Assembly: GCA_036381515.1 (NCBI GenBank)
Contig: DASVCR010000054.1
Coordinates: forward strand, 6,811 to 70,810
Source: Gammaproteobacteria bacterium
GTDB taxonomy: Bacteria > Pseudomonadota > Gammaproteobacteria > Steroidobacterales > Rariloculaceae
DNA length: 64,000 nt
Direction: 5' to 3'
Shown here: positions 1 through 64,000 of the stretch, piece by piece
How positions within the stretch are numbered: position 1 is the first letter of the stretch
Layout: each line of letters starts with the position of its first letter
Program-made: the position numbers and the translations under genes
The notes under the pieces: model-generated
Seen by the model: the letters and a program-made list of their open reading frames with translations, nothing else
Database searches by the model: none
Told to the model about the DNA's origin: nothing

Positions 1-283
1 GCAGCTCGGTGCCGTCGCTCGGCAACCCCGGCGCCGCCGCTCGACCGGCCTCGGGCGGCCGATCGGAGGCCTCGATCGCCGTCGCTCGGCGGTTTCGGCC
101 GCGAGGGGGAGTCGTCCGCAGCGCGTCTCGTGCACGTGGCTGGCGGGCTTTCCAGCCCGCCGGCGTCCCACGCTGGCCGTTCGCTGCGGGAGCGCGTATC
201 CTCCCGAATTGCGGGAACTTTCACGCAGCCGGGGTGGCCGATCCTAGCTGCTCCGAGTCACGTGACCCGCGTCGGACCCGACG

Positions 284-289
284 TATAAT
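284..289 (+). promoter_or_regulatory. Putative sigma70 -10 element for the cyclase gene
   Basis: Perfect TATAAT 40 bp upstream of ATG 329 in a GC-rich context; -35 weak. Confidence 0.45.
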
Positions 290-328
290 CCCGCTGACCT
301 CGCCCCCGCTTGGGCGCAGAAGGAAGCC

Positions 329-1231
329 ATGGGTAGGGAAGTCGAAGTTGCGATCCTGTTCGCCGACGTGGTGGGCAGCACGCAGCTTTACGAACAACTC
401 GGCGACGACAAGGCCCGCGAGATGGTGGGCCGGTGCCTCGCGATCATGCGCGAGGCGACCGAGACCTCGAACGGTACCGTCATCAAGACGATGGGCGACG
501 AGGTCATGTCGACCTTCCCGACGGCCGACGACGCGATGACCGCCGCGCGGCGCATGCAGGAGCGGATCTCGGCCGCGTCGGAGCTCGTCCACGAGAACGG
601 CCGCGTCGCGATCCGCATCGGTTGCCATTTCGGCCCGGTCGTGCAGGAGCAGCGCGACATCTTCGGCTCGGCCGTGCACATCGCGAATCGGATGACGAGC
701 CAGGCGAAGGCGAAGCAGATCGTCACGACGCTGTCGACGGTCGAGCGGCTGTCGCCCGAATGGCGCTCGATCGCGCGCCAGATCGACGTCGCGACCGTGC
801 GCGGCAAAGCCGACGAGGTGATCCTGTTCGAGGTGCTGTGGCAGCCGGAAGAGGCGACGAGCATGCTGCCGACGGTGCCGTGGAGCAAGAAGGCGAACTC
901 GCGTCCGAAGCGGTTGAGCCTGCGCTACCAGGGCAAGGAGATCCTGGTCGGCGAGGGGCGCAAGAGCGTGACGCTCGGCCGCGCCGAGGACAACGACCTC
1001 GTCGTGAAGGGAAATCTGATCTCGCGGCTGCACGCCCGCGTCGAGGCGAGCCGCGACAAGTTCACGTTATTCGACGAGAGCACGAACGGCACGTTCGTGC
1101 GCACCGACTCCGGCGAGGAGATCTTCGTTCGCCGCGACAGCACGCAGCTCACGGGCGAGGGCGTGATCGGCCTCGGCCGCGCCGCGCAGCCCGGCACCGC
1201 GCTTGCGGTGCACTACGTCGTCGAAGACTGA
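329..1231 (+). CDS. Class III adenylate/guanylate cyclase domain protein with C-terminal FHA domain
   Basis: FADVVGST and KTMGDEVM metal-binding Asp motifs, IRIGCHFGPV, DIFGSAVHIANR; FHA motifs LGR, ISRLHA, STNGTFV. Confidence 0.9.
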   Translation: MGREVEVAILFADVVGSTQLYEQLGDDKAREMVGRCLAIMREATETSNGTVIKTMGDEVMSTFPTADDAMTAARRMQERISAASELVHENGRVAIRIGCHFGPVVQEQRDIFGSAVHIANRMTSQAKAKQIVTTLSTVERLSPEWRSIARQIDVATVRGKADEVILFEVLWQPEEATSMLPTVPWSKKANSRPKRLSLRYQGKEILVGEGRKSVTLGRAEDNDLVVKGNLISRLHARVEASRDKFTLFDESTNGTFVRTDSGEEIFVRRDSTQLTGEGVIGLGRAAQPGTALAVHYVVED

Positions 1232-1328
1232 ACGCTGACCGCTGCGTCGTCTGCTGAAGAGTGCGCGCCGTCGGTAGACGGCGGCGGCTGCGTGCTCGTG
1301 TGCGCCGGGCCTGGCGCCGGTCGATCGC

Positions 1329-1439
1329 GCGTGTCGTCGGCATGCGCTTTCCGCGGCACGCGGGAAGAACGTCCTGCCGCTCGGCGGCGGCCATCCATGG
1401 CCGCCGAACGGCCGCCGAAAGCGCATGCCGACGACACGC
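1329..1439. repeat. Perfect 23-bp inverted repeat with 65-nt spacer containing an inner 10-bp hairpin
   Basis: GCGTGTCGTCGGCATGCGCTTTC (1329-1351) / GAAAGCGCATGCCGACGACACGC (1417-1439); inner CGGCGGCCAT-CC-ATGGCCGCCG (1385-1406). Confidence 0.9.
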
Positions 1440-1476
1440 CGGCGCTGCCGGCGCGGTGGGTTCGATGTCGCGAGTA

Positions 1477-1518
1477 GTGTCAGACACCTTTTTCGCTTGC
1501 GAAAAAGGTGTCTGACAC
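1477..1518. repeat. REP-like palindromic doublet (type A, copy 1)
   Basis: GTGTCAGACACCTTTTTCGC-TT-GCGAAAAAGGTGTCTGACAC, perfect 20-bp stem. Confidence 0.95.
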
Positions 1519-1527
1519 AATTTTCGG

Positions 1528-3270
1528 TCAGCCGAGCGCGTCGATGACCCGCCGGTGCTCTTCCCGCAGGCGCTTCGGCAGGCGGTCGCCGAACGTGTCG
1601 AGATACGCGCCGAGATCCTTCATCTCGTCGCGCCACTGCGCCGGATCGACGGCGAGGAGCTGCGCGAGCGTCTCCGGAGAGACGTCGAGCCCGGAGACGT
1701 CGAGATCCTCCGGCCGCGGCAGATAGCCGATCGGCGTCTCGACCGCGCCGGCGCGGCCTTCGCAGCGGTCGATGATCCAGCGCAGCACGCGCAGGTTCTC
1801 GCCGTAGCCGGGCCACAGGAACCGGCCGTCCGCGTCCCGGCGGAACCAGTTCACGTGGAAGATCTTCGGCAGCGCGCGCGTGCGCTCGGCGAAGCTCAGC
1901 CAGTGCGCCCAGTAGTCGCCGTAGTTGTAGCCGCAGAACGGCTTCATCGCCATCGGATCGCGCCGCACGACGCCGACCTTGCCGGTCGCGGCCGCCGTCG
2001 TCTCGGACGCGACGCTCGCGCCGACGAGCACGCCGTGCGCCCAGTCCTTCGCCTCGTAGACGAGCGGCGCGAGCTCGCGTCGGCGGCCGCCGAACACGAG
2101 CGCGGAGATCGGCACGCCTTCGGGCGCCTCGGCGAGGCTCGAGTAGCTCGGGTTCTGCTTCGCCGAGACCGTGAACCGGGAATTCGGATGCGCGGCGGGA
2201 CCGTTCCCGGGCTTATAGGCGTTGCCGAGCCAGTCGATGACCGGCTCGCCCTCGTTCTTCTCCTCCCACCACGGCTCCATGTCCGCCGTCAACGCGACGT
2301 TCGTGAAGATCGTGTCGTGCGTGATCATGTCGAACGCGTTGCGGTTCGTCTTCCGGTTCGTACCGGGCACGACGCCGAAGTAGCCCGCCTCGGGATTGAT
2401 CGCGCGGAGCCGCCCGTCGTTACCGACATGCATCCACGCGATGTCGTCGCCGAGCGTCCACACCTTCCATCCCGCATGGCTCGCGGGCGGGATCAGCATC
2501 GCGAGGTTCGTCTTGCCGCACGCCGACGGGAACGCGCAGGCGAGGTAGTGCGTCTCGCCCTTCGGATTCTCGATGCCGACGATCAGCATGTGCTCGGCGA
2601 GCCAGCCCTCGTCGCGCGCCTGCCAGCTCGCGATGCGCAGCGCGTGGCATTTCTTGCCGAGCAGCGCGTTGCCGCCGTACCCCGAGCCGTAGCTCATGAT
2701 CGTGAGCTCCTCGGGGAAATGCATGATGTAGCGCCGCTCCGGATCGAGCTCGCCGGTGCAGTGCCAGCCCTTCACGAACGTGCCGTCCCGCTCGATGCGC
2801 TCGAGCGCGGGCTTGCCCATCCGCGTCATCAGATACATGTTCGCGACGACGTACGGGCTGTCCGTGATCTCGACGCCGCAACGCGCGTACGGCGAGTCGA
2901 TCGGGCCCATGCAGTACGGGATGACATAAAGCGTCCTTCCGCGCATCGAGCCGCGGAAGCACTCGATCATCAGCTGCTTCGCCTCGTCGGGCGGCATCCA
3001 GTTGTTGTTGGGCCCGGCATCCTCCTGGTTGCGCGTGCAGACGTAGGTCAGATGCTCGACGCGGGCGACGTCCTGCGGGTCGGAGCGGTGCAGATAGCAG
3101 CGGGGATAGGTCTTCTGGTTCAGCTCGATCAAGGTGCCGTCCGCGAGCATCTTCTTGATCAGCGAGCGATATTCCTCGTCGGAGCCATCGCACCAGTGGA
3201 TTTTGTCGGGTTGGGTAAGCTCCGCCACCTCGGCGACCCAGTCGCCGAGCGATTTGAGTCTTGTCGTCAT
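1528..3270 (-). CDS. pckG: Phosphoenolpyruvate carboxykinase (GTP)
   Basis: AFPSACGKTNLAM kinase motif, GSGYGGNALLGKKC, GDDIAW, AHPNSRF, VNWFR, WPGYGEN. Confidence 0.97.
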   Translation of the reverse strand: MTTRLKSLGDWVAEVAELTQPDKIHWCDGSDEEYRSLIKKMLADGTLIELNQKTYPRCYLHRSDPQDVARVEHLTYVCTRNQEDAGPNNNWMPPDEAKQLMIECFRGSMRGRTLYVIPYCMGPIDSPYARCGVEITDSPYVVANMYLMTRMGKPALERIERDGTFVKGWHCTGELDPERRYIMHFPEELTIMSYGSGYGGNALLGKKCHALRIASWQARDEGWLAEHMLIVGIENPKGETHYLACAFPSACGKTNLAMLIPPASHAGWKVWTLGDDIAWMHVGNDGRLRAINPEAGYFGVVPGTNRKTNRNAFDMITHDTIFTNVALTADMEPWWEEKNEGEPVIDWLGNAYKPGNGPAAHPNSRFTVSAKQNPSYSSLAEAPEGVPISALVFGGRRRELAPLVYEAKDWAHGVLVGASVASETTAAATGKVGVVRRDPMAMKPFCGYNYGDYWAHWLSFAERTRALPKIFHVNWFRRDADGRFLWPGYGENLRVLRWIIDRCEGRAGAVETPIGYLPRPEDLDVSGLDVSPETLAQLLAVDPAQWRDEMKDLGAYLDTFGDRLPKRLREEHRRVIDALG

Positions 3271-3539
3271 TGGGTATTTTCGTGGCTGAAGTGGGAGGAT
3301 GCGTGCCGGAAGTATAACGCGACGCTCGCGGAAATTGCGGTCGAGGGTTCTACGGACTCGACGGTTCGGTCCGTCCGCTGCCGCGGCGATCGGGCGTTTC
3401 GCGCGGCGGCGCGCTTCGGTTCTCTACGGTTCTTTCCGGTATCGGTACCGTCGCGGCGCCGCGCCGACGGCCGATTCCCGCGGGCGCAGGCCGGATTCGA
3501 CGCTGCGGCGGGGGCCGGCATTCGCGTTATAGTCCGCCG

Positions 3540-5459
3540 ATGCAAGCGCTCGCGGATCTGTTCGGCCCCGAAGGCGTCCTCGCGAGCCGTCTGCCCGGGT
3601 TCTCGTATCGCGAGGCCCAGGCCCGCATGGCGGACATCGTCGCGAACGCGCTCGCCGAGCGTTCGCACGTCGTGATCGAGGCCGGCACCGGCATCGGCAA
3701 GACCTTCGCGTATCTCGTGCCGGTCCTCCACTCGGGGCTCCGCGCGGTCGTCTCGACGGGCACCCGCACGCTGCAGGACCAGCTCTTCGCGCGGGACCTG
3801 CCCCGCCTCGGCCGCGTGCTCGGCCGGCCGGTGGACGTCGCGTTGCTGAAGGGACGCAACAACTATCTGTGCTGGCATCGCCTCGAGCTGATGCGCTCGA
3901 GCGGCGAAGCGGACGCCGCGACGCTCGAGACGCTCGAGGCCGTCCGGGCGTGGGCCGCCGCGGGCGGCAGCGGCGACCTGACCGAGCTCGACGATCTTCC
4001 GGAGCAGCATCCGGCCCGCGCCTGGATCACGTCGACGGTCGACAACTGCCTCGGCGGCCGCTGCGAGCACTTCGATCGATGCTTCGTCGTCGAAGCGCGC
4101 CGGCGCGCGCTCGCCGCGCAGGTCGTCATCGTGAACCACCACCTGCTGCTCGCCGACCTCGCGCTCAAGGAGTCGGGCTTCGGCGAGCTGCTGCCCGAGG
4201 CGGATGCCGTGATCGTCGACGAAGCGCACCTGCTGCCGGACGTCGCACAGCAGTTCTTCGGCGTCAGCGCATCGACCCGGGAGCTCGAGCTGATCGCGCG
4301 CGACGCGGTCGTCGAGGCGCGCGCGGCGTCCCGCTCGCGCGACGTCGAGGCGGCGGCGGACGCGTTGACGAAGGCCGCCGCCGACGCACGCATCGCGCTT
4401 TACAACGCGCCGCTCGGCCGCCTGCCGTGGGCGGCCGCCGCCGGGCTCGCCCCGCACGTCGCCGCTTGGCGTGCGCGGCTCGATGCGCTCGATGCGGCGC
4501 TCGCGCACGCCGAGCCGCCGAGCGCAGGGTTCGCGAGGCTGCGGGAGCGCTGCGAGGACGCGGCACTCCGCCTCGCGCGGATCGCAGACACCGACGACGA
4601 CGCGGGCCTTCGCTGGGTCGAGCGCACGCAGCGCACGGTGAGCGTTCACTCGACGCCGCTCGACGTCGGCGACGCGTTGTCGTCCGCGATCGACGCGCAG
4701 GGTGGAGCGTGGGTGTTCGCATCGGCGACGCTCGCGGTCGGCGACGACTTCTCGCATTTCCTGAAGCGCATCGGTCTGCCGCGCGCGGCCGGGCACGTGC
4801 TGCCGAGCCCGTTCGACTACCGCCGCAACGCGAGGCTCTACCTGCCGCAGGGCCTGCCGCCGCCCGCGCGAGGCGACTTCGTCGAGGCGCTGATGCGGAT
4901 CGTCTGGCCGCTCGTCGCGGCCGCGGGTGGCGGTGCGTTCCTGCTGTTCACGAGCTATCGCGCGCTCCATCTCGCGAGCGAGTGGATCGCGCGCCGCGAC
5001 ACGCCGGGACCGGTCCTCGTGCAGGGCAGCGGCCCGCGTCATCAGCTCCTCGAGCGGTTCCGGGAAGCGGGCGACGCGGTGCTGCTCGGCACCGGCAGCT
5101 TCTGGCAAGGGGTCGACGTGCCGGGGCCGGCGCTCAGGCTCGTCGCGATCGACAAGCTGCCGTTCGCGGTGCCGGGCGACCCGCTCGTGCAGGCGCGCCT
5201 CGACGCGATCCGGCGCGCCGGAGGCGATCCCTTCGTCGAATCGCAGCTGCCCGAGGCCGTGCTCGCGCTGAAGCAGGGCGTCGGGCGGCTGATCCGCGAT
5301 TTCGGCGATCGCGGCATCGTCGTCATCGGCGATCCGCGGCTTCGAACGCGTCCGTACGGCCGGATCTTCCTGAAGAGCCTGCCCGACATGCCGATCATCG
5401 ACGAGCTCGACGACGCGCTCGAGTTCGCGGCGTCGCTGCGAGCCGCGGCGGCGGCGTAA
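3540..5459 (+). CDS. yoaA: ATP-dependent DNA helicase, DinG/YoaA family (Fe-S)
   Basis: EAGTGIGKT Walker A, LKGRNNYLC and clustered Cys, VDEAH, FWQGVDVPG, KQGVGRLIR; adjacent to tsaB. Confidence 0.92.
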   Translation: MQALADLFGPEGVLASRLPGFSYREAQARMADIVANALAERSHVVIEAGTGIGKTFAYLVPVLHSGLRAVVSTGTRTLQDQLFARDLPRLGRVLGRPVDVALLKGRNNYLCWHRLELMRSSGEADAATLETLEAVRAWAAAGGSGDLTELDDLPEQHPARAWITSTVDNCLGGRCEHFDRCFVVEARRRALAAQVVIVNHHLLLADLALKESGFGELLPEADAVIVDEAHLLPDVAQQFFGVSASTRELELIARDAVVEARAASRSRDVEAAADALTKAAADARIALYNAPLGRLPWAAAAGLAPHVAAWRARLDALDAALAHAEPPSAGFARLRERCEDAALRLARIADTDDDAGLRWVERTQRTVSVHSTPLDVGDALSSAIDAQGGAWVFASATLAVGDDFSHFLKRIGLPRAAGHVLPSPFDYRRNARLYLPQGLPPPARGDFVEALMRIVWPLVAAAGGGAFLLFTSYRALHLASEWIARRDTPGPVLVQGSGPRHQLLERFREAGDAVLLGTGSFWQGVDVPGPALRLVAIDKLPFAVPGDPLVQARLDAIRRAGGDPFVESQLPEAVLALKQGVGRLIRDFGDRGIVVIGDPRLRTRPYGRIFLKSLPDMPIIDELDDALEFAASLRAAAAA

Positions 5460-5501
5460 ACGTTCATCGACGACGCGCCGCGTGCCAGAATCTCCGCCGC
5501 A

Positions 5502-6182
5502 ATGAATCTGCTCGCGCTCGAAACCTCGAGTCCCGTCGGCTCGATCGCGCTGCTCTGCGGCGACGACGTGCTCGAGCGCTTCATCGAGACGCCGCGCGAG
5601 CAGACCGACCTCGTGCTGCCGTTCGTCGACGACGTGCTCGACGCGGCGGGACTCGCGCTGCGCGACCTCGACGCGGTCGCGTTCGGTCGCGGTCCCGGCT
5701 CGTTCACGGGCCTGCGGATTGCCGCGGCCGTCACGCAGGGCCTCGCGTTCGCGTCGGGCGTGCCGGTCGTCGCGGTTTCGAGCCTGGAGGCGCTCGCGCA
5801 GCGCGCGTGGCGCGAGCTCGGCGTCGACGACGCGCTCGTCTGCGTCGATGCGCGGATGCGGGAAGTCTATGCCGCGCGCTACGTCGTCCGGCGGGGCCGC
5901 GCGGCGCTCCGCGGCGAGGAGCGGCTGTGTCCGCCCGAGGCGCTGGTCGCGCCGGGCGGCGTCGACGGCGACGGCTGGACGGCCGTCGGCAGCGGCTTTG
6001 CGGCGTACGCGGATGTGCTCGCGCCGCTCGCCGGCCGTGCGGCGCGCGTCGTGCCGGACCTCGTGCCGGCCGCTCGTGACCTCCTCGTCGCCGCGGCGGA
6101 CGACGTCGCGGCCGGGCGGTTCCTCGCGCCCGAGGCGGCGTTGCCGGTGTATCTGCGCGACGAGAACGCCTGGCGCCGCTAG
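5502..6182 (+). CDS. tsaB: tRNA threonylcarbamoyladenosine biosynthesis protein TsaB
   Basis: LALETSS, GRGPGSFTGLRI, DARMREVY, PVYLR. Confidence 0.96.
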   Translation: MNLLALETSSPVGSIALLCGDDVLERFIETPREQTDLVLPFVDDVLDAAGLALRDLDAVAFGRGPGSFTGLRIAAAVTQGLAFASGVPVVAVSSLEALAQRAWRELGVDDALVCVDARMREVYAARYVVRRGRAALRGEERLCPPEALVAPGGVDGDGWTAVGSGFAAYADVLAPLAGRAARVVPDLVPAARDLLVAAADDVAAGRFLAPEAALPVYLRDENAWRR

Positions 6183-6187
6183 CCCGG

Positions 6188-6237
6188 AAAATGTGTCAGA
6201 CACCTTTTTCGGCCGAAAAAGGTGTCTGACACATTTT
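6188..6237. repeat. REP-like palindromic doublet (type A, copy 2), perfect 50-bp palindrome
   Basis: AAAATGTGTCAGACACCTTTTTCGG|CCGAAAAAGGTGTCTGACACATTTT. Confidence 0.95.
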
Positions 6238-6340
6238 TCCGGCGGAATTGGGGTCAGAGCCCATTTCTCTGCGAAATCGGGGTCAGAGCCCATTTCCTGA
6301 CCGGGAAGAGGCTCGGAGGACGAGCGGCCCCTGACCCAAC

Positions 6341-6422
6341 TTGGCTAACCCCCAGCTTCAGGACGCCTTGGCTAACCCCCAACTTTAGGAAGCCTTCAGT
6401 AACCCCCAACTTCAGGAAGGCC
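6341..6422. repeat. 27-bp tandem repeat x3
   Basis: TTGGCTAACCCCCAGCTTCAGGACGCC / TTGGCTAACCCCCAACTTTAGGAAGCC / TTCAGTAACCCCCAACTTCAGGAAGGCC. Confidence 0.9.
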
Positions 6423-6712
6423 TTTTCTCGGAGATTCCGTCAGCGGAAATGGGCGCAGAGGAATCTGGGGTCAGAGCTTTCGTTCGTGCGGAAAGTGGGA
6501 AACTGAGGGCAGAGCCCGCTCTCGGAAGTTGGGGCAGAGATGGGTCAGCGCCCCTTTTCCACGGACGGAGTCTCTCGACGCAGTTTCAAGTTTTCTCTGA
6601 GCTAATTCCCAAAGGGCTCTGCCCCGATTTCCGCATGCTGGCCCTAATTGCCATGCGGCAACCGGCTCTGGCCGGATTCTCCCGGGAAAGAGCCGCCCCC
6701 AATGTCTCCGCC

Positions 6713-6818
6713 TGGCTCTGACCCGAGTTTCGTCTGGAAAAGGGCTCTGACCCGAGTTTCGTCTGGAAATGGGCTCTGACCCGAGTTTCGTCTGGAAAAG
6801 GGCTCTGACCCCAATTTC
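6713..6818. repeat. 29-bp tandem repeat, about 3.6 copies
   Basis: GGGCTCTGACCCGAGTTTCGTCTGGAAAW units starting 6713, 6742, 6771, 6800. Confidence 0.95.
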
Positions 6819-6820
6819 GG

Positions 6821-6854
6821 CGTTCACCCCTCTGTAACATTGTGAAGCTGTAAT
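6821..6854 (+). promoter_or_regulatory. Putative Pho box plus -10 for phoBRU
   Basis: CGTTCAC-CCCT-CTGTAAC (7-4-7, cf. CTGTCAT consensus) followed exactly 10 bp later by TGTAAT. Confidence 0.55.
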
Positions 6855-6886
6855 GACCGGCGCCGGTTGAGCCGAGCGATCCCGCC

Positions 6887-7579
6887 ATGACGGAAAAGAA
6901 GGTTTTGGTCGTCGAGGACGAAGAGCCGATCCGCGATCTGCTGCGTTTCAGGCTTGCGCGCGCCGGCTACGCCGTCGTGCCGGCGGCGACGGGTGCCGAG
7001 GCGCGGGCCGCGATCGCCGACACGCGTCCCGACGTCATCCTGATGGACTGGATGTTGCCGGACGTCAGCGGCCTCGAGCTCACGAGAGAGCTGAAGCGTG
7101 ACCCCGCGACGCGCGAGATTCCCGTGATCATGCTGACCGCCCGCGCGCAGGAGGACGACCGCGTCGCGGGGCTCGAGGGCGGCGCGGACGACTACGTCGT
7201 GAAGCCGTTCTCGCCGCGCGAGCTCCTCGCGCGGATCAAGGCGGTGATGCGGCGCGGCACGGTCGAGGACGACGAGCTGCTGACCGCGGGCCGCCTCGTG
7301 CTCGACCCGGCGAGTCACCGCGTGATGGTCGACGGGGAGGAGGTCGCGCTCGCGCCGACCGAGTTCAGGCTGCTCAAGTTCTTCATGGAGCATCCCGACC
7401 GCGTCTACAGCCGCGCGCAGGTCCTCGATCGCGTGTGGGGCGGCAACGTCTATGTCGAGGAGCGCACGGTCGACGTGCACATTCGGCGACTGCGTCAAGC
7501 CTTGACCCCTTTCGGATACGATAGACTCATTCGCACCGTCCGAGGGGCCGGCTACGGGTTTTCGCCGGATCGAGCGTGA
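6887..7579 (+). CDS. phoB: Phosphate regulon response regulator PhoB
   Basis: VVEDE, LMDWMLP, GADDYVVKPFSPREL, VWGGNVYVEERTVDVHIRRLR. Confidence 0.97.
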   Translation: MTEKKVLVVEDEEPIRDLLRFRLARAGYAVVPAATGAEARAAIADTRPDVILMDWMLPDVSGLELTRELKRDPATREIPVIMLTARAQEDDRVAGLEGGADDYVVKPFSPRELLARIKAVMRRGTVEDDELLTAGRLVLDPASHRVMVDGEEVALAPTEFRLLKFFMEHPDRVYSRAQVLDRVWGGNVYVEERTVDVHIRRLRQALTPFGYDRLIRTVRGAGYGFSPDRA

Positions 7580-8904
7580 GACTGCCGAACCGCTGGGTAT
7601 CGCAACTCGGGATCCTGACCGCGTGGCTCGGCGCAGCGCTGCTGCTCGGCCTGTGGTTCGGCGGCGTGAGCTGGTGGCTCGCCGGCGCGCTCGCGCTCTA
7701 CCTCGGCCACGTGCTGCGGCAGGTGTATCTGCTCGACCGCGTGCTCGAGGGCGAGAAGCGTCTGCCGAGCTTCGAGACGCGCGGCCTCTGGGCCGAAATG
7801 TTCGCCCGCGTCGACAAGATCCGTGCGAAGGCGCGCAGCCGGAAGAAGAAGTATCACCGGCTGCTGCGCGAGGTCTGGGAGAGCACGGGTGCGCTGCGCG
7901 ATGCGGGCATCATCCTGAACGCGGCGCACGAGATCCTGTGGTTCAATCCCGCGGCGACGCGCCTGCTCGGCCTCGATCCGTCGCGGGACATCGGCAACCG
8001 GATCGACAACCTCGTCCGCCACCCGGCCTTCGTCCGGCACCTGTCGAACCCGCAGGGCGAGGACGTGACGATTCCGTCGCCGCATCGGCCCGACTGCTGG
8101 CTGTCGATCACGTTGATTCCGTACGGACAGAACCAGCGGCTCGCGATCGTTCGCGACGTTACGCGGCAAATGAAGCTCGAGACGATGCGGCGCGATTTCG
8201 TCGCGAACGCGTCGCACGAGCTCAGGTCGCCGCTGACGGTGATCAGCGGCTACCTCGACGCGCTCGCGGACGACGACGAGCTGCCAAAGAGCTGGCGGCA
8301 GCCGGTCGCGGAGATGCAGCGCCAGGCGGACCGGATGACTCGAATCCTCAAGGATCTGATCGAGCTGACTCGCCTCGAGTCCGCGGAGCCGAGCGCGCGG
8401 CAGGACTTCGTCGACGTGGCCGCGCTGCTCGAGCAGATCGTCGGCGAGTTCCGCAGGCGGTCGGAAGGCAGGACGATCGAGCTCCACGTCGAGACCGACG
8501 CCGCGCTGCTCGGCAAGGAGGTCGAGATCCACTCGATCGCGTACAACCTCGTGCACAACGCCGTGCGGTTCACGCCGCCGTCCGGCCGCATCGACGTGAC
8601 GTGGCGCGCGGACGGCGACGGTGCCGCGCTCGTCGTCGCGGACACCGGCATCGGCATCCCGCAGGATCAGATTTCGCGCGTGACCGAGCGCTTCTACCGC
8701 GTCGATCCGGGCCGCTCGCGCGCGACCGGCGGCACCGGGCTCGGGCTCGCGATCGTGAAGCACGCGCTGCAGCGCCACGGCGGCACGCTCGAGATCGAGA
8801 GCCGCGTAGGCGAGGGCAGCACGTTCACGTGTCGCTTTCCGGCGGCGCGGATCGCGCATCGGGACGAGGCCGCGCGCAAGGCGTCCGCGCGGGCCGTCGT
8901 ATAG
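7576..8904 (+). CDS. phoR: Phosphate regulon sensor kinase PhoR
   Basis: N-terminal TM, PAS, DFVANASHELRSPLTVISGY H-box, ERFYRVD, GGTGLGLAIVKH. Confidence 0.96.
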   Translation: MRLPNRWVSQLGILTAWLGAALLLGLWFGGVSWWLAGALALYLGHVLRQVYLLDRVLEGEKRLPSFETRGLWAEMFARVDKIRAKARSRKKKYHRLLREVWESTGALRDAGIILNAAHEILWFNPAATRLLGLDPSRDIGNRIDNLVRHPAFVRHLSNPQGEDVTIPSPHRPDCWLSITLIPYGQNQRLAIVRDVTRQMKLETMRRDFVANASHELRSPLTVISGYLDALADDDELPKSWRQPVAEMQRQADRMTRILKDLIELTRLESAEPSARQDFVDVAALLEQIVGEFRRRSEGRTIELHVETDAALLGKEVEIHSIAYNLVHNAVRFTPPSGRIDVTWRADGDGAALVVADTGIGIPQDQISRVTERFYRVDPGRSRATGGTGLGLAIVKHALQRHGGTLEIESRVGEGSTFTCRFPAARIAHRDEAARKASARAVV

Positions 8905-8943
8905 AATTCGCCTGAGCCGCGCGAGCGCGGCGGGAGTCGGCCG

Positions 8944-9684
8944 ATGGAAGTCGAAGACCTGGGTCACCACATCTCGAGACGGTTCAACGAGGACCTCGAG
9001 CGCGTCCGCAACTCGGTGCTGACGATGGGGGGGCTCGTCGAGGACCAGCTCGATCGCGCGATGCGCGCGCTCGCGGAGGCCGACAGCGAGCTGGGGCTGC
9101 AGGTCGCCGAGAACGACGCGAAGGTCAACAAGATGGAGGTCGCGATCGACGAGGAGTGCAGCCGCATCCTCGCGACCCGCGCGCCGACCGCCGGGGACCT
9201 GCGCCTGATCATCGCCGTCATCAAGACGATCACCGATCTCGAGCGGGTCGGCGACGAGGCCGAGAAGATCGGCGTGCTGGCCGCGCGGCTCGCGGGCCAG
9301 GAGCGCCCGTCGACGAACTACCGGGAGCTGCGCAACCTCGCGCAGCACGTGAAGGAGATGCTGCGCGGCGCGCTCGACGCGTTCGCGCGCCTCGATGCGA
9401 AGGCGGCGCTCGCGGTCGTGAAGGCGGATGACGTCGTCGACGAGGAGTACGAGTCGATCTATCGTCAGGGGCTGACGTTCATGATCGAGGATCCGCGGAC
9501 GATCTCGCGCGTCATGGACACGATGTGGGTCGCCCGGGCGCTCGAACGGATCGGCGATCATGCGAAGAACATCTGCGAGTACGTGATATTCATGGTGCAC
9601 GGCAAGGATCTGAGGTATACGGGGCTCGAGCACATCGAGGCGGAGGTGCAGGAGGCGGTGCGCCGTCGGGAGAGCCGCTCGTGA
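8944..9684 (+). CDS. phoU: Phosphate signalling complex protein PhoU
   Basis: HHISRRFNEDLE, PTAGDLR, TDLERVGDEA, LERIGDHAKNICE. Confidence 0.97.
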   Translation: MEVEDLGHHISRRFNEDLERVRNSVLTMGGLVEDQLDRAMRALAEADSELGLQVAENDAKVNKMEVAIDEECSRILATRAPTAGDLRLIIAVIKTITDLERVGDEAEKIGVLAARLAGQERPSTNYRELRNLAQHVKEMLRGALDAFARLDAKAALAVVKADDVVDEEYESIYRQGLTFMIEDPRTISRVMDTMWVARALERIGDHAKNICEYVIFMVHGKDLRYTGLEHIEAEVQEAVRRRESRS

Positions 9685-10217
9685 TCGCCGTGGCCGGCGC
9701 GGCGCCGCGGCAGTGGTTCGGGACGCGCGGCGGGCGGCGGCTCCTGAACGGCATCGGCTTCCTGATCGTCGCCGCGCTGATGGGGTATGCGCTCTATGCG
9801 GAGCACGTCCTCGGGCTCGCGCCGTGTCCGCTCTGCATCTTCCAGCGGGTCGCGATGATCGCGCTCGGCTTCATGTTCCTTGCCGCGGCGCTGCATGCGC
9901 CGACCGGGTGGGGCGCGCGCGTGTACGCGGGCCTCGGCGCGATCGTCGCGCTGACCGGTGTCGGCATCGCGGGGTGGCACGTGCGGATGCAGAACCTGCC
10001 GCCGGACGCGATCCCGAGCTGCGGTCCCGGCCTCAACGTCTACTTCGAGACGCTCCCGGTGCTCGAAGCGCTGCGCGCGGTCTTCACGGCGTCCGGCGAG
10101 TGCTCGGAGGTCAACTGGACCTTCCTCGGCCTCAGCATGCCGGCGTGGGTGCTGATCTGGTTCGTGCTGCTCGGCGCGCTCGCCGTCGCCGCGAACTGGG
10201 CGCGCGTCTCCCGCTGA
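9681..10217 (+). CDS. dsbB: Disulfide bond formation protein B
   Basis: PCPLCIFQR, second Cys pair (SCGPG...GECSEV), FLGLSMPAW; GTG start overlaps the phoU stop (GTGA). Confidence 0.93.
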   Translation: MIAVAGAAPRQWFGTRGGRRLLNGIGFLIVAALMGYALYAEHVLGLAPCPLCIFQRVAMIALGFMFLAAALHAPTGWGARVYAGLGAIVALTGVGIAGWHVRMQNLPPDAIPSCGPGLNVYFETLPVLEALRAVFTASGECSEVNWTFLGLSMPAWVLIWFVLLGALAVAANWARVSR

Positions 10218-10225
10218 AATCGCGC

Positions 10226-10279
10226 GAAAATTGTGTCAGACACATTTTTCCCCGGAAAAATGTGTCTGACACAATTTTC
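10226..10279. repeat. REP-like palindromic doublet (type A, copy 3), downstream flank of the Y1 transposase
   Basis: GAAAATTGTGTCAGACACATTTTTCC-CC-GGAAAAATGTGTCTGACACAATTTTC, perfect 26-bp stem. Confidence 0.95.
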
Positions 10280-10291
10280 CGTGTTTCGCCG

Positions 10292-10984
10292 TCAGCTCGT
10301 CCGCCGCGGCGGCCGCCCCCTTTTCCTCTTCACGAGCGGCCGCTGCACGGCGGTTTCCAGGCTCTGCCTGAACGCGTCATCGCCAGTCGGTACGCTATCG
10401 TTCAGGCCTTCCCGGATCCTCTGCACCGTTTCCTCCGGCAGCCTTTCGCAAATCAGCTCGCGATACCGGGCGGCCCTTTCGAACGGTGTCGGCCCGAGTA
10501 ACAGAAAGGTCGGGTGCGGAGCGATCAGGGAGGACGGGGCGCCCGTGGAGTTGACGCGGCAGCTGCTCCACGGATACGCATCTGGGCGCCGGACGATCCC
10601 GGCCCGGACCGGGTTCAGCTCGATATAGCGATAGCACGCGAGACAGTAATAGTCGGCATCGATGGGTGAGGCATGGAAACGGCTCTCCCACAACGATCCG
10701 GTACGCGCGTAGCGCGCGTTGAAGTGGGCGGAATAGCGGCCGGAGACGTACTGCAGGAGGCGCGAGACGCCGTCGGGAAGCCGCGACGTCAGAAGCAGGT
10801 GCACGTGATTCGTCATCAAGACGTAGGCATGGACGCTGGTCTCAAAACGACGTGCGCCTGTGCGAAGGAGGGACAGATAGTCCACGAAGTCGCGCCGGTC
10901 CAGAAACGTCGCATCCCGGTTGTGCCCGCGTTGGACGACGTGGAACGTCAAGCCTGACAGACGAATCCGGTGTGCTCGGCCCAT
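10292..10984 (-). CDS. HUH Y1 transposase (REP-associated tyrosine transposase-like)
   Basis: FHVVQRGHNR, HAYVLMTNHVHLL (HUH), LWESRF, RYIELNPVRAG (catalytic Tyr), YPWSS, C-terminal KRGRP; start taken at MGRAHR. Confidence 0.92.
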   Translation of the reverse strand: MGRAHRIRLSGLTFHVVQRGHNRDATFLDRRDFVDYLSLLRTGARRFETSVHAYVLMTNHVHLLLTSRLPDGVSRLLQYVSGRYSAHFNARYARTGSLWESRFHASPIDADYYCLACYRYIELNPVRAGIVRRPDAYPWSSCRVNSTGAPSSLIAPHPTFLLLGPTPFERAARYRELICERLPEETVQRIREGLNDSVPTGDDAFRQSLETAVQRPLVKRKRGRPPRRTS

Positions 10985-11068
10985 GACGGAGGGTGCAGGA
11001 ACCAGACCCGACGAGCGTAGTACGCCCGGGAGCTCGCCTGCAGCCGTCAATCCCGCCGCGACATCGAG

Positions 11069-11120
11069 AAAAATGTGTCAGACACGATTTTCCGTGGAAA
11101 ATCGTGTCTGACACATTTTT
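11069..11120. repeat. REP-like palindromic doublet (type A, copy 4), upstream flank of the Y1 transposase
   Basis: AAAAATGTGTCAGACACGATTTTCC-GT-GGAAAATCGTGTCTGACACATTTTT, perfect 25-bp stem. Confidence 0.95.
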
Positions 11121-12250
11121 TAGAGGAGCAGGCGCTCGGCGATCCGGAAGTAGATCCGCTCGAGGCGCTCGAGGTCCTCGATCGCGACGCACTCGTCGAC
11201 CTTGTGGATCGTCGCGTTCAACGGGCCGAGCTCGACGACGTCGATGCCGTAGGGCGCGATGAAGCGGCCGTCCGACGTGCCGCCGCTCGTCGAGAGCTCT
11301 GGTGTAAGGCCGGTCTCGTGCGCGACGGCTTCGTCGACCGTCTCGGTCAGCCTGCCGGGCGCCGTCAGGAACGGCTCGCCGGCGACGCGCCACCTGATCG
11401 TGTAGTCGATGCCGAGCCGCTCGAGCTCGGCCTCGACGCGTGCGGCCAGCGACTGCGCCGTCCACTCGGTCGAGTAACGGAAGTTGAAGCGGCAGTTGAG
11501 CTCGCCCGGGACGACGTTCGGCGCGCCGGCGTCGGAATGCACGTTCACCATCTGAAACGTCGTCGGCGGGAAGTGCGCGTTGCCCGCGTCCATCGGCTCG
11601 CGCGTGATCGCCGCGACGAAGCGCGCGAACGCATGCATCGGGTTCTCGGACGCGAGCGGATACGCGACATGACCCTGGACGCCGCGCACCGTCAGGAACC
11701 CGGTCAGCGAGCCCCGGCGCCCGATCCGGACCGTGTCGCCGAGACGCTCGCTGCTCGACGGCTCGCCGACGATGCAGTAGTCGAACAGCTCGCCGCGCGC
11801 CGCGAGGCGCTCCATGACCTTGAGCGTCCCGTCGTCGGCCGCGCCTTCCTCGTCGCTCGTGATCAGGAGCGCGATCGACCCGGGCGCGTCCGGATACGCA
11901 GCCGCGAACCGCTCGGCGGCCTTGATCATCGCCGCGAGGCTGCCCTTCATGTCCGCCGCGCCGCGGCCGATCAGCATCCCATCGCGCACCGTCGCCGCGA
12001 ACGGCGGCGCGCACCACTGGTCCTCGGGACCGGGCGGCACGACGTCGGTGTGGCCGGCGAAGACGAGGACCGGGCGCCCGGTGCCGCGCCGCAGCCACAG
12101 GTTGTCGACCGGACCGAAGCGCATCGGCTCGGCCGTGAACCCGGAGGCCGAGAGCTCTTCGGCGATCAGCGCCTGACAGCCGGCATCGTCGGGCGTCACG
12201 GACGGACGCTGGATCAGTGCGCGCGCGAGCGCGACGAGGTCGAGGCTCAC
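11120..12250 (-). CDS. dapE: Succinyl-diaminopimelate desuccinylase
   Basis: SVTPDDAGCQ, FAGHTDVVP, GRGAADMKGSLAAM, TSDEE, GRRGSL, QGHVAYP, GGTSDGRF; GTG start after GGAGG. Confidence 0.96.
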   Translation of the reverse strand: MSLDLVALARALIQRPSVTPDDAGCQALIAEELSASGFTAEPMRFGPVDNLWLRRGTGRPVLVFAGHTDVVPPGPEDQWCAPPFAATVRDGMLIGRGAADMKGSLAAMIKAAERFAAAYPDAPGSIALLITSDEEGAADDGTLKVMERLAARGELFDYCIVGEPSSSERLGDTVRIGRRGSLTGFLTVRGVQGHVAYPLASENPMHAFARFVAAITREPMDAGNAHFPPTTFQMVNVHSDAGAPNVVPGELNCRFNFRYSTEWTAQSLAARVEAELERLGIDYTIRWRVAGEPFLTAPGRLTETVDEAVAHETGLTPELSTSGGTSDGRFIAPYGIDVVELGPLNATIHKVDECVAIEDLERLERIYFRIAERLLL

Positions 12251-12355
12251 GCCGGCCCCTCCATGATTTTCCGCGCGAAGGATCGAGCACAACCCATTGA
12301 TCTTACGAGGCCCTCATGCCGTCCGCCCGCGTCGACCGGCGGCCACGGCGCCGGC

Positions 12356-12389
12356 CTGCAACAATTCCGTAACATTCGTCGACTACCTT
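12356..12389 (+). promoter_or_regulatory. Putative Pho box plus -10 for pstSCAB
   Basis: CTGCAAC-AATT-CCGTAAC (7-4-7) followed exactly 10 bp later by TACCTT. Confidence 0.65.
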
Positions 12390-12399
12390 TCGGCCCGTC

Positions 12400-13476
12400 A
12401 TGCGAGCCGACGACTTCCCGTCAGCGCCCGTCGTCCGTGCCGTCGCGGCGCTCCTGCTCGCGCTCGCGACCGCCTCGCCGGCGGCGGCGCAAATCGCCCG
12501 CGACTATATCAACATCGTCGGCTCGTCGACGGTTTATCCCTTCGCGACCGTCGTCGCCGAGCGCTTCGGGCGCGCGACCCGCTTCAAGACGCCGAAGGTC
12601 GAGGCGACCGGCAGCGGCGGCGGCATCAAGCTGTTCTGCAACGGCCTCGGCGTGCGCCACCCGGACATCGTGAACTCCTCGCGGCGCATCAAGCGGAGCG
12701 AGATCGAGAGCTGCGCCCGGAACGGCGTCCGCGAGGTCGTCGAGTTCGTCGTCGGCTACGACGGCATCGTCCTCGCGTCGTCTCGAGATGCGAACCCTAT
12801 CTCTCTGACGCTGCAGCAAGTCTACCTCGCCCTCGCGAAGCACGTCCCGGATCCGTCGGGCGCCCCGCGGCTCGTCCCGAATCCGTATCGCCGGTGGTCC
12901 GACCTCGATCCGAAGCTTCCGGGCGCCGAGATCGAGGTGCTCGGGCCCCCGCCGACCTCCGGCACGCGCGACGCGTTCCTCGAGCTCGCGATGGAAGGCG
13001 GGTGCGGCACGTTCGAGCTGATCCGGTCGCTCGGCGACGACGAGCGCCTCGTCGCGTGCCACACGCTCCGCGAGGACGGCGCGTATGTCGAGGCCGGCGA
13101 GAACGACAACCTGATCGTGCAGAAGCTGAACGCGAACCCGAACGCGCTCGGCATCTTCGGCTACAGCTTCCTCGATCAGAACGGCGACCGTGTCCGCGCC
13201 GTCGCGATCGACGGCGTCGAGCCGACCTTCGAGACGATCGCCGATTCCAGGTATCCGATCTCGCGGCCGCTGTACTTCTACGTGAAGAAGGCGCACGTCG
13301 GCGTGATCCCGGGCATCGAGGGGTACCTCCGCGAGTTCATGAGCGAGGCCGCGGCGGGCGACTACGGTTATCTCTCCGATCTCGGGCTCGTGCCGCTTCG
13401 CGAGAACGAGCGCCGGGAGATGGTCGAGCGGATCGAATCGCTCGAGTCCCTGCAGCTCGCGAACGTCACACGATGA
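12400..13476 (+). CDS. pstS: Phosphate ABC transporter substrate-binding protein
   Basis: Signal peptide, VGSSTVYPF, TGSGGG, GPPPTSGTRDAF, YPISRPLYFY. Confidence 0.95.
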   Translation: MRADDFPSAPVVRAVAALLLALATASPAAAQIARDYINIVGSSTVYPFATVVAERFGRATRFKTPKVEATGSGGGIKLFCNGLGVRHPDIVNSSRRIKRSEIESCARNGVREVVEFVVGYDGIVLASSRDANPISLTLQQVYLALAKHVPDPSGAPRLVPNPYRRWSDLDPKLPGAEIEVLGPPPTSGTRDAFLELAMEGGCGTFELIRSLGDDERLVACHTLREDGAYVEAGENDNLIVQKLNANPNALGIFGYSFLDQNGDRVRAVAIDGVEPTFETIADSRYPISRPLYFYVKKAHVGVIPGIEGYLREFMSEAAAGDYGYLSDLGLVPLRENERREMVERIESLESLQLANVTR

Positions 13477-13504
13477 TCGGCGACGTCGTGCGCCGAGCGC
13501 CCGC

Positions 13505-14890
13505 ATGAGCGCTTCGACGGTCCTGATCGTGCTGCTCGGCCTGAGCGCGCTCGCGTACGCGGCCGGGCGTCAGCGGGCCATCGCCGGCGAGGGCACGGCC
13601 CCGACCCGCACGTACCACTCACTGCCCGGCTACTACGGCGGCTACGTCGCGCTGTGGTGTCTATTGCCGACGCTCGCGCTCTTCGCGATCTGGCTCGCGG
13701 TCGAGCCGATCGTGCTGAAGGCCGCGGTCGTCGATGCGCTGCCCCCGCCACTGCAGTCGCTTCCCGACGCGGAGCTCGGCTTGCTCTACAACGACGTGCG
13801 CAACCTCGTCGACGGCAACGTCGTCTTCGGCCAGCCGCAGCCCGCGGTCGTCGAGGCCGCCGAGCGCTATGCTCGGCTCAGGAGCGTCAGCCGCTATCTG
13901 CTCGCGGCCACCGTCGTCGTCGCGGGCGTCGCGTCGCTCGTGTTCGCGTACCGGCGCGTGCGGCCCGAGATGCGCGCGCGGAACCAGGTCGAGAAGACGA
14001 TCGAGTACCTGCTCGTCGCCGCGTCGCTCGTCGCGATCCTGACGACGATCGGCATTTTTCTTTCCGTGCTGTTCGAGGCGCTCAGGTTCTTCCGCCAGGT
14101 CTCGCCGATCGATTTCCTGTTCGGGCTCGACTGGAGCCCGCAGACCGCGATACGCGAGGACCAGGTCGGGGCGTCCGGCGCGTTCGGCGCGATTCCGCTC
14201 TTCACCGGCACGTTGCTGATCTCCGGGATCGCGATGCTCGTCGCGGCGCCGGTCGGCCTGATGTCGGCGATTTATCTCTCCGAGTACGCGAATCCGCGCC
14301 TGCGCAGCTACGCGAAGCCGCTGCTCGAGCTGCTCGCCGGAATCCCGACGGTCGTCTACGGCTATTTCGCCGCGCTCTGGGTCGGGCCGATGCTGCGGCG
14401 CTTCGGGGAGGCGGTCGGGCTCGATGTCGCGTCCGAAAGCGCGCTCGGCGCGGGGCTCGTGATGGGCGTCATGATCATCCCGTTCGTGTCGTCGCTGTCG
14501 GACGACGTCATCAACGCCGTGCCGCAGTCGCTCCGCGACGGCTCGTACGGGCTCGGCGCGACGCGCTCGGAGACGATCCGCCACGTCGTGCTGCCCGCGG
14601 CGCTGCCCGGCATCGTCGGCGCGCTCCTGCTCGCCGTGTCGCGCGCGATCGGCGAGACGATGATCGTCGTGATGGCGGCGGGGCTCGCCGCGAACCTGAC
14701 CGCGAACCCGTTCGACGCGGTGACGACGGTGACGGTGCAGATCGTGACGCTGCTCGTCGGCGACCAGGAGTTCGACAGCGCGAAGACGCTCGCCGCGTTT
14801 GCGCTCGGGCTCGTGCTGTTTCTCGTGACGCTGCTGCTCAACGTCGTCGCGCTCAAGGTCGTGCGGCGCTACAGGGAACAATATGAGTGA
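13505..14890 (+). CDS. pstC: Phosphate ABC transporter permease PstC
   Basis: LAGIPTVVYG, SRAIGETMIV, multiple TM segments; operon position. Confidence 0.95.
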   Translation: MSASTVLIVLLGLSALAYAAGRQRAIAGEGTAPTRTYHSLPGYYGGYVALWCLLPTLALFAIWLAVEPIVLKAAVVDALPPPLQSLPDAELGLLYNDVRNLVDGNVVFGQPQPAVVEAAERYARLRSVSRYLLAATVVVAGVASLVFAYRRVRPEMRARNQVEKTIEYLLVAASLVAILTTIGIFLSVLFEALRFFRQVSPIDFLFGLDWSPQTAIREDQVGASGAFGAIPLFTGTLLISGIAMLVAAPVGLMSAIYLSEYANPRLRSYAKPLLELLAGIPTVVYGYFAALWVGPMLRRFGEAVGLDVASESALGAGLVMGVMIIPFVSSLSDDVINAVPQSLRDGSYGLGATRSETIRHVVLPAALPGIVGALLLAVSRAIGETMIVVMAAGLAANLTANPFDAVTTVTVQIVTLLVGDQEFDSAKTLAAFALGLVLFLVTLLLNVVALKVVRRYREQYE

Positions 14891-16187
14891 CGTCGACGCG
14901 AGCGGCCCGATGCAGCCGACGCGCGCCCGCGTCGCCGAGGGACTCGCGCGCCGCTACCGGCGCGAGCGGCGTTTCAGGCTGCTCGGGCTCGCCGCGCTCC
15001 TGTTCGGGCTCGGCTTCCTCGCGGTGTTCTTCGTCACGCTGATCGTGAACGGCCACACCGCGTTCGTGCAGACGCGGATCCTGCTCGACATCGAGCTCGA
15101 CGCCGCGAGCATCGATCCCGACGGCCGCCGCGACCCTGTCGCGCTCGAGACGGCCAACTACCAGGCGCTGATCCGCGACGCGCTCCGTCTGCGCTTCCCG
15201 GACGTCACCGAGCGGCGTGACCTGCGCGAGCTCTACGCGCTCGTGAGCCCGGCGGCCGACCTCGAGATCCGCCGGCTCGTGCTCGAGGATCCGGCCGTGA
15301 TCGGCGAGACGCTTAGCCTCTGGCTCCTCGCGGACGACGACGTCGACATGCTCGTCAAGGGCCACATCGACCGGAACGCGCCGGAGGCGGGGCGGCGGCT
15401 CTCGGACCAGCAGATTCGCTGGGTCGACGCGCTCGAGGCCGACGGGCGCGTGGACTTGAAGCTCAACCGCTACTTCTTCACGTCGGGCGACTCGCGCGAC
15501 CCCGAGCTCGCCGGCATCCGCAGCGCGACCGTCGGCTCGTTCTTCATGCTGCTCGTGACGCTCGCGCTGTCGTTCCCGCTCGGCGTCGCGACGGCCGTCT
15601 ATCTCGAGGAGTTCGCGCCGCGAAACCGCTGGACGGACCTGATCGAGGTCAACATCAACAACCTCGCCGCCGTGCCGTCGATCGTGTTCGGGCTGCTCGG
15701 CTTGGCGCTCTTCATCAACGTGTTCGGGCTTCCGCGCTCGGCGCCGCTCGTCGGCGGCCTCGTGCTGACGCTGATGACGCTGCCCGTGATCATCATCGCG
15801 TCTCGCGCGGCGCTCACGGCCGTGCCGCCGTCGATCCGCGAGGCGGCGCTCGGCGTCGGCGCGTCGAAGATGCAGGTCGTGCTGCACCACGTGCTGCCGC
15901 TCGCGCTGCCGGGCATGCTGACCGGCACGATCATCGGCATGGCGCGCGCGCTGGGCGAATCAGCGCCGCTCCTGATGATCGGCATGGTCGCGTTCATCGT
16001 CGACGTGCCGGAGTCGCCGCTCGACCCGTCGTCGGCGCTGCCGGTGCAGATCTTCCTGTGGGCGGACAGCCCGGAGCGCGCGTTCGTCGAGCGCACGTCC
16101 GCGGCGATCCTCGTGCTGCTCGCGTTCCTCGTGCTGATGAACGGCGTCGCGATCCTGCTCCGGAAGCGCTTCGAGCGGAGATGGTGA
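14883..16187 (+). CDS. pstA: Phosphate ABC transporter permease PstA
   Basis: NINNLAAVPSIVFGLLG, IREAALGVGAS (EAA loop), ARALGESAPL. Confidence 0.95.
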   Translation: MSDVDASGPMQPTRARVAEGLARRYRRERRFRLLGLAALLFGLGFLAVFFVTLIVNGHTAFVQTRILLDIELDAASIDPDGRRDPVALETANYQALIRDALRLRFPDVTERRDLRELYALVSPAADLEIRRLVLEDPAVIGETLSLWLLADDDVDMLVKGHIDRNAPEAGRRLSDQQIRWVDALEADGRVDLKLNRYFFTSGDSRDPELAGIRSATVGSFFMLLVTLALSFPLGVATAVYLEEFAPRNRWTDLIEVNINNLAAVPSIVFGLLGLALFINVFGLPRSAPLVGGLVLTLMTLPVIIIASRAALTAVPPSIREAALGVGASKMQVVLHHVLPLALPGMLTGTIIGMARALGESAPLLMIGMVAFIVDVPESPLDPSSALPVQIFLWADSPERAFVERTSAAILVLLAFLVLMNGVAILLRKRFERRW

Positions 16188-16251
16188 GCGAAGGCGGTAA
16201 GCTTATGCTCGGCGCGAGCGAGGCCTCACGCCGATCCTGGAGGGGAGTTCG

Positions 16252-17121
16252 ATGCTATCGATGATTCGACCGGCCACCGCGGTGGCGCAGCAGGAGGCCG
16301 CGCCCGCCGCACCGGAGCCTGCTCCGGCCCCGGCCTACCGCACGGTCGGCGACTACCGCGCGGCGAACCCGATCATCACGGCCCGCGACGTGAACGTGTT
16401 CTACGGCGAGAAGCAGGCGATTCAGAGCGTGAGCCTCGACATCGGCCTGAACGAGGTCATCGCGCTGATCGGCCCGTCCGGCTGCGGCAAGTCGACGTTC
16501 CTGCGCTGCCTGAACCGCATGAACGACACGATCGAGTCGGCGCGGGTGACCGGCGAGATCAAGCTCTACGACGAGGACATCTACGCGAAGCAGATGGACG
16601 TCGTGATGCTGCGCGCGCGCGTCGGAATGGTGTTCCAGAAGCCGAACCCGTTCCCGAAGTCCGTCTACGACAACGTCGCGTACGGGCCGCGGATCCATGG
16701 GCTCGCGCGCGACCGCGCCGAGCTCGACGAGATCGTGCAGAAGAGCCTCGAGCGCGCGGGCCTCTGGTCCGAGGTCAAGGACAGGCTCGAGGAGCCGGGC
16801 ACGGGCCTTTCCGGCGGGCAGCAGCAGCGGCTCTGCATCGCTCGGACGATCGCGGTCAGCCCCGAGGTGATCCTGATGGACGAGCCGTGCTCGGCGCTCG
16901 ACCCGATCGCGACGGCCCGCATCGAGGACCTGATCGACGAGCTGAAGCAGAACTACGCGATCGTGATCGTCACGCACTCGATGCAGCAGGCCGCGCGCGT
17001 CTCACAGCGCACCGCCTATTTCCATCTCGGCCGCCTGATCGAGGTCGGCGCGACCGACGAGATCTTCACGAACCCTCGCCACAAGCTGACCGAGGACTAC
17101 ATCACGGGGCGGTTCGGCTGA
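16252..17121 (+). CDS. pstB: Phosphate ABC transporter ATP-binding protein
   Basis: [48 protein letters not shown]. Confidence 0.97.
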
Positions 17122-17134
17122 CGGCCGACCGACG

Positions 17135-18283
17135 TCACGCCCCGGACGGCGTGCCCTTCTTCGAGTCGAACACCGGCGACGCGACCGGCTGCGACACGGT
17201 TTCGTCCGCTTCGCCCGTCGGCCGGTCCCGCCACCACGTCGCGAGCGTCGCCCCTGTGATGTTCATCAGCGAGCCGAATACGGTCGGCGCGAGCCCGACC
17301 GTCGCCATCTTCCCCATCGTCTGCGCAAGGCCCGTGGCGAGACCGGCATTCTGCAGACCGACCTCGAACGCGATCGTCCGGCACGACTTCTCGTCGAGCT
17401 TCAATGCCCGGCAACACCAGTAGCCGAGAGAATAGCCGGCGAGATTGTGCATCAGCGCGACGACGATCAGGAGCAGGCCGATCTCGAGCAGGTTATCGCG
17501 GCCGCCGGCCGTCATGATCATCAGGATCAGCACGATGCCGAGCATCGACACTCTGGGCATCAGCCGATCGAGCCAGTCGGTCCTGCCGTGCAGGAAACGA
17601 TTGAAGATCAGCCCGGCGGCGATCGGCAGAATCGTGATCTGAATGATGTCCCACATCATCCCCCACGCATCGATCGGGATGTACTGGCCGGCGAGCCACT
17701 GCATGTAAAAGGGCGTAATGAACGGCGCGAGCAGCGTCGCGACGGTCGTCAGCGTGACGGAAAGCGCGAGGTTGGCCTTCGCGATGTAGGACATCACATT
17801 CGATGCGAGCCCGCTCGGAGCGGCGCCGACCAGAATGACTCCGGCGGCAACCTCGGGCTCGAAGCCGAATACCAATGCCAGCGCGGCGCCGACGAACGGC
17901 ATGATCGTGAACTGACAGCCGAGCCCGATGAATACCGCCTTGGGCGCCTTGGCCACGCCGACGAAATCCCTCGCGCTCATCGCGGTGCCCATGCCGAACA
18001 TGATGATCTGCAGCAGCGGCACGATCAGCGTGCTCAACTCGAACTCGCCCCACCGGACGAGCGGAGCCGGCCAGCACATCGCGAACGTAACGCCGGCGAA
18101 GATCAGCAGGCTGAAGGAAATGCCGCGCAGCTTCTCATGGCCGCGCGCGCCGAAAGCCGCCAGTGCAAAGAAGACGACGAGCGCCGCGCCTGCCATCTGC
18201 GGCCGGTCGGCCATGAAGAGGACTATCGCGGTGACGAGCAGGGCGAGCGACGTCCATAGGGCATTGCGATGCAGCGGTGTCAT
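17135..18283 (-). CDS. Bile acid:sodium symporter (BASS) family transporter
   Basis: IMFGMG, QFTIMP, PSGLASNV, FEVGLQNAGLA; start taken at MTPLHRN. Confidence 0.9.
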   Translation of the reverse strand: MTPLHRNALWTSLALLVTAIVLFMADRPQMAGAALVVFFALAAFGARGHEKLRGISFSLLIFAGVTFAMCWPAPLVRWGEFELSTLIVPLLQIIMFGMGTAMSARDFVGVAKAPKAVFIGLGCQFTIMPFVGAALALVFGFEPEVAAGVILVGAAPSGLASNVMSYIAKANLALSVTLTTVATLLAPFITPFYMQWLAGQYIPIDAWGMMWDIIQITILPIAAGLIFNRFLHGRTDWLDRLMPRVSMLGIVLILMIMTAGGRDNLLEIGLLLIVVALMHNLAGYSLGYWCCRALKLDEKSCRTIAFEVGLQNAGLATGLAQTMGKMATVGLAPTVFGSLMNITGATLATWWRDRPTGEADETVSQPVASPVFDSKKGTPSGA

Positions 18284-18437
18284 CGGCGCGCCTCGGCGTA
18301 GTATCGGGTTGTCCGCGTGGGTTGGTGTGTTGATTGTGCCGTGTACAATAGGTGCTCGCCGCGGAATGCGCAAACCTGCATCTATCTCCGACCCGGAGAC
18401 GGACGCTAGCAACCACGTCTCACGGTGATGTCTACGA

Positions 18438-19271
18438 ATGATTAGAGTCTTTTCGACGGACCAGGGGCTCGTGGTCGAAGCGGACGGATGCTACCGGCTG
18501 GCGCCCCCGTCCATCGGCTTCGATGACGTATTCACGTCCTACGAGCCTTCCCGTCTGGTCCTCGCCGCGATCGCGTCCGCACCGCAAGTCCCGGCACCCG
18601 ACGAGTCGGGCCTCCGGGCTCCGATCGAGAGCCAGGAGGTGTGGGCCGCAGGCGTGACCTATCTCCGCAGCCGCACGGCGCGGATGGAGGAAGCGAAGAG
18701 CGCCGGCGGCGGGGATTTCTACGACCGCGTGTACGAGGCCGAGAGGCCCGAGATCTTCTTCAAGGCGACTCCGCATCGGGTCGTCGGTCCGGGCGGGCAG
18801 GTTCGTATCCGGAGCGATTCGAGATGGAACGTGCCGGAGCCGGAGCTCACGCTGGCGGTCAACGCGGCGGGGCGGATCTTCGGGTTCTCGATCGGCAACG
18901 ACATGAGCTCGCGCGACATCGAGGGCGAGAACCCGCTCTACCTTCCGCAGGCGAAGACGTATGCCGGAAGCGCCGCGCTCGGGCCGTGCCTCGTGCTCAC
19001 CGATCGGTTGCCGTCCGGCGAGACACAGATCGCGATGGAGATCGTCCGCCGCGGCGAGGTCGTCTTCTCCGGCAGCACCGACATCGGTCAGATGAAACGG
19101 CCGCTGCCGATGCTTGCCGAGTATCTCTATCGAGAGAACGTGTTCCCGCACGGCGCCTGGCTCATGACGGGCACCGGCATCGTGCCGCCCGACGAGTTCA
19201 CGCTCGCGCACGGCGACGAGATCCGAATCACGATCGAGCCGGTCGGCACGTTGAGGAACACGGTTGCCTGA
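18438..19271 (+). CDS. Fumarylacetoacetate hydrolase family protein, probable 2-keto-3-deoxy-pentonate dehydratase
   Basis: [57 protein letters not shown]. Confidence 0.8.
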
Positions 19272-19312
19272 AGAGCACCCGGTAAGCCGTTCGCAACGCA
19301 ACAGGACACCGC

Positions 19313-20902
19313 ATGACTCTGCATGGCAAAAGCCTGATCGCCGGACAGCTCGGCGAGGCGGGCAGCGCAACCTTCCGTGCGCACGACCCCGCAACCGGCA
19401 CGCCGTTGGAGCCGGTCTTTCATGAAGCGCACGCCGCCGAAGCGGCCCGCGCAGTCGATGCCGCAGCCGATGCGTTCTCCGACTACGGTCGGCTTCCGCC
19501 CGAGGCGCGCGCTCGGTTCCTCGACACGATCGCCTCCGAGATCGAAGCGCTCGGCGACGCGCTGATCGAGCGCACCACGCGCGAGACGGGCCTGCCGGAC
19601 GCGCGCATCGTCGGCGAACGCGGACGCACGTGCGCGCAGCTCCGGCTCTTCGCCGCGACGGTTCGCGAGGGCTCTTGGGTAGACGCGCGAATCGACACCG
19701 CCTTGCCGGAGCGAACCCCGGCGCCGCGGCCGGATATTCGCCGCATGCTGAAACCGATCGGCCCGGTCGTCGTCTTCGGCGCCAGCAACTTTCCGCTCGC
19801 GTTCTCGACGGCCGGCGGCGACACGGCATCGGCATTCGCGGCGGGCTGTCCGGTCGTCGTCAAGGCACATCGGGCACACCCGGGCGCGGGCGAGCTCGTC
19901 GCCGGGGCGATCGCGCGTGCGGCGGCGAGCTGCGGCCTCCCGCCGGGTGTGTTCTCGTTCGTGCACGGCGGAGCCGAGATCGGCGCGGCGCTCGTCCGGC
20001 ATCCGCGCACGGCGGCCGTCGGCTTCACCGGTTCTCATGCCGCAGGCCGCGCGCTGTTCGACATCGCGAGCTCGAGGCCGGAACCTATCCCGGTCTTCGC
20101 CGAGATGAGCAGCGTCAATCCGGTATTGGTGCTGCCCGGCGCGCTGAGGGAGCGAGGCGCTGCAATTGCGCAAGGGCTCTTCGGCTCGTTCACCCTCGGC
20201 GTCGGTCAGTTCTGCACGAAGCCCGGCCTCGTGTTCGTCTTGCGTGGCGCCGACGCCGACGCGTTCGTCGAGGAGCTGGCGCGCATCGTCCGCGAGGCAG
20301 CCGGCGGCACGATGCTGACCGCCGGCATCCTCGAGTCGTTCGAGCGCGCTCGCGGAGCGGCGATCGGCGTCGAAGGGGTAAGGGTGATCGCCGCCTCGAA
20401 GGCTCCGGCCGAAAGCGGCTCGGCCGCGCCGAGCATCGCGTGGACCGAGGCGGCGAACTTCCTCGCGAGACCGTCGCTCGCGAACGAGGTCTTCGGTCCC
20501 TTCGCGCTCGTCATCGGTTGCAGCGACACGGAGGAGATGCTCCGCTGCTTGACGTCGCTCGGCGGTCAGCTGACCGCGACGCTGCACGCAAACGACGCGG
20601 ATCTCGCGACCGCGCGTGCGCTGATCGACGCCGCCGAACGCCGTGCCGGGCGCGTCATCCTCAACGGCTTCCCGACCGGCGTGGAGGTGTGCGCTGCGAT
20701 GCACCACGGGGGGCCGTATCCCGCGACCACCGACGTGCGCTTCACGTCGGTCGGCACGGCGGCCATTCTACGGTTCGCCCGGCCGGTCTGCTACCAGAAC
20801 TTCCCGGACGATCTGCTGCCCGCCGAGCTCAAGGACGCGAACCCGTACCGCATTCTGAGAACGGTCAACGGCGAGCTCACGCGCGACGCCGTAACACGTT
20901 GA
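19313..20902 (+). CDS. NADP-dependent aldehyde dehydrogenase, 2,5-dioxopentanoate (alpha-ketoglutaric semialdehyde) dehydrogenase type
   Basis: FGASNFPLAFSTAGGDTASA, GFTGS, AEMSSVNP, GQFCTKPG, EVFGP, HGGPYPAT. Confidence 0.88.
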   Translation: MTLHGKSLIAGQLGEAGSATFRAHDPATGTPLEPVFHEAHAAEAARAVDAAADAFSDYGRLPPEARARFLDTIASEIEALGDALIERTTRETGLPDARIVGERGRTCAQLRLFAATVREGSWVDARIDTALPERTPAPRPDIRRMLKPIGPVVVFGASNFPLAFSTAGGDTASAFAAGCPVVVKAHRAHPGAGELVAGAIARAAASCGLPPGVFSFVHGGAEIGAALVRHPRTAAVGFTGSHAAGRALFDIASSRPEPIPVFAEMSSVNPVLVLPGALRERGAAIAQGLFGSFTLGVGQFCTKPGLVFVLRGADADAFVEELARIVREAAGGTMLTAGILESFERARGAAIGVEGVRVIAASKAPAESGSAAPSIAWTEAANFLARPSLANEVFGPFALVIGCSDTEEMLRCLTSLGGQLTATLHANDADLATARALIDAAERRAGRVILNGFPTGVEVCAAMHHGGPYPATTDVRFTSVGTAAILRFARPVCYQNFPDDLLPAELKDANPYRILRTVNGELTRDAVTR

Positions 20903-20936
20903 CGTCGCCTTCCGGAACCGTTGCGACCGATAAGGC

Positions 20937-21326
20937 TCACTCGATCCCGGAGGTGTTGCCGAACTTGTTGCCCTTCTCGCTGACCGCGCCGACCAGCAGC
21001 CCCGCCGGCCGACCATCGTGGAGCGGATACGTCTTCACCGTGACCACGTCGCCGGGTTGCCAGTACGTCGGCGGGATGCCGAGGCGCCGGAGCCGCGGCG
21101 GCGCGTCGAGCTCGAAACCCCACTCGGTGACCGTGCCGTCGTCGTTCTCGACGTTGACGTAGAGCCAAGAGTGCGGGTTCAGGTAATCGAACCGCGTCAC
21201 CGTGCCGCGCAACGTCAGCACCACCTGGTTGTTGAACATTGCCGCCGAATGATGCGATTGCGCCGGCGGCGCCACCGCGGCGGCCCCGAGTGCAAGCACC
21301 GTCCAGAGCAGTGTGTGCTTGACCAT
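20937..21326 (-). CDS. DUF6152-like secreted protein
   Basis: Signal peptide then HHSAAMF, GTVTRFDYLNPHSW, PGDVVTV. Confidence 0.75.
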   Translation of the reverse strand: MVKHTLLWTVLALGAAAVAPPAQSHHSAAMFNNQVVLTLRGTVTRFDYLNPHSWLYVNVENDDGTVTEWGFELDAPPRLRRLGIPPTYWQPGDVVTVKTYPLHDGRPAGLLVGAVSEKGNKFGNTSGIE

Positions 21327-21339
21327 TGCAGAGCGCCTC

Positions 21340-22470
21340 CTATCGATGCACGTAGTCCTCGTTGAACCAGAAATCGGGATTCGTGATGTCCGGCTTCTCG
21401 CCGGGCGCGTACTGGCTCACGACGCCGTCCTCGGTGATGTACCACTGCGAGCCTTCGACGCAATCCCACTGGTGCGGCCAGATTCGTTCCTTCGCCTCGG
21501 GCGTGCGGTCGTCCTCTTTGTAGAATGCGACGACCGTGTGCCACGGCTCGACGAACGTCGGATCGTACATGGTCACCTCGATCTCGATCCGCTCGTTCGG
21601 GATATACGCCGACCCGAGGGTGTTCGGCGTGATCTCGACGCCGGCGGCGACCGGGTCGACTTTACGCCAGCGCTCGATCACCTCCATCTCGCTCGTCTGC
21701 CGCGGCATGTTGCGTTGCAGGATCCCTTCCTTGATGCCCTTCGTCCACACGACCAGGATGTCGCCGTCCCAGAAGCCGATCGAGTAGCCGAGCCACTCGT
21801 TCGAGAGCCATTCGGGTGACGGGTGCGGACGGCCGTCGGTGAAGATCCGCCTGAACTCATTCATCATCTCGCTGCCGACCAGCACCTTGTCCGGCGTCAG
21901 GAAGTGCTCGCGGAAGCCGTATTCGGTGAACCAGCGCGGGAAGTTCGGCGGCAGGCAGAACGAGATCGGGTCGATCGCGTGATTCTCATCCCACATGCGC
22001 CGGTCGCGCAGGAACACTTCGCGTGCTTCGGGGGTAAGCCTCGCAGCCATGCCTTCGGGTGTCGAGTTCAAGCCGACGATCGCAATCTCACCCGTGCTGT
22101 TGTCGGTTCCCCAGTGGCCGCTCCAGTCGGGAAGCGTCGCGAAAGTGTGCCGCGTCGGGCCGCCGCGTCGCTTCGCATCCTCGAGCAGCGCGTTGTAGTG
22201 CTCCTCGGCGGACGAGTATCCGCAAGGGCCGCCCGGCAGCTCGAACGAGCCCCAGACCGTCGTGAACTCGCGCCGGGCCGAGATACTCTGCTTCGTGCCG
22301 AGGTCGGGGTACTGCTCCGCGAGCGGCACGCACTCCGCCGCGGTGGCCGCCGGATTCTCCTGGGCGGCTGCCTGATCGTAACCGAGCGCGGCTAGCGCAA
22401 CTGCGGCTGCTCCGGCCGCATAGCCCGCGCGCCGCGCGGGCCTTCGTAGCCTTTTGGGAATGCTCGTCAT
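21340..22470 (-). CDS. Conserved secreted hypothetical protein (type commonly paired with DUF6152)
   Basis: Signal peptide; LPDWSGHW, DPISFCLPPNFPR, RRIFTDGRPHP, GYSIGFWDGDILVV, IERWR, DPTFVEPW. Confidence 0.75.
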   Translation of the reverse strand: MTSIPKRLRRPARRAGYAAGAAAVALAALGYDQAAAQENPAATAAECVPLAEQYPDLGTKQSISARREFTTVWGSFELPGGPCGYSSAEEHYNALLEDAKRRGGPTRHTFATLPDWSGHWGTDNSTGEIAIVGLNSTPEGMAARLTPEAREVFLRDRRMWDENHAIDPISFCLPPNFPRWFTEYGFREHFLTPDKVLVGSEMMNEFRRIFTDGRPHPSPEWLSNEWLGYSIGFWDGDILVVWTKGIKEGILQRNMPRQTSEMEVIERWRKVDPVAAGVEITPNTLGSAYIPNERIEIEVTMYDPTFVEPWHTVVAFYKEDDRTPEAKERIWPHQWDCVEGSQWYITEDGVVSQYAPGEKPDITNPDFWFNEDYVHR

Positions 22471-22781
22471 GGACAGAACACCTCCACTGTGCGGCAGGGC
22501 CGTATACGTTCACACAGGAGGCGGTGGACTAGGCCTGGCGCGGCGCGAACACCCGAATGCCCCGGACCTGGGATATACCGCCCCGGGAGACGATAACACG
22601 AAGCCTCCGACGCGGGTGACCGCAGCCGGTTACCGTCCGACAGCGATTGCGAAGAGGTCTCGCGCCTGCGGCGCGACGCGGCACGGCTCGCCGCCCGGCG
22701 CCGCGGCCGGGTGGCCGCGGCGTCGTCGCAGCGCTCCGCCTGAGCGGTGTCGCCACGCGCCGCGCGCGGCCGCCGGTCCGG

Positions 22782-23228
22782 CTAATCCGGAATCTCGGCC
22801 TCGACGAGCTTCCCGAGCAGCGTCAGCGACTCCTGCCACCCGAGGTAGCAGGCCTCCCGCGGGATCGCTTCCGGCACGCCTTCCTGGACGATGTGGATCT
22901 CCGTGCCGACGGACACCTGCTCGAGCGTGACGGTCGTGCGCATCTCGCCCGGCAAGCCGGGGTCGTCGAACGCGTCGGTGTAGCTGATCCGCCGGTTCGG
23001 CTCGAGCTCGAGAAAGCGCCCCCCGAAGGAGTGGGCCTTGCCGGTGGTGAAGTTCGTGAACGACATCCTGTAGCTGCCGCCGACCCGCGCGTCCATCTCG
23101 TGGACCTTGCCCGTGAAGCCGTTCGGCGGCAGCCACTTCGCCATCGCGTCCGGGTCGAGAAACGCCCGGTAGACGCGCTCGGGCGCGGCGCGCAGGACGC
23201 GGTGCAGACGGATCGTGCTGGTGGCCAT
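22782..23228 (-). CDS. SRPBCC/AHSA1-like domain protein
   Basis: APERVYRAFLDPDAMAKWLPP, VGGSYRMSF, CYLGWQESL; GGAGA RBS. Confidence 0.9.
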   Translation of the reverse strand: MATSTIRLHRVLRAAPERVYRAFLDPDAMAKWLPPNGFTGKVHEMDARVGGSYRMSFTNFTTGKAHSFGGRFLELEPNRRISYTDAFDDPGLPGEMRTTVTLEQVSVGTEIHIVQEGVPEAIPREACYLGWQESLTLLGKLVEAEIPD

Positions 23229-23529
23229 GGTGCTCTCTCCTGGGTGTTCAACGAGTACCCGTAGTCGAACGGGGCTGCACGGGATCGACAGGCCGCCCGC
23301 CCGACCCGCTACGGCACCGCCAGGTGCTGCGGCACGAGTAGAGGCTGCTCAACGTCCCCTCCGAAAGCCTCGTTCAGATCTCATCGGGCGCCATACCGGG
23401 CGCATGGCGGGCGTGAGTGCGGCAGAGGTCGCAAAACGGTTTGGCGCGGCGTGCGCGCGTCGCGACGAATCTCGGTTATTATCGGGCCTGCAGGATTCAG
23501 CCGCTCGTCCAATTTCGAGGATATAAGAA

Positions 23530-24408
23530 TTGAAAACCAAGTACGTTCTTTCCGCCGTGCTGCTGCTCGCGACGGCGACGGTATTCGCCCAGCCCAACGC
23601 CGGGGGCCGCCGCGGCGGAGGCGCAAGTCCGTTCGGCAACGCCCCACTGCAGATCGAGCCGGTGCGCGACGGCATCTATCGGATCAGCAGCTCGTCATCG
23701 GGCAACATCGTCGTGTTCACGTCGGATGATGCGGTACTGCTCGTCGACAGCAAGTTCGAGAACGAGTACGACCGCTACATGGAGCTGCTTCGAACGGTCA
23801 CGGATAAGCCCGTGAAGTATGTGATCAATACGCACATGCATCCGGACCACACCGGCGGCAACATCAGGCTCGAGGGTCTCGGCGCCGACATCATCGCGAC
23901 CGAGAATGCGCGCGCGCGGCTTGCGGCCATTCAGCAGATGGGGCTTCCGACCATCACGTTCGACGACCATTTGCGGTTGTATTTCGGCGAGCACGTCATG
24001 GACCTGTACTGGTTCGGGCGCGGTCACACGGACGGCGATCTCGTGATTCATCTGCCCGAGGAGAACATGATCTTGACAGGCGATCTCTTCGCCGGCGGCG
24101 ACCCGTTCGTGCGCGCGATCGACCCGGCGGCCGGAGGTACGCTCAAGGAGTGGGGACCGACGGTCGCGCGCGTGCTCGAGCTAGAGTTCGACACCGTGAT
24201 ACCCGGACACAGCGAACCGACCGATCGTGCCACCCTGCAGGCCTTCCAAGACGAAACGCTCAGGATGGAGGCGCTCATTACGGAAATGCTCAGCGCCGGA
24301 CGCTCGATCGAGGACGTGCAAGCGGCGCTCGCAAACGAGTTCAATCGGATGGCGTTTTTCGTCTTCGGAAACGCGGCGGATGTGATCGCGGAATTTCAGC
24401 AGCGCTAA
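23530..24408 (+). CDS. Secreted MBL-fold metallo-hydrolase
   Basis: Signal peptide, THMHPDHTGGN, GHTDGD, TGDLF, IPGH. Confidence 0.9.
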   Translation: MKTKYVLSAVLLLATATVFAQPNAGGRRGGGASPFGNAPLQIEPVRDGIYRISSSSSGNIVVFTSDDAVLLVDSKFENEYDRYMELLRTVTDKPVKYVINTHMHPDHTGGNIRLEGLGADIIATENARARLAAIQQMGLPTITFDDHLRLYFGEHVMDLYWFGRGHTDGDLVIHLPEENMILTGDLFAGGDPFVRAIDPAAGGTLKEWGPTVARVLELEFDTVIPGHSEPTDRATLQAFQDETLRMEALITEMLSAGRSIEDVQAALANEFNRMAFFVFGNAADVIAEFQQR

Positions 24409-24438
24409 CGGGTGCCGCCGCTCACGTGGAGAACGATC

Positions 24439-25701
24439 ATGATCGAACGACATCGGACCACGAGCATCCTCGCCGGCCTATCGCTCGGGATGTTGCTGGC
24501 CGGCGCGACGCTTGCGGAGGAACAGGCCGTCATCGCCGGCATGTCGTCGGAGCGGCTGGATCGCCTCGACGAGCATTTCCACCGCTACGTCGACGACGGC
24601 CTGATCTCCGGCGTGGTCACGTACATCGTTCGGCACGGTCAAGTGGTGCACGAGGATGCGTACGGTCTTGCGGACATCGCGGCGAACCGTCCGATGTCGC
24701 AGGACACCTATTTCTATCTGTACTCGATGACCAAGCCCGTCACGAGCGTGGCGCTGCTGATTCTCTACGAGGAAGGCAAATTCCAGCTCGACGATCCGAT
24801 CGCCGATTACCTGCCGGAGCTGGCCGACCTCAAGCTCTATGTCGGCGAAGGCGAGGACGGCAACATGATCCTGAAGGATCCCGCGCGCCAGCCGACGATC
24901 CACGACGTGTTCCGTCATACGGCCGGGTTCCTGTACGGCCCTAACGGCAATCGCGGCATCGACCGGGCGTACGCCGAAGCCGAGCTGATGAGCGGCACGT
25001 TGGCCGAGCTCACGCGCAAGCTCGGCAGGATTCCGCTGGCGTACGAGCCCGGTACGCGATGGGTTTATTCGGTTTCACACGACGTGCAGGCACGCCTCGT
25101 CGAAGTCCTGTCCGGCATGCCCTTCGACGAATTCGCGAAAGAGCGCATTTTCGAGCCGCTCGGCATGAAGGACACCGTGTTCGGCCGACCGGAGGCGCTC
25201 AAGGACCGGTTTGCCGTCATCTACGGCCCGAGCCGGTCGGGGCAGCTCCAGCCGACCGGCGCGCTCGATCAGCCGGGCGCCGCGAGCCGTGTGCTCGGCG
25301 GCCTCAGCCTGTCGTCCACGGCAGCGGATTACGCGCGTTTCGCGCAGATGCTCGTCAACTCCGGCGAGCTCGACGGCGTGCGCATCCTGTCGCGCAAGAC
25401 CGTCGACCTCATGGCGTCGAACCACCTGCCGCCCGGCGTCACTCGGGGCGCGGCGGGCGGCGGCACGGCGAGCGGCGAGGGCTACGGCCTCGGCGTCCGG
25501 GTCGTCACCGATCCGGCCGCCGCCGGCAACCTGACGTCGGCCGGGACCTTCGGCTGGTCGGGCGCGGCCGGCACGCACTTTTTCGTCGATCGCGAAGAGG
25601 ATTTGGTGGCGGTGTTCATGATCCAGAGCATGGGCGGCGCCGGCGGCGCCCGCATGAGCGACGAGTTCGAAACGCTGGTCTATCAAGCCATCGTCGACTG
25701 A
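24439..25701 (+). CDS. Serine hydrolase, beta-lactamase/class C-like family
   Basis: YSMTKP (SxxK), HTAG, EPGTRWVYS, FGWSGAAGT; signal peptide. Confidence 0.9.
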   Translation: MIERHRTTSILAGLSLGMLLAGATLAEEQAVIAGMSSERLDRLDEHFHRYVDDGLISGVVTYIVRHGQVVHEDAYGLADIAANRPMSQDTYFYLYSMTKPVTSVALLILYEEGKFQLDDPIADYLPELADLKLYVGEGEDGNMILKDPARQPTIHDVFRHTAGFLYGPNGNRGIDRAYAEAELMSGTLAELTRKLGRIPLAYEPGTRWVYSVSHDVQARLVEVLSGMPFDEFAKERIFEPLGMKDTVFGRPEALKDRFAVIYGPSRSGQLQPTGALDQPGAASRVLGGLSLSSTAADYARFAQMLVNSGELDGVRILSRKTVDLMASNHLPPGVTRGAAGGGTASGEGYGLGVRVVTDPAAAGNLTSAGTFGWSGAAGTHFFVDREEDLVAVFMIQSMGGAGGARMSDEFETLVYQAIVD

Positions 25702-25760
25702 TCGCTTCGAGTGGCGAACTGACACGGCGACGTTGAGGCTCAGGCGCGGTCTTCGGCGCG

Positions 25761-25785
25761 CAGCGGCGCCATAGTGGCGCCGCTG
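25761..25785. terminator. Hairpin between convergent genes
   Basis: CAGCGGCGCCA-TAG-TGGCGCCGCTG, 11-bp perfect stem; no clear U-tract. Confidence 0.5.
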
Positions 25786-25839
25786 AGCTCGATCGCTACG
25801 CCCAGGGAGAGCGCCTGCTTACGGCGCATGGGTTGTGCA

Positions 25840-26472
25840 CTAACAGTTGATCTGCCCTTCGGCTTCACGCACGCGGCGGATCGCGGGGCGCGCTTCCAGC
25901 CGCTCCATATAGGCGCGGATATTCGGATAGGGATCGAGGACGATCTGCGCAGGCACGGACCAATTCAGCACAATCAAAGCGTAGCCGTCGATGACCGAAT
26001 ACTGATCGCCCAATACATAGTCGCGTTCCGCCAGTCGGTCTTCCAGAACCTTCAGGCGCCGCGCCACGCGTTGGTCATAGAGCGCTTTTGTCTTTTCCTT
26101 CTCCTCTTCGGCCGCGGGCAATGCCTTGTAGATGTATTCGATGATGGTCGGATGCAGATCCGACGCAATGAACGAGAGCCAGCTTTCCGCCTGTGCCCGG
26201 TCAATCGTGTTTCGGGCAGGGAGCAGCTTTTTCTCGGGCACGAGATCGGCAATATAGGCCAACGTCGCAGCGTTCTGGGTCAAGACCGTTCCGTCTTCCA
26301 GTACCAGAACCGGGGTCATCGCCATCGGGTTCAGTTCGCGCACTTTGATCGCAATCGGATCGTCCGGGCGATCGAGGCGAACCTCGATCGCCTGATAGTC
26401 AACGCCCGCTTCCTCGAGTGCGAAGTGGTTCGAGGTCGAGCAGGCGCCGCGGTGATAATAGAGAGTAATCAT
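25840..26472 (-). CDS. Glutathione S-transferase (beta-class-like)
   Basis: YYHRGACS, LNPMAMTPVL, LTQNAATLAY, FIASDLHP, YSVIDGY, RPAIRR. Confidence 0.9.
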   Translation of the reverse strand: MITLYYHRGACSTSNHFALEEAGVDYQAIEVRLDRPDDPIAIKVRELNPMAMTPVLVLEDGTVLTQNAATLAYIADLVPEKKLLPARNTIDRAQAESWLSFIASDLHPTIIEYIYKALPAAEEEKEKTKALYDQRVARRLKVLEDRLAERDYVLGDQYSVIDGYALIVLNWSVPAQIVLDPYPNIRAYMERLEARPAIRRVREAEGQINC

Positions 26473-26534
26473 GTTTCGTCTTCCTGGTTCCTATGCAAAG
26501 GGGTGGTACGACGCGATCCACGGTGGCGGGTTCG

Positions 26535-27290
26535 CTAGAGACGAGACCCGCCGTCGACGTGAAGAACGGCGCCGTTCATGTAGCGGTTGGCCATGAGGAA
26601 CAGCACAGCAGCGGCCGCCTCATCGGCGCTGCCCCACCGGTGGAGAGGGTGGCTCTCCGCCACCATGCGCATATAGGCGTCGCGTTGATCCCCCATCGCT
26701 TTGCCGATCAGGGGCGTATCGATGGGGCCAGGCGAAAGCGTGTTTACGCGGCGCGGTGCCAGTTCCAACGCAAGGCCGCGCGCCAGCACCTCCAACGCCG
26801 CGCAGGCACTGGCCACGATCGCCGTGCCATTGCCGTCAGGGTGATGAGTCAGCGCGCCCGACACCAGCGTGATCGAGGCATCCGCCGCCAGCCTTTCGCC
26901 AAGCGTGCGCAGAATATGTACGACCGACCAGATGCGTTCGTCATAGGCGCGCTGGAGCAAGCTGACGTCGGCCTCCATAACCTTGCCGATGGTCAGTGCG
27001 CCCGCCAAAAGCACCAGATGATCGACCCGTTCAATGGGCGACAGACCTTGCCGGATCGCTTCGGGGTCACTGATCTCGGCTGCTAACGAACCTGCGAACC
27101 CGTGAGCATCAGCGACGTGTGCGACTCGGTCGCGGTCGCGCCCAGCGACGATGACGGCCGCGCCGGACGCTTTGGCAGCCACCGCCGTGGCCAGACCGAT
27201 GCCGGATGTGCCTCCAAAGATCAGGACGGATTTTCCAGCCAGGGATGGGACCGGACCGAGGACTTCTGCAAAGGCTGTGTCTTCCTGCAT
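26535..27290 (-). CDS. SDR family oxidoreductase (atypical, no YxxxK seen)
   Basis: FGGTSGIG, LALELAPRRVNTLSPGPIDTP, VDGG. Confidence 0.88.
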   Translation of the reverse strand: MQEDTAFAEVLGPVPSLAGKSVLIFGGTSGIGLATAVAAKASGAAVIVAGRDRDRVAHVADAHGFAGSLAAEISDPEAIRQGLSPIERVDHLVLLAGALTIGKVMEADVSLLQRAYDERIWSVVHILRTLGERLAADASITLVSGALTHHPDGNGTAIVASACAALEVLARGLALELAPRRVNTLSPGPIDTPLIGKAMGDQRDAYMRMVAESHPLHRWGSADEAAAAVLFLMANRYMNGAVLHVDGGSRL

Positions 27291-27417
27291 GGCGATCTCC
27301 GATTTCCGGGCCGGTGGGTCCTCCGATTTCTGGACCTGTGGCCACTGTCCGAGGAGCAAGATAGCAACCGCCTCTAAGATTGATAATGGCAGGGTGTGTC
27401 GTTATATATGTGCCACG

Positions 27418-28479
27418 ATGGAACAAATCGGCCTCGACAGGCTAAAGGGGCTAATCGCTTTTTCGCGGGCGGCCTCGCTCGGAAGCTACACCGCTGCTGC
27501 GCGCGCGCTGTCGATTTCGCCCTCAGCCGTCAGCAAGAGTATTCAGCGACTCGAAAAACGGCTGGGCGTCAAGCTCTTCGCTCGCACCACACGTTCGCTG
27601 ACCCTGACACCCGAGGGGCGCGTTCTACACGACCGGGCGATCCAGCTGCTGCGTCACGCCGAGGAGATCGAGCTGGTCGCCGCCGCGGTGTGCGGAGAGC
27701 CCTCAGGCTCCATCAAACTCGCCGCCCCCGTTCCGATCGCGTTGCATATCCTTGCGCCAAAGTTGGCCTTGTTCCGGGAGCGCTACCCCAAGGTCACTGT
27801 CGACCTGCGGGTCAGCGATACGATGAGCGATCTCATAGAGGAAGGTATCGACGTCGCGATCCGGATCGGCGACCCGGAAGATTCACGTCTTATCGCGCGC
27901 AGGCTAGGTCCAAATAAAGCTGGTGCCTTCGCTTCGCCCGCCTATCTGGCAAAGCGCGGCGTGCCGCGCCGGATTGAAGATCTGGAGCGGCATGACTGCG
28001 TCAACATCCGGCACTTCAACTCCGGACAGTTGTTACGCTGGCCGTTTCGCGTGGGAAACCGAACGGTGGAAATCTTGCCCGCTGCCGGCGTCGTCGTTGA
28101 CAACTCCGATGCCGTAACTGTCGCCGTCGCTGGCGGTGCAGGTATCGGCCTTGCTCCGACCTATGTCGCCGCGCCATACGTTGCTCGAGGGGAACTGGTG
28201 CCGGTTCTGGCGCAGTATTGGGCGGAACGGCATAGCATTACCGCGCTTTGGTCGGAAAGTCGCCGCGGCAACCCGAACGTAAAAGCCTTCGTCGCCTTTT
28301 TACAGGAGATCTTTCCAAATCCAGCGCCGTGGGATCAGGTTCAGATGCACCCCGAAACGCCGCAGGGCTATGGCAGCAATGCGAGCCGAGCCAAGGCGAA
28401 GAAACCGCAACCGACGCGAACCGCAAAGCGGACGGCTGGAGCTTCGCGACCGAGAACGAAGCATCGGCGTGGCAGCTAA
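27418..28479 (+). CDS. LysR family transcriptional regulator
   Basis: GSYTAAARALSISPSAVSKSIQRLEKRLGVKLFARTTRSLTLT; DLIEEGIDVAIRIG; divergent from the SDR. Confidence 0.93.
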   Translation: MEQIGLDRLKGLIAFSRAASLGSYTAAARALSISPSAVSKSIQRLEKRLGVKLFARTTRSLTLTPEGRVLHDRAIQLLRHAEEIELVAAAVCGEPSGSIKLAAPVPIALHILAPKLALFRERYPKVTVDLRVSDTMSDLIEEGIDVAIRIGDPEDSRLIARRLGPNKAGAFASPAYLAKRGVPRRIEDLERHDCVNIRHFNSGQLLRWPFRVGNRTVEILPAAGVVVDNSDAVTVAVAGGAGIGLAPTYVAAPYVARGELVPVLAQYWAERHSITALWSESRRGNPNVKAFVAFLQEIFPNPAPWDQVQMHPETPQGYGSNASRAKAKKPQPTRTAKRTAGASRPRTKHRRGS

Positions 28480-28512
28480 GGATTACTTCCTGCGCGCCCC
28501 CGCGCCTCCTGC

Positions 28513-28896
28513 TCAGGAGCCGGCCTTCGCATCGAATTTTCGCCGGGCCTCCTCGATGTCGTCGAGGTGGTGGATCGCCCAGTCGTAGACCGCCGCGAAG
28601 GGCACTTGCAGCGTGCGCCCCAAGTCGGTGATCGAATACTCGACGGCGACTGGCGACGTCGCTATCACCCGGCGCTCGATCAATCCGTTGCGCTCGAGCC
28701 GCCTCAGCGCCTGAGTCAGTGCCTTGTGGGTTATTCCTTCCAATCGGCGCATCATTGCGTTGAAGCGCGTCGGCCGCTCAATGAGGATGGTCAGGATCAT
28801 CACCGACCATTTGTTGGCCACCTGGTCGAAGAACGATCGCGCGGCGCAATCGGCGAAATAGACGATGTCCACGTCCGCAGGCCGGGTCCTCGGCAT
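28513..28896 (-). CDS. HxlR family winged-helix regulator
   Basis: KWSVMIL, RFNAMMRRLEGITHKALTQALRRLERNGLIER, VEYSITDLG. Confidence 0.9.
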   Translation of the reverse strand: MPRTRPADVDIVYFADCAARSFFDQVANKWSVMILTILIERPTRFNAMMRRLEGITHKALTQALRRLERNGLIERRVIATSPVAVEYSITDLGRTLQVPFAAVYDWAIHHLDDIEEARRKFDAKAGS

Positions 28897-28898
28897 GT

Positions 28899-29117
28899 GT
28901 GAGCGACCTGGGCGAGGGGACCCCTTACGCCTACATCGAATGCGTCCAGACTCTGTATCCCGTGAACGGCGTCGGGACCCCGCTGACTCCGGGTGCGGTG
29001 TTCGAGTACGAGGTCCTGGACATGTTCGGCCGCCCGTGGGCGTACCTCTGGGAGAAGTACCACGAGCAAGGGATGCAGCGGCCGGACCCGGACGAGGATT
29101 TGTTCAACTTCGAATAG
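28899..29117 (+). pseudogene. C-terminal fragment of a secreted hypothetical protein
   Basis: Strongly coding-like 72 aa (IECVQTLYPVNG...DMFGRPWAYLWEKY...DLFNFE) with no RBS or promoter space; begins 2 bp from the HxlR start. Confidence 0.6.
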
Positions 29118-29125
29118 GGCGAGGA

Positions 29126-29152
29126 ACCGCGCGAGCGATTCGCTCGCGCGGT
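29126..29152. terminator. Hairpin between convergent genes
   Basis: ACCGCGCGAGCGA-T-TCGCTCGCGCGGT, 13-bp perfect inverted repeat. Confidence 0.55.
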
Positions 29153-29165
29153 CGTCCCGGCCGAC

Positions 29166-30053
29166 TTACGCCGCGGCACGCAGCTTGAAGAGCTCGATCG
29201 CGTTCTCCTTCAGGATCAGCGGCCGCACCTCGTCGCGAAAATCGGCTTGCTTGAAATCTTCGAGCCATCTGTCGGGCGTGATCAGCGGGTAGTCCGAGCC
29301 GAACAGCACCTTGCGCTTCAGCATCGTGTTCGCGTAGTGCACGAGCTGCGGCGGGAAGTACTTCGGCGACCAGCCCGAGAGATCCAGGTACACCTGGGCC
29401 TTGTGCAGGCACATCGACAGCGCCTCGTCCTGCCACGGCCAGGACGGATGCGCGAGGATGATCGGCATATCCGGGAAATCGACCGCAACGTCGTCGACGT
29501 ACATCGGGTTGCCGTACTTGAGCCTGATTCCGCCGCCGCCGGGCAGTCCGGTGCCCATTCCCGAATGCCCTGTGTGGAATATCGCCGGCAGCTTGTGCTC
29601 CGCGATCACTTCGTAGAGCGGGTACGCAATCTTGTCGTTCGGGAAGAACTCCTGGAACTGCGGATGGAACTTGAAGCCTTTCACGCCGTAATGCTCGATC
29701 AGGCGCCGCGCCTCCCGCGGCGCGTCCTTGCGGGCCGGATCGATACTCGCGAACGCAATCATCACGTCCGCATGCTCGGCTGCCAGCTCCGCGATCTCTT
29801 CGTTCGGTATCGGCTTCACGCCCCGCGCCCGCTCGCCGTCGACCGAGAACACAACGCACGCCATCTTCCGCTCGCGGTAGTAGGCCGCGATCTCGGGGAT
29901 AGTCGGCCGCGGCGTGTCGTGCTTGAAGTATCTCTGCGCCGCCTCCTGGAACTTCGTCGCCTGCGCTTCCCGCGGCTCGCGGACCGATGCCTCGACGTGC
30001 GCGTGCACGTCGAAGGCTACGATCGAGTCGACATCGATACGCTGCGTGCTCAT
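29166..30053 (-). CDS. Amidohydrolase_2 family protein, 4-hydroxyphenyl-beta-ketoacyl-CoA hydrolase (CouO)-like
   Basis: DVHAH, GFKFHP, FHTGHSGMG, GGGIRLKYGNPM, LAHPSWPWQDEALS, DLSGWSPKYF, LFGSDYP. Confidence 0.8.
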   Translation of the reverse strand: MSTQRIDVDSIVAFDVHAHVEASVREPREAQATKFQEAAQRYFKHDTPRPTIPEIAAYYRERKMACVVFSVDGERARGVKPIPNEEIAELAAEHADVMIAFASIDPARKDAPREARRLIEHYGVKGFKFHPQFQEFFPNDKIAYPLYEVIAEHKLPAIFHTGHSGMGTGLPGGGGIRLKYGNPMYVDDVAVDFPDMPIILAHPSWPWQDEALSMCLHKAQVYLDLSGWSPKYFPPQLVHYANTMLKRKVLFGSDYPLITPDRWLEDFKQADFRDEVRPLILKENAIELFKLRAAA

Positions 30054-30173
30054 GCGGAACAACCTCCGTCAATTCGAATTCCCGGAAAAAATGGTCGGAA
30101 AGGGCAGCTCCCGTTTTCCGCGGGAGGCGGGCGAGCCCATTCTCACCGCGTCCGCGGTTGCCGCGGCCGATTG

Positions 30174-30188
30174 GTTATATGGTATAAC
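30174..30188. promoter_or_regulatory. CouR-type operator palindrome
   Basis: GTTATA-TGG-TATAAC between the divergent hydrolase and MarR genes. Confidence 0.75.
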
Positions 30189-30235
30189 TTCTTCCGTCGG
30201 CATCCCAATGGGTCGTGGAGCTGACGGGCCGTCCG

Positions 30236-30835
30236 ATGCGAGAATCTGCCAATCCACGCCGGAGCCGCCGTCTGGGCGGGCTCGCCGAGCAGCCGGCCGC
30301 AAATCTGGTGCGGAACCCGGCACGCGGCGCCTCGCGGGTCGCGCAGAGACAAGGTCGGGAGGTTCGCCTTGGGAGCCTCGCGAATCAGATCGGTTACGCG
30401 CTGCGCCGAGCGCAGCTTGCCGTGTTCGCCGATCTGATCGACGCACTCGCGAAGTTCGATCTCACGCCGGCGAAATTCAGCGTCCTAGCCGTCATTCACG
30501 AGAATCCCGGCGTGCGGCCGTCCGAGGTCGGGCGCGCGCTCGATATCAAGAAGACGAACTTCGTGCCGCTCCTCGATTCGCTCGAGCGGCGCGGGCTCGT
30601 CGTTCGCCGTCCGGCGGCCGAGGACCGCCGTGCGGTCGAATTGCACCTGACGGCGGAAGGTCGGGCGCTGCTGCAGCGGGCGAATCAGGCACAAGCGAGG
30701 CACGAGACGAAGTTCGTCGCGCGTCTGGGTGAGAGAGGCCGCACGGAGCTCCTCGAGCTTCTCGAACGGCTCACGACGGATCACGATGCCGCGAACTGCG
30801 TCGGAAGCAAGCCTTCAGGAAAAGGAAAGCGATGA
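30236..30835 (+). CDS. MarR family regulator (CouR-like)
   Basis: IGYALRRAQLAVF, FSVLAVIHENPG, IKKTNFVPLLDSLERRGLV, EDRRAVELHLT; start uncertain. Confidence 0.85.
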   Translation: MRESANPRRSRRLGGLAEQPAANLVRNPARGASRVAQRQGREVRLGSLANQIGYALRRAQLAVFADLIDALAKFDLTPAKFSVLAVIHENPGVRPSEVGRALDIKKTNFVPLLDSLERRGLVVRRPAAEDRRAVELHLTAEGRALLQRANQAQARHETKFVARLGERGRTELLELLERLTTDHDAANCVGSKPSGKGKR

Positions 30836-32943
30836 GCAACGAAGTCGTCTCCGTCACCGTCGACGACGGCATCGCCGTCGTCGTGATCGATAATCCGCCG
30901 GTCAATACGATCACCGCAGCCGTTCGCGAGGGCCTTACGAAAGCGCTCGATCGGATCCGGTCGAACGACGTCAAAGCCGTCGTCATACGCTGCGCCGGCT
31001 CCACCTTCCTTTCGGGCGCCGATATCAACGAGTTCGAAGGCCCGCCGCGCGAGGAGGAGTACCGGCGGCTCTTCAACAACTACGAGCAGCTCAGCGTACC
31101 CGTCGTCGCGGCGATGCACGGCACCGTGCTCGGCGGCGGCCTCGAGTTCGCGCTCGCGTGCCACTACCGAGTCGCCGCGCCGCGCACGCGGGTGGGCCTG
31201 CCCGAGGTGTCGCTCGGGATCATCCCCGGCGCGGGCGGTACGCAGCGCATGCCTAGGCTGATCGGCGTCGAGAAGACGATCGATCTGGTGCTGAGCGCCC
31301 GCCCGATCGAAGCGCCTGCGGCGCTCGAGCTCGGCATCATCGACCGCATCGTCGAAGGCGATCTCGCCGCGGGTGCAGTAGCGTTCGCGCGTGAGCTCGT
31401 CGCCAACGGCAAGGGCCCGCGGCGCACCGGTGAGATGACCGTCGATCCTGCGACGGCGACCGACGAGATCATTTCGCGGATGATCGAGCGGGCGAAGCGC
31501 GAGTATCCGAATCGCGAAGCGCCATTCACCGCGATCGAGGCGATTCGTGCGTCTGCGCGCTTGCCGCTCGACAAGGGCCTCGAATACGAGACCGAGCTCG
31601 CGAACAAGTCGAAGGCGACGATCGAGGCGAAGGCGTCGATCCACGTGTTCTTCGCCGAGCGCGAAAGCCGAAAGGTTCCGGATCTGCCGCCCGATACAAA
31701 GCCGCGGCCGGTCGAACGCGCAGGTATAGTCGGCTGCGGAACGATGGGCTCCGGCATCGCGATCTGCTTCGCGAACGCGAACATCCCCGTGACCGTGCTC
31801 GAGGCGAACGAGCAGGCGCTCGAGAAGGGGCTCGCGCAGATCGACTCGATCCTCGAGTCGCGCGTGAAGCGCGGCCGCACGACGGCCGACGAGAAGGCGC
31901 AGCGCCTCGCTCTGATCCGCGGCACGCTCGATTACGACGATCTTCGCGATGCCGACGTGATCATCGAGGCCGTGCTCGAGCGCATGGATCTGAAACAGCA
32001 AGTCTTCAAGCGGCTCGACGAGGTCGCGAAGCCGGGCGCGGTGCTCGCGACGAACACGTCGACGCTCGACATCGAAGAGATCGCGTCCGTCGTGCGCAGG
32101 CCCGAGGACGTGATCGGCATGCATTTCTTCTCGCCGGCGAACGTCATGCCGCTCCTCGAGGTCGTGCGCACGTCGAAGACGTCGCCGGAGACCATCGCGA
32201 CCGTGATGGCGTTATCCAGGCCGCTTCGCAAGACGCCCGTGCTCGCGAAAGTCTGCTACGGCTTCATCGGAAACCGGATGATGGAGGGCTACGCGCGCGA
32301 GGCCGAGCGCATCGTGCTCGAAGGCGCGACGCCGCGCCAGGTCGACACGGTGCTCGAGAACTTCGGCATGGCGATGGGCATCCTCGCGGTCTTCGACATG
32401 GCGGGCGTCGACGTCGGCGTCAACGTGCACAAGGCGAACGCCGACAAGTATCCGCCGGACCCGACGTACTATCAGGCCGACTTCGCGCTCTACGAGGCCG
32501 GCCGACTCGGACAGAAGACCGGTAAGGGCTACTATCGCTACGAGCCCGGCGACCGTACGCGTTATGACGACCCCGAGGCGATCGAGATCCTTCGCAAGCG
32601 TGCGAACGAGCTAGGCATCGAGCAGCGCGAGCACAGCGACGAGGAGATCCTCGAGCGCTGTCTCTACCCGCTGCTGAACGAAGGCATTCGTATCCTCGAC
32701 GAAGGCATCGCGCTCAGAGCGAGCGACATCGACGTCGTCTGGACGTCGGGCTACGGCTTCCCGCGTTATCGCGGCGGCCCGATGTTCTATGCAGACACGA
32801 TCGGGCTGCCGAAGCTGCTCGACGGGATGCGCAAGTACCGCGAGCGGTTCGGGCCGATGCACTGGGAGCCGTCGCCGCTGCTCGTACGGCTCGTCGAAGA
32901 GGGCAAGACGCTCGCCCAGTGGGATCGCGAGCGGCGCGAGTGA
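30832..32943 (+). CDS. Bifunctional enoyl-CoA hydratase / 3-hydroxyacyl-CoA dehydrogenase
   Basis: NPPVN, LGGGLEFALACHYR, GLPEVSLGIIPGAGGTQR, GCGTMG, ATNTSTLD, GMHFFSPANVM. Confidence 0.93.
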   Translation: MSNEVVSVTVDDGIAVVVIDNPPVNTITAAVREGLTKALDRIRSNDVKAVVIRCAGSTFLSGADINEFEGPPREEEYRRLFNNYEQLSVPVVAAMHGTVLGGGLEFALACHYRVAAPRTRVGLPEVSLGIIPGAGGTQRMPRLIGVEKTIDLVLSARPIEAPAALELGIIDRIVEGDLAAGAVAFARELVANGKGPRRTGEMTVDPATATDEIISRMIERAKREYPNREAPFTAIEAIRASARLPLDKGLEYETELANKSKATIEAKASIHVFFAERESRKVPDLPPDTKPRPVERAGIVGCGTMGSGIAICFANANIPVTVLEANEQALEKGLAQIDSILESRVKRGRTTADEKAQRLALIRGTLDYDDLRDADVIIEAVLERMDLKQQVFKRLDEVAKPGAVLATNTSTLDIEEIASVVRRPEDVIGMHFFSPANVMPLLEVVRTSKTSPETIATVMALSRPLRKTPVLAKVCYGFIGNRMMEGYAREAERIVLEGATPRQVDTVLENFGMAMGILAVFDMAGVDVGVNVHKANADKYPPDPTYYQADFALYEAGRLGQKTGKGYYRYEPGDRTRYDDPEAIEILRKRANELGIEQREHSDEEILERCLYPLLNEGIRILDEGIALRASDIDVVWTSGYGFPRYRGGPMFYADTIGLPKLLDGMRKYRERFGPMHWEPSPLLVRLVEEGKTLAQWDRERRE

Positions 32944-32956
32944 TGATTCAACGGTG

Positions 32957-32999
32957 TGGTGCCGTCGCGCGCCGGTGTCGCCGAGCGCGCGACGGTACC
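32957..32999. terminator. GC-rich hairpin between convergent genes
   Basis: GGTGCCGTCGCGCGC ... GCGCGCGACGGTACC. Confidence 0.45.
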
Positions 33000-33000
33000 T

Positions 33001-34465
<1,465 letters not shown>

Positions 34466-34478
34466 GGGGGAGTGACAG

Positions 34479-35378
34479 TTGGCGACGACGGCGACCGAGC
34501 ACCGGATCGAGCGGTTTTTCCTGTACGGCGAGCCGGCGGCGGCATGGGGCGAGCGTCTCCTCCATATCGAGACGATCGCGGTGCGAAGCGCGCGATACGA
34601 TTGGAGAATTCGCCCGCATATGCACGCCGCGCTGCACCAGCTCCTGTTCGTCGCGAAGGGCAGGGTGGCCGCGATCGCCGAGGACACGTTGGTCCGGCAT
34701 CGTGCGCCAGCGCTGATCGTCGTGCCGGCCGGCACCGTGCACGGTTTCGAGTTCGAGCCGGAGACGGAAGGCTACGTCCTGTCGATCACCGACGACCTGC
34801 TGCAGGATCTCGCGCGGCGGGAGGCGGGCATCGGTCGGCTGTTCGACGTGCCGATGACGCTTGCATGCTCTCGATCCGCGGTCGGCGATCTCGAGCATAT
34901 GTTCGCCGCGTTCGCGCAAGAGTTCGAGCGGAGGGATCCGGCTCGGATGCTCGCGCTCGAGGGCTGGCTCGCCGTCGTGCTCGCGCGAGTGCTGCGATTG
35001 TCGCAGGCGTTCGAGAGGACGTGCGACGCGGACCTGCGGCGACGCCGAGCGCTCGTGGCACGCTTTCGCGAGCTGATCGCGCGTAACCTCGGCGAGGGCA
35101 AGACCATTGCGGAGTACGCGGCGGCGCTCTACGTCTCGGAGTCGCAACTCCGCAAGGCGTGCCTTTCGGTCGCGGAGCAGTCGCCGATCAAGCTCGTGCA
35201 CGGCCGCGTGCTGCTCGAGGCGAAGCGTCAGCTGCTCTACACGAGCAAGCCGGTGAGCGAGATCGCGTACGCTCTCGGATTCGACGATCCGGCATACTTC
35301 ACGCGCTTTTTCTCGCGGCGGACCGGGATGTCACCGCGCGCGTATCGGGCTCGCGGCCCGGCTTCGCTGCCGGCGTAA
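34479..35378 (+). CDS. pobR: AraC family regulator, PobR type
   Basis: FFLYGE, LHIETIAVRS, WRIRPHMH, VHGFEF, LLEAKRQLLYT, LGFDDPAYFTRFF; divergent from pobA. Confidence 0.85.
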   Translation: MATTATEHRIERFFLYGEPAAAWGERLLHIETIAVRSARYDWRIRPHMHAALHQLLFVAKGRVAAIAEDTLVRHRAPALIVVPAGTVHGFEFEPETEGYVLSITDDLLQDLARREAGIGRLFDVPMTLACSRSAVGDLEHMFAAFAQEFERRDPARMLALEGWLAVVLARVLRLSQAFERTCDADLRRRRALVARFRELIARNLGEGKTIAEYAAALYVSESQLRKACLSVAEQSPIKLVHGRVLLEAKRQLLYTSKPVSEIAYALGFDDPAYFTRFFSRRTGMSPRAYRARGPASLPA

Positions 35379-35429
35379 TGGTCACTTATACGCGCTATCC
35401 GCCGCGGGCCGCCCCCGGGCACGGCTTGC

Positions 35430-35894
35430 TCAGGGATTCGCTATTACGTTTGCGTGCCGCACGAACAGGCGCCACGTTCCCTCTTCGTTCTTCCAGATGT
35501 TCGTGAACCGGCGCCTGACGGTGCGCCCGGACGAGAGCCCGGCGCTCGGCGCGTCGCTCCGCGGCTCCACGGTTTCGACGCCCATGACGATCACGTAGTC
35601 GCCGTCCGCGCGGACGAACTCGTACTCACGATCGAACGTCGCGAAGTCGATGATGCCGGAATGTACGAACGCATCGAGGACCGCCCGCCGCCCGACCACC
35701 ACCTCATTGTTCGGCGCGTTGACCGTAAAGTCCTCGGACCAGAGCCGCTCGAGCGTCGGCAAATCGCGCGTCAGGGCCGCGATTCGTTCCTGGTCGTCGA
35801 GCGCGCGCACGCGCTCTTCATCCGCATTTTGGGCTGTTGCGACCATGCCGTGCGCCGCGGCGACGAAGAAAATCAGGGCTAGTGTAACTCTCAT
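35430..35894 (-). CDS. Secreted NTF2-like / DUF4440 protein
   Basis: Signal peptide, LERLWSEDFTVNAP, RRFTNIWK, WRLFVRHA. Confidence 0.75.
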   Translation of the reverse strand: MRVTLALIFFVAAAHGMVATAQNADEERVRALDDQERIAALTRDLPTLERLWSEDFTVNAPNNEVVVGRRAVLDAFVHSGIIDFATFDREYEFVRADGDYVIVMGVETVEPRSDAPSAGLSSGRTVRRRFTNIWKNEEGTWRLFVRHANVIANP

Positions 35895-36020
35895 AGTCGA
35901 GTCTCCGCGATGAGATTTCCCCCACGGACGGCTACTCCTCTCCCGAACCGCGAGGAATAATATCGGCCGTCACGGCTCATCACTCGCCCGTGAATGACGC
36001 GCTTCGACTGAGAGAGACAC

Positions 36021-36962
36021 ATGCTCCTGACGACCGACAGCGTCTCCACCCGTGAGCGAGCGGAGTTCTGGACGGACCTCATCAGCCGGAACGTTACGCC
36101 GATCGCGATCGAGCCGGGCGCCTCACGACCTTTGCGGGGCGAGATTCGAGCGCGAGCCGTGGGCGGCCTCGTCATCGCGCAAGTGTCGGGGCAGGGAGTC
36201 CGCGCCTCGCATACGCGCGCCCACATCGCCCGAGCACGCAGTCACGTCTATAGCGCCTGCGTGCACATTGCAGGACACGCGCTGATCTCGCGCGGCTCCG
36301 AGATGATTGCGCTCGAGCCGGGCGACGTCTTCATTACCGACAGCCGCGCTCTGTTCACGCTCGATCTCGACCGACCGTGGCGACATCTCGACCTCACGCT
36401 GCCGACCGGCTGGCTCGATGGTCGCCTCGTGCACGCGAGGCCGCTCGCGGGCGTCGTGCTGCGCGATCGGCCGCTCGCCCGCCTTTGGGCCAGCCACCTG
36501 GCCGCCGGATTCGCGCTAGCCGAAGAGCTATCGCCCGACGCCGCGACGCTCTTCGCGCGCCATTCGGTCGAGCTCCTGGCGCAGCTTCTCGACGAATCGC
36601 GAACCGGCGACGCCGCCATGACGGAAGCATCGGGCGCTGCGACCTTCATGAGCGCGTGCCGGGTCATCGCAACGAGGTGCACGGATCCGCTTCTCACGCC
36701 CGCGACCATCGCACGGGAGATCGGCGTATCGAGCCGCACGCTCGCGAGAGCGTTCGCCGCTCGCAACGAAACGGTCATGCGGCGCGTCTTCGACGAGCGG
36801 ATCGCCCGAGCAGCAAGGTTGCTTGCGTCTCCGGAATACGACCGACGGTCGATTACCGATATCGCGCTTGCTTGCGGGTTCAATGACCCGTCGCACTTCG
36901 GGCGCGTCTTCTTCCGCAAGATGCAAATGACGCCCTCGCAGTGGCGGCGGCGAACCCGATGA
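36021..36962 (+). CDS. AraC family regulator (FeaR-like N-terminal domain)
   Basis: STRERAEFW, LEPGD, IAREIGVSSRTLARAF, SITDIALACGFNDPSHFGRVF. Confidence 0.9.
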   Translation: MLLTTDSVSTRERAEFWTDLISRNVTPIAIEPGASRPLRGEIRARAVGGLVIAQVSGQGVRASHTRAHIARARSHVYSACVHIAGHALISRGSEMIALEPGDVFITDSRALFTLDLDRPWRHLDLTLPTGWLDGRLVHARPLAGVVLRDRPLARLWASHLAAGFALAEELSPDAATLFARHSVELLAQLLDESRTGDAAMTEASGAATFMSACRVIATRCTDPLLTPATIAREIGVSSRTLARAFAARNETVMRRVFDERIARAARLLASPEYDRRSITDIALACGFNDPSHFGRVFFRKMQMTPSQWRRRTR

Positions 36963-36996
36963 GTGCACGATCGGCCGACGGGCTGCCGTGGACTCG

Positions 36997-38004
36997 TCAG
37001 CGCGCGTCTACTGCGCCGACGAGCTCGAGGTTGAAGCCGTTCGGATCCTTGACGAAGACGTTGCGCAACGTGGGGCTCCACTCGACGAGCTCGCCGTCCT
37101 TGGAGATCACGCGCACGCCCGCGTCTTTGAGCCTTTGCAGCAGAGCGTCGATGTGCGCGACGCGAATCGCCATGCCGGCAGCGCCCGGGTCGGGAACGCG
37201 CAAATCGAACGGCATGCTCGGCACGGCGCGAAACTCGATGAGCTCGACGCGCGCCGTGCTGCCCGGCACGACGCCGTGCGCCGTCCTGAACTCGATTCGG
37301 CCTTTCACGCCCATGAGGTCGAGCATGGATGCGTCGTTCGAGTAATCCGCATCGGCCTCTAAATCGAAGCCGAGCAGCCCGTTCCAGAACGCGAGCGACG
37401 CATCGAGATCGGCGACCGTGATGCCCATGATCGCCCCGACGACGTTGCCGGCCGGCGCATCGGCGGGAATCTCCGTTTCGTCGACTTCGACGACCTCGAC
37501 GAGGTAACCGTCGGGGTCGCGGCAGAGGATCGCTTCGACCTTCCCGAGCGCCGTCGTGACCGGGACGGGCGCGGCGGAGCGCGTGACGATCGGCGCACGG
37601 CGCTCGTCCAGCGCCGCGACGACGGGCGCGAGATCGCGCACGAGAATCTTCATGTGCGGCGCGCCGGGGTCTACGATCGAGGGCTGCGCGGGCCGCCTCT
37701 CGACGTTCGAGAATTCCGTGAGCTCGAAGTTGAAGCCGCGGCCCGGCAGCGGGAGCATCGCGATACGCAGGCTCACGCCCGGCGAGTCCGTGAGGGCGGC
37801 GACGGCCGGATTCGTGAACGCGCGCGGCTCCGCTGTCAGGCCGAAGACCTCGGAGTAGAACTCGAGGGTCGTCTCGAGACGCTCGGTGGCGTGAATCGCA
37901 TGCATGAAGCCGACCGTCGCCCCGCCCTCCGAAGCGGACGGCGGCTGAGCGCCGGCAACGCCGACTGTTAACGCGACGAGCGCTACGAGCGGCCACGAGC
38001 GCAT
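36997..38004 (-). CDS. Secreted two-domain VOC (glyoxalase-like) protein
   Basis: Signal peptide; FELTEF, RDPDGYLVEV, GITVADLDASLAFW, KDPNGFNLEL. Confidence 0.85.
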   Translation of the reverse strand: MRSWPLVALVALTVGVAGAQPPSASEGGATVGFMHAIHATERLETTLEFYSEVFGLTAEPRAFTNPAVAALTDSPGVSLRIAMLPLPGRGFNFELTEFSNVERRPAQPSIVDPGAPHMKILVRDLAPVVAALDERRAPIVTRSAAPVPVTTALGKVEAILCRDPDGYLVEVVEVDETEIPADAPAGNVVGAIMGITVADLDASLAFWNGLLGFDLEADADYSNDASMLDLMGVKGRIEFRTAHGVVPGSTARVELIEFRAVPSMPFDLRVPDPGAAGMAIRVAHIDALLQRLKDAGVRVISKDGELVEWSPTLRNVFVKDPNGFNLELVGAVDAR

Positions 38005-38222
38005 GAGCCCACCTCCATTCCTGCGTCGGCGCGCGTGCGGCGCACTCTTGCGCCCGCATGCGAGCGAACGATGCGGTCTCGACGAAAACTACGACGTGGG
38101 ACATGTTCCAGGCTGGACGAGACTCGCCACGGGCGAGTCTCGCAGCCTGCTCCGCCGGGCACTGCCCCGCGGCCGGTGCGCCGTCCCGAACGTCATAGGC
38201 CCACTATTCGCCGATTCTGGTT

Positions 38223-38448
38223 ATGAGAACTCGGGATGGCAAGCGTCCCGTGCCGGCGGAGCCGGACGGGCCGCACCGTGAGGTGGCCGAGCCTCGTGGT
38301 CACAAGCAGCGTGGCGAAGAAGCTTGGTCTGCTCGTGGCGGCGGACACGAATACGCGGTCGGGAAAGGCGCGAAATGCTCGCGAGTACGGAACACAGATC
38401 GTAGCGGAGGGGCGGTTCTGGCGCATGTTGAGGGTGACGGTCATATGA
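38223..38448 (+). pseudogene. BRCT-domain C-terminal fragment
   Basis: LVVTSSVAKKLGLLVAADTNTRSGKARNAREYGTQIVAEGRFW resembles the BRCT pattern; upstream part out of frame or missing. Confidence 0.6.
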
Positions 38449-38467
38449 GGCACAGGGGAAACGCGTG

Positions 38468-38870
38468 ATGTCTGACTTGATCTTGCGTGACGACAAAGGG
38501 CGCCTGCGATTTCGGTGGTCTTCACTGATTGCCGTACCTCCAACCCGAAACAGCTGGCCTTATCGACGCCTGAGGCACGTTTGGTTTGACCACACCTGGC
38601 CGAGTCGTCCGTTCTTCACGCCGGGATCGGAGATACACCTCACGGCGACGCTCTTCGAAAACTTCACGATCTTCGACCCTGCTGATTGGATACCCGCGTT
38701 TCTGAGAGCCGCGGGGTTCACATCGCAGATTGACGGTATACATGCGGCGAACTGGGGCTACGAGATACACGACGCACCATCGAACAAGCTTGCGGACGCT
38801 GCGATTCACTATCGCGATGCCGCCGGGGATGGAATCATCGTGGTGGAAGCGAAGAAGAGGGGCGGCTCTA
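38468..38870 (+). pseudogene. Truncated protein with PD-(D/E)xK-like motif
   Basis: GYE...LADAAIHY...GIIVVEAK, then the frame runs into the TetR leader. Confidence 0.45.
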
Positions 38871-38892
38871 CTCGCTTTTTCGGGGCACGGGA

Positions 38893-39200
38893 ATGGCGCG
38901 CAGAGCGGCCACTAAACCCAGGAAAATCGCGTCGCAGCAGCGGTCGCGGGCGACGGTGGACGCGCTCGTCGAAGCAACTGCTCGCGTTCTCGTGAGGGAA
39001 AGCTTCGACAAGGCCAGCACCAATCGCATCGCCGAAGTGGCCGGCGTCAGCGTCGGCTCCCTCACCAATACTTTCCGGGCAAGGAGGCGCTCGTCGCCGC
39101 CGTCATCGAGCGTCACCAGCAGGAGCTCATGCAATTCGTGCGGGACCAGCTCGGAGAGGTGTTGACGGAGCCCGTGGACAAGGCGATGCGCAAGCTCGCG
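38893..39200 (+). pseudogene. Frameshifted, truncated TetR family regulator
   Basis: QQRSRATVDALVEATARVL...STNRIAEVAGVSVGSL, then (Y)QYFPGKEALVAAVIERHQQE continues in another frame after a 1-bp loss near 39064; C-terminus missing. Confidence 0.85.
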
Positions 39201-39262
39201 TCGTCCGCGCTTTTCGGCTCGTCGAGGCGTATGTTCCGGCGTCTGCCCCGCACCGATCGACC

Positions 39263-39610
39263 GTGATCGCGCACATGAACAGGACGCACTTCTGCGGGGC
39301 GACACAGGAGGCCAGGCGCTTCGTCATCCATGGGCTTGCCAGCGAGGAGCCGCCGAGAAGCCTCGCCGACTTACCGCTGATCGTCTTGAGCCGCGGCCTG
39401 CCGGACCCGGGCGAGCCGGGCGATCCTCCAGACGCACTCGAACGCTGGGAAGCCATCTGGCTCGAGCTCCAGGCCGAGCTCGCGGCATTGTCCAGCCGCG
39501 GCGAGCTCCGTATCGTCGCCGACGCTGGGCACAACATTCACCTCGATCGGCCGGACGCGGTCATCGCGGCGATTCGGGAAGTGGTCGCGGCGGCGAAGCG
39601 CGCGGACTGA
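39263..39610 (+). pseudogene. Alpha/beta hydrolase C-terminal fragment
   Basis: LADLPLIVLSRG...LAALSSRGELRIVADAGHNIHLDRPDAVIAAIREVV; nucleophile elbow absent. Confidence 0.75.
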
Positions 39611-39712
39611 TCAGGGGAGGGCTGCCAGCCCAATTGTTGCTGGTGGCAAGACCGCGCCTTCACACCTTCGAGACGGAGACTTCTGATTACCGTTGGGAGG
39701 CTGCGAATCGAA

Positions 39713-40465
39713 ATGCTTCGCGCAGAAGACTTCCGTCTGGCCACCCGCCGTTTGCGAAATAGCATCGGTACGACGTTCGCGTCGGTGCTTGCGCTCGCAT
39801 GCGGAATCGGCGCCGCGGCCGCAACGTGGTCTTTACTTTCCTCGGTGCTGATAAATCCCCTCGCGGTGCGGGACCCGGACCGCCTGTTCGTCGTGGAAGC
39901 ACAATAGCCTCAGCTGCCGGGCCTGCAATGGGACGCCACCATGACATATCCGGATTTCGAGGCGGCACGCCGCGATGCGCGAGGTAGCTGCGGTCATCGA
40001 GAGCATGGATCCGCGTGTGACGCCCGTGCAGATGTCGACGCTCGACGAGCAGATCGGTCGTCAGATGAATGCGCAGCGGTTCGGCATGTACGTGCTGGGC
40101 ACGCTCGGCGGCATCGCGCTTTTGCTGACGGCGCTTGGCACTTACGTCGTTGCGGAGTCAATGGTCGTCCGGAGACGCCGAGAAATGAGCATCCGCGCGG
40201 CGCTCGGTGCCGGCGCTTCGGAGCTCCGCGGCCAGTTGTAGGTGACACGGCACGAGTCGTCGGCGTCGGCATCGTCGGAGGTCTCCTGCTCAGTGTTCTT
40301 TGCGCACGACTGATTCGCTCGCTGCTCTATCAGGTGGAGCCGCTCGACCCGACGGTTCTGGGGACGGTGTCCGGGATCATCTTCGGGTTGGCCTTGCTCG
40401 TTAGTCTGCGTCCAGCGGTCGAGGTGACACGGTTCGATCTTGCGCGGTCATTGCGCGAGGAGTGA
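39713..40465 (+). pseudogene. Internally deleted FtsX/MacB-like ABC permease
   Basis: N-terminus DFRLATRRLR...LALACGIGAAAATWS...PLAVRDPDRL then stop; C-terminus RRREMSIRAALGA, frameshift, LLYQVEPLDP...LREE; most of the middle missing. Confidence 0.8.
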
Positions 40466-40549
40466 TGGATGGGTCGTTGGGTGCGCCCCCAAACTGGTCA
40501 CCACGAGCCGCACCAAAGGTGAATTGCGCGCCCGAGGTAGAATTTCGGC

Positions 40550-41010
40550 ATGACCGAACCCGGATCACCGATCTCGCTCTATCGGCAAGAGAGGCGCGCC
40601 CAGGAGATCCCGGGCTTGCGGCGAGAGGACTTGGGCACAGTCGTGCGATACACGCCGACGAGCCCGCTTGCGGAAGGCCTCGTGTGCTTCACGCGGGTGG
40701 CCGAAACCGACTTGCACGCGGAAATCGAGCGCCACATCGCTCACTTTCGCGCCGCGAACGTTGGGTTCGAGTGGAAAGTCTACGACTCCGACGAACCGGC
40801 CTCGTTGCGAGACCGGCTGCGAAGCGCTGGATTCGAGGAAGGCGAGCCCGAATCGCTGATGGTTTACGAAACGCGGACGTATGCGCGATGCGCTCGAGCG
40901 AGGGGTAGAGTGGGTGGCCGTGGAGGCCGCACCGATGAGCCGGCCCATACTCGAATCGAAGGGTTTTCGCGAAATAGATCGAACCTACCCGATGAGGTGG
41001 CGCCCTGATC
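40550..41010 (+). pseudogene. Internally deleted GNAT family acetyltransferase
   Basis: FEWKVYDSDEPASLRDRLRSAGFEEGEPESLMV, then in another frame DALERGVEWVAVEAAPMSRPILESKGF; acetyl-CoA-binding segment missing. Confidence 0.7.
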
Positions 41011-41256
41011 AGGTGAGGCCGTATAACGCGACGCCGACAGCAGACCGATCAAAAGGCGACTCGCCACCCCTGCCGACCGCTGGCTCTTCTCGACGGGTGC
41101 CGCAGATCTCGTCGCTATAACGGTCATTGACAAAATTGGAGGTTGGGCTCCCATCTGAGGCTGTAGACTGAACCCGGTAGGGGCCGGGTGAGCCTGGCAG
41201 AATTCGTACCGGCATTTGGGGGTTAACCTGATCGTCGGCGCTCTTCGCTGAATGCG

Positions 41257-43668
41257 ATGAAGCCGATGCCGGGATGCATGCAGATGAAATCTCTATCCGA
41301 TCTTACGAGATCCACCGCGAAGCGCCCCGTCCGGCGCCTGGTGCCGCTTGCCGTGGCGGTAGCGGGCGCCGCAGTCGCCTTGTATTGGGGGATTTCCGCC
41401 GCGCTGAAGACATGGTCGCCTGCGGCCTGGGTGTCAGGCGCAGCTACGGAGCCCCATATTGATTGGGCGCTGCTCGACGAATATTGCACGGACTGCCATA
41501 ACGCGACCGATTTGGCAGGCGGCGTTGCGTTGGATCGGCTGTCCCGCGAGTCGCTGCTGAGCGATGCCGATACGTGGGAAATGGTCATCCGCAAGGTGCG
41601 GACGGGCATGATGCCGCCCGCGGACAGGCCGCGTCCTTCGCGCGCAGCGCTCGACCAGCTGACCCATGCATTGGGCGCTGCGCTGGACGAGGAATATGCA
41701 CGCAATCCGAATCCGGGCCACAAGGGTCTGGCGCGCTTGAATCGTACCGAGTACGGTAACGCCATTCGCGACCTGTTGCATTTCGACGCATCGCACATCG
41801 TCGCCAACATTCCGGCCGAGTCGGCCGGCGAAGGCTTCGATAACAACATCGAGCTGCTCAGCGTGTCTCCCACGCTGATTGATGCCTACGCGAGCGCGGC
41901 GATGCGCATCGGTCGTGAAGCGGTGGGCGACGTGTCGCTGATTCCGACGGAGGTCGAGTACGGAGCGGCGGAGGGCACTACGGACGGATTGCCGCTCGGT
42001 ACGCGCGGCGGGTTCGCGATCACGCACAACTTTCCGGTCGACGCACGTTATCGGATCAAGGTCGGCACTCGCGGCGGCGGCTTCTTCAGCAACCAGACGT
42101 TTTGCTCCGATGGCTACCGAGTCGTGGTCGGCATCGACGGCGAGCTGTTGACGCTCGACAATCCCGGCGACTTCGAGTTGCCGATCACCGCGGGCCAGCA
42201 CACGATTGCGGTCGCGCTGCAGGACGTGCGCCGCTGTACCGGCGTCAACGACTACTTCGACGACTACAGCCTCGCCGGCGCGATTGCCGGCATTACGATC
42301 AACGGCCCGTTCGACATCAGCGGCCCGGGCGACACCCCCAGCCGGCGCGTGATCTTTTCCGCCTGCTATCCGAAAGCGGCCCCGGAGGGCCGAGACTGCG
42401 CGCGTGAAAACCTGACGCGGCTCGCCACGCGCGCATGGCGTCACCCCGTAGCGGCCGAGTCCGACGAAATCTCGGAGCTGCTCGCGTTCTACGACAAGGG
42501 CGAGGCGCTCGGCGGCTTCGAGATGGGCATGCAGTACGCCATCGCGCGTCTGCTGATGGACCCGCGTTTCCTGTACAAGATCGAGCAGGTACCCGAGAAC
42601 CTGGCACCGGGCACGGTCTACGCCATCAGCGACGTCGAGCTCGCGTCGCGGCTGTCGTTCTTCTTGTGGAGCAGCATTCCGGACGAGGAGCTCTTGAGCC
42701 TCGCCACCGCAGGTCGACTGCACGAGCGCGACGTGCTCGAAGCGCAGGTGCGCCGGATGTTGCGGGATGAAAGGGCCGACGCGCTCGTGAGCAACTTTGC
42801 AGGGCAATGGCTCATGCTGCGCGAGCTCGAGGCGGCCGAGCCGCAGGATCCGGCCTTCGACGCTCGGCTGCGCGATGCCTTCCGGCAAGAAACCGAGCTG
42901 CTGTTCCGCGATGTCGTGCGCGAGGACCGCAGCGTGCTCGGGCTGCTCGATAGCGACTACACCTGGCTCAACGAACGGCTGGCTCGGCATTACGGCATCG
43001 ACGACGTCCGCGGCGACTACATGCGTCGCGTCGCCTTGCCCGCCGACAGCCCGCGCCGGGGGCTGCTCGGCCACGGCAGCATTCTCACCGCCACGTCGGT
43101 GGCGAACCGCACCTCACCCGTCGTGCGGGGGGCGTGGATCGTCGAAGACCTGCTGGGCGCGCCGGTCCCCACGCCGCCGCCGGGCGTGGAAACCGACCTC
43201 GGGGACGACGGCGTTCCGGCCGGCATCGTGGTGAACACCCTGCGAGACCGTCTCGAGCTGCATCGCGAGAACCCGAGCTGCGCTTCGTGTCATCAGATCA
43301 TGGACCCCTTAGGGCTCGCGCTCGAGAACTTCGACCTGATCGGTCGCTGGCGCACCGAGGAGAACGGCTTCCCGCTCGACACGAGCACCGAGCTGATGGA
43401 CGGCACACGCGTCGATGGCCCGGTGGCATTGCGCAACGCGTTGCTCGCGCGCGGCGATGTCGTCGCGTCGAACATCATCGAGAAGCTCTTGAGCTACGCG
43501 CTTGGGCGCCACTTGCGTTCGCCCGACATGGCGGCAGTGCGCGAAATCGCCGCCCGTGCGTCGAAAAACGATTACCGATTCTCCGATATCGTGCTCGGTA
43601 TCGTGGAAAGCACCCCGTTCCGCATGAGCATCGTCGAGCCCTCGGCGACCGTAGTCGCCGAACGCTGA
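41257..43668 (+). CDS. c-type cytochrome DUF1592/DUF1588/DUF1585/DUF1587/DUF1595 family protein
   Basis: CTDCH and CASCH heme motifs, MMPP, RLNRTEYGNAIRDLL, ELASRLSFFLWSSIPD, NFAGQWL, RTSPVVRGAW; start uncertain (41257-41284). Confidence 0.88.
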   Translation: MKPMPGCMQMKSLSDLTRSTAKRPVRRLVPLAVAVAGAAVALYWGISAALKTWSPAAWVSGAATEPHIDWALLDEYCTDCHNATDLAGGVALDRLSRESLLSDADTWEMVIRKVRTGMMPPADRPRPSRAALDQLTHALGAALDEEYARNPNPGHKGLARLNRTEYGNAIRDLLHFDASHIVANIPAESAGEGFDNNIELLSVSPTLIDAYASAAMRIGREAVGDVSLIPTEVEYGAAEGTTDGLPLGTRGGFAITHNFPVDARYRIKVGTRGGGFFSNQTFCSDGYRVVVGIDGELLTLDNPGDFELPITAGQHTIAVALQDVRRCTGVNDYFDDYSLAGAIAGITINGPFDISGPGDTPSRRVIFSACYPKAAPEGRDCARENLTRLATRAWRHPVAAESDEISELLAFYDKGEALGGFEMGMQYAIARLLMDPRFLYKIEQVPENLAPGTVYAISDVELASRLSFFLWSSIPDEELLSLATAGRLHERDVLEAQVRRMLRDERADALVSNFAGQWLMLRELEAAEPQDPAFDARLRDAFRQETELLFRDVVREDRSVLGLLDSDYTWLNERLARHYGIDDVRGDYMRRVALPADSPRRGLLGHGSILTATSVANRTSPVVRGAWIVEDLLGAPVPTPPPGVETDLGDDGVPAGIVVNTLRDRLELHRENPSCASCHQIMDPLGLALENFDLIGRWRTEENGFPLDTSTELMDGTRVDGPVALRNALLARGDVVASNIIEKLLSYALGRHLRSPDMAAVREIAARASKNDYRFSDIVLGIVESTPFRMSIVEPSATVVAER

Positions 43669-43687
43669 GGTGGAAAGGAGAGGCAAC

Positions 43688-44968
43688 ATGAAGTTTCTTA
43701 CCAGGAAGCACTTGTCGCGCCGCCACTTCCTCCGGGGCGGCGGCAGCGTGATCGCGTTGCCGCTGCTCGATGCGATGATTCCGGCCGGCGTGTCCGCGCA
43801 GAATCTCGCGACGCCGCGCCCGCGCCTCGCCTGCATCTACATCGCGCACGGTGCCGTGATGAAATACTGGACGCCGTCCGCCGAAGGGACGGGATTCGAG
43901 TTTCCGCAAACGCTGAAGTCGCTCGAGCCCTTTCGCGACCGCCTGAACGTCATCAGCGATATGCGTCTGCCCGCCGCCTACGGCGAGGACGCGTCCGCGG
44001 GCGCGAACCATACCCGGTCGTCGCAGACGTGGCTCACCTGCCTGCCGCCGGGCATGGGGCCCTCGCCGACGTCGTTCGACCAGTACGTCGCGCAGCACAT
44101 CGGGCAGGACACACCGATGCCTTCGCTGGAACTGTCGCTCGACGACGGCAGCTCCATCTCCTATCGCACGCCCGATACGCCGTTACCGATGGAGCAGAAC
44201 CCGCAAATCGTGTTCGAACGGCTGTTCGGCGACGGCAGCACGGCGGAAGAACGCGCCGCACGCATGGAGTTGAAGCAGAGCCTGCTCGATGCCGTGGTCG
44301 ACGACGTCGGCAAGCTGCAGCGCACGTTGGGACCGTCCGACCGTTATCGTCTCGAGCGCTATCTCGAGGACGTGCGCGAGATCGAACGCCGTCTGCAATT
44401 GGCAGGCGCCTCGGCGGCCGGGGATCTCGACGTGCCGAGCAAGCCCGTCGGCATACCGCCGAGCTTCGTCGCGCATTCGGAGCTGATGTTCGACCTGCTG
44501 ACTCTGGCCTGGCAGGCCGAGATCACGCGTGTCACCACGCTGATGGTCGCACGCGAGGTCAGCAACCGCGTTTATGCCGAGAGCGGCATCAACGATCCGT
44601 TCCACAATCTCTCGCATCATTCGGAAGTGCCGGCCAACATCGAGCGGCTGGCGCAGCTCAACGCCTTCCACACCCGTACGACGATTGCCTACTTCCTGAA
44701 GAAGCTCAGCGAAACGCCCGATGGGGACGGGACGCTGCTCGATCACTCGCTCGTGCTCTATGGAAGCGGCATGAGCAACTCCAACCAGCACGACCACGAT
44801 CCGCTGCCGTTGCTGCTGGCGGGCGGCGCGTCGGGTCGGCTCAAGGGTGGCCGCCACATCCATGCAGGAGCCGGCACGCCGATGGCAAACCTGCTGGTCG
44901 CGATGCTCGAGAAGCTCGACGTTCCCGGGGAGACGTTCGGCGAGAGCAACGGTGTGCTGACGATCTGA
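43688..44968 (+). CDS. DUF1552 family protein with Tat-like signal
   Basis: LSRRHFLRGGG, LPLLDAM, NPQIVFERLFG, VREIERR, FHNLSHH, GTLLDHSLVLYGSGMSN, LAGG; strong RBS. Confidence 0.88.
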   Translation: MKFLTRKHLSRRHFLRGGGSVIALPLLDAMIPAGVSAQNLATPRPRLACIYIAHGAVMKYWTPSAEGTGFEFPQTLKSLEPFRDRLNVISDMRLPAAYGEDASAGANHTRSSQTWLTCLPPGMGPSPTSFDQYVAQHIGQDTPMPSLELSLDDGSSISYRTPDTPLPMEQNPQIVFERLFGDGSTAEERAARMELKQSLLDAVVDDVGKLQRTLGPSDRYRLERYLEDVREIERRLQLAGASAAGDLDVPSKPVGIPPSFVAHSELMFDLLTLAWQAEITRVTTLMVAREVSNRVYAESGINDPFHNLSHHSEVPANIERLAQLNAFHTRTTIAYFLKKLSETPDGDGTLLDHSLVLYGSGMSNSNQHDHDPLPLLLAGGASGRLKGGRHIHAGAGTPMANLLVAMLEKLDVPGETFGESNGVLTI

Positions 44969-44975
44969 GGAGCGT

Positions 44976-46547
44976 GTGATGACGCGACAGCTGTTGTGCG
45001 CGGGCCTATTAGCGGCCGTGCTGCTACCCGCAGCCGCACAGACGGACGATCGGCTTGCGGTCGCCGCCATGCAACGCGATCTCGAGAGCGTGCGGCGGAT
45101 GCTGGCCGAAGGTCTTTCAGACGTGAACGCGCCCGGGCCGTACGGGACCCCGGCGCTTCACTGGCTCGTGCGCATCGAGGAGCTCGAGCTGACCACTCGT
45201 TTGCTCGACGCCGGCGCCGACGTGAATCAGCGCGACGGCCTTGGGAACAGGGCGTTGAGCATTGCGATCGAGAACCGCGACGTCGCCATGGTGCGGTTGT
45301 TGCTGGACCGCGGTGCCGATCCGCGCAGCCCCGACGTTGCGGGCGAAACACCGCTCATGCAGGCCGCGCGCACCGGCACGCCCGGCATCGTGCAGGCGAT
45401 ACTCGAGCGCGGTGTCGAAGTCGACGCTCGCGAACCGCACTACCAGCAAACCGCGCTGATGATCGGCGTGCGCTCCGGCTCGCCCGAAGTCGTCGCACTG
45501 TTGCTCGACGCCGGTGCGGAAGTGAATCTGCAAACCCCGCCCGGCCCTGAACCGAGATGGCGCTTGCCGAGTGAAGTCACCGCGTCGAAAGGTGTCGGCG
45601 TGAATTGGGGCGGCTTCCCGCCGCACGGCTCGCGCACGCCGATTGGCGGCGCCAAGACGGCATTGTTGTATGCAACACGACAGGGCAATCTCGGAATCAC
45701 CCGGCTGCTGATAGACGCCGGAGCAGATATCGAGCAAAGCGACGCGGACGGTACGACGCCGCTGCTCACCGCGATCATCAATGCCACGACGGCCAGCAAG
45801 CCCGGGGCCTCCACGCAGCACATCGAAACTGCTCACTACCTGATCGAGAAGGGCGCCAACGTCAATGCCACCGATTGGTACGGTCAAACTCCGCTTTTCG
45901 CCGCCGTGGATCTGCGCAACGTCGAAGTTCCGGGTCCCGTCCGTGACAACGGCATCGACCGCGAGGCCGCGTTTGGCCTGATCCGCACGCTGCTCGAGCA
46001 CGGCGCCGACCCGAATGCGCGGATCAAGGAAGTGCTGCCCGTGAAGCGCTGGATAACTCGCCTTGGCAACCTGTCCTGGGTGGACGTTACCGGCCAGACG
46101 CCGTTCTTCCGCGCCGCCTATTCGGGCGACGTCTCCACGATGAAGCTGCTGCTCGAATACGGCGCCGATCCCAACATTGCGACCTTCAACGGCACCACGC
46201 CGCTGATGGCGGCCGCAGGCGTCAACTGGACGGTGTCCCAGACTTTCGACGAAGGGCCCGAGGCGCTGCTCGAAGCGGTGAAACTCGCGCACGCGCTCGG
46301 CAACGACGTGAATGCGCAGAACACGCTCGGTTTTGCGGCGATCCACGGCGCGGCGAATCGCGGCTCCGACGACATCATTCGCTGGCTCGCCGCCCACGGC
46401 GCAAGACTCGACGTCGCTGACGCTGTCGGCCGCACGCCGGTGGTATGGGCGCACGGCGTATTCCTCGCCACACACCCACCGGTGGATCGACCGGAAACTG
46501 CGGCTTTGATCGAGAGTCTGCTCGCGGAGCAAGCCGGCGACCGATAG
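44976..46547 (+). CDS. Secreted ankyrin repeat protein
   Basis: Signal peptide; repeated GxTPL/TAL...LLxxGADxN units. Confidence 0.92.
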   Translation: MMTRQLLCAGLLAAVLLPAAAQTDDRLAVAAMQRDLESVRRMLAEGLSDVNAPGPYGTPALHWLVRIEELELTTRLLDAGADVNQRDGLGNRALSIAIENRDVAMVRLLLDRGADPRSPDVAGETPLMQAARTGTPGIVQAILERGVEVDAREPHYQQTALMIGVRSGSPEVVALLLDAGAEVNLQTPPGPEPRWRLPSEVTASKGVGVNWGGFPPHGSRTPIGGAKTALLYATRQGNLGITRLLIDAGADIEQSDADGTTPLLTAIINATTASKPGASTQHIETAHYLIEKGANVNATDWYGQTPLFAAVDLRNVEVPGPVRDNGIDREAAFGLIRTLLEHGADPNARIKEVLPVKRWITRLGNLSWVDVTGQTPFFRAAYSGDVSTMKLLLEYGADPNIATFNGTTPLMAAAGVNWTVSQTFDEGPEALLEAVKLAHALGNDVNAQNTLGFAAIHGAANRGSDDIIRWLAAHGARLDVADAVGRTPVVWAHGVFLATHPPVDRPETAALIESLLAEQAGDR

Positions 46548-46652
46548 GATCCGGGCTACGGCGAGCCGTGCTACTTGTTCACGCCCACGCGTGCGTACCG
46601 CCGCCCGCGCGGTCCTGGCAGGCCGAGTACGAGCGCTTGCGGGTGCATTCGC

Positions 46653-47369
46653 CTACATTCTGTCCGTCAGGGGATGCGTGTTCTTCGCGGGTCGGCCGCT
46701 TATTTGCACTATCCGCTTCGCGCACAGTTCGTGCGCTGTGAGCGGGACGAACAGTCTCTCGCGCGGCCACCGCACTTTCTTGAGCGGGGCGAGCCAATCG
46801 GTGGCGGTATCCCGGTAGCCCAGGGCGAGCAGAACCACGCTGCGCAGGCCTCGTTCGCCGAGTCGCAGCAGTTCGTCCAAGGCCGCCGCATCGAATCCCT
46901 CCATCGGGGATGCATCGATCCGCTCCTCCGCCGCTGCCACGAGTGCGGTCCCGAGCGCTATGTAGGCCTGCTTGGCTGCCCAGTGATAGTTCTCGTCGGG
47001 AGATGAATAGCTCCTTACGGCGCCTCTGATGGTGTTCTTGTAGCCTTCCAGTTCCGCCGGATCGATGCCGCGCTCGTCGGCTGTCAGCTGGATCAGTTGA
47101 TCCACATGGGCCTCAATGACCGGGTTCCAGGCGGCGAATACCAGCAAGTGAGAGCATTCGGTGATCTGCGGCTGACCATCGGCGATCGGCCGGATCCGTT
47201 CCCGCAGCGCCTGATCTTCAATCACCAGCACCGAGTAGGGCTGCAAGCCATAGGAGGATGGCGCCAGGCGTACCGCGTCGAGGATCCGATCGAGCTGTTG
47301 TCTCGGGACCTTTTGCCCATTCATGCGCTTGGCGGCGTAGCGCCAGTGCAAGGCGTCGAGGATGATCAT
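46653..47369 (-). CDS. NAD(P)H nitroreductase family protein
   Basis: WRYAAKRM, LAPSSYGLQP, WAAKQAYIALG, DASPMEGFD, LALGYR, KKVR. Confidence 0.92.
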   Translation of the reverse strand: MIILDALHWRYAAKRMNGQKVPRQQLDRILDAVRLAPSSYGLQPYSVLVIEDQALRERIRPIADGQPQITECSHLLVFAAWNPVIEAHVDQLIQLTADERGIDPAELEGYKNTIRGAVRSYSSPDENYHWAAKQAYIALGTALVAAAEERIDASPMEGFDAAALDELLRLGERGLRSVVLLALGYRDTATDWLAPLKKVRWPRERLFVPLTAHELCAKRIVQISGRPAKNTHPLTDRM

Positions 47370-47417
47370 GGGGTGGCTTCCTTCTTCGAGCATGAGGTGA
47401 AGTGGCGGGCTGGTGAC

Positions 47418-48386
47418 TCAGGCAGCTCTGCCGCGCGGAGTACGGCGCGCTGCCAGTGCGCCGCTGACGGAAACGGCCCGAGCGCCCCGATGGAAGAGGG
47501 TGAGGCCAAGTGCCGCGAGCGTGCCTGCCAGCGCCAGGTTGGGCGGCGGCGCTTCGCCCATCAGACCGACGGCGATCAAGGTGCCCACCAGCGCCGCCAC
47601 CGTGCCGATCTGGCTGAGGTAGACCGGCCCCGCCAGCCTCTGCAGAACGAAGAAGAAGACATACTGGATCGCGAACACTGCGATCTCGAGCAGTAGCAGT
47701 CGGCCTACCGCCGCGGATCCAAGGAGCGCCTGCATCTGCCCCGACTCGGTGATCAGCGCAAAGGGCAGCAGCGTCAGCGCTCCGCCAAACAGCATGAGCG
47801 CGGCCAGGAATACCGGCGAGGTGCCGCTCGGCCAGCGCAGAGTGCGATAGATGTTGCCGACGGCGAGCATCACCGGAATGGCGAGCACCAGGACCGCCCA
47901 TCCCTGGGCACCATCCGCGCCCCGGGCCTTGGCGGCGGCAAGCAACACCCCGCCGCCCAGTCCCAGCAATACGCCGAGCAGCCGCACCATGCGTAGCCGC
48001 TCCAGCTGCAGCAGGACAGCCAGCAGCCAGGTGACGAGAATGGGGAAGGCGAAGCTGAGCGCGATGAAGCCGGCGCCGACATGACGCACGGCCAGGAAGG
48101 CGAGCGCGTTGGGTAGCGCGAAGAGGACGCCGGAGACCGCCGCATATTCCAGGGTGCGACGGGTCAGCGGCATGGGGTGATCCTGCAGCGCCGCGGTGCC
48201 CGTGAGCACGCACGCGGCGCCCGCCATCGCCGCCATCAGAAAGCTGAGCCGCGGTGCGGTTGCCTGATCAGCTAGCTTCGCGATGACCAGCGACAGCGCC
48301 AGCAGGGTGCCGACCACCAACAGGCAGCCGAATGCGCACCACGCTGTCCGGTTCGTGTCCTTGCGTGACGTTGCCGCTCTCGCCAT
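47418..48386 (-). CDS. EamA/DMT family transporter
   Basis: About 10 hydrophobic helices, LQLER, AGPVYLSQIG, LMGE. Confidence 0.85.
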   Translation of the reverse strand: MARAATSRKDTNRTAWCAFGCLLVVGTLLALSLVIAKLADQATAPRLSFLMAAMAGAACVLTGTAALQDHPMPLTRRTLEYAAVSGVLFALPNALAFLAVRHVGAGFIALSFAFPILVTWLLAVLLQLERLRMVRLLGVLLGLGGGVLLAAAKARGADGAQGWAVLVLAIPVMLAVGNIYRTLRWPSGTSPVFLAALMLFGGALTLLPFALITESGQMQALLGSAAVGRLLLLEIAVFAIQYVFFFVLQRLAGPVYLSQIGTVAALVGTLIAVGLMGEAPPPNLALAGTLAALGLTLFHRGARAVSVSGALAARRTPRGRAA

Positions 48387-48422
48387 GATCGGTGCCTTGG
48401 CCTCAACAAAATAAGCGCCAAG

Positions 48423-48455
48423 AATCTTACTGAAAAGTATCTTTACGTCAAGAGA
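48423..48455. promoter_or_regulatory. Two overlapping MarR (UrtR/PecS-type) operator-like palindromes
   Basis: AATCTT-N6-AAGTAT and TATCTT-N6-AAGAGA in an AT-rich divergent intergenic region. Confidence 0.6.
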
Positions 48456-48460
48456 TCTCC

Positions 48461-48940
48461 ATGAACAGAGTCAAGCAGGCTGTTGCCCAGTGGCGGAGGG
48501 AATTGCCCGAGCTCGATGTGCTGCCGATGGAGGTTGTCGGCAGCCTCGTCCATGCCGCGCGGCTGATCGTCCGCACCCATCTCGAGCCGTTCTTTCAGAG
48601 CCATGGCCTGCAGCAGGGTGAGTTCGACGTCCTTGCGACGCTGCGCCGCGCCGGCGCGCCCTACGCCTTGTCTCCCACGGACCTGTTCGAGGCGCTGATG
48701 ATCTCTTCGGGCGGCATGACCAACCGCCTGGACCGGCTGGAGAAGGCCGGCCTGATCGCCCGCTCGCGCAATCCCGAGGACCGGCGGGGCACAATAGTGT
48801 CGCTAACCGAACGCGGGCTCGAATTGATCAATCGCATCATCCCGCTGCACGTCGAGAATCAAGCCCGCGCCATCGCCGCCCTCAGCCAGACAGAGCAGAA
48901 GCAGTTGTGCGACTTATTGAGCAAGCTGATCCCTGGGTAG
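48461..48940 (+). CDS. MarR family regulator, UrtR/PecS-like
   Basis: AQWRRELPELD, EFDVLATLRRAG, SSGGMTNRLDRLEKAGL, PEDRRG. Confidence 0.88.
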   Translation: MNRVKQAVAQWRRELPELDVLPMEVVGSLVHAARLIVRTHLEPFFQSHGLQQGEFDVLATLRRAGAPYALSPTDLFEALMISSGGMTNRLDRLEKAGLIARSRNPEDRRGTIVSLTERGLELINRIIPLHVENQARAIAALSQTEQKQLCDLLSKLIPG

Positions 48941-49100
48941 AAATCCCTCAGTTGCGACCGCAGGGGACTTGACCGGCATCGGCTCTCTGGGACGGTCCCC
49001 GGCGCCGCTGCTTCTCACCTCCACTGCCGCAGCTCGGCCGGATAGAACTGCTCCCCCTGAAATTAGTTTCGATGTCCTTGCCGGACATCTGATCGGGAAC

Positions 49101-49125
49101 ATCGTGTCAGACGCCATTTTTTCCC
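49101..49125. repeat. Degenerate single type A unit
   Basis: ATCGTGTCAGACGCCATTTTTTCC; contains the stop codon of the upstream glycosyltransferase frame. Confidence 0.65.
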
Positions 49126-50050
49126 GCCGATTCGATCGCGTCGCACGCCGCGCCGATGCCGCTGCGGCTCGCTTTGCGCGCGATCTCCTCGCAGCGCCGC
49201 CGCACGTCGTCCGCGCTGAGCAGCCGTCCGAGCGCGTCCGCAAGCCTTTTCGCGTCGAGGCGATTCGGCATCACGCGGCCGCCGACGCCGAGGCGCACGA
49301 CGCGCGCGGCATGGTCCGGCTGATCGTGGCTGAACGGCACGACGACCTGAGGAATGCCCGCGGCGAGCGCGGCGGCCGTCGTGCCGACGCCGCCGTGATG
49401 CACGAGGCCGGCCACCCGGGGCAGCAGCGTGCCGAGCGGAACGAAGTCGAACCGCTCGACGCCTCGAGGGAGCGTCTTCGGCACCTGCTCCGGAAACCGG
49501 GTGAGCAGCATGCCGCGGAGCCCGAGCCGCTCGCACGCGCCCGCCGCGGCCGTGAAGAAGCGACGGCCGTAACGCATCGCGGAGCCGGGCGTGAAGACGA
49601 CCGGCGCGTCGCCCGCATCGAGGAATCGCTCGGCTTCGGGCGGCAGGCCGCTGCCGTCCAAGCCGTCGAACAGCGGAAAATCGCACTGCACGATATTCGC
49701 GGGCCAATCGGGCTGGGGGTGCGCGAACCACTCGGGAAACATCGCGAGATTCAGGAGCGGCGAGTAGAGCGCGTTCAGGAAAATTCTGTCGATCGGCGGC
49801 AGGCCGAGGCGTGCTCGTATCGCGTTGACGTGCGGCGCCGATGCCGGGTCGAGCATCATGCGATCGACGAGCCGCCACAGCGCCCGCTTCAGGACGCGGG
49901 GCAGGAACGACCAGTTCACGGTGCCGTACGTGACCGGGAGCTCGTACGTCGTGCGCAGCATGGACGGCTGCAGATGCACGCGAACGATCTTGAGCCCGGT
50001 CTTCTCCGCGATCGCATGCGAGACGAATTCGAGCCCGTGCGCGGACCGCG
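49107..50050 (-). pseudogene. N-terminally truncated family 1 glycosyltransferase
   Basis: HLQPS, FPEWFAHPQPDWP, FTPGSA, VHHGGVGTTAAALAAGIPQVVVPFSHDQPD; in-frame stop upstream and no N-terminal GxxGD motif. Confidence 0.8.
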
Positions 50051-50176
50051 CACGAGGGTCTCGGCTCGCCGGCAGGCATCGTGCCGTGGACGATCATCCG
50101 GCTCGGCGGACAGGTTTGCCGGAAGTAGAGTAGCCTGCACGATGCAGTGCAGGTGAGCAGGGCGGGGAGGAGCCCG

Positions 50177-51697
50177 ATGACGAAGCAAGCGGCCCCCGAC
50201 GCGCCGACCGGCGCGCGACGCGGCAGCGACGTGCTCGAGCGGTTGCGCGAGCGGCCGCCGGCGCTTTGGTATCGCGGCGAGAGGGTGCTCGACGTCACCG
50301 TGCACCCGGCCTTCGCACGCGGTGTGTCGACGCTCGCCGAGCTCTACGATCTGCAGTGGCAGCACGCGGACGTCTGCCTTTTCGACTCGCCGACGTCGGG
50401 GCGTAAGGTCGGCCGGTCCTTCCAGATGCCGCGGACTCACGAAGAGCTCCGCACGATCAGCCGCGCGATGAAGACATGGGCCGATCATACGTACGGGATG
50501 ATGGGCCGCTCGCCGGATTACCTGAATCGTGCGATCACGGCCTACGCCGCCGGCGCGTCGTTTCTGGCCGAGGCCGATCCTCGCTTCGGCGCTAACGCTC
50601 TGCGTTACCACGCGCACGTGCGCGAGCGGGATCTTTCGCTCACGCACACGCTGATCCCGCCGCAGGCGAATCGGGCCGTCGGGCCCGCGGGACAGGCGGA
50701 TCCGTTCCTCGCCGCGCGCGTGAAGGAGGAGACGGATGCGGGTCTCGTGATCCGCGGCTGCCGCATGCTCGCGACGTTGCCGATCGCGGACGAGATCATG
50801 GTGTTCCCGTCGACGCTGCTCCAGGGCGGCGACGAGGACGCGCCGTACGCGTTCGGCTTCTTGATCCCGAGCGATACGCCGGGGCTCAAGTTCATCTGCC
50901 GCGAGAGCGTCGACTACGGGCGCTCTCATTTCGACCATCCGCTCGGCTCGCGTTTCGAGGAGATGGACGCCGTCGTGATCTTCGACGACGTGCGCGTCCC
51001 GTGGGAGAACGTGCTGCTCTATCGCGATGTCGAGCGCTGCAACCGTGCGTTCGGGCGCACGGGCGCGGTCGTGCACATGGCGCACCAAGTCGCGGTCAAG
51101 AACGTCGCGAAGTGCGAGTTCGTGCTCGGGCTCGCGTATTTGCTCGTCGATACGATCGGCGTCGAGCGCTTCCAGCATATACACGAGAAGCTCGCCGAAA
51201 TCTGGGTGAACCTCGAGACGATGAAGGCGCTTCTGCGCACCGCCGAGGCGGACGCGTCGCTCGACGAGTGGGGAGTGATGCGGCCGGCGTGGAATCCGCT
51301 CGACGCCGCGCGCAATCTGTTTCCGCGCCTTTATCCGCGCATGATCGAGATCATTCAGCAGATCGGCGCGAGCGGACTCGTCGCGATGCCGACCGAGCAG
51401 GACCTTAAGGGCCCGCTGGCCGACGATATCCGCCACTACTATCAGGCCGCACGGGCGGACGCCTTCGATCGCATTCCGCTCTTTCGCCTCGCGTGGGACG
51501 TCTCGATGTCCGCGTTCGGCTCACGTCAGGTGCTTTATGAGCGGTTCTTCTTCGGCGATCCGGTGCGCATGGCGGGCGCGCTCGTCGTGAATCACGATGC
51601 GGAGCTCCGCGCCCTCGCGGAGCGCGTGCGCGAGCTCGTCCGCCGCGGGCGCGACGAAGCGTTCGCGGACGTTTCTCGGTCACCGGAGGAAGGCTGA
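50177..51697 (+). CDS. hpaB: 4-hydroxyphenylacetate 3-monooxygenase, oxygenase component
   Basis: GMMGRSPDYLN, THTLIPPQANR, LATLP, GLKFICRES, SRFEEMDAVVIFDDVRVPWE, RQVLYERFFFGDP. Confidence 0.9.
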   Translation: MTKQAAPDAPTGARRGSDVLERLRERPPALWYRGERVLDVTVHPAFARGVSTLAELYDLQWQHADVCLFDSPTSGRKVGRSFQMPRTHEELRTISRAMKTWADHTYGMMGRSPDYLNRAITAYAAGASFLAEADPRFGANALRYHAHVRERDLSLTHTLIPPQANRAVGPAGQADPFLAARVKEETDAGLVIRGCRMLATLPIADEIMVFPSTLLQGGDEDAPYAFGFLIPSDTPGLKFICRESVDYGRSHFDHPLGSRFEEMDAVVIFDDVRVPWENVLLYRDVERCNRAFGRTGAVVHMAHQVAVKNVAKCEFVLGLAYLLVDTIGVERFQHIHEKLAEIWVNLETMKALLRTAEADASLDEWGVMRPAWNPLDAARNLFPRLYPRMIEIIQQIGASGLVAMPTEQDLKGPLADDIRHYYQAARADAFDRIPLFRLAWDVSMSAFGSRQVLYERFFFGDPVRMAGALVVNHDAELRALAERVRELVRRGRDEAFADVSRSPEEG

Positions 51698-52030
51698 TGG
51701 ATCGTCCCGAGTGCGGCCGCGACGGGAAGCGCACAACGAGCTCGCACGTCAGCACGTAGACGAGCTCGTCCTCTTTTGGGCTGGACCGGGCCCCGGAGGA
51801 ACCGTCTCCAGGTTCACGCCGAACCGCGTGAGTCCCGCCGACGTGCCGAGCTGGGGCTCGGCGGGTCTTGCATGGTGCGTCGTTCGTCGCGCGTCGCGGC
51901 GGCGTCGATGCGATGGAAGTTTCATTCTCCGCGACCGCCCGGACCGGGTCCACGAGATTCATGGAGACCCTGTGACCACGGCAGTCGGCCGCGGGCCTCC
52001 GCGACGGCTGGCTCGACATCTTCGGCTCGA

Positions 52031-52089
52031 CGCTTCCGCGGAGGTGTTTCTGAAACGATTCTCGTTTCGGAAACGCTTCCGCGGAAGCG
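52031..52089. repeat. 28-bp-arm inverted repeat
   Basis: CGCTTCCGCGGAGGTGTTTCTGAAACGA-TTC-TCGTTTCGGAAACGCTTCCGCGGAAGCG; 3 mismatches, all G:U-compatible. Confidence 0.85.
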
Positions 52090-52101
52090 CTCTTCGCCAG
52101 G

Positions 52102-52287
52102 ATGTCGGTGAAGCCTCGCTCCTACATCTTCATGCCGCGGCCGAATCCCGTGCAGGAAGCGATCCTGCAATCGTGGGGCGTGATGCCGATCGTCGGCGAA
52201 GGGCGCGACGAGGAAGAGGCGCTGCTCGTGTTTCTGACCCGTCTTGCCGAGGCAGCCGGCGTCCGCCGCCGCGTGTGCCGTCTTTGA
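52102..52287 (+). pseudogene. Possible C-terminal remnant of a SIR2-like protein
   Basis: KPRSYIFMPRPNPVQEAILQSWGV...EALLVFLTRL resembles, from memory, C-termini of SIR2_2 proteins; scattered upstream echoes (LVLF.AG, VPSWG, IHGD). Confidence 0.4.
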
Positions 52288-52344
52288 GGGGCGCGTTCGG
52301 GTCCGCTCGGCTCACGCTCGACGCCGGCAAGACCGATGGGAGAT

Positions 52345-52530
52345 CGGTCGTCCGCTTCGGGGTGCTGGCTGCGCAGGCGCTGCACCAGCGCCGTGAGCTC
52401 GGCCTCCGCCGCCTCCACGGACTCTCCGGGAGCGAGGCGTGCATAGGCATCGAACGCGTTGCCCGTGTAAGCGGCGGGCTCGAGCTCCTGCCGGGAAAGG
52501 GGGAGCCAGGCTTCCGCATCGTGTCCCGCG
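52345..52530 (-). pseudogene. MacB-like periplasmic fragment of an ABC permease
   Basis: DAEAWLPL...YARLAPGESVEAAEAELTALVQRLRSQHPE. Confidence 0.6.
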
Positions 52531-52569
52531 GCCGGACAACCGGTCCCGACCTCGGGAACGAGGCAGGTG

Positions 52570-53511
52570 TCAGTCGGCGACGTGCTTCGCCTCGGCCGTC
52601 GCGAGCACCTCCGTGTGCTCGACCCGCCCCGGCCGCTCGAGCAGCGGGTGCGCGAAGACCGCGCCGAGAATGATCGCGACGCCGACGTAGAAGACGGCGG
52701 TCAGCTCCCGCTGCTCGCCGAGCAGCGGGATCGCGAGGAGGATCGCGTAGACCGGCTCGAGGTTCACGGCGAGCTGCGCGCCGAACGCGGAGATGTGCCG
52801 CAGCGCGACGAGGGACAACGCGAACGGCAGCAGCGTGCACGCGAGCGCGAGGGTCACGAGCAGCGCCGCGTCGCGCGCGCCCGGCAGCACGAACGGGTCG
52901 CTCGCGAGCTGCGGGAAGATCCGGCCGAGCAGCGGCGACAGCACGCCGAGCGCGACCGCGCCGGCGCCGAGCTCGAGCGCGGTCACGGCGAGCGGGTCCG
53001 CGTGCGCGACGAGCCGCTTGTTCAGCGAGCCGAACACCGCGACGAGGAGCGCGGATAGCGTGCCGACGGCGATGCCGACGCGCATGCCCTCCTGCACGCC
53101 GCCGACGACGAGCGCGACGCCGGGGACGATCAGGATACCGAGCGCGAGGTCGCGCAACGAGAACCGCGCGCCGGCGACGCGCGGCTCGACGATCGCGACG
53201 AACGCCGTCGCGAGCGCCATGCACGTCGCCGCCACCGATGCGTTCGCGAGCTTGACCGCGCCATAGAACGTGAGCCAGTGCAGCGCCACGAGCACGCCGA
53301 TGCCGGCGTACGCGGCGGCGAGCCGCACCGAAAGCGTCGAGAGCGCGCGCCAGACGCGCGGCACGAGCGCGAGGGCGGCGACGACGATCGTCATGCGCCA
53401 CAGCACGAGCGGCAGCGCCGCGAGGCTGATCAGCTTGCCGAGGATCGCCGTGAAGCCCCAGAGCACGACGCAGACGTGGATCTGCACCCTGGCTTTCGCG
53501 AGCGGCGTCAT
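52570..53511 (-). CDS. EamA/DMT family transporter
   Basis: VLWGFTAILGKLI, LHWLTFYGAVK, VNLEPVYAILLA. Confidence 0.9.
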   Translation of the reverse strand: MTPLAKARVQIHVCVVLWGFTAILGKLISLAALPLVLWRMTIVVAALALVPRVWRALSTLSVRLAAAYAGIGVLVALHWLTFYGAVKLANASVAATCMALATAFVAIVEPRVAGARFSLRDLALGILIVPGVALVVGGVQEGMRVGIAVGTLSALLVAVFGSLNKRLVAHADPLAVTALELGAGAVALGVLSPLLGRIFPQLASDPFVLPGARDAALLVTLALACTLLPFALSLVALRHISAFGAQLAVNLEPVYAILLAIPLLGEQRELTAVFYVGVAIILGAVFAHPLLERPGRVEHTEVLATAEAKHVAD

Positions 53512-53673
53512 GCTCTCGATTGACTTCTGCTCTTTGATCCTGCGGGCCGGGAGCCGCGCTCGAAGCGCTCTTCCCCGTTCGTGCCGACGGCTCCAAGTCG
53601 CCGATGCGGCTTCGTCGAGGATGTGAGCTCGGTCGAGCAGCCGTTCGGTGCCGTTCGCGAGTCGGACGGGCGC

Positions 53674-54498
<825 letters not shown>

Positions 54499-54733
54499 GG
54501 CTCACCTCGCTCTCCGTCCTGGAGGCGTGACTTTAGCGCATCGCGCCGAAAAGTGGGGCGCTCGATGTAATGCGCCGAATGCGGCTTCCGCATGGACATC
54601 GGTGTCGAGTGCGCGCCGCAGACTCGTAGTCGCCACCATCTTGCGCCACTTCCGGAACGGTCTTATTGTCGGGTTTCCTTCGAAAGCACCCTTCGACTCA
54701 CGATCCGGCTTTCGCGAGACGCCTTCGGTCGGG

Positions 54734-54761
54734 AAGCCGGGGGGGTCGGCTTTTTGCTTTT
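54734..54761 (+). terminator. Terminator-like hairpin in the leader of the GlcG-like gene
   Basis: AAGCCG-GGGGGGT-CGGCTT followed by TTTGCTTTT. Confidence 0.5.
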
Positions 54762-54844
54762 CAACTCTGCTTTCTCAACTCTGCTCTTCTTCATTGCCTT
54801 TCGTCACTGCCTTTCATCATCAAAATTTGTGGGAGGGACTAGTG

Positions 54845-55621
54845 ATGTCGGCAACAATAAACAAATCACTGCTCGCGGCCGCGGTTTGCTCGCTCTGCGG
54901 GACGCCCGCCTTCGCACAAAACGGGGCGGATTGCTCGACCTTGCCCGACCACGGGACGCTGAAGTCCGCGCTCGATGCCGCGGTAGCGGCCGAGTCGAGC
55001 GGCCTCGACCTCGATATGTGGGCGACGCTCGTGAACCGGGACGGCGTCGTGTGCGCGGTCGCGTTCTCCGGCTCGAACAGGGGCGCGCAGTGGCCCGGCA
55101 GCCGCGTGATCTCGGCTCAGAAGGCGAATACGGCCAACGCGTTCAGCCTGAACGGCCTCGCGTTGTCGACGGCGAACCTCTACTCCGCCGTGCAGCCCGG
55201 CGGGAGCCTGTACGGGCTGCAGCACAGCAACCCGGTCGACACCGCTGCGGCTTACCAGGGTCCGCCGACCGACTTCGGCCAGCCCAACGATCCGCTCGTC
55301 GGTCACGCGGTCGGCGGCGTGAACGTCTTCGGCGGCGGCCTCGGGCTCTACGACGGTTCGGGGATCGTCGGCGGTGTCGGCCTGAGCGGTGACACGTCGT
55401 GCGCCGACCACATGATCGCGTGGCGCGTGCGTGCCAATCTGGGCCTCGACGTGTTCGGCGGAGTCGTGCAGGGCGTCAGCGGCGATCCGGAGCGGCCGGA
55501 CAACATCGTCTATGACGTCGAGCCGAACCCCGACGGCGGGACCGGTGTCAGCGTCAGCGGCTTCGGGCATCCCGAATGTCTGAACACGGGAGATGAAACG
55601 ACTCTGCCGGCCGTGCAATAG
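54845..55621 (+). CDS. Secreted GlcG/HbpS (DUF336) heme-binding family protein
   Basis: Signal peptide; VNRDGVV, SAQKANTANAF, FGGGLGL, VGGVGLSG...DH; GGAGG RBS. Confidence 0.8.
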   Translation: MSATINKSLLAAAVCSLCGTPAFAQNGADCSTLPDHGTLKSALDAAVAAESSGLDLDMWATLVNRDGVVCAVAFSGSNRGAQWPGSRVISAQKANTANAFSLNGLALSTANLYSAVQPGGSLYGLQHSNPVDTAAAYQGPPTDFGQPNDPLVGHAVGGVNVFGGGLGLYDGSGIVGGVGLSGDTSCADHMIAWRVRANLGLDVFGGVVQGVSGDPERPDNIVYDVEPNPDGGTGVSVSGFGHPECLNTGDETTLPAVQ

Positions 55622-55637
55622 GCACAATCGGGGCGGA

Positions 55638-58319
55638 TCAGGTCCGTTCCTGCTCGGAGAGCGCCTGCTTCAGCCGCTCCTCGAGCCGCTTCGACCGCTC
55701 GTCGTCGAGCAGTCGGCCGTCCTCGCCGGTGACGAAGAACACGTCCTCGGCGCGCTCGCCGATCGTCGCGATCTTCGCGTTCTGCAGCGCGACGTCCTCC
55801 TGCTCGAAGACGCGCGCGACCTGCAGCAGCAGACCGGGCCGGTCGCCGGCGACGAGCTCGACCACGGTGCGCTCGTTGATCGGGTCCTGAGTGATCGCGA
55901 CCTGCACGGGCGTCGAGAACATCCGCACCTGACGCGGCGCGCGGCGGCTCACCTTGAGCGGCGGGGTATCGGGGCTCGACAGGATCTTGAGGAGCCGGTG
56001 GCGGATCTCCGCGAGCCGCCGCTGACCCGCGATCGGGCTGCCGTCGCTCTCGAGCACGCGGTAGGTATCCAGGTTCTGCGCCTCGGTCATCGGCACGATC
56101 CGCGCGTCGACGATCGTGAGCCCGAGCTCGTCGAGCACGGCCGTCGACCGCATGAACGAGTGGAGCTCCTTCGGCGCATACACCATGACCGCGGTCGGCC
56201 CCTCCGTGTCGACCCGCTCCACGTCGACGAGGATCGATGTCGGCGTGGCGGCCTCGGTCAGCACGCGCGTGTGCCACGCGATCTCCTCCGGCCGGTGCCG
56301 CAGGAAGTACTCCTCCGTGAAGCTCGCCCAGATGTGCTGCCAGCGCGCGGGCTCGAGCCCCTGCTCGTGCAGCAGATGCTCGGCGCGCGCCTGCGTCTCG
56401 AGGATCAGCTCCTCCTTGTCGATCGGGTTCGAGAACCCGCGGCGCAGCGCGCGCTTCGTGAGCTGGTAGAGCTCCCAGAACAGCGTGTCCTTCCACGAGT
56501 TCCAGATCTTCGGGTTCGTGCCGCGCACGTCGGCGACTGTCAGCACGTACAGATAATCGAGATGCGTCTCGTCGCCGACCGCGCGCGCGAACTCGTCGAT
56601 CACGCGGAGATCGTGCAGGTCCTTCTTCTGCGCGGTCAGCGACAGGAGCAGGTGATTGCGGACGAGCCACGCGACGAGCCGCGCGTCGTAGCGGCTCATG
56701 CCGTGCTCGAGGCAGAAGGCCTCGGCGTCGACCGCGCCGAGCTCCGAATGATCGCCGCCGCGGCCCTTCGCGATGTCGTGGAAGAGACCGGCGAGGTATG
56801 CGATCTCGGGTTTCTCGAGCTGCTGCATCACGGCGCTGCAGTTCGGGAACTCGTGATTAAAGCGCTCGAGCGCGAACCGCCGCAGGTTCTCCACGACGAA
56901 CAGCGTGTGCGCGTCGACCGTGTACGCGTGGAAGAGGTCGTACTGCATGCGGCCGACGACGCGGCCGAACGCCGGAATGTAGAGGCCGAGGACGCCGTAC
57001 GTGTTCATCCGCTTCAGCGTACGGGTCACGCCCTGCGGCGCGCGCAGGATGTCGAGGAACAGCCGATGGTGCCGCGGGTTCTGCCGGAATTCCTCGTCGA
57101 TCAGCCACAGGTGCTGCTTGATCAGCGCGATCGTCCGCGCGCTGATGCCGCGGAGCTCGAGGTTCCGCTCGAGCAGCAGGAAGATCTCGAGCAGCGCCGA
57201 CGGGTCGCGCGCGAACACGTTCTCGTCGACGACCTCGATGTAGCCGTGCCGCTCCTGGAAGCGCGCGTTGATCGGCACCGCGGGCGCGTCCTTGTCGAGG
57301 AGGATCGCCTCCTCGAAGAGCTGCAGCAGCATCTCGTTGAGGCGCGAGATCTCCATCACGGTGCGGTAGTAGCGCTGCATCAGCTGCTCGACGGCGAGCG
57401 TGAAGCTCGCGTCCTCGTAGCCGAGCATCGCGGCGAGCTTGATCTGATAGTCGAACAGCAGCCGGTCCTCGCGGCGGCCGGTCAAGAGGTGCAGCCCCCA
57501 GCGGATGCGCCACAGGAACGCCTGGCCGTTCAGCAGGATCCGGAGCTGGCCTTCCGTCAGGAAATCGTGCTCGACGAGCTGCTCGAGGCGCTCGACGCCG
57601 AGGTGCCGGCGCGCGACCCAGCCGATCGTCTGGATGTCGCGTAAGCCCCCGGGGCTGCCCTTGACGTTCGGCTCGAGGTTGTACGCGGTGTCGTGGAAGT
57701 GATGGTGGCGCGCCTGCTGCTCGGCGACCTTCGCGCGATAGAACGACGCCGAGTCCCACATCCGGTCCGGTCCGATCCGGGCCGGCAGCTCGCGGAACAG
57801 CGCGCCGGGGCCTTCGAGCAGCCGGGTCTCCATCAGCGCGGTCATGATCGACACGTCGCCGCGCGCCTGCGTCTCGCAGTCCTCGAGCGTGCGCACGCTG
57901 TGGCCGACCTCGAGGCCGATGTCCCACAGGAACGTCAGGAACCGGCTGATCGGCTCGTCCGTCTCCCGGTCCGCGGCGGCGTCGATCAGCACGAGCAGAT
58001 CGATGTCGGACGCGGGATGCAGCTCGCCCCGGCCGTAGCCGCCGACGGCGACGAGGTCCGCGACGTCCGCGATGCGGCGCGCGAAGTGGCGCCACGACGC
58101 GACGATCACGTCGTCGATGACGCGCGCGCGCTCCCGCACGAGCGTATCGATCGGCTCGTTCGCGAGGAAGCGCTGCTTGAGCCGCCCGTCGGCCGCCGCG
58201 AGCGTGTCCTTGAACGTCGCGACGGGGTGCGGGCCGCCGAGCGCGGCCGCTAGCGCGTCGCGGTCGACCGGCGGAGCGGCCGAGGCCTGCGCGCCGGTGG
58301 ACTCGAGCGGCGTCGACAC
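55638..58319 (-). CDS. glnD: [Protein-PII] uridylyltransferase / uridylyl-removing enzyme
   Basis: GGYGRGELHPASDIDL, LEPNVKGSPGGLRD, HAYTVDAH, FHDIAKGRGGDHS, two ACT domains (TIGERAEDVF). Confidence 0.97.
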   Translation of the reverse strand: MSTPLESTGAQASAAPPVDRDALAAALGGPHPVATFKDTLAAADGRLKQRFLANEPIDTLVRERARVIDDVIVASWRHFARRIADVADLVAVGGYGRGELHPASDIDLLVLIDAAADRETDEPISRFLTFLWDIGLEVGHSVRTLEDCETQARGDVSIMTALMETRLLEGPGALFRELPARIGPDRMWDSASFYRAKVAEQQARHHHFHDTAYNLEPNVKGSPGGLRDIQTIGWVARRHLGVERLEQLVEHDFLTEGQLRILLNGQAFLWRIRWGLHLLTGRREDRLLFDYQIKLAAMLGYEDASFTLAVEQLMQRYYRTVMEISRLNEMLLQLFEEAILLDKDAPAVPINARFQERHGYIEVVDENVFARDPSALLEIFLLLERNLELRGISARTIALIKQHLWLIDEEFRQNPRHHRLFLDILRAPQGVTRTLKRMNTYGVLGLYIPAFGRVVGRMQYDLFHAYTVDAHTLFVVENLRRFALERFNHEFPNCSAVMQQLEKPEIAYLAGLFHDIAKGRGGDHSELGAVDAEAFCLEHGMSRYDARLVAWLVRNHLLLSLTAQKKDLHDLRVIDEFARAVGDETHLDYLYVLTVADVRGTNPKIWNSWKDTLFWELYQLTKRALRRGFSNPIDKEELILETQARAEHLLHEQGLEPARWQHIWASFTEEYFLRHRPEEIAWHTRVLTEAATPTSILVDVERVDTEGPTAVMVYAPKELHSFMRSTAVLDELGLTIVDARIVPMTEAQNLDTYRVLESDGSPIAGQRRLAEIRHRLLKILSSPDTPPLKVSRRAPRQVRMFSTPVQVAITQDPINERTVVELVAGDRPGLLLQVARVFEQEDVALQNAKIATIGERAEDVFFVTGEDGRLLDDERSKRLEERLKQALSEQERT

Positions 58320-58320
58320 G

Positions 58321-59091
58321 TCAGCCCCGACGGTCCTGCGCGCCGAGGGTCAGCACCTCGTAGCCGTCCTCGGTCACGAGGACCGTGTGCTCCCATTGCG
58401 CGGATAGAGAGTGATCCTTCGTCACGACCGTCCAGCCGTCCGCGAGCAGCTTCACGTCGCGGCGGCCGGCGTTGATCATCGGCTCGACGGTGAACGTCAT
58501 GCCGGGCACGAGCTCGACCCCGGTGCCGGGCTTGCCGTAATGCAGGATCTGCGGATCCTCGTGGAACTGCCGGCCGATGCCGTGCCCGCAGTATTCGCGG
58601 ACGACCGAGAACCGGTTCTGCTCGACGAAGCTCTGGATCGCATGCCCGATGTCGCCGATCCGGGCGCCGGGGCGGACAACGTTGATCCCGCGCCACATCG
58701 CGTCGTGGCAGATCCGGGTCAGCCGCTCGCCGATCACGGTCGGCTCGCCGACGAAGAACATCCGGCTCGTGTCGCCGTGAAAGCCGTCCTTGATCACGGT
58801 CACGTCGATGTTCAGGATGTCGCCGTTCTTCAACCGCTTGTCGCTCGGGATCCCGTGGCAGACGACGTGGTTGACCGACGTGCAGATCGACTTCGGGAAG
58901 CCCCGGTAGTTGAGCGGCGCCGGCACCGCGCCGAGCTCGTCGACGATGTACTCGTGGCAGATGCGGTTCAGCTCGTCGGTCGAGACGCCCGGGCGGACAT
59001 GCTCGCCGATCATATCGAGCACGTCGGCCGCGAGGCGGCCGGCGACACGCATCTTGTCCTGTTCCTCAGGCGTCTTGACGGTGATGGTCAT
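58321..59091 (-). CDS. map: Methionine aminopeptidase type I
   Basis: FPKSICTSVNHVVCHGIP, DVTVIKDGFHGDTS, GHGIG, EPMIN, SAQWEHT. Confidence 0.98.
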   Translation of the reverse strand: MTITVKTPEEQDKMRVAGRLAADVLDMIGEHVRPGVSTDELNRICHEYIVDELGAVPAPLNYRGFPKSICTSVNHVVCHGIPSDKRLKNGDILNIDVTVIKDGFHGDTSRMFFVGEPTVIGERLTRICHDAMWRGINVVRPGARIGDIGHAIQSFVEQNRFSVVREYCGHGIGRQFHEDPQILHYGKPGTGVELVPGMTFTVEPMINAGRRDVKLLADGWTVVTKDHSLSAQWEHTVLVTEDGYEVLTLGAQDRRG

Positions 59092-59146
59092 GGGGTAGGG
59101 GCGAGGCGGCCTGGGCGGAGCCGCGTTTGTTGCGCCGAGCGTGCTA

Positions 59147-59164
59147 TGGTATAAAGCGCGCGCC
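59147..59164 (+). promoter_or_regulatory. rpsB promoter: extended -10 with GC-rich discriminator
   Basis: TG-G-TATAAA-GCGCGCGCC, resembling the gammaproteobacterial rpsB promoter. Confidence 0.75.
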
Positions 59165-59169
59165 TTTCA

Positions 59170-59265
59170 GGCAATCAACGACACACACGCGCCGCTCACC
59201 CGTCAGCCGGGTGCCTGGCCCGTAAGGGCACGAGGTCGCTGCGGGGGCACGTGGAGGATCAACCC
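59170..59265 (+). ncRNA. rpsB 5' leader (t44 RNA / S2 autoregulatory element)
   Basis: ACACACACG...CCGGGTGCC...GGTCG...GGG.CACGTGGAGG.TCAACCC matches the conserved blocks of the t44 leader; located between map and rpsB. Confidence 0.85.
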
Positions 59266-59282
59266 GAGACCAGGAGCTTCCG

Positions 59283-60221
59283 ATGGCCGACGTCACGATG
59301 CGTCGAATGCTGGAAGCGGGCGTCCATTTCGGACACCAGACCCGCTTCTGGAACCCGAAGATGGCCCCGTACATCTTCGGCGAGCGTAACAAGATTCACA
59401 TCATCAATCTCGAGAAATCGCTGCCGATGTACCTCGAGGCGGCGGAGTTCGTCCGCAAGCTCGTCGCGGACGGCGGCGTCGTGCTGTTCGTCGGCTCGAA
59501 GCGCGCGGCCCGCCAGGCGATCACCGAGGAGGCGACCCGCTGCGGCATGCCGTACGTCAGCCAGCGCTGGCTCGGCGGCATGCTGACGAACTTCAAGACG
59601 ATCCGCCAGTCGATCAAGCGGCTGAAGGAGCTCGAGGAGATCACCCAGAGCGGCGGCACCGAGTTCACGAAAAAGGAGATGCTGACCCTCGTGCGCGAGC
59701 GCGACAAGCTGCAGCGCGCGCTCGGCGGCATCAAGGAGATGGACTCGCTGCCGGACGCGGTCTTCATCATCGACGTCGGCCACGAGGAGATCGCCGTCAA
59801 GGAGGCGAAGAAGCTCGGCATCCCGGTCGTCGCGATCGTCGATACGAACTGCTCGCCGGAAGGCATCGATTACCCGATCCCCGGCAACGACGACGCGATG
59901 CGCGCGATCCACCTGTACGCCGCCGGCATCGCGGACGCGGTGCTCGCGGGCAAGGCGTCGATGCCCGAGGTGCCGGCCGGCGAGGACGAGTTCGTCGAGC
60001 TCGACGAGGAGGGCCGGCCGAAGGTCGGCGCGGGCCGGAAGAAGTCCGCGTCGAAGAAGCGGCCCGGGCGCGCCGCGAAGCCGCGTCCGAAGGCGGACGC
60101 GAAGCCGGCGGCCAACGCGGGGTCGGCTCCGGCGCCGGCGGAAGCGGCGGCTCCGGCCGACGGCGCGGCCCCGGCGGACGACGCGCCGCCCGCGGCGACC
60201 GAGGCCGAGACCGGGCAGTAA
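59283..60221 (+). CDS. rpsB: 30S ribosomal protein S2, with low-complexity C-terminal tail
   Basis: [35 protein letters not shown]. Confidence 0.98.
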
Positions 60222-60397
60222 CGGCCGTCGGCGGAGAGGTCGTCCGATACCTTCTCCGCGGCGCCGAGTCACCCGTCGTTCGCCCCGCCTTTACGGCGGT
60301 GCGGGCGTCGGCCACCCTGGAAGCACGGCCCGCGCGGCGGGCCGATGACCGACACCTCCGGCCCGTGCGGCGGGCCGGCTACCGAACGAGGACCGGC

Positions 60398-61271
60398 ATG
60401 GACATCAAACCGGCATTGGTCAAAGAGCTCCGCGAGCGTACCGGCGCGGGGATGATGGATTGCAAGAAGGCGCTCGTCGACGCGAACGGCGACATCGACG
60501 CGGCGGCCGAGCTGCTGCGCAAGTCCGGCCAGGCGAAGGCCGACAAGAAGGCCTCGCGCGTCGCGGCCGAGGGCGCGGTGCTCGTCAGGAGCGGCACCGG
60601 ACGGCATGCGATCGTCGAGGTGAACTCGGAGACCGACTTCGTCGCGAAGGACGAGAACTTCCGCGCCTTCGCAGAGAAGGTCGCGGACGCCGTGCTCGCG
60701 CACGCGCCGCGCGACGTCGACGCGCTGATGCAGCTCGACGCCGGAGGCGAGACGTTCGACGAGGCGCGCCGCGCGCTGATCGCGAAGGTCGGCGAGAACA
60801 TCGGCGTGCGCCGCTTCGACGTGCTCGAGACGACGAATCCCGTCGGCACGTACGTGCACATGGGCCGCATCGGCGTGCTCGTCGAGATCGAGGGCGGCAA
60901 CGACGAGCTCGCGCGCGATCTCGCGATGCAGGTCGCCGCGACGTCGCCGCGCTACGTCTCCGCGGACGACGTCCCCGCGGAGGAGGTCGAGAAGGAGCGC
61001 GAGATCTTCCGCGCGCAGGCGGAGCAGGAGGGCAAGCCCGCCCAGATCATCGAGAAGATGGTCGAGGGGCGGCTTCGGAAGCAGCTCGACGAGATCACGC
61101 TGCTCGGGCAGCCGTTCGTCAAGGATCCGGACAAGCGCGTGCGCGATCTGCTGAAGGCGTCGAACGCGAAAGTCGTGAGGTTCCTGCGGTACGGGCTCGG
61201 CGAAGGCATCGAGAAGAAATAAAGTCGACTTCGCCGAGGAGGTCATGGCGCAGGCTTCGCAGAACCGCTAA
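60398..61271 (+). CDS. tsf: Elongation factor Ts; stop at 61222, conserved C-terminus in the +1 frame to 61271
   Basis: VKELRERTGAGMMDCKKAL, EVNSETDFVA, GEGIEKK* then +1 frame VDFAEEVMAQASQNR*. Confidence 0.95.
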
Positions 61272-61355
61272 TCTATTCAGTGAGGCAGCGGCGTCGACGC
61301 GGCGCTCGACAGGAGGTCGTCCGCCGCGTCCCGATGCGAACCTGAGCGAGCCACG

Positions 61356-62105
61356 ATGAGCGAAGGCGAGCCCGCCTATCGAAGGATCCTGCTGAAGCTG
61401 AGCGGCGAGGCGCTGCTGGGCAAGCAGCAATACGGTATCGACCCCGACGTCATCTCCCGCATCGCGACCGAGGTCGCCGAGGTCGCGCGCCTCGGCGTCG
61501 AGGTCGGGCTCGTGATCGGCGGCGGCAACATCTTCCGCGGCGCCGGCCTCGCGGAAGCGGGCATGGACCGCGTGACGGCCGATCACATGGGCATGCTCGC
61601 GACGATCATCAACGCGCTTGCGCTGCAGGACGCGCTCGAGCGCCGCGGGGTCACCGCGCGCACGATGTCCGCGCTGCAGGTCCACGAGGTCTGCGAGGAC
61701 TACATCCGTCGCCGGGCGATCCGCCACCTCGAGAAGGGGCGCATCGTGATCTTCGCGGCCGGCACCGGCAATCCGTTCTTCACGACGGACACGGCCGCGA
61801 GCCTTCGCGCGATCGAGATCGGCGCGGACGTGCTGATCAAGGCGACGAAGGTCGACGGCGTCTATTCGGCCGATCCGATGAAGGATCCGACCGCCGTTCG
61901 CTACCGCAGCCTGTCGTACGATCAGGTCCTGTCCGACAAGCTGCGGGTCATGGACGCGACCGCGATCGTGATGTGCCGCGACAACGACCTGCCGCTCGTC
62001 GTCTTCAATCTCAACAATCCCGGCGACCTGGTCCGCCTCGTCCGCGGACATCCTGTCGGTACCGCGGTCGGGAACCGGTTGCCGATGACCGGAACGAGCT
62101 CATGA
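61356..62105 (+). CDS. pyrH: UMP kinase
   Basis: [38 protein letters not shown]. Confidence 0.98.
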
Positions 62106-62659
62106 TCGCCGACGTAAAAAAGGATGCGGAGCACCGCATGCAGAAATCGATCGAGGCCCTCCGGGAGGAGCTCCGGCGGCTGCGCACGGGGCGGGCGCAT
62201 ACCGGGCTGCTCGATCACATCACGGTCGAGTACTACGGCTCCGAGGTGCCGATCTCGCAGACCGCGACGGTCACCGTCGAGGATTCGCGCACGCTTGCGG
62301 TGTCGCCGTGGGAGAAGTCGATGGTGCCGGCGATCGAGAAGGCGATCCTGAACTCGGATCTCGGCCTCACGCCGGTGTCGGCGGGCAGCGTGATCCGCGT
62401 GCCGCTGCCCGCGATGACCGAGGAGCGGCGCAAGGACCTCGTGAAGGTCGTCCGCCACGAGGGCGAGAACGCGAAGGTCGCGATTCGCAACGTCCGTCGC
62501 GACGCGCTGAGCAGCCTGAAGGAGCTGCTGAAGGAAAAGCAGATCACCGAGGACGACGATCGCCGTGCCCACGACGAAATCCAGAAACTCACGGACCGCT
62601 ACGTGGCCCAGGTCGACGCGCTTCTGAAGGAAAAAGAAGCCGAGATCATGGAGTTCTAG
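62102..62659 (+). CDS. frr: Ribosome recycling factor
   Basis: [38 protein letters not shown]. Confidence 0.98.
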
Positions 62660-62669
62660 GACCGCCTGG

Positions 62670-63428
62670 ATGGTGGCTCGGGCGGCCCGGCCTGACGACG
62701 GGCAGGCGTTACCGCGGCACGTCGCCGTCATCATGGACGGCAACGGCCGCTGGGCGCGCCGGCGCGGGCTGCCGCGCAAGGCCGGTCATCGGGCCGGCAT
62801 CAAGCCGGTGCGCGCGACCGTCGAGTACTGCGCCGAGCGCGGCGTCGAGGTCCTGACGCTGTTCGCGTTCTCGAGCGAGAACTGGCGCCGGCCCGCGGAC
62901 GAGGTCAGCGGCCTGATGGCGCTCCTCGTCGACGCGATCGAGCGCGAGGTCGCGGAGCTCGATGCGAACGCGATCCGGCTGCGCTTCATCGGCGACCTCG
63001 CGAGGCTCGGACCGCAGCTCCGCGACGCGATGCTCGCGGCGGAGGCGCGGACGCGGGCGAACACGCGGATGACGCTCGTCGTCGCCGTCGCGTACGGCGG
63101 GCGCTGGGATCTGACGCAGGCCGCACGCCGCCTCGCGGCGGAAGCGGCGGCCGGGCGGCTCGACCCCGCCGACATCGACGAGGCGTGCGTCGCGGCCGCG
63201 CTCGCGACCGGCGGCCTGCCGAGCGTCGATCTCCTGATCCGCAGCGGCGGCGAGCAGCGCATCAGCAACTTCCTGCTGTGGGACATCGCGTACAGCGAGG
63301 TGTACTTCTCGAGCCTCCTGTGGCCCGAGTTCGATGCGGCGGAGCTCGGCCGGGCCTTCGAGTTCTACGCGCAGCGGCAGCGGCGGTTCGGGCGAACCGG
63401 GGAGCAGGTCGAGGCCGTCCGTTGCTGA
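62670..63428 (+). CDS. uppS: Undecaprenyl diphosphate synthase
   Basis: HVAVIMDGNGRWA, FAFSSENWRRP, YGGRWD, RSGGEQRISNFLLW. Confidence 0.97.
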   Translation: MVARAARPDDGQALPRHVAVIMDGNGRWARRRGLPRKAGHRAGIKPVRATVEYCAERGVEVLTLFAFSSENWRRPADEVSGLMALLVDAIEREVAELDANAIRLRFIGDLARLGPQLRDAMLAAEARTRANTRMTLVVAVAYGGRWDLTQAARRLAAEAAAGRLDPADIDEACVAAALATGGLPSVDLLIRSGGEQRISNFLLWDIAYSEVYFSSLLWPEFDAAELGRAFEFYAQRQRRFGRTGEQVEAVRC

Positions 63429-64000
63429 TCCAGCGTTTCGTCACCGGGGCGATCTTCGGGATCGTCGTCATCGCGGCCGTGCTGTGGCTGCCGACGGAGG
63501 GCGCCGCCGCCGTGCTCGCGCTGCTGTTCGTCGCGGGCGCGTGGGAGTGGGCCGGGCTCGCGCGCCTCGCCCCGGCGTGGCGCGCGGCCTACGCTGCGGT
63601 GTTCGCCGCGCTCGTCGCGAGCGGCACGTGGTGGGCGGACGACCGCGGCGTCGTCACGGCGCTCGTCGCCGTCGCGATGCTCGGCTGGCTCGTCGCGCTC
63701 GGCGCGGTGCTGACGTACCCGCGGCCGCTGCCGCTCGCTGCGGTCGGGGCGTCCGGGTTCGCCGCGCTGCTGCCGCCGTGGGCCGCGCTCGTCTACCTGC
63801 ACGGCGCGGACGCGGCAGGCCCCGGGCTCGTGCTTACCGTATTCGCGATCGTCTGGTCCGCGGACAGCGGTGCGTTCTTCACCGGCCGTGCGCTCGGCCG
63901 GCACAAGCTCGCGCCGAAGGTGAGCCCGGGCAAGACCTGGGAGGGCGTCGCGGGAGGCGTGCTCCTCGCCGGCATCGTGGCCGGCGCGGCCGGCTACGTT
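63422..64000 (+). CDS. cdsA: Phosphatidate cytidylyltransferase (partial, runs off the window)
   Basis: TTG start MLIQRFVTG..., AWEW, VWSADSGAFFTGRALGRHKLAPKVSPGKTWEG. Confidence 0.93.
   Translation, partial: MLIQRFVTGAIFGIVVIAAVLWLPTEGAAAVLALLFVAGAWEWAGLARLAPAWRAAYAAVFAALVASGTWWADDRGVVTALVAVAMLGWLVALGAVLTYPRPLPLAAVGASGFAALLPPWAALVYLHGADAAGPGLVLTVFAIVWSADSGAFFTGRALGRHKLAPKVSPGKTWEGVAGGVLLAGIVAGAAGYV

Follow-up and report, generated by a model that had tools for sequence, protein, structure and literature searches.

Two genome-wide families of inverted repeats, each matching the flanks of its own Y1 HUH nuclease gene, in a gammaproteobacterium

The window, i.e., the whole 64,000-nt stretch of DNA analyzed, belongs to a 4.57-Mb gammaproteobacterial assembly (G000; 89.5% complete) and carries an array of palindromic repeats that starts three bases past the stop codon of a tsaB-like gene, upstream of a phoB-like gene (Table 1). 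As the preliminary description had it, a doublet of type A units (GTGTC-W-GACAC) is followed by two type B units (GGGGTC-A-GAGCCC), with palindrome centers at 6198, 6227, 6256 and 6285 and steps of 29/29/29; with unit direction set by the central base and flanks, the array (6184-6297) reads A+ A- B+ B+. Folded with DNA parameters, the type A doublet forms one long hairpin with a 4-nt loop (-27 kcal/mol). Further along lie a tandem repeat that, by eye, may be a decayed piece of a B unit, and a second B array, in which the centers 6748, 6777 and 6806 were confirmed but 6719 proved to be only a partial unit within the 29-bp tandem array. The tsaB-phoB gap is ~700 bp in the window and 87-178 bp in six relatives, so that the array at 6184-6297 is a lineage-specific pile-up. 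The other type A doublets also lie where they had been placed, with the spacings given in Table 1; the dapE stop codon (11120-11122) lies in, and comes from, the tract of one of them.

Table 1. Repeats, genes and other features of the window, and nested doublets in the same genome (window coordinates unless a contig is named)
Feature	Position	Strand	Remark
Adenylate/guanylate cyclase-FHA fusion	329..1231		next to pck throughout the genus (conserved)
Type A doublet, centers 1482/1513, step 31	1470..1525	.	at PEP carboxykinase stop
tsaB-like gene	5502..6182	+	left of array
Type A head-to-head doublet (A+ 6198, A- 6227), step 29	6186..6239	.	3 bases past tsaB stop
Two direct-orientation type B units, centers 6256, 6285	6244..6297	+	sequence
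27-bp tandem repeat, 3.1 copies	6340..6424	.	tandem-repeat search
Degenerate B units, centers 6473 +, 6547 +, 6620 -	6461..6632	.	unit search
Type B tandem array, period 29, 3.7 copies	6714..6819	-	faces B units at 6256/6285
phoB-like response regulator gene	6887..7579	+	right of array
Type A doublet, centers 10238/10267, step 29	10226..10279	.	downstream of Y1 gene, past dsbB stop
Y1 HUH nuclease gene, 230 aa, cognate of type A (by flanks)	10292..10984	-	PF01797
Type A doublet, centers 11080/11109, step 29	11068..11122	.	upstream of Y1 gene
Tandem repeat, 7-bp unit, 11.4 copies	34383..34462		
Single degenerate type A unit	49097..49121	+	
t44 RNA (RF00127)	59164..59263		score just above gathering; sole Rfam match in window
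Nested long B doublets inside A arms	G000 C81:43734, C81:59988, C34:155037, C106:29752		

A PF01797 search of G000 returned two genes, whose proteins are 58% identical. The one in the window is flanked by four A units and no B unit, and the other, on contig C17, by B only; the preliminary description was right in assigning the repeats to a Y1 HUH system, but wrong in proposing one enzyme for both types, since there are two genes and each is flanked by one type only. Both proteins (230 and 240 aa) have all of the motifs NHVH, W[EQ], YIELNP (YIEQNP in the paralogue) and SS. In the window protein the HUH motif is H60-V61-H62, the tyrosine of YIELNP is Tyr120, and the C terminus bears a GRP tail, which we take to resemble an AT-hook; no Pfam HTH or AT-hook profile matched any of 52 family members. 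The profile NF047646 scored 72.3 and 72.1 bits, below its cut-off of 80, and NF033573 (IS200/IS605 TnpA, NCBIfam) scored 21 and 17 bits against a cut-off of 55. A model of the window protein (pLDDT 92.7) is closest in fold to PDB 4ER8 (Z 16.7, rmsd 2.4, 159 residues aligned), with three extra helices predicted at the C terminus. The dN/dS ratio is ~0.17-0.19 in three orthologous pairs, showing that the Y1 gene is under purifying selection.

Both repeats are abundant genome-wide. G000 has 292 exact type A cores and 420 type B cores, where an order-4 Markov model predicts 0.12 and 0.45, and 918 units when up to two mismatches are allowed. The doublets are strongly polar (118 A+A- vs 2 A-A+, and 78 B+B- vs 8 B-B+) and are inverted, not direct, repeats; no Rfam CRISPR family reached threshold within the window. 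The shared core and the A- and T-rich flanks were borne out, as was the lack of a GTAG tag: position frequencies make the foot of the unit an A-tract, and the GT[AG]G tetranucleotide is absent. Mixed A/B loci likewise recur, making up 41 of 288 exact-core loci vs 12-15 expected. Among the matches listed, no relevant paper of the literature searched has the motif strings, and the text of Nunvar 2010 has no such repeat.

Relatives of G000 tie repeat to gene more closely. Six of nine congeners have a homologue, and five of the six are dominated by just the repeat type that flanks the gene. Thus, the A/B/C core counts are 213/9/0 in G008, whose gene is flanked by A; 0/229/0, 1/307/2 and 0/156/3 in G003, G009 and G007, whose genes are flanked by B; and 1/9/316 in G002, whose gene is flanked by type C, a perfect palindrome one base from B. 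The sixth, G005, also has a C-flanked gene and counts of 129/114/190. The three congeners without a match have at most six copies of any type (0/6/0 in G001, 2/5/3 in G004 and 3/2/6 in G006). The abundant repeat type is thereby shown to follow the resident gene across the genus. At the dsbB-dapE site, where the window carries its Y1 gene, a 72-bp scar containing one A doublet is all that G005 has. The one Y1 gene of G005 is flanked by C and is orthologous and syntenic to the B gene (84% identity); G005 is a sister species that has lost the A gene and kept a one-doublet scar.

The predicted co-occurrence of repeats and Y1 genes held in the congeners but not in two other genomes, G024 (125 B cores; 77% complete) and G011 (20 B cores; 98% complete), neither of which has a PF01797 match. 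Conversely, six genomes outside the genus with a B-flanked gene have only 3-9 B cores, so the gene alone is insufficient for amplification. In a class-wide sample, a close homologue is present in 107 of 400 genomes, and the top B count outside G000 is 29 among 399 genomes (one genome left out); given so low a ceiling despite so many homologues, amplification is a trait of this lineage. The reading that we favor, at a probability of roughly 75%, is that A and B are two genome-wide families, each matching the flanks of its own single-copy Y1 gene, and that each enzyme likely spreads and rewrites its own family.

The preliminary description had instead a single enzyme that places A and B units alike by a constant ruler of 29 bp. 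In G000, close neighbors (≤45 bp) are 29 bp apart in 43 of 355 cases and 28-30 bp apart in 118, and the sought genome-wide peak dissolves into a broad 27-31 mode of A head-to-head doublets (18/80 at 29, 19/80 at 28 and 15/80 at 30). B tandem steps spread over 9-45 (13/177 at 29), and B head-to-head doublets have their mode at 28 (1/18 at 29). The short-doublet mode shifts to 27 in G008 (24/37; pattern window 27-31) and to 24-25 in G024. Two points do favor the single ruler: 29 is the commonest tail-to-tail mixed step (5/19), close to the A doublet mode, and mixed loci number ~3 times expectation. Yet of 29 mixed-type triples, three have two equal steps in a row vs 1.8 expected (p 0.26), so that a register lock is absent; there are two genes with separate flanks; and B occurs without A in G003, G007 and G009, while in G008 A occurs with hardly any B. 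A single enzyme with a ruler is refuted in the form proposed, and we regard it as extremely improbable. In same-type triples, equal steps (19/96 vs 5.4 expected) reflect tandem duplication. In 52 of 78 short A doublets, pairing of the inner arms is perfect as far as position 12-14, and the loop is mostly 1-4 nt; a step of ~29 follows from two 13-base arms and a minimal loop. The array at 6198-6285 is the assembly's sole mixed four-unit run with equal steps. The 29-bp spacing is a local coincidence, and the register itself is unimportant; on the two-family reading, the 29 of the B array would be local tandem duplication and the mixed array two families at one spot.

Where the repeats lie raises the question of host selection for two-way terminators or mRNA stabilizers, which would account for location and persistence and leave the enzyme only to seed. 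By crude ORF calls, 71 of 92 A loci, 56 of 80 B loci and 34 of 36 mixed loci are within 30 nt of a stop codon, and 29 of 288 loci are inside ORFs. A loci are scarcer between divergent genes (9/101 vs 510/2317 gaps), and A doublets make up four of the eight terminator-like matches in positions 1-12500. Those eight matches, however, compare with 5.4 +/- 2.4 in shuffles, a unit on its own gives a weak fold (-3 to -6 kcal/mol), and selection on the host leaves unexplained why the repeat sequence tracks the resident gene. As the whole explanation it seems very unlikely; it is compatible with the two-family explanation as a second layer.

Repeat type has switched at fixed sites. The gene at the dsbB-dapE site is flanked by A in G000 and G008, by C in G002 and by B in G003 and G009; the gene at the second site is flanked by B in G000 and G007 and by C in G005. 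AU tests (LG+G4; groups defined from DNA after the tree had been seen) reject a single clade for C-flanked (p 0.0026) and for B-flanked genes (p 2.5e-5); the 97-protein tree is a quick tree. Six C-bearing G005 loci have an orthologous G000 site in the 1.16 Mb of G005 (a quarter of its genome) compared, and five of these sites hold B and one A; two long G005 doublets have one B arm and one C arm, and one G005 C doublet has its loop in common with a G000 B doublet. B sites are thus shown to have turned into C in place, some of them half converted. Separately, two G005 loci (L339 and L329) have hybrid A/C units that are symmetric across both doublet arms, suggesting that one arm may have been copied from the other.

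Head-to-head doublets form two size classes, of ~29 and ~60 bp. Steps among the exact A doublets of up to 130 bp (n = 110) are 24-36 in 71, 37-52 in one, 53-67 in 34 and longer in four; the corresponding numbers for exact B doublets (n = 40) are 10, 2, 18 and 10. The long class encloses a unique loop, mostly of 32-33 nt, in both A and B. Doublets share the polarity of the gene's own flanks, and 108 of 127 family loci have that polarity around the gene. The two arms of a copy are more alike than arms paired by shuffling, including at positions that the family does not conserve. For 14 of 22 long G005 doublets there is a doublet at the orthologous G000 site; four of these loops are kept, two are clearly inverted, one is doubtful and seven are unrecognizable at similar length (L321 was left out of the inversion count). 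Four B doublets (Table 1) are nested in A arms, 18-20 bp from the A centers and symmetric to the base, and one nested element is duplicated together with its loop, the 33-nt loops of the two agreeing at 32 of 33 positions. G000 has a single duplicated loop pair, so recent copying is rare.

Several origins for the long loops were considered and rejected. For copying from flanking DNA, the longest words common to loop and flanks were 4-11 nt (mostly 4-7); for copying from other genomic DNA, comparison gave one true pair and short matches at chance level; and for swapping between loci, none of the 22 G005 loops matched a non-orthologous G000 loop better than the shuffle null (best 7.5, null p95 7.5). 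Loop self-folding averaged z -0.3 in 54 loops, and mutual similarity was slightly above that of shuffles, with no consensus found. A further kind of doublet, the short B doublets of G000 with steps of 25-29 and a mode of 28 (for example, C42:37725 and C25:63215), has its own semi-conserved spacer and no T-tract/A-tract hairpin; at the metagenome locus L207 such a doublet flanks a Y1 gene, overlapping its 3' end, and the gene stops before the GRP tail.

These loops permit a reading of the element from the inside out, in which the arms are fixed docking sites and the enzyme cuts at their inner ends to measure, invert, delete or replace a cassette of ~33 nt (or the gene, or another doublet); site choice would be set by a few residues of one helix (78, 81 and 82) and by residue 103, a readable protein-DNA code through which specificity could flip and the repeats of the genome could be rewritten where they stand. 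The near-empty size gap, the loop size common to A, B and C, the inversions and same-size unrelated loops at orthologous doublets, the four B doublets nested where the A arms end on the inside, and the scar left by gene loss would all fit. On the other hand, no loop at a non-orthologous site rose above the null, and inverted arms are able to invert a loop without an enzyme. We consider this reading unlikely.

The protein family was built from 205 homologous loci, after two duplicate loci had been left out, along with any protein that had an internal stop or failed the length filter; a flank motif was called in 136 loci, or 133 after near-identical proteins were removed, and the caller made 6 calls on 615 shuffled flanks. 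The left half of the core is constant, partly by construction of the caller, and the right half varies; just 6 of 133 motifs are perfectly palindromic, so the single-unit hairpin is not a general substrate. Y1 positions 78, 81, 82, 85, 102 and 103 align with R78, K81, K82, T85, R97 and F98 of TnpA-REP, of which R78, K82 and R97 make base-specific hairpin contacts according to the available text of PMC3479197. Co-variation of residue and motif was detected in 44 loci and then checked on 79 new ones. In the new set Gln78 goes with T at -2 (47/48) and Lys78 with A (19/25), Gln82 goes with C at +3 (24/25), residue 81 is nearly invariant, and all six His103 go with a central G, but so do seven Phe. 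Gly82 is present in 5/5 listed A- or C-core enzymes vs 1/15 B-core enzymes. Ser82 was rejected as a type B rule; it occurs in four of five B-flanked relatives from the genus clade but in 4 of 15 B-core loci overall, the others including nine Arg, one Gln and one Gly (the last at L207). None of the kinship-corrected tests was significant; among the pairs listed there were at most four supported independent pairs, with 2.4-3.2 in the same direction, none opposite and a median p of 0.25-0.5, and residue 103 contributed one pair. A putative residue-motif code at the hairpin-reading helix is a lead, not a result.

Another possibility is that the C-terminal helices and the GRP tail read the units in double-stranded form, as terminal inverted repeats, which would make the doublets MITE-like miniatures and not REP-like hairpins. 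The inverted polarity round the gene, the mostly non-palindromic core and the three extra helices speak for it, as do the GRP motif, which 166 of 205 proteins have among their final 50 residues, and the one contrast in which a clade with another tail has another flank. The gene, however, has stayed at two fixed sites across species, characterized HUH enzymes cut single strands (PMC3479197, in the part available), and the motif co-variation falls on the hairpin-reading helix; we think it improbable. A GGDR-like tail replaces GRP in 25 of 205 proteins, and the 15 of these with called motifs have flanks unlike the A/T-tract type.

How two enzymes might each maintain a family can be sketched by analogy with E. 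coli TnpA-REP. On exposed single strands the enzyme would bind a site that has a direction, running from an A-tract through a conserved left half and a right half specific to the enzyme to a T-tract; it would nick the DNA by means of Tyr120, and strand transfer would put copies into or beside existing repeats. What replicates would likely be the head-to-head doublet, which resembles in miniature the gene with its inverted flanks. Assembled contigs of four public runs, covering a stretch other than the window (contig C65), gave no interpretable excision or joint at a repeat.

Judged by motifs and flanks, both genes are of the TIRYT type and not of the GTAG REP type. In the accessible parts of the sources, TIRYT or TIRtron (PMC3733652), TnpA-Y1 subclass 2.1 (PMC6006769) and Group 1 RAYT (PMC5581495) are one and the same, so that a system first taken to be under-described is of a kind already described. 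The likeness extends to length (~230-240 aa; reference near 238 aa), to the NHVH, WE, YIELNP and SS motifs, to inverted GGGGWSAS flanks (matched by types B and C; in A the third G is a T), to the absence of GTAG, to dimers and clusters, and to several genes per genome with their own repeats. What these texts report is moderate families, 12 occurrences on average (Group 1) or no REP-like sequences; this genus, in contrast, has 150-420 copies per type, and also differs in that Pfam finds no HTH, orthologues switch repeat type and doublets have two size classes. No class of RAYT-like enzymes is larger than subclass 2.1/Group 1; the literature searched yielded no biochemical work on it. The genus is a ready test set, with three repeat types one or two bases apart, differently flanked 84%-identical orthologues, half-converted doublets and a gene-loss scar, and a small recognition code would serve orthogonal HUH tags.

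Of the enzymes with solved structures, E. coli TnpA-REP bound to a REP hairpin (PDB 4ER8; PMC3479197, also PMC8266576, in the parts available) is closest in fold to the modeled protein, and the hairpin-reading positions align. Identity is only 18-21%, however, and the proteins here have a longer helical C terminus with a basic tail and other residues at the GTAG-binding region. IS200/IS605 TnpA shares the HUH/Y1 core fold but has YxxxQ in place of YxxxNP, whereas the Y1 genes here are single-copy and syntenic, with no tnpB adjoining the window gene.

A further comparison is with the REPIN-RAYT systems of Groups 2 and 3, as set out in the available text of PMC3116915 and bioRxiv 10.1101/2021.07.10.451892 and of the REPORTH paper (bioRxiv 10.1101/2024.10.14.618302). 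In those systems, as in the present one, each repeat group has its own enzyme, inverted doublets keep to certain distances around a spacer that varies, clusters may be mixed, repeats decay once the gene is lost, and the repeat type at orthologous sites tracks the resident enzyme; change of repeat type at a fixed site has already been reported for Group 3. Like REPINs, the repeats here form hundreds of extragenic copies and inverted doublets that favor particular distances, and their populations go with a cognate single-copy enzyme that is inherited vertically (G024 and G011 excepted). Unlike Groups 2 and 3, they lack the GTAG tag, and NF047646 stays below cut-off; each enzyme type of those groups is described as monophyletic and site-fixed, whereas here B-flanked and C-flanked genes are each rejected as one clade. 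How an enzyme's repeat switch affects the repeat population is called an open question in bioRxiv 10.1101/2021.07.10.451892, and the genus bears on it. Distinctive here are co-variation of helix and motif (not significant after kinship correction), two doublet size classes, switching among A, B and C by orthologues, conversion of B into C, and repeat populations of REPIN scale, which contradict the statement in the REPORTH text that only Groups 2 and 3 have REPINs.

Follow-up and report, generated by a model that had tools for sequence, protein, structure and literature searches.

The spread of REP-type repeats is still debated, and the literature compared here in part treats the second-largest enzyme class as repeat-less, without assays. 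In passages of Quentin et al. (PMC6006769), subclass 2.1 of the TnpA-REP proteins is entered with the REP status "no"; similarly, group 1 is described in part of a later text as not associated with REPINs (10.1101/2021.07.10.451892), and Bertels and Rainey, in the account used here, confine REPINs to groups 2 and 3. The closest described systems are the TIRtrons, the TnpA-REP proteins of subclass 2.1, the REPINs of Pseudomonas, and the BIMEs of Escherichia coli; passages of two further papers were also drawn on (PMC5581495 and PMC8266576).

The locus described here lies between tsaB and phoB in the window, the whole 64,000-nucleotide stretch of DNA that was analyzed. Its central element, 574 bp long (6245-6818), is non-coding and made up of arrayed copies of a palindromic repeat, B, whose unit is a 25-bp imperfect palindrome with the core GGGGTCAGAGCCC. 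We are almost certain that it is a TIR/REP array. The genome contains about sixty arrays like it, built from an abundant repeat family, and this one does not stand out among them. The features are as follows.

5502..6182, + strand: tsaB (TIGR03725, above cut-off), its stop codon separated from the first repeat by 3 bp
6186..6239, no strand: inverted doublet of family A, core GTGTCAGACAC; two copies at 29-bp spacing (40.8 and 43.5 bits) forming a 31-bp inverted repeat, outside the B array
6244..6268, + strand: leftmost B copy, core intact (33.5 bits)
6273..6297, + strand: second B copy from the left, core intact (35.0 bits)
6326..6338, - strand: weak, decayed B-like core running against the array polarity (10 of 13 matches, only 5.7 bits)
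6340..6424, + strand: local tandem of a 27-bp unit, 3.1 copies (86% matches)
6461..6485, 6499..6523, and 6535..6559, + strand: inner left arm, three decayed B copies (20.4, 18.4, and 17.3 bits)
6560..6607, no strand: array center with the orientation switch, unique sequence; + copies end at 6559 and - copies begin at 6608
6608..6632, 6657..6681, and 6707..6731, - strand: inner right arm, three decayed B copies (18.6, 11.4, and 11.4 bits)
6714..6819, - strand: 29-bp tandem, 3.7 copies, with three strong copies (6736..6760, 6765..6789, and 6794..6818)
6821..6838, + strand: Pho-box-like 7-4-7 site, ancestral and outside the repeat, with the same geometry in 10 of 13 relatives without a B array
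6849..6854, + strand: -10-like hexamer TGTAAT, 10 bp past the box; TGTAAT/TCTAAT-like at equal spacing in those 10 relatives
6887..7579, + strand: phoB, first gene of phoB-phoR-phoU (TIGR02154, above cut-off; PhoR and PhoU domains found)
10292..10984, - strand: Y1 (HUH) gene amid family A doublets (PF01797), 58% identical to the B-flanked Y1 of contig C17
Contig C17, 21741..22463, outside the window: B-flanked Y1 gene, sister of the window Y1

The original prediction described a gene-less element whose ends are nearly reverse complements of each other, and both end strings were indeed located, at 6245-6267 and 6795-6818. The ends had also been described as reiterated twice on the left and four times on the right; this holds on the left, where two intact B copies lie 29 bp apart (cores 6250-6262 and 6279-6291), but on the right the 29-bp unit (94% matches) amounts to 3.7 copies, three strong and one partial, rather than a full four. 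The outermost copy of the right tandem equals the consensus, and the inner copies have a private variant in common. Six of the seven decayed inner copies that had been proposed were recovered, centered at 6332, 6473, 6511, 6547, 6620, and 6669, with 9 to 11 of 13 core bases matched; no distinct copy was found at 6536. On a genome-trained matrix, for which shuffled DNA gives one or two matches per Mb at 16 to 18 bits, the centers at 6473, 6511, 6547, and 6620 score 17 to 20 bits, and those at 6332 and 6669 are weak (5.7 and 11.4 bits). Orientation changes once along the element, between 6559 and 6608, the weak match at 6332 excepted. The core, with at most one mismatch allowed, has five matches in the 64-kb window, every one within the element, versus 0.09 expected by chance, and none of 100 shuffles had as many. 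The 27-bp tandem at 6340-6424 had been missed, and the family A doublet (6186-6239), which directly adjoins the element on its left, had not been named with it.

The absence of a credible open reading frame was borne out, as the four overlapping frames of 90 to 118 aa have no Pfam match (0/4), and a genome-trained codon model called none of them. The G+C content of the element is 58%, versus 75% in tsaB, and the predicted fold of its whole strand is much stronger than that of shuffled versions (z = -8.4). An Rfam scan of 6000-7000 returned four matches, all generic hairpins far below their gathering scores. The interior matches nothing elsewhere in the genome beyond the repeat copies, and a search of the element found neither a Y1 remnant nor captured gene pieces.

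That the array is an assembly artefact of collapsed repeats is close to inconceivable. No contig on its own spans the full 29-bp tandem, whose exact number of units therefore rests on the assembly; however, contigs of seven of eight public sequencing runs, from six studies, cover 6198-6743 wholly or partly with zero differences (one of these runs may be the source of the assembly, and run X12 is the one without interior coverage), and the link to the promoter is carried by further contigs, over 6749-6951 and 6782-7054. Since contigs from six studies carry the element, it is not a mis-assembled repeat.

A second Y1-associated repeat family, as had been predicted, exists: 370 exact B cores lie on 65 of the 118 contigs, which contradicts the possibility that no other copies of this type occur. 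On the matrix, at a threshold of at least 14 bits, there are 697 B and 384 A copies, versus about 4 per Mb in shuffled DNA, and the repeat clusters take up 1.0% of the assembly. The two families have a common scaffold, composed of an A-run, a GTCAGA center, and a T-run, and differ by one compensatory stem pair and one mismatch. Clusters containing B number 169 of 324, free copies are found singly, as dimers, and in clusters, and 10 of the 254 strong clusters that were placed lie inside called genes. The two families meet more often than expected, with A and B in one intergenic space in 43 cases versus 6.9 expected and, of 25 cases, 16 with A blocks beyond the B span (6.9 expected). Simple doublets of both families show two spacings, 27 to 31 and 57 to 64 bp; their arms carry private variants in common, and in B doublets of 28 bp the linker is often palindromic and semi-conserved.

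At least four B copies are present in 68 arrays, 61 of which contain both orientations. These arrays are polarized: 58 of the 61 start with a copy pointing right (>) and end with a copy pointing left (<), none shows the reverse order, and 45 of the 61 contain a single orientation switch, versus a mean of 4.2 in shuffles. They also decay inward, with perfect cores in 85% of outermost copies (n = 116) and then in 47%, 36%, 23%, and 29% at successive ranks (rho = -0.45). Selection for terminators as the cause of this gradient was ruled out, because array ends near gene starts and near stops are equally intact (87% perfect outermost cores, n = 38, and 88%, n = 64, respectively). The outermost copies may stay intact because fresh ones are imported at the edges or because the interior turns over faster. 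The flanks of neighboring copies are alike at 0.37 to 0.42, versus 0.27 to 0.29 (150 pairs). End-to-end homogenization of long arrays was considered and rejected, as in 49 of them the outer ends resemble each other hardly more than random pairs do, in contrast to simple doublets.

The genome has two Y1 genes, and the proposed search for a second one flanked by B led to the gene on C17, which lies among B copies. The flanks and the copy numbers suggest that each enzyme is paired with the repeat that surrounds it. The B consensus contains GGGGTCAG, which matches GGGGWSAS. A survey of distant homologous loci (80, five of which were dropped for short flanks) left 75 with both flanks, and these include 41 with an inverted GGGGWSAS pair and 11 with an exact B core; an inverted 11-mer of any kind is present at 54 of them, versus 3 in the control. 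Both Y1 proteins carry the signatures of subclass 2.1, namely, HUH, the catalytic Tyr, NHVH, W[EQ], YIELNP, SS, and a length of about 238 aa; the window protein matches exactly, and the C17 protein has one change (YIEQNP). PF01797 was found in all 36 aligned members. The best structural match of the predicted Y1 fold is 4er8, the E. coli TnpA-REP (E = 6e-8), and the model contains three confident C-terminal helices at residues 167 to 213 that were matched to no named domain, with a Pfam HTH in 0 of the 36 members. Both proteins score 72 against NF047646, whose cut-off is 80, and a tree of Y1 proteins from 14 relatives, built without reference subclass proteins, resolves little (2 of 11 inner branches starred). 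By motif, flank arrangement, and protein signatures, the repeat and the protein appear to fit the TIR/TIRYT class.

The window Y1 gene (10292-10984) lies next to dapE, and four relatives (L024, L026, L028, and L031) have it in synteny. The repeat that flanks it is A in the source genome (G000) and in G008, B in both G003 and G009, and a third variant in G002; these differing flanks of a syntenic gene indicate that repeat specificity changed at one locus.

The genomes of the genus are kin and partly incomplete (the source genome is 89.5% complete), and within these limits exact B cores number 143 to 297 in three other genomes with a B-flanked Y1, 8 in two with other flank motifs, and 1 to 5 in three where no Y1 was found. 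An exception is G005, which has 103 exact B cores, yet the sole Y1 found there is flanked by a one-base variant. Polarity extends to relatives: among the first 100 matches listed for each genome, 26 of 26 two-orientation clusters in G005 and 16 of 17 in G007 follow it. One long polarized B array is present in G008 (L144, C8:235200-236300), with truncated copies outside its right end; the only Y1 found in this genome is flanked by A, and the array is perhaps a relic of a B enzyme that was lost or is unassembled.

Two origins had been offered for the element, an accumulating array, which fits it, and a non-autonomous derivative. The latter, in the sense of a deleted or transposed unit, is at odds with our data, and it is very improbable that a MITE-like element or deleted TIRtron arrived as one 574-bp unit with the outer repeats as its transposase ends. 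The outer copies are inverted and intact, in keeping with such an arrival, and elsewhere a 125-bp A-B-B-A composite occurs at two loci (C81:59976-60098 and C106:29740-29864) with a 97% identical spacer, which indicates that a short mixed unit can move whole; moreover, at 89.5% completeness, a sister copy of the element could be missing from the genome. However, the element has a unique interior and no Y1 remnant, the outer ends of the 49 long arrays are scarcely alike, and target-site duplications of 3 to 6 bp show no excess among 145 clusters, where 4-bp repeats occur at 10 versus 7.4 by chance; the 4-bp direct repeat that flanks the element itself is likewise at chance level. The unique interior without a transposase remnant therefore argues that the array grew in place and is not a transposed derivative.

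Growth in place by nicking, extension, and rejoining through the C17 Y1 is the account we favor and, judging from sequence comparisons, a fairly probable one. The array would have grown from one inverted pair, with the B-flanked Y1 nuclease bound to the hairpin of an intact repeat, on a single strand, and making a nick just 5' of it. From the free 3' end a host polymerase would then synthesize DNA, whose end would be rejoined to the old strand still bound by the enzyme, so that a whole or truncated unit is added on the 5' side. The same joining step might occasionally import repeats or pieces of DNA from other loci, and recombination between neighboring cores could amplify units further, as in the 29-bp tract of 3.7 copies. 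Nicking, extension of the 3'-OH, and strand transfer are the steps of the published model of BIME amplification, as given in the relevant passages of Ton-Hoang et al. (PMC3333891).

Truncated tandem duplicates, which end 4 to 9 bases into the core, were found among 420 cores, 31 times on the 5' side and 7 times on the 3' side of intact ones (one duplicate pair is probably a single locus at overlapping contig ends). This 31:7 strand bias, although a hairpin is possible on both strands, speaks against an alternative in which Y1 only seeds the inverted pair and the arms grow by host slippage or hairpin-break repair. We consider that alternative doubtful but deserving of attention: the element contains exact local tandems of 27 and 29 bp, which need no transposase, duplications are equally frequent at inner and outer copies, and the strong strand fold implies hairpins that could stall forks. 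Replication slippage usually needs microhomology. Across the 25 distinct perfect cases, the mean microhomology at the junction is 0.88 base (random joins, 0.92 base), which falls short of that need; such a random level is what strand joining, unlike slippage, would be expected to give. The relatives G003 and G009, which share the B core and have a Y1 of a different branch, also speak against growth by the host alone, since 200 kb sampled from each contained only doublets and singlets (15 clusters, none with three copies); the motif alone thus does not make arrays.

Growth in place through Y1 does not specify where along an arm the units are added, and three tests gave no sign of outward growth. 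Recent duplications were found at 11 of 117 inner and 9 of 109 outermost intact copies, and the identity of neighbors is no higher at the ends (0.54 versus 0.54 to 0.58). The variant that flanks Y1 in G005 is outermost in 9 of 18 mixed arms of that genome, versus 10.2 expected, in 62 regions chosen around listed G-variant copies, which cover part of its 266 matches.

Pieces of distant coding sequence were observed within two B arrays. That at C96:554-636 (L141) holds an 84-bp piece of C34:111989-112072 (95%), joined directly into a core, and that at C64:8719-8806 holds an 88-bp piece of the distant C68:5347-5434 (94%). A systematic, CRISPR-like capture of spacers was rejected, as 6 of 293 linkers match elsewhere (E of at most 1e-4), versus 0 in two controls, and just two of the six are distant gene pieces. 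We speculate, with considerable reserve, that Y1 enzymes of subclass 2.1 might be active array builders that nick at GGGGWSAS hairpins and append DNA without homology, mainly at outer edges. If so, each array would be a growing record of repeats, sister-family repeats, and 80- to 90-bp pieces of distant genes.

The B-type repeats also harbor a multi-copy insertion sequence with a DUF4372 N-terminus, which we take to belong to the IS4 family. It lies in or beside such repeats at all eight contig ends found (C2:48162, C17:33795, C27:115304, C44:31687 [L139], C66:4822 [L143], the start of C74, C81:66995, and C98:12365 [L140]), and seven of the eight are at the identical point of the B core, which points to a target duplication of about 9 bp. 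A decayed end (80%) of this same insertion sequence was seen within a B array at C11:25053-25180. According to a passage of PMC1525189, ISRm22, a member of the IS4 family, targets REPs.

In Pho promoters, the box and the -10 element are spaced by 10 bp. As predicted, the array has its right end at 6818 and a 7-4-7 site begins at 6821, with TGTAAT 10 bp after the box; by this geometry, 6821-6854 is a putative Pho promoter of phoB, the Pho box being defined in part of PMC4415409 as a 7-4-7 direct repeat. Pho-box-like half-sites were also noted at 12345-12378, upstream of a pstS-like gene at 12400. Of 20 relatives examined, seven gave no usable tsaB-phoB pair; the gap between these genes is free of B in all of the remaining 13 and measures 56 to 204 bp, versus 704 bp here, which bears out the expectation of an empty site. 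The box, the 10-bp spacer, and the -10-like hexamer are present in 10 of the 13, and in eight of these 10 the tsaB stop is only -6 to 29 bp from the box. Because the gap in relatives is so short, an insertion that spares both the tsaB stop and the box must end near the box, and the 2 bp between array and box therefore reflect a constraint of space. An independent A doublet is present in the same gap in G008, marking it as a repeatedly used landing place.

The original prediction also held that the element is placed so that it could insulate or modulate phoBRU transcription. That the array was selected to insulate or modulate, by keeping tsaB read-through away from the phoBRU promoter, is, in our estimation, highly unlikely, although it fills the space between co-directional genes up to 2 bp before the box, folds strongly, is invariant across the sequencing runs compared, and has the G008 doublet as an independent counterpart. 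B is absent from this gap in every one of the 13 relatives, including the eight with almost no room between stop and box; the array lies 68 bp from the phoB start codon, a typical distance (genome median, 64 bp; n = 189, own gene calls); 15 of the 68 arrays are as long or longer (575 bp or more); and a promoter and terminator scan of 6100-6950 scored no terminator-like site and no promoter. The proposed regulatory role of its placement is thus unsupported, with a promoter that predates the array and an ordinary distance to the start codon. Since relatives without the array have the promoter, the array is probably a tolerated passenger, which likely filled the one place between the tsaB stop and a preexisting Pho promoter where an insertion could be tolerated, and where its hairpins may passively damp read-through from tsaB.

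The locus itself is ordinary, and the repeat system is of modest importance. It nevertheless offers two sister enzymes and two sister repeats, which differ by a compensatory change in the stem and are present in hundreds of copies, and its junctions predict the location of the nick; binding, cleavage, and growth are therefore directly testable with oligonucleotides. Among the papers listed in literature searches, titles and abstract openings contained no description of polarized arrays (figures and supplements on TIRs may hold the motif and copy numbers), and among the papers listed for the exact core motif none concerned bacterial repeats.

Among known systems, the array resembles the TIRtrons, or TIRYT, in passages of Di Nocera et al. 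(2013; PMC3733652), in the GGGGWSAS repeat, in inverted copies around Y1, in one repeat family per Y1 gene, and in the occurrence of singles, dimers, and clusters. TIRs are moderately abundant there, whereas here about 700 B and 380 A copies occupy 1% of the genome, and the passages of that paper used here describe no single-switch polarity, decay gradient, or junction structure. The proteins resemble TnpA-REP subclass 2.1, or Bertels group 1, in the parts of Quentin et al. (2018; PMC6006769) that give its signatures (NHVH, WE, YIE[L/Q]NP, and SS), its length of 230 to 240 aa, and its single-copy genes; unlike in published subclass 2.1, a large hairpin-repeat family accompanies each Y1. As in Pseudomonas REPINs, on the description in passages of Bertels and Rainey (2011; PMC3116915), the inverted pairs are extragenic, with a spacer that varies between conserved ends and with favored spacings (here 27 to 31 and 57 to 64 bp), but there is no GTAG tag, the 5' flank being an A-run, and the enzyme is of another RAYT group; REPIN clusters, in the same passages, are tandems of whole REPINs, whereas the arms here are head-to-tail runs with one switch. 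Like E. coli BIME-2 in the sections of PMC3333891 used here, the array is proposed to have grown by local tandem addition through nicking, extension, and strand transfer, but BIMEs alternate in orientation with uniform units at a locus, whereas our arrays have one switch (45 of 61) and heterogeneous units. Unlike a MITE, the element has a unique interior, and target-site duplications are not in excess (145 clusters). Possibly new, then, are the abundance and polarity of arrays that accompany an enzyme group published as lacking REPs, as well as the strand-biased duplication junctions without microhomology and the capture of 84- to 88-bp gene pieces in two arrays.

Follow-up and report, generated by a model that had tools for sequence, protein, structure and literature searches.

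A domesticated HUH transposase gene of the TIRYT branch between dsbB and dapE, and the abundant flanking repeat family it probably maintains

The window, i.e., the whole stretch of 64,000 nucleotides that was analysed, belongs to a 4.57-Mb genome (G000) and contains a gene for an HUH/Y1 transposase with an inverted doublet of repeats on either side. Units of these doublets are built around the core GTGTC-W-GACAC (family A). The features are as follows:

9681..10217, plus strand: dsbB, left neighbor of the Y1 gene
10226..10279: downstream family-A doublet (cores at 10233 and 10262), 12 bp past the Y1 stop codon
10292..10984, minus strand: TIRYT-type HUH/Y1 transposase gene, 230 aa, assigned by motifs, profile and structure model
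11069..11120: upstream family-A doublet (cores at 11075 and 11104), touching the dapE stop codon
11120..12292, minus strand: dapE, right neighbor of the Y1 gene
1477..1518, core to core: dispersed family-A doublet (cores at 1477 and 1508)
6193..6232, core to core: dispersed family-A doublet (cores at 6193 and 6222), with a family-B cluster directly after it
6250..6812: family-B cluster; family B is GGGGTCAGAGCCC, the same family that flanks the Y1 paralog on contig C17
49104..49114, plus strand: lone degenerate family-A core with one mismatch, not a doublet

A sequence-only reading of the window had described an intact 230-aa reading frame with an HUH motif and a catalytic tyrosine, lying between dsbB and dapE with no tnpB, and all of this was confirmed. 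The frame runs from 10984 to 10292 on the minus strand with zero internal stops, and tnpB cannot fit at the junction because the gap between the two neighbors is only 0.9 kb. The protein carries N59-H60-V61-H62, R119-Y120-IELNPVRAG (YIELNP at 120-125), WE at 99-100, WSS at 139-141 and RGRP at 222-225 within a basic tail, and it scored 46.1 bits with Pfam Y1_Tnp (cut-off 23). In a 56-row alignment H60 and H62 were invariant and Y120 was present in 54 rows. An AlphaFold model based on this alignment (pLDDT 92.8) consists of an HUH core, a C-terminal extension of three helices and the flexible basic tail. Its best solved structure, by fold and by profile, was E. coli TnpA-REP (4ER8), and a structural match indicated that the HUH/Y1 fold is common to this protein and IS200/IS605 TnpA. 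Scores were below the cut-offs of NCBIfam REP_Tyr_transpos (72.3 vs 80 bits) and of the IS200 model (21.3 vs 55 bits). The guide-binding Q95 of E. coli TnpA-REP aligned with E in the window protein. Among 80 related loci, 59 encoded proteins ending in GRP, 37 of them in RGRP, which is the core of the AT-hook; the term AT-hook was not mentioned in the RAYT literature searched, in which few subscription papers were covered.

The gene occurs once in the genome. As that reading had expected, it is not one of multiple near-identical IS200-like copies: the sole other Y1 gene is the paralog on contig C17 (G000:C17:21741-22457), which is 58% identical and is flanked by family B (370 copies). Both genes had unusually low GC3 (1.8th percentile for the window gene, 0.2th for the paralog). 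No sigma-70-like promoter was found in 10150-11200 and no Rfam match within 5500-12500. A contig assembled from a public sequencing run, which may be the window's own source, spans 10147-11177 with zero differences.

The doublets were located as previously described, 12 bp past the stop codon and 84 bp before the ATG, and their arms are 100% complementary (10226-10251/10254-10279, 26 nt each; 11069-11093/11096-11120, 25 nt). Their folding z-scores were -9.3 to -10.7, with 0 of 200 shuffles as good, whereas lone 25-nt units formed imperfect, weak hairpins (-5.3 and -3.9 kcal/mol). The inverted pair around the gene extends over 53 nt with 87% complementarity. A terminator-like score was obtained on three of the four strands of the two doublets, including both strands of the upstream one. 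Further copies had been placed at 1477, 6188 and 49101; the first two are doublets, the second one beginning at 6193, but the third is a degenerate singlet at 49104. The family-B cluster at 6250-6812 has a TsaD-fold gene (5502-6182) on one side and a response-regulator gene (6887-7579) on the other.

In the whole genome we counted 292 exact family-A cores, compared with ~1.4 expected. Outside the core the consensus is AAAAT(T/C/G), and the absence of a GTAG or CGTC tag, noted earlier from the window, was thus borne out. Conservation is higher in the inner T-tract than in the outer A-tract. Doublets are polarised: 119 neighbor pairs consisted of GTGTCAGACAC followed by GTGTCTGACAC and 2 were reversed (one mismatch allowed), with spacings clustering at 27-38 and 57-67. 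Arms matched each other better within a doublet than between doublets (0.64 vs 0.36 at offset -1 and 0.95 vs 0.58 at offset +12; 115 polarised doublets, 200 shuffles). The inner arms of the two doublets beside the gene are minority variants, seen in 6 and 4 of 115 doublets, and the best 21-mer of these doublets has only 8 occurrences; therefore, they are not a master template. The flanking 16-mer count was 52 for the window gene and 198 for the C17 paralog.

The spacers of 37 long A doublets measured 32-42 nt and, on average, resembled each other no more than shuffles did. The possibility that they are decayed middle units was dropped, as their similarity was barely above that of shuffles (5.1 vs 4.6). 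Long doublets of both A (32-42 nt) and B (28-38 nt) have a spacer length of ~35 nt with free sequence. Families A and B were mixed in 40 of 281 exact-core clusters. Nested elements, in which a B doublet of ~60 nt lies exactly inside an A doublet at 17-20 nt from each A core, were seen at G000 C34:155032, C81:43729 and C81:59983.

Gene positions were obtained with a crude purpose-written gene caller (3825 genes). By this measure, repeats occupied 217 of 2693 intergenic regions (8%), including 73 of 478 convergent (15%) and 25 of 593 divergent ones, and were mostly close behind stop codons, with 40 units inside called genes. Perfect tandem duplications of part of a unit, comprising the outer arm and some of the core, were present beside 39 of 731 units of families A and B, compared with 6 of 3000 random places. 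An attempt to map a cut site from them did not lead to a single site, since both ends vary (relative to the T of TCAG, outer ends fall at -8 to -17 and inner ends mostly at -2 to +5) and 16 cases were on the inner side.

On the motifs and length given in Table 1 of Quentin 2018 (first row of subclass 2.1; PMC6006769), the window gene is a TIRYT/TIRtron, i.e., TnpA-Y1 subclass 2.1.1 or RAYT Group 1. Quentin et al. regard this subclass as the same as Group 1 of Bertels and as probably the same as Di Nocera's TIRYTs. NHVH, W[EQ] (here WE), YIELNP, SS, a length about 238 aa and the C-terminal extension are all present, and low copy number and divergent paralogs are further points of likeness (PMC6006769; PMC5581495). 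The designation of the locus as REPtron-like was therefore correct in that the gene is RAYT-like and single-copy, but this is not a canonical GTAG REPtron; it falls in the already described TIRYT/TIRtron branch, in which absence of the GTAG tag is the rule (Di Nocera 2013, PMC3733652). TIRtrons/TIRYTs, together with dispersed, partly self-complementary TIR families, were described in 2013. Like the window locus, they have an HUH/Y1 gene with long inverted repeats at its flanks that are unrelated to GTAG REPs; some TIRs have a GGGGWSAS-type motif, and some, e.g., those of S. maltophilia ORF 1152, are self-complementary and scattered in the form of dimers or clusters (PMC3733652). Here the dispersed form amounts to 292 cores and 115 polarised doublets, and the GGGGWSAS motif is matched at 6 of 8 positions by window family-A units and at 8 of 8 by families B and C at orthologous genes. 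Terminal inverted repeats were detected at 56 of 78 related loci (those of the 80 with enough flank, two of which repeat genus genes) and at 1 of 60 control flank pairs; in 28 of the 56 relatives GGGGWSAS was exact. Co-clustering of TIR types with protein clades was set aside as evidence of specificity, because the two are linked in cis.

Several properties distinguish this genus from published descriptions. Copy numbers are 143-370 here, whereas the TIRtron families were termed "moderately abundant", and the available text of that paper reports neither family switching at one locus nor a site comparison (PMC3733652). In the accessible text of Quentin 2018, no REP-like sequences occur beside subclass 2.1, the second largest TnpA-Y1 subclass, found in 14.9% of strains (PMC6006769), in contrast to the window gene. 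The mean flanking 16-mer count of Group 1 was 12 in Bertels 2017, as far as its available text goes (PMC5581495), compared with the 52 and 198 given above. The cognate word, 12-16 nt long, had 2-77 copies (median 8) in 15 outside genomes that contain a related gene, and high repeat abundance is thus not general for such genes. The parts of the literature compared contained no substrate test for subclass 2.1. In a search that covered few subscription papers, the term TIRYT was scarcely used, and queries on the repeat words, on repeat replacement and on work since 2019 gave nothing relevant.

To relate genes to repeats we searched ten genomes of the genus for Y1 genes and for families A, B and C (C being GGGGTC-W-GACCCC), which have the same GTCAG core and are distinguished by one to three core bases. 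The copies of A/B/C were:

G000: 292/370/3; genes flanked by A and by B
G008: 213/8/0; gene flanked by A
G002: 1/8/276; gene flanked by C
G003: 0/227/0; gene flanked by B
G009: 1/297/1; gene flanked by B
G007: 0/143/1; gene flanked by B
G005: 129/103/163; gene flanked by C
G001: 0/5/0; no Y1 gene found
G004: 2/5/1; no Y1 gene found
G006: 3/1/1; no Y1 gene found

All 8 Y1 genes in these ten genomes, which as kin are not independent counts, were located beside a family with 143-370 copies in the same genome, and the three genomes in which no Y1 gene was found (85-93% complete) had at most 5 copies of each family. Repeat count thus follows gene presence, a comparison that had been proposed from the window. 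In the reverse direction, 8 of 10 abundant populations were accompanied by a gene; the exceptions are the 129 A and 103 B copies of G005, which has no gene flanked by A or B. G000 has two Y1 genes and two families, and each gene has its own family at its flanks. The eight proteins formed one clade, with an SH-aLRT of 90 that is below the starred level, in a quick 86-row tree; 5 of the 80 related loci, being duplicates or broken, were not included in it.

The gene has a fixed address. A Y1 gene was present at dapE-dsbB in G000, G008, G002, G003 and G009, with 54-77% protein identity, and was flanked by A, A, C, B and B, respectively. The family-A repeats are absent from the orthologs in G002, G003 and G009, but sister families occupy the same positions. 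Orthologs without these repeats had been named in the sequence-only reading as a finding that would refute it; the result goes halfway to this, and in an informative manner. As for an empty junction in relatives, no gene and no repeat were found there in G004, G006 and G007, whereas G005 had one A doublet and no gene, and in G001 the junction was rearranged. As the dapE tree is weak, this distribution is compatible with several losses as well as with one re-acquisition. The second gene has a neighbor common to G000 and G005, and one common to G000 and G007. Between G000 and G005 the second gene is 86% identical, yet its flanks are B in G000 and C in G005; of 226 codons, 56 differ silently and 32 with a change of amino acid, which suggests purifying selection.

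Outside the genus we observed two genomes of another genus of the family, G011 (98% complete) and G024 (77%), with 347 and 145 copies of the pooled motif, respectively; the other 29 of 31 outside genomes had at most 25. Despite these many repeats, no match to the 56-row profile was found in G011 or G024. Matches to dapE and dsbB were also absent from both, so the Y1 locus may be unassembled.

Orthologous sites were compared with the closest relative, G005, of which 1.54 Mb of ~4.6 Mb was covered (syntenic blocks 84-93% identical). By both flanks, 51 of 267 clusters of G000 and 44 of 61 of G005 were mappable. The orthologous site held a repeat for 39 of the 51 G000 clusters and for 40 of the 44 G005 clusters, compared with an intergenic occupancy of 8% (15% for convergent regions). 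The family had changed at these old shared sites: all 10 mapped family-C clusters of G005, one of which is the gene's own flank, were at sites where G000 has A or B. In alignments, the spacer was conserved and the units were fresh in one genome and decayed in the other. Mutated A cores amounted to 23 of 54 in G005 vs 39 of 311 in G000 (p about 1e-6), and mutated C cores to 0 of 34 in G005, whereas family B had no such contrast (90 of 417 in G000 vs 7 of 30 in G005, p 0.8); these counts were summed by hand, and in both genomes a variant of the central base may have been included twice. Six hybrid cores, C-type in the outer half and A-type in the inner half, were found in the compared part of G005 and 1 in all of G000; 4 of the 6 made up both arms of two doublets, though the numbers are small. 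Mapping of empty sites for target duplications was dropped: no insertion boundary could be fixed, because unoccupied G005 sites were too diverged (84-93%) and several "empty" sites were decayed copies. No excision joint was found in contigs of four public runs. The one joint between doublets, in which one side measures 20 bases and additional letters are present, probably represents another doublet.

Taken together, these data make it probable that the window gene is a domesticated HUH transposase of the TIRYT branch, resident at dapE-dsbB in five genomes, that maintains the ~290-copy family at its flanks. Across related genomes, such genes and repeat families appear to rise, switch and decay together. 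Several results speak against this reading: the many repeats of G011 and G024, the A and B copies that G005 retains, the lack of a decay contrast for family B, the minority variants beside the gene and the low counts of the cognate word in outside genomes. The sequence-only reading had named the gene the mobiliser of the GTGTC-W-GACAC family. The comparative data do tie the gene to family A, but "mobiliser" is too narrow, since most sites are old, are common to the relative and look renewed in place. HUH enzymes form a 5'-phosphotyrosine link that is resolved by a 3'-OH (Corneloup 2021, PMC8266576). By analogy with this family, the window protein would nick single-stranded repeat DNA through Tyr120 and re-join it by strand transfer. 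Judging from the scars, most events would refresh or exchange units where a repeat is present beforehand, and fewer would found new sites. Because both arms are matched, part-units are duplicated and older families are overwritten, the gene's repeats are likely kept fresh through in-place rewriting of old ones. Doublets probably persist because they are located just past stop codons and may act as two-way terminators. It may be speculated that exchange occurs at the central TCAG, and that the A/T tracts next to the core are recognized by the RGRP tail in the manner of an AT-hook. A broader version, which we consider doubtful, is that Group 1 RAYTs run full repeat-population systems mainly as in-place editors, which would cut at or near TCAG, place their own outer half onto both arms and rewrite terminator-like hairpins family by family without moving them, with the AT-hook-like RGRP tail replacing the GTAG guide.

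The enrichment of repeats between convergent genes over divergent ones, their position a few bases past stop codons and the three terminator-like strands could also be explained by insertion at hotspots. According to this explanation, which seems unlikely, the enzyme or some other process drops whole doublets at permissive sites past stop codons, where the hairpins are kept as terminators; shared sites would reflect repeated independent insertion and loss rather than rewriting, and the doublets beside the gene would be ordinary copies. Unrelated repeat families at the dapE 3' end in two other genomes, G010 and G014, favor some hotspot contribution. However, the spacers of long doublets are unique in sequence yet conserved at orthologous sites, and thus whole doublets are not copied around. 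Insertion at hotspots also does not fit the hybrid cores on both arms of two G005 doublets, and it leaves the match between a gene's flanks and the abundant family of its genome unexplained. In G010 the junction (L219, G010:C7, just past 29673) has GTGG-headed REP-like palindromes unrelated to A-C. In G014 (L220, G014:C1) a fourth TIR family, GGGGACAGTGACCC, lies past the dapE 3' end, where a phoU-like gene faces dapE with no dsbB between; this family also flanks G014's own, more distant Y1 gene (L096).

Since A, B and C share the GTCAG core, it is conceivable, though still less probable, that either paralog acts on all three families in trans and that the window gene is one of two maintainers. 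Mixing of A and B in the same clusters, retention of A in G005 with only a C-flanked paralog, and the 6 hybrid cores in that genome vs 1 in G000 are consistent with such shared service. On the other hand, G002, G003, G007 and G009, where the only gene is flanked by B or C and there is no history of A, have 0-1 A copies, and hybrids are almost absent from G000 even though both genes are there. The reading of the gene as a recently inserted autonomous IS200-like element, whose ends would be the doublets and whose MITEs would be the dispersed copies, is very improbable and largely refuted. In its favor, four genus genomes lack the gene at the junction, GC3 is low and 20 plasmid or chromid records carry distant relatives. 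Against it, there is one copy only, its paralog is just 58% identical, five divergent orthologs share one address, the motif is Y---NP rather than Y---Q with an IS200 score far below cut-off, and four public assemblies yielded no excision joint.

The preferred reading, a resident enzyme that maintains its flanking family, is close to what is known of REPIN-RAYT systems of Groups 2 and 3, in which extragenic inverted doublets reach hundreds of copies and their abundance tracks the cognate gene (PMC3686654; 10.1101/2024.10.14.618302; 10.1101/2022.05.22.493013; PMC8266576). Different repeat classes at syntenic genes ("orthoswitch") and repeat decay after gene loss in GTAG-type systems (Nunvar 2013, PMC3686654), as well as apparent overwriting of repeats at conserved sites (REPORTH, 10.1101/2024.10.14.618302), were reported previously, and family switching and overwriting are already published for Group 3 RAYTs. 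The genus differs in its enzyme group, in the extra C-terminal domain and in spacers that are unshared between copies. In addition, the hairpin foot lacks the GT[AG]G of the canonical REPtron, having AAAAT(T/C/G) outside the core. IS200/IS605 TnpA differs in organization: the window gene has no Y---Q motif, no tnpB and no identical copies, and its ends are symmetric. In their available texts, RAREFAN (10.1101/2022.05.22.493013) and REPORTH tie only Groups 2 and 3 to such repeats, excluding Group 1 from repeat populations. The class of the locus is already known; what the genus appears to add is a clean natural experiment in which the Group 1 branch shows the behavior of a complete REPIN-RAYT system. 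It supplies matched enzyme-repeat pairs for A, B and C, plus a loss case and a switch case, which make specificity, the cut site and the spread or overwriting of repeats directly testable.

Among the related loci, a clade of 14 members (L016, L021, L022, L025, L031, L038, L042, L048, L049, L057, L059, L062, L067 and L081) has mostly one shared TIR and a GGDRKS-type tail instead of RGRP. It spans distant taxa, one of them outside Pseudomonadota, which suggests horizontal spread.
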